15,057 bases of DNA. Source: Piromyces finnis finn. Taxonomy: Eukaryota > Fungi > Neocallimastigomycota. The position numbers and the translations under genes were made by a program. Where the stretch lies: contig MCFH01000217.1 of NCBI GenBank assembly GCA_002104945.1, forward strand, positions 1 through 15,057, in the 5' to 3' direction. Positions 1 through 15,057 of this stretch are shown here, in pieces (position 1 is the stretch's first letter; every line of letters starts with the position of its first letter). The notes under the pieces were generated by a model, which did no database searches, was not told where the DNA came from, and saw only the letters and a list, made by a program, of their open reading frames with translations.

Positions 1-2
1 TA

Positions 3-315
3 AATACAATCGATAAATTATCATTAACCTATCTGTTAAGTTGCCTTAGATATACGCATGGTGAATGCGATAATATAATGTATGTAAATATTGTCGATTC
101 AAATGTAACGAATCACTATGAATGTGGTATTAGTTCCATAAAAGTAATTAATATATTTAAGGAAAAATGGGTTTGAATTAAAAAAGCAATATTCAATCGA
201 AAATTTTCCATTACTAAATGAATATCAAAATAATATTCTTCTTTTCTTAAAGTCATTGAATTTTCAAATACTAATATTCATTAAAAATAAAGAAAAACAA
301 TTAACGAAAATATAA
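3..315 (+). CDS. 3' end of an mRNA capping enzyme, guanine-N7 methyltransferase domain (poxvirus D1/NCLDV-like); 5'-partial, one frameshift near 148-168
   Basis: Manual translation, not in the ORF track. 3-176 reads NTIDKLSLTYLLSCLRYTHGECDNIMYVNIVDSNVTNHYECGISSIKVINIFKE. After a shift at the A5 run (163-167) it continues NGFELKKQYSIENFPLLNEYQNNILLFLKSLNFQILIFIKNKEKQLTKI* (TAA 313-315). The pattern 'E.(G)I...V..IF.E.GF.L' plus terminal 'LNFQILIFIK' resembles the C-terminus of vaccinia D1 as I recall it (EYII...IVRVFNEYGFVL...YYVVYVFSK). The SAM-binding motif would lie outside the window. Similarity judged by eye. Confidence 0.6.
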
Positions 316-761
316 TAAATATATAATAATTATTATTATGATCATTATTATTTCTTCATTTATAATATTTAAAATTTTATTTCAATAAAAGGATTTATAT
401 AAAGATTTTTATTATTTAAAACATATATATATATAAATGAATCTTTAGAAATTATAATAAAATAAATTAAAAAGATTATTAAATATATATATTATTATTT
501 TTTAAAATTCAATTCTATTAACTATACCTATATATATTAAATAAATATATGTATGTATGATTTATTATCTTAATGCATTAGTCTAAAATATATTATGATA
601 TAAATAAATAAATAAATAAAAATTATATATTAAATATGAATTTTAAAATTAAAAAATTTTAAATTGATTTTAGTATATAAATATTATAAACATGTTAAAA
701 CCGTTTTTCTAATAAAAAAAAATAAAATAATATATATTTTATTCAATTAATAAAAACACAA

Positions 762-2924
762 ATGTATCTAGAATTTGATTTATATAGTAATGAACAAATA
801 GAAAAACTTTCCATTCTAATTTCAAAAAAGTATGAATTAACTGATAATACCACGTCATATATATTAGATCCTCAATTACCATGTAAACAATGCAAAAAAG
901 TTATTGAATGTCCTGGCCATTTAGGAAGGATTCCCATTTACCAATACATTGTCCACCCATTATTTGTAAATATATTATGTAAAGAACTTACTCATGTATG
1001 TCCTATTTGTAAAAAATATAATGTTGCTCTTGATGTTAAATCACGATGCTGTGAAACACGAATAAAAGGTACTTCATTTTCCTTGCACAAGTTTAATGTG
1101 AAAAATACCAATTCAAAATCAAAGGGTAAATCAAATAAAAATAGTGAAAATAAATCTCAATCCGAATATGCATTTTTATTTGGAAATCAATGGTTCACCG
1201 TTGTTAGGATGTATGAATTAATTCATACCTTTGATTTCAGTGAAAACCCTGAACTGAAAAATAAAATGCTGAAAGTATTTCTCAAAAATATACCTGTTTT
1301 ACCCATAAATATGAGACCTTCAATTATGGATTCCAACAATATCATGATTCATAATAATATAACATCCATGTATATAAGACTGTTAGATTTAAACTATCAG
1401 TTTAAAAGCAACACCAACCTTATTTCGTATGGTGGATATGGATTAAAAGTATTCAATCTATATAAAAAATTCTTGGAATCCATAGTTCCACCGATACTAC
1501 CGAAAATTCCGATAAAAATTTCATTAAGCAAATATTATCTGGAAAAACAGGAATTTTTAGAAGTATGTGTTTAGCCAAAAGACAAAACTTTTGTCTTCGT
1601 AGCGTCATCGTGCCAAATATAAATATTCCCTTGGACAAAATATTGATACCAAAAGAATTTACAGATCAATTAATTCCCCATGGATATAAGCCAAATGACT
1701 ATGTAATTATTAATAGACAACCTACACTCCAAACTACTTCTATATTATCCGTTCGCTCCTTTCCTAGTAGCAGTCGAACCATCCAAATTAATCCTCTAAT
1801 AGCCAGTGTTTTTCAGGCTGATTTTGACGGAGATGAAATGAATATTTTTGGCTACCAGGAGAGGAATCTAAAAAGGAATTGGCTACTAAACTGAACATTT
1901 CAAATAATATCCGTTCATTTAAGGATGGATCACTCATGATTAAATTTATTCAAGATACCTTAACTGGCTTATACAATATGACAAAGGATCACAGTATTGT
2001 CGAACCCCATATTATCGAAAACATATGTAAACGATTAAAAATATCAAAAAAGGAATGGAATATATTTTGTAAATATTATAAATCACGAATGAATACCGAT
2101 AAAATACCATATAAGCACTTACTTTCATTGTTGATTCCAAAATCACTAACTTTAAAAATGGGTGATAAATATTTAGTAGACCATGGTATTCTACTTCACA
2201 CTATTAATGGTGCCAATCAAACTGTATTGTTAAATTTTATTACTCACTATGGTAACGATTTTTACTTGAAATTTATGTGGGATGTACAACGTATGGTTCA
2301 TGAATACAATTTATTTCACATTATAAGTATTTCCATTTCAGATTGTATACCAGACCCAAGCATTGAAAATGAATTTACATCCATTTTGGAAAAAATTCCT
2401 GACACTTTATCGGCTATACAACTACCAAATTTAGATTCTTCTATTATCTCTCAAGACAAAGATAGTAAAGAAATAAAAAAATAAGAAAGTATTATTTAGA
2501 AAATTATCCATTATTAGAAAGTTTATCTAAATCGATTAGCAATAATCTAACCAATATTGTCAATAGTGGTTCGAAAGGGAAAATCGATAATGTCATTCAA
2601 ATTTTAATGTCAGTAGGAGTTCAAGCCGTTTTGCAAAGTTGCTATATTAAGAGTTCCTATTCCGAAGGACTTACAGCAAAGGAACTATTTATACATTCAA
2701 AATCAGGCCGTGCTGGAATTATTTCAACTTCTCTCAACACTTCTTCTACAGGCTACATGCAAAGAGAACTGGTCAAGAGTATGGAAGACCTTATTACCGA
2801 TAAAGATGGTTTTGTACGTGATTATAATAATGATGAAATCTATTATTATCCTTTTTCTACAAACGTCCAAGATATAGATGATTCATTTTTGGAATATGCT
2901 TTTTCAATGTCGTTAAAAAATTAA
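762..2924 (+). CDS. RPB1: Divergent, reduced RNA polymerase largest-subunit homolog (Rpb1/Rpo1N-like, N-terminus to bridge helix), about 721 aa after repairing three -1 frameshifts; probably viral
   Basis: ORFs 762-1574, 1565-1894, 1879-2484 and 2607-2924 join into one colinear protein. Motifs in order: Zn site CKQC..ECPGHLGRI, CPIC..CC, region B IPVLPINMRPSI, region C ILSGKTGIFRSMCLAKRQNFCLRSVI, NRQPTLQ, catalytic FQADFDGDEMN (1814-1834), IQDTLTGL, NNLTNIVNSGSKG..QILMSVGVQ, SYSEGLT.KELFIHSKSGR, bridge helix TSSTGYMQRELVKSMEDL. Junctions: between 1464 and 1532 (best candidate A6 at 1464-1469), T5 at 1845-1849, and A7 at 2475-2481, each fixed by +1 nt. No in-frame stops remain, no introns, no CTD. 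Confidence 0.93.
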
Positions 2925-3816
2925 TAAGTATTAAATATTTATATTTACATTTATATTTATAAAATTTATATTTATTATATTTGAAAATTTATTTGGTTTT
3001 TATTTATAATTTATAGTAAATAGAAATACATGTATGTAGAACAATAAAATTATAGTTTATTATACTATTATTTAAATAGAATAATAACTTTTTTTTATTT
3101 TATTTTTATGATGACCAATGAAATTAAATTTACTGTATATCTTTCCTTTAATAATACATAATTCACTCTTATTAATTATTATTGTAAAACTAATAAAATT
3201 ATTTAAAATTTAATAATATTTAAAAAAAATAAAAATAAAAATAATTATATAAATTTGTTAATTTGAATTTATAATTGACACTTTGATAATTAAATCTAAA
3301 TATCCTTAAAAACCTTTTATATAATGTAATATTTTTTAAAAAAACAATATTATTATATTATTATATTATTATATTATATATATCTAAAAATTTTAAATAA
3401 TTGAAATATTATATATTTAATATTTCATTTTTTAAAATATAATATATTTCCAAAAGTATTTCCTATGAAAATACTATAAAGAAATAAAAAAAAGTATTTT
3501 TATTTCATTAAATTCATGAACCAATCATAAATAATAGCAACTTTTTTTTTTACATTATTATATTAATGTCAAATGAAAATAAATGACGATTAGTATTGAG
3601 ATATCAAAAATATTTTAATTTTGGAAAAACCATTTTATAAAAACTTTCTCATATCCTTGATTTGTTTTATGAATAATTATTAAAATTAAAATAAAAAATT
3701 ATATTTATTGATAGCTTTATCTTTATAATTTTGATTAATATTAAATATTAAGAAAATTAATAAATAATAAAAGTTAAGAGTGAAAGTGGAAGAAAATAAA
3801 ATTAGTGGTGACGCAC

Positions 3817-4434
3817 ATGTCTTGGGACGATTTCTTTATAAAAAATTCTAAATTAGTATTACATATATATAATCAGTTGAGAAATACTTATTTTACACCA
3901 CCACTGGAAGATGTATTTGGAATCTTCAAGTATGTCAAGTTAAGTGATGTTAAAGTTGTAATGATAGGTGATATGCCGTATAAAAATACTCGAGATATTT
4001 CAGACATAGCTTTTGGATCTAAAAACTGTAATCCACCATTATTATTGGAACGTATTTACAAAAATTTAGAAGATACAGTAGCTACTTTTCAGCGACCATA
4101 CAATCATCACTTAGATAAATGGCTAAATAATGGAATATTTTTATGTAATTTTTGCTTTACACGAACTATTGCTGATCCTTTACCATATCATTATCATTTG
4201 TTATGGGAACCTTTTATTAATAATTTAGTACACTATATTTCAAATGACCATCCTGTTGTTTTTATGCTATTTGGTGCAAAAGCCATTTCGGTTCGAAAGT
4301 CCATTAACGAAATAAAGTCGTCGGTGGTAGAAGTTCCACATCCTATTTATGAATACAATGAATTTAAAAAATCTAAATGCTTTTGTAAGGCCCGAGAACT
4401 TGCTTGTGAACTTGGGTTCACAATCTCATGGTGA
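3817..4434 (+). CDS. UNG: Family-1 uracil-DNA glycosylase homolog with non-canonical catalytic motifs (205 aa from ATG 3817)
   Basis: Motifs: 'YFTPPLEDVFGIF', 'VKVVMIGDMPY' (cf. VKVVILGQDPY), 'DIAF' (GLCF), 'PPLLLERIYKNL' (PPSLENIYKEL), 'WLNNGIFLCN' (WAKQGVLLLN), 'WEPF', 'VFMLFGAKA', 'VPHPI' (HPSPL). The track start GTG 3805 is replaced by the in-frame ATG at 3817 (MSWDDFF). Confidence 0.88.
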   Translation: MSWDDFFIKNSKLVLHIYNQLRNTYFTPPLEDVFGIFKYVKLSDVKVVMIGDMPYKNTRDISDIAFGSKNCNPPLLLERIYKNLEDTVATFQRPYNHHLDKWLNNGIFLCNFCFTRTIADPLPYHYHLLWEPFINNLVHYISNDHPVVFMLFGAKAISVRKSINEIKSSVVEVPHPIYEYNEFKKSKCFCKARELACELGFTISW

Positions 4435-4703
4435 ATAACCCTTATACAAACTACAAAATAATAAATATGACAAGTTAAACTATTTAAAAACTGTATTTTT
4501 TTTAAAAAGAAAAAGAAACATATAAACCATTAAAATCTAAATTGATTTTTTTTTATTTATTTAAAGTAAAAATAAAATTTTGAAATTAATAATTAATAAA
4601 AATAATATTTAATATTAATAAATATTATCAATATTTAAATAAAGACAACAAAAAAAAAAAATAAACTAGATAGTTTAATCCCTTATTATTAATTTAGAAT
4701 AAA

Positions 4704-5297
4704 ATGTTATTCAATATTTTTCTTTTATTACTACCAATTATTAATATGGTATATTCAAATGGTGTTTTCGATTCTGATGCCTTTGACAATTTAAGAAATG
4801 AAATGAACAATTCTGATATCTTTGATAATTTAAAAAATGAAATGAATAATTCTGATATTTTCGACAAATTAAAAGGCGAAATGAATAACAATGATATTAA
4901 TGTTAATTTTAAAACTACTACATCAAATCCAAAAACATTTAAAACTACTGTAACTAAAACTAAAAATAGTACTTCTATTAAAGCCAAATCTACTACTAAT
5001 GGCATTAAATCCAAATCCACTACTACCAAAGTTAATAAAGTAGTCACTTATACAAACACTTTTACTGTTCCTAATAAAACTTATATTGTTGGTACTAAAA
5101 CCTATTATGCTAATAATATTACAACACAGAAAAACCCTTCAATCCCAACTATATTATCTACTGATAAATGTGGAAGTAAATCTGATGGTGTTTATATATG
5201 TAAAAATAATAAATGTTGTAGCAAATATGGTTATTGTGGTACAAGTGATGCTTATTGTAGTACAGGATGCAAACCAAATTATGGAAAATGTTGGTAA
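4704..5297 (+). CDS. Secreted chitin-binding protein: signal peptide, 3x 13-aa acidic repeat, Thr/Lys-rich linker, C-terminal CBM18 (hevein) domain
   Basis: Hydrophobic N-terminus MLFNIFLLLLPIINMVYS. The C-terminal CGSKSDGVYICKNNKCCSKYGYCGTSDAYCSTGCKPNYGKC (5169-5291) has the 8-Cys hevein pattern with CCS.YGYCG. Confidence 0.9.
   Translation: MLFNIFLLLLPIINMVYSNGVFDSDAFDNLRNEMNNSDIFDNLKNEMNNSDIFDKLKGEMNNNDINVNFKTTTSNPKTFKTTVTKTKNSTSIKAKSTTNGIKSKSTTTKVNKVVTYTNTFTVPNKTYIVGTKTYYANNITTQKNPSIPTILSTDKCGSKSDGVYICKNNKCCSKYGYCGTSDAYCSTGCKPNYGKCW
4782..4898 (+). repeat. Three tandem 39-bp coding repeats
   Basis: Units start at 4782, 4821 and 4860 and encode FDNLRNEMNNSDI / FDNLKNEMNNSDI / FDKLKGEMNNNDI. 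Confidence 0.9.
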
Positions 5298-6336
5298 TCC
5301 ATAGAATATATAAATTATATATAATATAAATATATTAATGTAAATTAATATAATAAAATATAATAGGCAATAGATATTCACATATATATATATAACATTC
5401 TATACATATTATATATATTAAAAAGAAGTATAATAAATAGAACTTTGTTAAAATCTTTTAAAATAGTATTTTTTTAAAATAAGAATTTATATATTTATAA
5501 CTATAAATATTAAATTTTTTTAACGGCATCAAATATTTTAAACTTTATTATTAATTTAATTAAAATTATAATACATGTAATATAAAAATTAAAAATAAAA
5601 ATATTAAATTAACGATATATAATACTTTAATATCAAGCGATACTTAGGAATAAGGTATAATGTATAATTGTACTATTAATAATAATATTAATTATATTAT
5701 TCTATTATTCTAATAATGGTAATGACATTTGATAAACAATAGTCTATAACAATAAAAATGATAATTATAATAAATAATGAAATATTAAATTGTTAAAAGT
5801 TATTTCTTCTTATATTTTTATTAAATATTTATCATATTTAAAGTAGCTTTTTTTTTTAAAAAAAAATTAATTTGTAATAAAATACTTCATATTATATTTC
5901 TATATTTCATTATAAAAATGACTGCTTTAAATAATTATATTTATTACTATACTATTAATGAGTAAAACCAATTATTATAGAAATTTTTTTTATAAAAAAA
6001 AATGTATAGAAATAATTAATTTAATATAAAAAAAATAGAATATATATATATTTATACTATTTTAAAAAAAAAAACAAATTTTTAATAGTTTTAAATTTTA
6101 TTATCCATGTAATAAATAAAAATATATTATTTATTAATATTTTATTTTAAATATTAAAGATATATAAAATTAGTACAACAACACCTTATATTATAAATAA
6201 ATATTAATAAAACCAAATAATTATATTTATAAAAGTATAAATAGAATTATTAAAAGGTCATTGAATTAATTATTATAATTCTTTTATATATAATATTTTA
6301 ATATTTATATGTATATGATAGTAATTTTAATTTTAT

Positions 6337-7049
6337 TTAATATAAGAATAATAATAAGGTTAAAATTAATAAAGGTAATAAAACAGTAGTAATTTTAGTA
6401 GTAATATAATCGCCTGCATCACTTGTTTCATGAGAAGATTTGCATTTATCAGATTCTAAGAAAGAAATTGAATTTTTGATAGAATTTATATCTTGATAAG
6501 TATAACTTTCAGTAGTAAATGATAAATTTTCGTAAGCAGCAAAGCGGTCGACATTAATTTCTTTGAAAGACTTAATTAAAGATTCAGTACATTTTTTTGA
6601 TTTACATGTGTCTGATAAAGCTTCATCTTCACCAGTTAATGTGATTGCATATATAGAGAATGGACATAACTCATTATTTTCATCGGTGAAACATTTACTT
6701 TCTAAGCCTTGTACTAAATCCCTAATTATAAGGGGTTGCATTGCTTCTACAAATTGAGGAATTTTACTGCAAATTGGGAAGTACTTTAATGGATCATTAT
6801 AGAATGCTTGACATTTTTCAGATTTGATATTAGAGCAAGCTTGTTTATAATTTCCAATAGTAATGATAGGCATACAGTCGTTACTATATTCGGAATTATT
6901 GTTTTCTTCGATACATTCTTCAGAAATAGCACTGGCTTCAGAGTCAACAAAATTATCTCTTTTTAACAAATTAGAAAAAAGGTAGAGTTAGCAAAAGTTG
7001 AAGCTATTGTTGTAATTAAGATAAGTATTAAAAGATTAAAAGTTTTCAT
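6337..7049 (-). CDS. Secreted, probably GPI-anchored Cys-rich protein (10 Cys) of a type common in anaerobic gut fungi; true start 7049, one -1 frameshift
   Basis: ATG 7049 gives MKTFNLLILILITTIASTFANST. Adding one T to the run at about 6975-6980 joins it to LLKRDNFVDSE (dibasic KR). The C-terminus is SDA plus a hydrophobic tail, VLLPLLILTLLLFLY. Repaired length is 237 aa. Confidence 0.82.
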
Positions 7050-7224
7050 TTTTTTTTTCTTTTTACTTATTTAAAAATATCAATACTACTTTTTTTTTTA
7101 TTACTACTATTTTTTTTTTGATGATATTTAAATATTTTAATTTAATATTATTAATAATAATATTTTATTATAATTTATGTTTAATTATATTTTTATTAAA
7201 TCAGTTTATAAAATACTTTATAAA

Positions 7225-7261
7225 AATAAAACAGTAATATTACTAATATTACTGTTTTATT
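7225..7261. repeat. Perfect inverted repeat, 18-bp arms with a 1-nt centre
   Basis: AATAAAACAGTAATATTA-C-TAATATTACTGTTTTATT; base pairing checked position by position around C7243. Confidence 0.9.
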
Positions 7262-7848
7262 CAAATTAGTAAAACAATTTATTATATATTATATTATTAT
7301 TAATATATTATATTATTTTCTATTATTTAAATTTATTTTATGAATAATACATTGATATTAATTACTTTGAATTACATTAATTAAATCCATCTACATTCAT
7401 ATCCACATTCATGTAAAAAAATATCACTAGATGATAATATTGTTCATATTATACAAAAAATAAAATTTTGCTTTGGCACATTAATAAAAATGTAAATATT
7501 ATTTTTTTTTATAAATAAATATACAATACAATATAAATTATTATATATTATATAATGAGTAAATTATTTAATTAAATTTAAATTAATGATTTACATTAAA
7601 TAAAATGTATTATAATATATTATAATATAAATCATTTAATTAAAATATTTAAATAAAATAAAATATTATTAATTTCCAAAAATGTAACAAAATTCAAAAA
7701 ATAAAGTCTTTATTTTTTTTATATCTAGTTTTAAAATGATTTTATTAATAGAAATAATATATAGGTATAAGTTTTGTTTATTGTTTTATATATTTACTCT
7801 TTTCGAAATAAAAATAATATTGCATGTTATAATAATATTTTCGGGAAT

Positions 7849-9039
7849 ATGAACAATATCGAGTATTATAAGAATAAAGAAGATTCAGAGGTAATAAAGT
7901 TGCTTAAACATTACAAAATATATAATGAAGGAAATTTTAATTCTGAAAATATAAAAGAATTAATTTGCAAATTAGTAATGTATGGAGAAGCAAGAAATTT
8001 AAAAATGTATTGAGCGAATTATTTGAAAATTATAGATATGATAGAGATTATGAATTTGATAAACAATTTAGGTTTGACAATGATTTTATAATAACTTACT
8101 TATTTATTACAAAAATAAAACACAGTTTTCGAATAAAGAACTAAAGCTATTATTAATTAAAGAAAAAGAAAAAAGTCTAATTCTATTGTTAATTTTATAT
8201 AGCTGATAGATATATTTTTAATTTTGATTACTATTTTGTTACACCTTTATATATTGCTTGTGTCAGTAATAATGAAGAAATAGTAAAAATGTTATTTGAT
8301 TATGGGGCGAATGTAAATTTCCGAAATAATGTAGGTGAAACAGCTTTATTATATTTATGTAAATGTAATCTTTCTCTTGATATTATAAAATTACTAATTG
8401 ATAAATACAAAGCTAAGAATATGATGTAGATAATTATGGAAATACATTATTACACAAATTTTGTAAAGACGTAGTGATAATGATGTAAAATTATTTAATT
8501 TTTTAATAGAAAAAGGCTTAGATATAAATAAAGTTAATAATGAAGGAAATACTCCATTAATAGAATTGTGTAGGTATACAACAAAATATTTTTATATACC
8601 GTTATTACTGGAAAATGGTGCAGAAATTAATATACGAAATAATAAAGGTGAAACAGCATTACTTGTAACTTGTAAATACGGAGATGATAGATTGGTAAAA
8701 AAATTGGTAGAGTGTGGTGCTGATGTTAATATAGCTGATAATGATGGTAATACACCATTATTAATAAGTTGTCGTGATGATAGTAAGCTTTCTATTTCAA
8801 GGTTAAAGCGATATTTTATTGAGAATGGAGCAGATATAAATAAAGCGAATAAAAATGGAAGAATACCTTTTCATGAATTATGTGAACATGGAAATAATTG
8901 TATAATAAATTATTTCATTGATCATGGAGCAGATATAAATAAAATGGATAATGATGGTAATACTCCATTAAGTATTGCACGTAAGAATCTTAGTGAAAAA
9001 GCTAGTATTAAAAGTTTAATTATCCATGGAGCAAAATAA
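7849..9039 (+). CDS. Ankyrin-repeat protein, multiply frameshifted in this sequence
   Basis: Likely start MNNIEYYK (ATG 7849), with a shift in the A-run near 8001-8005. Ankyrin repeats lie in shifted frames: TPLYIAC..NNEEIVKMLFDYGANVN (from 8241), GETALLYLC, GNTLLH, GNTPLIELC. They continue in ORF 8566-9039: GETALLVTC, GNTPLLISC, GRIPFHELC, GNTPLSIA. About 7-8 repeats. Confidence 0.8.
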
Positions 9040-9249
9040 TATGAAAGTAAATATAATTTTTATTTGTTTGATGTTATAATTAAGGTATTTTTATTCGAAT
9101 AGAGCTTATTTAAATAATTATATATCATTAAAATTTACAATAGATATATAAATAATATATATTTTTAAAATAAAGTAAAATAAACTAATAAATATAAAAT
9201 GATTATAATATTTTATTTTTATTTATATAAAATCTTTAATAAATTAAAG

Positions 9250-11955
9250 ATGAGAATAATTAAATGGTTTATTCTGATTTTAATAAGTATTACAAAAATA
9301 TATTGTAGTCCTTACAATCATTTAGATATTCAATTAGCATTATTAATTTTATCTGCTGGAGATCATGATGGAAATATAGTTAAGGATGCAAATCTTGAAT
9401 TTATGAAAATTAATATTAGTAAAGATCCAAGTAATAAAGTAGAGAAAGATATAATCGATATTATTCCAAGTTTAAGAGAAATAAGAAAACATGAAAATGA
9501 TATAGAAAGACAAAATCAAAGAATTGAAATCAAATTTAAAGAGTTGTATAAAAAAGCTGAAAAATTAGCTATTCATAGATTAGGATTAACTATTGAGAGC
9601 ACATTATTTGATGCCTTTAGAACTGAAACTAATAATAACAATGTTAATAATAATAACAATGCTGATAATAATAATGAACTGGTTAAAACGCATTTTGAAA
9701 ATTTGGATGTATTTAGAAAATTGAATACTGATGGTATTGGATTAATTAACGGTGAAAATGACATGACTACGTTATCTTTTTATAGAAAAGATAGTAATAT
9801 AAACTCTAATAAAATTAAATTTAGAGATGCTATTAAAAACAATGTTCCTTTTGCACCACAATATGATAATAATCATTCCAACAGTTATATTGTTAATTAT
9901 TTTAAAGATGTAGCATCACAATGTCATCAATTACAAACTTGCAAAATTTTATTTGATAATTCTAATCCAACATACAGTTTAATCAAAGATGATTCTAATG
10001 ATAATTTATATTTTATTGTTAGTCTTAATAATAATATACATGCGTTTCAATTAAAAAATAATAACGGTCAATATATTATGAATAGTTATGACAATGAATC
10101 ATTAAACGATTTAAATGACATAATTCAAGGATATGGTAAATCTTCCAAAAACATATATAATGATGCTTATATTAAAGGGGATGATATTAGTATAATTCCA
10201 GATTGTGGTATAATTCTTACTACTAGAAATATACTTCCAACACAGCAACCACCGTCTTACAATCCTGAGGATTATATAGTTTCAGACGAAATGGTAATAG
10301 AATTGATAATCAATTAAATGAAAAATTATTTGATAGTAATATTATAAAAGCGATGATAATTTATTATGTTATTATTCCAATACAGATTATATTGGTATTG
10401 AAGAAGAGGCATCTAAGTTTATAGAAGCTCGAAGTAATGAACATTCAAATCTTCATAATAAAATCAGCGAATTTAATAGTATGAATATTATATTCCAGAG
10501 ATTATAAAAGAAATAGAAAACAAAGAGTTAAATATGAATAATGTTAATCAAGACATTATAAATATATTAGATACATTTATAAAAGTTTTTCTAAAAACCA
10601 AAAGCAAAAGCAAAATGAAAAGGATGAGTTAAAAAAATTGCTGACTAATGAAATTTATTTTTTAAGTAACCGTGATTTCAAAGTATCTTTTGAAACAAAT
10701 TACCCTACGTTTGATAGTTTAGATGATAATCTAAAATATGAATTGATGGAGTTAAGTACAAGTATCAGTAGTGGTTATGAATCGCATAAAGAAAGGTATG
10801 AAAGAAATCATGAAAGTGATTTAAATAAAATATATAATAACGCGAAAGAAGCACATATAAAAGCGAAATTTGAAGAACAAAAAAAATCAATTTTTGAAAA
10901 TTTTTTTAACGAAAATAAAGACAAATTAAACAAAATGAAGAATACTTATATTAATATAGAAGAAAATCTAAGCAAATATGAAAATTACAAAAATTCAAAT
11001 AGTGAAAAAATATAGATGATTTTGTGCAAGAGAACATTTTTGACTTTATAGATTTCTTAGATAAAAATCGAGTAAAAAAAATTTATAAGCACATTTATAA
11101 TGAATTTAAAAATGGTTATGAAGATGAGAATTACGATGAATTGGAAAAATAGGTAATACAGCTAAAAATAGTGAAATGATGAGAAACTATATATAAATAC
11201 AAACGGAAAATTTTGACAGATTTTATGAAGAGCAAAAAAGTTGTTAATAGAAAGTGAATATGAAAAGCAAGGAGTAGTAAATCAGTTAAAGAAAAAATGA
11301 CAAGTATATTAAATACAAATTATCTGATATAAACAATAGATTAAAATTTTGACAGCTAGAAAAAATACTAAAAACGCTGAAAAGGACGAATTTACAATTA
11401 TTGGGATTTAGCAACCCAAAACTTTATAGAAAAAACCTATCCTGTTAATATAAATATGGAGCAGAAGATAAATATAAGTTTTTAATATTATAAATGATGG
11501 ACCCCATTTATTGAACATTCAGCAGCCAGTAGTTTATCCAAAGTAGCTTATAGTAAGAGTAGTTACAATGCAGTATTCAACCAATGCAAAAATAAATTAG
11601 CGAAAAGAAGTGGAGGTGAATCTTGTAAATTTTGTAATCAATTGAAAGTAGAAACTGATATTCAAATTTCATCCACAACCCTAAAAATCCTAAGAACATT
11701 TAAAGATATGAAATTAGATCCCAACATATTACCAGTTGATACTGATAAATACGATATGAAAGATATAATTCCTTATATAAAGGTGCTAACTCAATGGATA
11801 ATTATGGAGTAATATTGTTAAGACGTATACTGAAACCAAGATTTATTTGATAAAGAACAAATGAAGATTGTCAGTAAGTTAATAATATAGTTAATGATTA
11901 CGTTTTAGTATTAAGAGATTCTAAATATGCAAATAAAATAGTGATATTAAAATAA
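9250..11955 (+). CDS. Large secreted protein of unknown function (about 900 aa if repaired), Asn/Glu/Lys-rich coiled-coil middle; many frameshifts after 10290; 3' extent uncertain
   Basis: Signal-like MRIIKWFILILISITKIYCS at ATG 9250. ORF 9199-10317 continues via +1 repairs into DENGNRIDNQLNEKLF..., PEIIKEIENKEL..., ORF 10638-11015, NIDDFVQENIFDF..., and FIEHSAASSLSKVAYSKSSYNAVFNQCKNKLAKRSGGESCKFCNQLK (about 11508-11810). The last coding-like stretch ends at TAA 11953-11955. Continuity across 11150-11510 is poorly resolved. Confidence 0.6.
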
Positions 11956-12117
11956 CTAGAAATGAATTAGAAAATATGATTCATTATATAGAATTCTCAT
12001 TAATTAACATTTAATCTTCACATTTAATCTTTATATAATATCTCTGATTAAATAAAATCGATTCAGTAAATATTTAAAAATCATCAATATGTAATAAACT
12101 ATGTTTTTTAAATTTGT

Positions 12118-12140
12118 AAAAAAAAAAAAAAAAAAAAAAA
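12118..12140 (+). repeat. Poly(A) tract (A23)
   Basis: Directly visible homopolymer. Confidence 0.85.
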
Positions 12141-12180
12141 GTTTATACGATTATATAATGTACTTTCTAATTCTATAAAA

Positions 12181-12640
12181 CCCACAATGAATATCCGACA
12201 TTTATTATTGATAATCTTGCTAATCCATTGCTAATATATTTCTTCTATTAATCTTATTACCATTACCAGCTAAATTGTAAAAAAAGTAGCCTAATGCTAA
12301 TAATATCATCCATTCACCAATCGATTATACCATCATCTAAATATCTACATGAACTTTTTATATCATAAAAATACATCACGAACAATTTTTTATAGTTCAA
12401 AATTCTATATTAAAATCATATAATATTTTGTATAATTTTTTAGCACTTAAATTTTCTGGTATTTGTATATACTTGTTTTGTTAATCAATTGTTTGTTTTT
12501 TAACTATTTGCAAAGTTTATTACAATGTCTTATATTGATTATAATAATTAATTGAATCCAATTGTTTAGGTAATCTTCACCAAAAAATAACACAACCATT
12601 ATCCCTACTTCAATATTTTATTTATTTGACTATTTGACAT
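12181..12640 (-). pseudogene. Degraded coding-like remnant, family unassigned
   Basis: Locally higher GC, with minus-strand fragments IGEWMILLALGYFFYNLAGNGNKINRRNILAMD (about 12222-12321) and IQIPENLSAKKLYKILYDFNIEF (about 12400-12470), broken by stops and shifts. Confidence 0.25.
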
Positions 12641-13666
12641 ATATTGTGAATTTCAGTGACATTAATATGAAATATTATATTTTACGTAAATTATGTTAAA
12701 AGTTTTTTTTTTAATAAATATCTCTCTATTTTGAAAATTCAATATATAGTATTTATTTTCCCCAGACAATAATATTATTTTTATTTTCATAAAATCTTTC
12801 TTTTCCTTTTATAAATTCTGTTGGTGTACTTTTTCAATTTATTATTTTATTATTCATTTATTTAAAAAGTAGGTTTATGTTAATAATTAATATAATAAAT
12901 AATTTAATTCGATTGAAATAATTAAATAATGAATAATAAAATAAATAATAAATATTAATAATTATTATATTAATAATATCATTCGTACATTTACATTTTT
13001 AAATATAAATAAATTATATTTGTATACATTTACAGAATATAAATATAAATGTAATAAAAAATTGTAATATAATAATGAAATACTCAATTAATAAATATAA
13101 ATATAGAAAATAAAATAATAAAAGTTGACTTTTACAAAAACAAATAAAAAGCCATTAAAATAATATATAATAATAAAATATAATAATATCTATTTAAAAA
13201 GAAATAGAATAGAAAATTATTTGGATTATTAATAAATATTACTAGGACACACCATGATTATTACTACTATAAATTTTATAACCACAGATTGCTATTATCA
13301 TAATTCCTTAGGTTATTATTACAAAATTATTAATTAATGCCATAATTATTAAATAAAAAAATTATATATACACTAAATAATGACACATAAAAACATTAAA
13401 CATTGTAACTATCCAAAGTTTTGAAAAATACAAAGAAAACTACATTTTAAAATCAAATACATTCAGCAACCAATGGAATAGATATTTGATACAATATACA
13501 TCCATTGTATACGTTGTATATTTGGCCAATAAAACAAAGGACTTTGTATGTAATGTGCATGAATATTAAAAAATAATTATACAAATTAGAAAAATCATTT
13601 TTAAATAGGTAAAAGTTAAGCAAGTAAAAAGTATATAACAGGAAGCAATAATAAAGTAATAAAAGT

Positions 13667-13700
13667 ACCACCACCACCACTACTACTACTAATAATAATA
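13667..13700 (+). repeat. Compound trinucleotide microsatellite (CAC)n(TAC)n(TAA)n
   Basis: accaccaccaccactactactactaataataata. Confidence 0.8.
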
Positions 13701-14020
13701 AACTATAGATATGGAGTAATAATAATAACAACATATATTTTAAAAAATGACAGGATAACAATATTTGAAAAAGAATCTATCCTTTACTAATTATTTATAA
13801 AAAATAGAAATATTGTTTATTATTGGGTTTTCTTTTATATAAAGGTAAATTTATATTATTTATTTTAAAATATTTAATAATATAGAATATTATAAGTCAA
13901 ATAAATTCATTACTTAAAATACATTACTTATAATTTGTTTTTTAAAGTTTATTTAAAATAAAGGATATTATAGAATTAAAAAAAAAAAAAAGAATAATAA
14001 AAGATTAATAGAATAGATAA

Positions 14021-14093
14021 AATAATAATAATAATAATATAATAATAATAATAATAATAATATAATAATAATAACAACAACAACAACAACAAC

Positions 14094-14123
<30 letters not shown>
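14021..14123 (+). repeat. (AAT)n/(AAC)n microsatellite
   Basis: Long AAT array with a central AAC block and two interruptions where a unit lacks one A. Confidence 0.9.
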
Positions 14124-14127
<4 letters not shown>

Positions 14128-14355
14128 TAATTGATAATATATAAAAATAATATTGAAAATATTTAATGTCATAATAAATTAGAACTAACAATTCCTTTTT
14201 TTTTTTTCTTTTGTAAAATACTCTTGTAAAATATAATCTAAATCTTTTAACTTTTCTTACTAAACAACAAACAACAGTGTATCCCATTTATCTCATGGAA
14301 AAGTTTTGAATATGGTATCATTGTCTTCGGTAGGTCCTATTTTAATTGAATCTAT

Positions 14356-15057
14356 TTATAAATCAACATTATTATTAAGAGCGTAAAAATCATCTTCAAT
14401 CGTTAAAGACGTTGGATCTCTAAAATTAAGTAAAACATACGCACCTCTTATTTCAGTAATAGAGGGGATTAAATAGAAATCCGATATCTTTGAATAATCT
14501 GGAAATGTTTTATCCATACTCAAATAAAAATTTACCAGTTTTGTCACAAAGTATTTGATAGTTTCATTTCTATCTGGAAGAGGAATTTCTACTTTCTTTA
14601 AAAGTTTAACCGGATTAAACACTCAACTTTACTTTTACACGAGGTGGCAGACTTTAACCCTTTAATTTTTACTTCTTCATACTGATAATAGGAATAGACA
14701 AAGGTAAACTTATCATAATATTCATTATATATTTCTGTATCATTTTGTTTGTTAAATTCATGAACAAAATCAACAGCTTCGAAAAAATTAAAAGTGTCTT
14801 CATCATCATGGATGGTATAGGTGTGAGAACCGAACTTTAGAGTAATATCAAAAGATATCAATACTCTATTCTTTGTTAAATCAACCATAGTATTTGCTTC
14901 AAGTAAAATATAAATATATAGGTGGTATCCTTTTTAACCGCCATCTGGATATTGCTTGTTTCAGTAAATTTATCATTGGAGGTCCAATCATCTGATTTGC
15001 CATTGAGTACCATAATTTTATGATCATCAGTATAGGGAAAAAAAACTAAGTCAAAGT
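14356..15057 (-). CDS. Hypothetical protein, 5'-partial (enters from the right edge), two -1 frameshifts
   Basis: Open from the window end: FDLVFFPYTDDHKIMVLNGKSDDWTSNDKFTETSNIQMAVKKDTTYIFIF. Adding T near 14905-14908 joins LLEANT plus ORF 14598-14888. Adding T near 14617-14619 (VECFNPVK) joins ORF 14356-14622. Coding-like text (IDSIKIGPTEDNDTIFKTFP) follows the TAA in frame. No family recognised. Confidence 0.6.

Follow-up and report, generated by a model that had tools for sequence, protein, structure and literature searches.

A fundsalphavirus cassette in Piromyces finnis with a split, dock-less RNA polymerase subunit: a possible compact derivative of pitho-like giant viruses

The window, that is, the whole 15,057-nucleotide stretch of Piromyces finnis DNA analysed here (contig MCFH01000217.1), begins with three intronless genes on one strand, in agreement with the preliminary description: the tail of a putative mRNA capping enzyme, the N-terminal half of an RNA polymerase largest subunit (RP1n) and a putative uracil-DNA glycosylase (UDG) (Table 1). 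Of the two neighbours that had been called fungal-type, the CBM18 gene was confirmed by its Pfam match, whereas the 'GPI' label of the other found no such backing. Reading frames are broken near positions 163 and 231 in the capping-enzyme tail and near 1463, 1844 and 2474 in RP1n. Because the breaks fall within runs of a single letter, and because the frames continue uninterrupted in public contigs, they are likely to be assembly errors. The window showed no integrase and no terminal repeats, its repeats being confined to low-complexity and coding sequence.

Table 1. Position and assignment of the features discussed in the text.
Feature	Coordinates	Strand	Basis or remark
Putative capping-enzyme C-terminal part	3..284	+	~93 codons, cap methyltransferase domain; gene start precedes window
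RP1n, N-half of split RNA polymerase largest subunit	762..2924	+	Pfam Rpb1 domains 1 to 5
Catalytic motif QADFDGDE of RP1n	1814..1837	+	sequence and family alignment
Putative uracil-DNA glycosylase (UDG), UNG fold	3817..4434	+	intact 205-aa ORF, PDB match
CBM18 gene, secreted-looking product	4704..5297	+	Pfam Chitin_bind_1, E 2e-9
Gene labelled 'GPI' in the preliminary description	6337..6987	minus	no meaningful Pfam match

The first of these genes gave no match with Pfam alone. Its translated piece of 57 residues is, over 95% of that length, 100% identical to a methyltransferase fragment (P0075), and it shares 67% identity with a 799-aa protein (P0077) that carries triphosphatase-, guanylyltransferase- (KTDG) and methyltransferase-type motifs. 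The same three-domain set of motifs was found in three relatives, and the piece is read, from sequence motifs, as the tail of a putative three-domain mRNA capping enzyme. The UDG gene encodes a putative glycosylase whose best PDB match is E. coli UNG (E 4e-22) and whose predicted model (pLDDT 83) superposes on UNG with a TM of ~0.79. Sequence and model together suggest that the UNG fold is kept along with the catalytic Asn and His; the first motif reads GDxPY in 18/18 rows, against GQDPY in UNG family 1, whose other motifs are the Asn and HPSP.

The Rpb1 domains of RP1n are distributed over four frame pieces that show 99-100% identity to P0062, an unbroken P. finnis protein of 721 aa, and RP1n runs from the clamp cysteines through the active site to the bridge helix and then stops, with ~52 residues after the bridge helix and no tail. 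RP1n is a stand-alone ORF with its own start and clamp, and the window contains no RP1c. In a family search that covered lengths of 351-2000 aa, none of the 28 matches exceeded 776 aa and 14 measured 692-776 aa, which argues that the split is real. Within the catalytic motif, Q replaces the usual N in all 17 family rows. The spacing between the motifs that span the dock is 45 aa in 9/9 family rows, compared with 101-111 aa in 13/14 archaeal rows and 97-309 aa in 78/78 other viral rows, and the gap maps to approximately residues 381-436 of S. pombe Rpb1. By these alignments RP1n lacks the dock region, a loss that is only partial in one branch of relatives (87 aa in L183, L198 and L219).

Downstream of UDG, the CBM18 protein combines a hydrophobic N-terminus, three 13-residue repeats, a Thr/Lys-rich linker and a C-terminal chitin-binding CBM18 domain. 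Genes for lectins that look secreted are found repeatedly among the core genes, and the CBM18 gene is possibly carried as cargo by the element rather than being host flank. An AAATTGA motif occurs upstream of both RP1n and CBM18, and also at five other sites.

In the RP1n tree, the 17 compact rows form one clade (support 100/100), and in a tree from an independent MAFFT alignment the 16 compact rows are likewise united (SH-aLRT 100). The clade takes in proteins of the moss Sphagnum and of the chytrids Gaertneriomyces and Geranomyces, together with environmental elements of 17-52 kb. Its apparent sister is the L094/L259 group, which we take to be pitho-like giant viruses (Pimascovirales), with supports of 97/98 in a tree without L259 and 94 in the MAFFT tree, both built under an LG+G4 model, with a long branch leading to the family and an odd composition of its sequences. 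The PolB tree of PMC7017919 also places pitho-like giant viruses as the sister group. An AU test rejected a tree uniting the family with four Pol II-type rows (p-AU 1e-49), with no known Pol I or Pol III sequence among the taxa. The earlier proposal is supported as far as it sees an endogenised virus-derived element, here of giant-virus (Nucleocytoviricota) origin, rather than diverged host genes. No link to mirusviruses, another group that had been raised, was seen in the RP1n trees, where no mirusviruses were labelled. It is highly improbable that the genes are nonetheless diverged host copies of Pol II, Abd1 and Ung1, or that the contig is chimeric or stems from contamination. Cellular proteins do give the best PDB matches (Pol II for RP1n, RNMT for the capping methyltransferase, UNG for UDG), although the PDB contains few comparable viral proteins; against such a reading stand the rejected Pol II nesting, the half-length and tail-less RP1n, homologues carried by P. 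finnis contigs 0.12-1.65 Mb long, and a contig that bridges the end of UDG and the region upstream of CBM18 (4323-4680) with no extra letters and one gap. Searches of IMG/VR with the UDG alignment and with P0077 found no relative, and with the RP1n alignment only a distant giant virus; the RP1n alignment matched only archaeal RpoA' in GTDB and four single-gene contigs in metagenomes.

The lineage is not, as had been suggested, undescribed. It was named fundsalphavirus in 2020 from the same species and with the same gene order (PMC7017919), and its moss relatives had been reported as early as 2014 (PMC4083422). Gong et al. 2020 (PMC7017919) draw the UDG/RP1n/methyltransferase triplet in Piromyces finnis in their Fig. 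S2. A named P. finnis protein (P0037) is identical to the RP1n pieces of the window at 620/620 aligned residues, another (P0068) is identical to the UDG at 201/205, and the two share one P. finnis contig of 168,386 bp, the size given in PMC7017919 for a locus drawn as UDG-RP1n-AdoMet-RPB2...D5-POL-RP1c. In sister loci, RPB2, RP1c, a D6/D11-like helicase, PolB and D5 adjoin these genes (PMC7017919). Given a split RP1, a methyltransferase and a UDG beside RP1n, and an RP1n that matches a protein of the published locus, the cassette almost certainly belongs to a fundsalphavirus element.

Named homologues lie on 11 P. finnis contigs, four genera of gut fungi have homologues, and some of the gut-fungal copies are intact and nearly identical. 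Among the 40 best supported of 577 copy differences, 26 fall at codon position 3 in coding pieces (p 4e-5), and dN is 0.24-0.29 against a dS of 1.5-2.3 for three of four loci; the copies have diverged under purifying selection. This selection and the spread over four genera would suit genes domesticated long ago that serve the fungus from the nucleus and spread by segmental duplication or by retrotransposons, as would the LTR retroelements that flank several loci in PMC7017919 Fig. S2. Such domestication is nevertheless improbable, as identity among copies within one species varies between 68% and 100% and numerous gene models are truncated, PMC7017919 found neither host-element co-speciation nor shared flanking host genes, and it is not evident why a resident of the nucleus should need a polymerase and capping enzyme of its own, as argued in PMC4083422.

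The relative loci are gene-dense core cassettes. One of them (L168, 17,008 of 17,243 bases covered) repeats the moss gene order; L166 and L168 encode a Pfam DNA_pol_B with exonuclease, L166 also D5, and L168 and L198 carry RPB2 as a separate gene. The separate RPB2, the stand-alone RP1n and the conventional PolB of relatives speak against a yeast-type linear element, which had been put forward as one possible identity. A capsid profile search of the window and five relative loci gave no match (best E 0.18), with a profile built mostly from one giant-virus group, which a divergent capsid would escape, and with partial coverage of relative loci (20/40, 22/35, 22/52 and 14/17 kb). None of the 14 host species is represented among the capsid and A32 matches in Figs S9-S10 of PMC7017919, and Maumus 2014 (PMC4083422) likewise reports capsid and packaging ATPase as absent in moss. 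By these searches the element is likely capsid-less. Rather unlikely, by comparison, is that the cassette represents a block of core genes from a larger, virion-bearing pitho-like virus, or from a helper-dependent satellite, of which only the block was inserted and kept, or whose capsid is too divergent to be found. The sister group in both RP1n trees consists of what we take to be ordinary giant viruses, PMC7017919 regards the elements as viral fossils, PMC4083422 considers that such sets may depend on a helper or may have been inserted repeatedly from larger genomes, and L198, on a 52-kb contig, adds a MutS-HNH and a second helicase, as in larger giant viruses. However, one and the same dense set of core genes is found again and again, in gut fungi, in Mortierella, in moss and on environmental contigs, no capsid or A32 match appeared in the lists examined, and shortening affects every core protein examined, with RP1n at ~720 aa compared with ~900-1000 aa in the sister group.

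Taken together, the data favour, on balance, a model in which the fundsalphavirus cassette is a compact, likely capsid-less pitho-like derivative that transcribes and caps its own messages outside the nucleus. This model proposes that a minimal polymerase would be assembled from RP1n, RP1c and RPB2, with initiation possibly proceeding without TFIIB-type docking, and that the capping enzyme would cap the element's transcripts. PolB and D5 may copy the element's DNA, which UDG would clean, and copies may enter chromosomes repeatedly, while secreted lectin genes could be cargo aiding the element's persistence or spread. A broader proposal, which we advance only tentatively, is that fundsalphaviruses are living 20-50 kb capsid-less cytoplasmic DNA elements of early fungi and mosses, with a dock-less polymerase and lectin- or killer-type cargo, still integrating in gut fungi, and that virus-like elements of the yeast type would thus have arisen a second time, independently. 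No description of a capsid-less, active or dock-less class was found in the open-access literature among the matches listed, nor in the available part of PMC12142844.

The fundsalphavirus lineage, although already published, has been little followed up. What is added here beyond PMC7017919 is the dock loss, a well-supported compact clade, selection on the copies, the absence of a capsid match in the loci searched and the recurring lectin genes. Maumus 2014 (PMC4083422) left open whether tiny core-gene sets are helper-dependent viruses, fragments or something else, and intact near-identical copies in a culturable fungus bring their nature within direct experimental reach. Should there be a free form without a capsid, it would show how a giant virus can be reduced to a plasmid, and would offer a very small Pol II-like polymerase and possibly a native expression system for gut fungi.

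Among known systems, the fundsalphaviruses of PMC7017919 share with the window the species, the UDG-RP1n-methyltransferase order and the split RP1, and one sister copy shows complete identity over 620 residues. The enzyme is there called 'SAM', and the available part of that paper describes no three-domain capping enzyme and mentions no dock loss, intact copies, lectin cargo or capsid-less life. The NCLDV-like regions of Physcomitrella patens (PMC4083422) have the same split RP1n/RP1c, UDG and capping methyltransferase within ~13 kb of dense core genes, without capsid or packaging ATPase; L168 shares their gene order, and the Sphagnum RP1n groups beside the window's family. The moss copies, however, are reported to be silent, methylated fossils (PMC4083422), whereas gut fungi have some copies that are intact and near-identical. 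The Mycodnaviridae (PMC13533422) are also giant-virus DNA integrated in zoosporic fungi, but they were found via capsid genes and reach ~350 kb, and the available main text mentions neither RNA polymerase nor gut fungi. In the presumed pitho-like giant viruses (Pimascovirales), which are sister in the RP1n trees, most rows also end after the bridge helix, but RP1n is longer and the dock region is kept. These viruses have genomes of hundreds of kb and form virions. Yeast pGKL elements are not known to have a capsid and carry chitin-binding killer cargo, and those of the pGKL2 type have a protein-primed PolB and terminal inverted repeats. Like the present family, pGKL1/pGKL2 encode their own reduced polymerase, a three-domain capping enzyme and a D6/D11-like helicase, and the largest subunit of pGKL2 is split at a similar place (PMC6211774). 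In pGKL2, however, beta is fused with part of beta-prime, and the polymerase groups near poxviruses (PMC6211774), whereas the RP1n of the window is separate and keeps its clamp, and its relatives pair a conventional PolB with D5.

The three genes on the forward strand in the first 4.4 kb of the window, which is strongly AT-rich (GC 0.10-0.33 per 500 bases), form a real feature, but one whose lineage is already known. Comparisons with Pfam, PDB and the homologous proteins P0062 and P0077 bear out the preliminary description in naming them a capping methyltransferase tail, an Rpb1-type subunit (RP1n, the N-terminal half of a split RNA polymerase largest subunit) and a UNG. The RP1n pieces are jointly 99-100% identical to P0062, an intact 721-aa Piromyces finnis protein. 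All five frame breaks (near 163, 231, 1463, 1844 and 2474) fall in stretches of a single letter, and contigs that keep the frame occur in 4/4 runs at 1463 and 1844, 3/4 at 2474 and 1/4 at 163 and 231, so that the breaks are likely assembly errors, or else confined to one copy beside intact sisters; a single contig across 1321-2584 differs from the window by four other letters and three gaps. A Pfam scan of the capping-enzyme piece gave no match. Its full-length relative P0077 carries the motifs ExExR, KTDG, DxE, DGxI, RxDK and DxGxGxGGD, presumably of triphosphatase, guanylyltransferase and methyltransferase, matches mRNA_cap_C and methyltransferases weakly in Pfam and cap N7 methyltransferases best in PDB (E 0.012), and can be aligned motif for motif with three capping-type proteins of related elements. 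The uracil-DNA glycosylase (UDG) motif at 3970-3987 reads GDxPY in 18/18 gut-fungal rows, the usual catalytic Asp position being variable; the UDG of environmental locus L168 has GQEPY. The enzyme may have a changed chemistry or serve in processivity.

Features of the window and of related environmental (IMG/VR) loci
Sequence	Position	Strand	Feature	Remarks
Window	3-284	+	Capping-enzyme tail	Family with full-length member P0077, 799 aa
Window	762-2924	+	RP1n	Four frame pieces match Pfam Rpb1 domains 1 to 5
Window	3817-4434	+	UDG ORF	E. coli UNG by sequence (E 4e-22); also by fold
Window	6337-7049	-	Cys-rich ORF	Hydrophobic C-terminus; apparent break near 5' end; nothing meaningful in Pfam
Window	7850-9039	+	Ankyrin-repeat gene	Several frame pieces; GC3 0.095
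Window	9250-11900	+	Long coding region, degraded and rich in Asn and Lys	Signal-like start; no family match
Window	12200-12700, 14250-15057	-	Frame-broken coding-like stretches	GC ~0.3; two scanned pieces without match in Pfam; none to related-locus ORFs
L168 (17,008 of 17,243 bases)	434-14628		RP1c (C-half), RPB2, RP1n, TFIIS-like zinc ribbon, UDG, RPB5, DUF5757, PolB, flap endonuclease	Intact ORFs
L166 (half of 40-kb contig)			RP1n, DUF5757, capping enzyme, DUF2738, D5, flap endonuclease, PolB
L183	5613-9383		Secreted-looking protein with mannose-binding lectin domain (1,138-1,257 aa in L183, L219)	Also capping enzyme, helicase, RP1n, UDG
L219	6078-9491		As L183	As L183
L198	1766-4120, 16382-17860		Secreted-looking proteins, including another lectin protein	Also MutS-HNH

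Searches returned 32 UDG matches among 97 candidates and 28 RP1n matches among 1024, the named ones all gut-fungal (Piromyces, Neocallimastix, Anaeromyces, Orpinomyces/Pecoramyces), with named P. finnis homologues on 11 contigs, each differing in length, at 68-100% identity. The split is a trait of the whole family, as no RP1n match exceeds 776 aa. Copy differences in coding pieces fall at codon position 3 in 26/40 cases (p 4e-5; best 40 of 577), and dN is 0.24-0.29 against dS of 1.5-2.3 at three loci, a fourth being saturated. The P0035 and P0070 clusters place intact RP1n and UDG relatives on 30 and 44 contigs in Logan, the longest of 42,490 bases, and a complete element may be among these. 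In RP1n the active site, the bridge helix and the cysteines of the clamp are all present, and the protein stops ~52 residues after the helix, much as archaeal A' does; in its catalytic motif Q replaces N in 17/17 rows. Two conserved motifs are separated by 45 aa in 9/9 family rows and by a median of 52 in 21/28 measurable compact-clade rows (family plus moss, chytrid and environmental relatives), compared with ~102 in archaeal rows and those of other giant viruses, the gap being short also in 2/97 other rows. The absent segment corresponds to ~381-436 of S. pombe Rpb1, which we take to be the TFIIB-binding dock domain, and initiation would therefore likely proceed without TFIIB docking.

When 1.84 billion proteins were searched with a profile, a second tier of RP1n proteins (620-810 aa) emerged, including Sphagnum, Gaertneriomyces and Geranomyces entries (three species-named of 20 looked up). 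A single compact clade was recovered by FastTree with 235 rows (94), by IQ-TREE with 44 of these (100/100) and by a further IQ-TREE on an independent 46-row MAFFT alignment (100); it takes in five IMG/VR loci, L219 by its 95% identity to L183. In the 46-row tree the gut-fungal family has the Sphagnum and Gaertneriomyces rows as its sister group (96), a node that the 44-row tree leaves unresolved. Sister to the clade are giant-virus rows (94), among them a 589-kb isolate record that is presumably cedratvirus. A tree that unites the family with four Pol II-type rows is worse by 110 log-likelihood units and is rejected (p-AU 1e-49). All of these trees are subject to a long branch, an odd composition and a simple model, some rows were omitted by hand to save time, and Pol I or Pol III rows are not known to be among those used.

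The interpretation in the preliminary description, a virus-like element, is for the most part correct, but its "undescribed lineage" does not stand. From a survey of 1,006 fungal genomes, Gong et al. (2020; PMC7017919) described fundsalphaviruses, which have D5, D6/D11 helicase, SAM methyltransferase, RPB2, RPB5, RP1n and RP1c. For P. finnis loci, the extracted text of their Fig. S2 shows the order UDG-RP1n-AdoMet-RPB2-D5-POL-RP1c-helicase, which is the window order reversed, one locus being preceded by Ank_2 and ChtBD1. RP1n protein P0037 is identical to the window at 620/620 positions and UDG protein P0068 at 201/205; both lie on a 168,386-bp contig, the size of one P. finnis scaffold in that figure. 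Gong et al. also include in the group the elements that Maumus et al. (2014; PMC4083422) had reported from Physcomitrella patens; the earlier paper describes RP1 fission and a tiny gene set without capsid and ATPase, and leaves the meaning open. L168 has the moss gene order as drawn by Gong and could be a present-day version of the moss "virus".

The chief alternative is a virus that is larger, or depends on a helper, and has capsid genes that escaped detection. With a capsid profile built on 37 matches from 227 viral loci, neither the five relative loci, which are partial, nor the window gave a match (best E 0.18), and the capsid and A32 trees of Gong et al. include 0/14 fundsalphavirus hosts. 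Separately, viral contigs L218, L222, L225, L228, L233 and L236-L243 carry a beta-prime-like gene (~900 aa) that is split and divergent, and behind it L222 has a 1,002-aa ORF and phage-like neighbours; as far as seen, they are unrelated to the window element.

The CBM18 gene may be cargo of the element: ChtBD1 immediately adjoins a core gene in 9/41 gut-fungal rows of Fig. S2 and LysM-ChtBD1-GH18_zymocin_alpha adjoins POL in the Zancudomyces row (extracted text, PMC7017919), and one contig joins the UDG end to the CBM18 upstream region. However, its GC3 (0.15) is nearer that of downstream genes (0.10-0.19) than of core genes (0.22-0.28). Secreted-looking proteins also stand amid the core genes of L183, L219 and L198, three with mannose-binding lectin domains; their Ser/Thr-rich stretches resemble pore-forming proteins, a likeness supported by no tool.

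In its likely mode of life, the element would bring its own replication (PolB, D5, UDG) and transcription kits (RP1n, RP1c, RPB2, helicase, capping enzyme), which indicates a cytoplasmic phase, with virion-free transmission inside hyphae and zoospores and occasional entry into chromosomes. A circular or concatemeric form is hinted at by two N. californiae rows that, in the extracted figure text, are circular permutations of one order, one being a 40,310-bp contig beginning in POL (PMC7017919). With intact copies present in a culturable fungus, the question that Maumus et al. left open becomes testable. The mode of action would resemble that of yeast virus-like elements (PMC6211774), but the element does not belong to them, as their beta/beta-prime fusion is absent here and the PolB of relatives is conventional.
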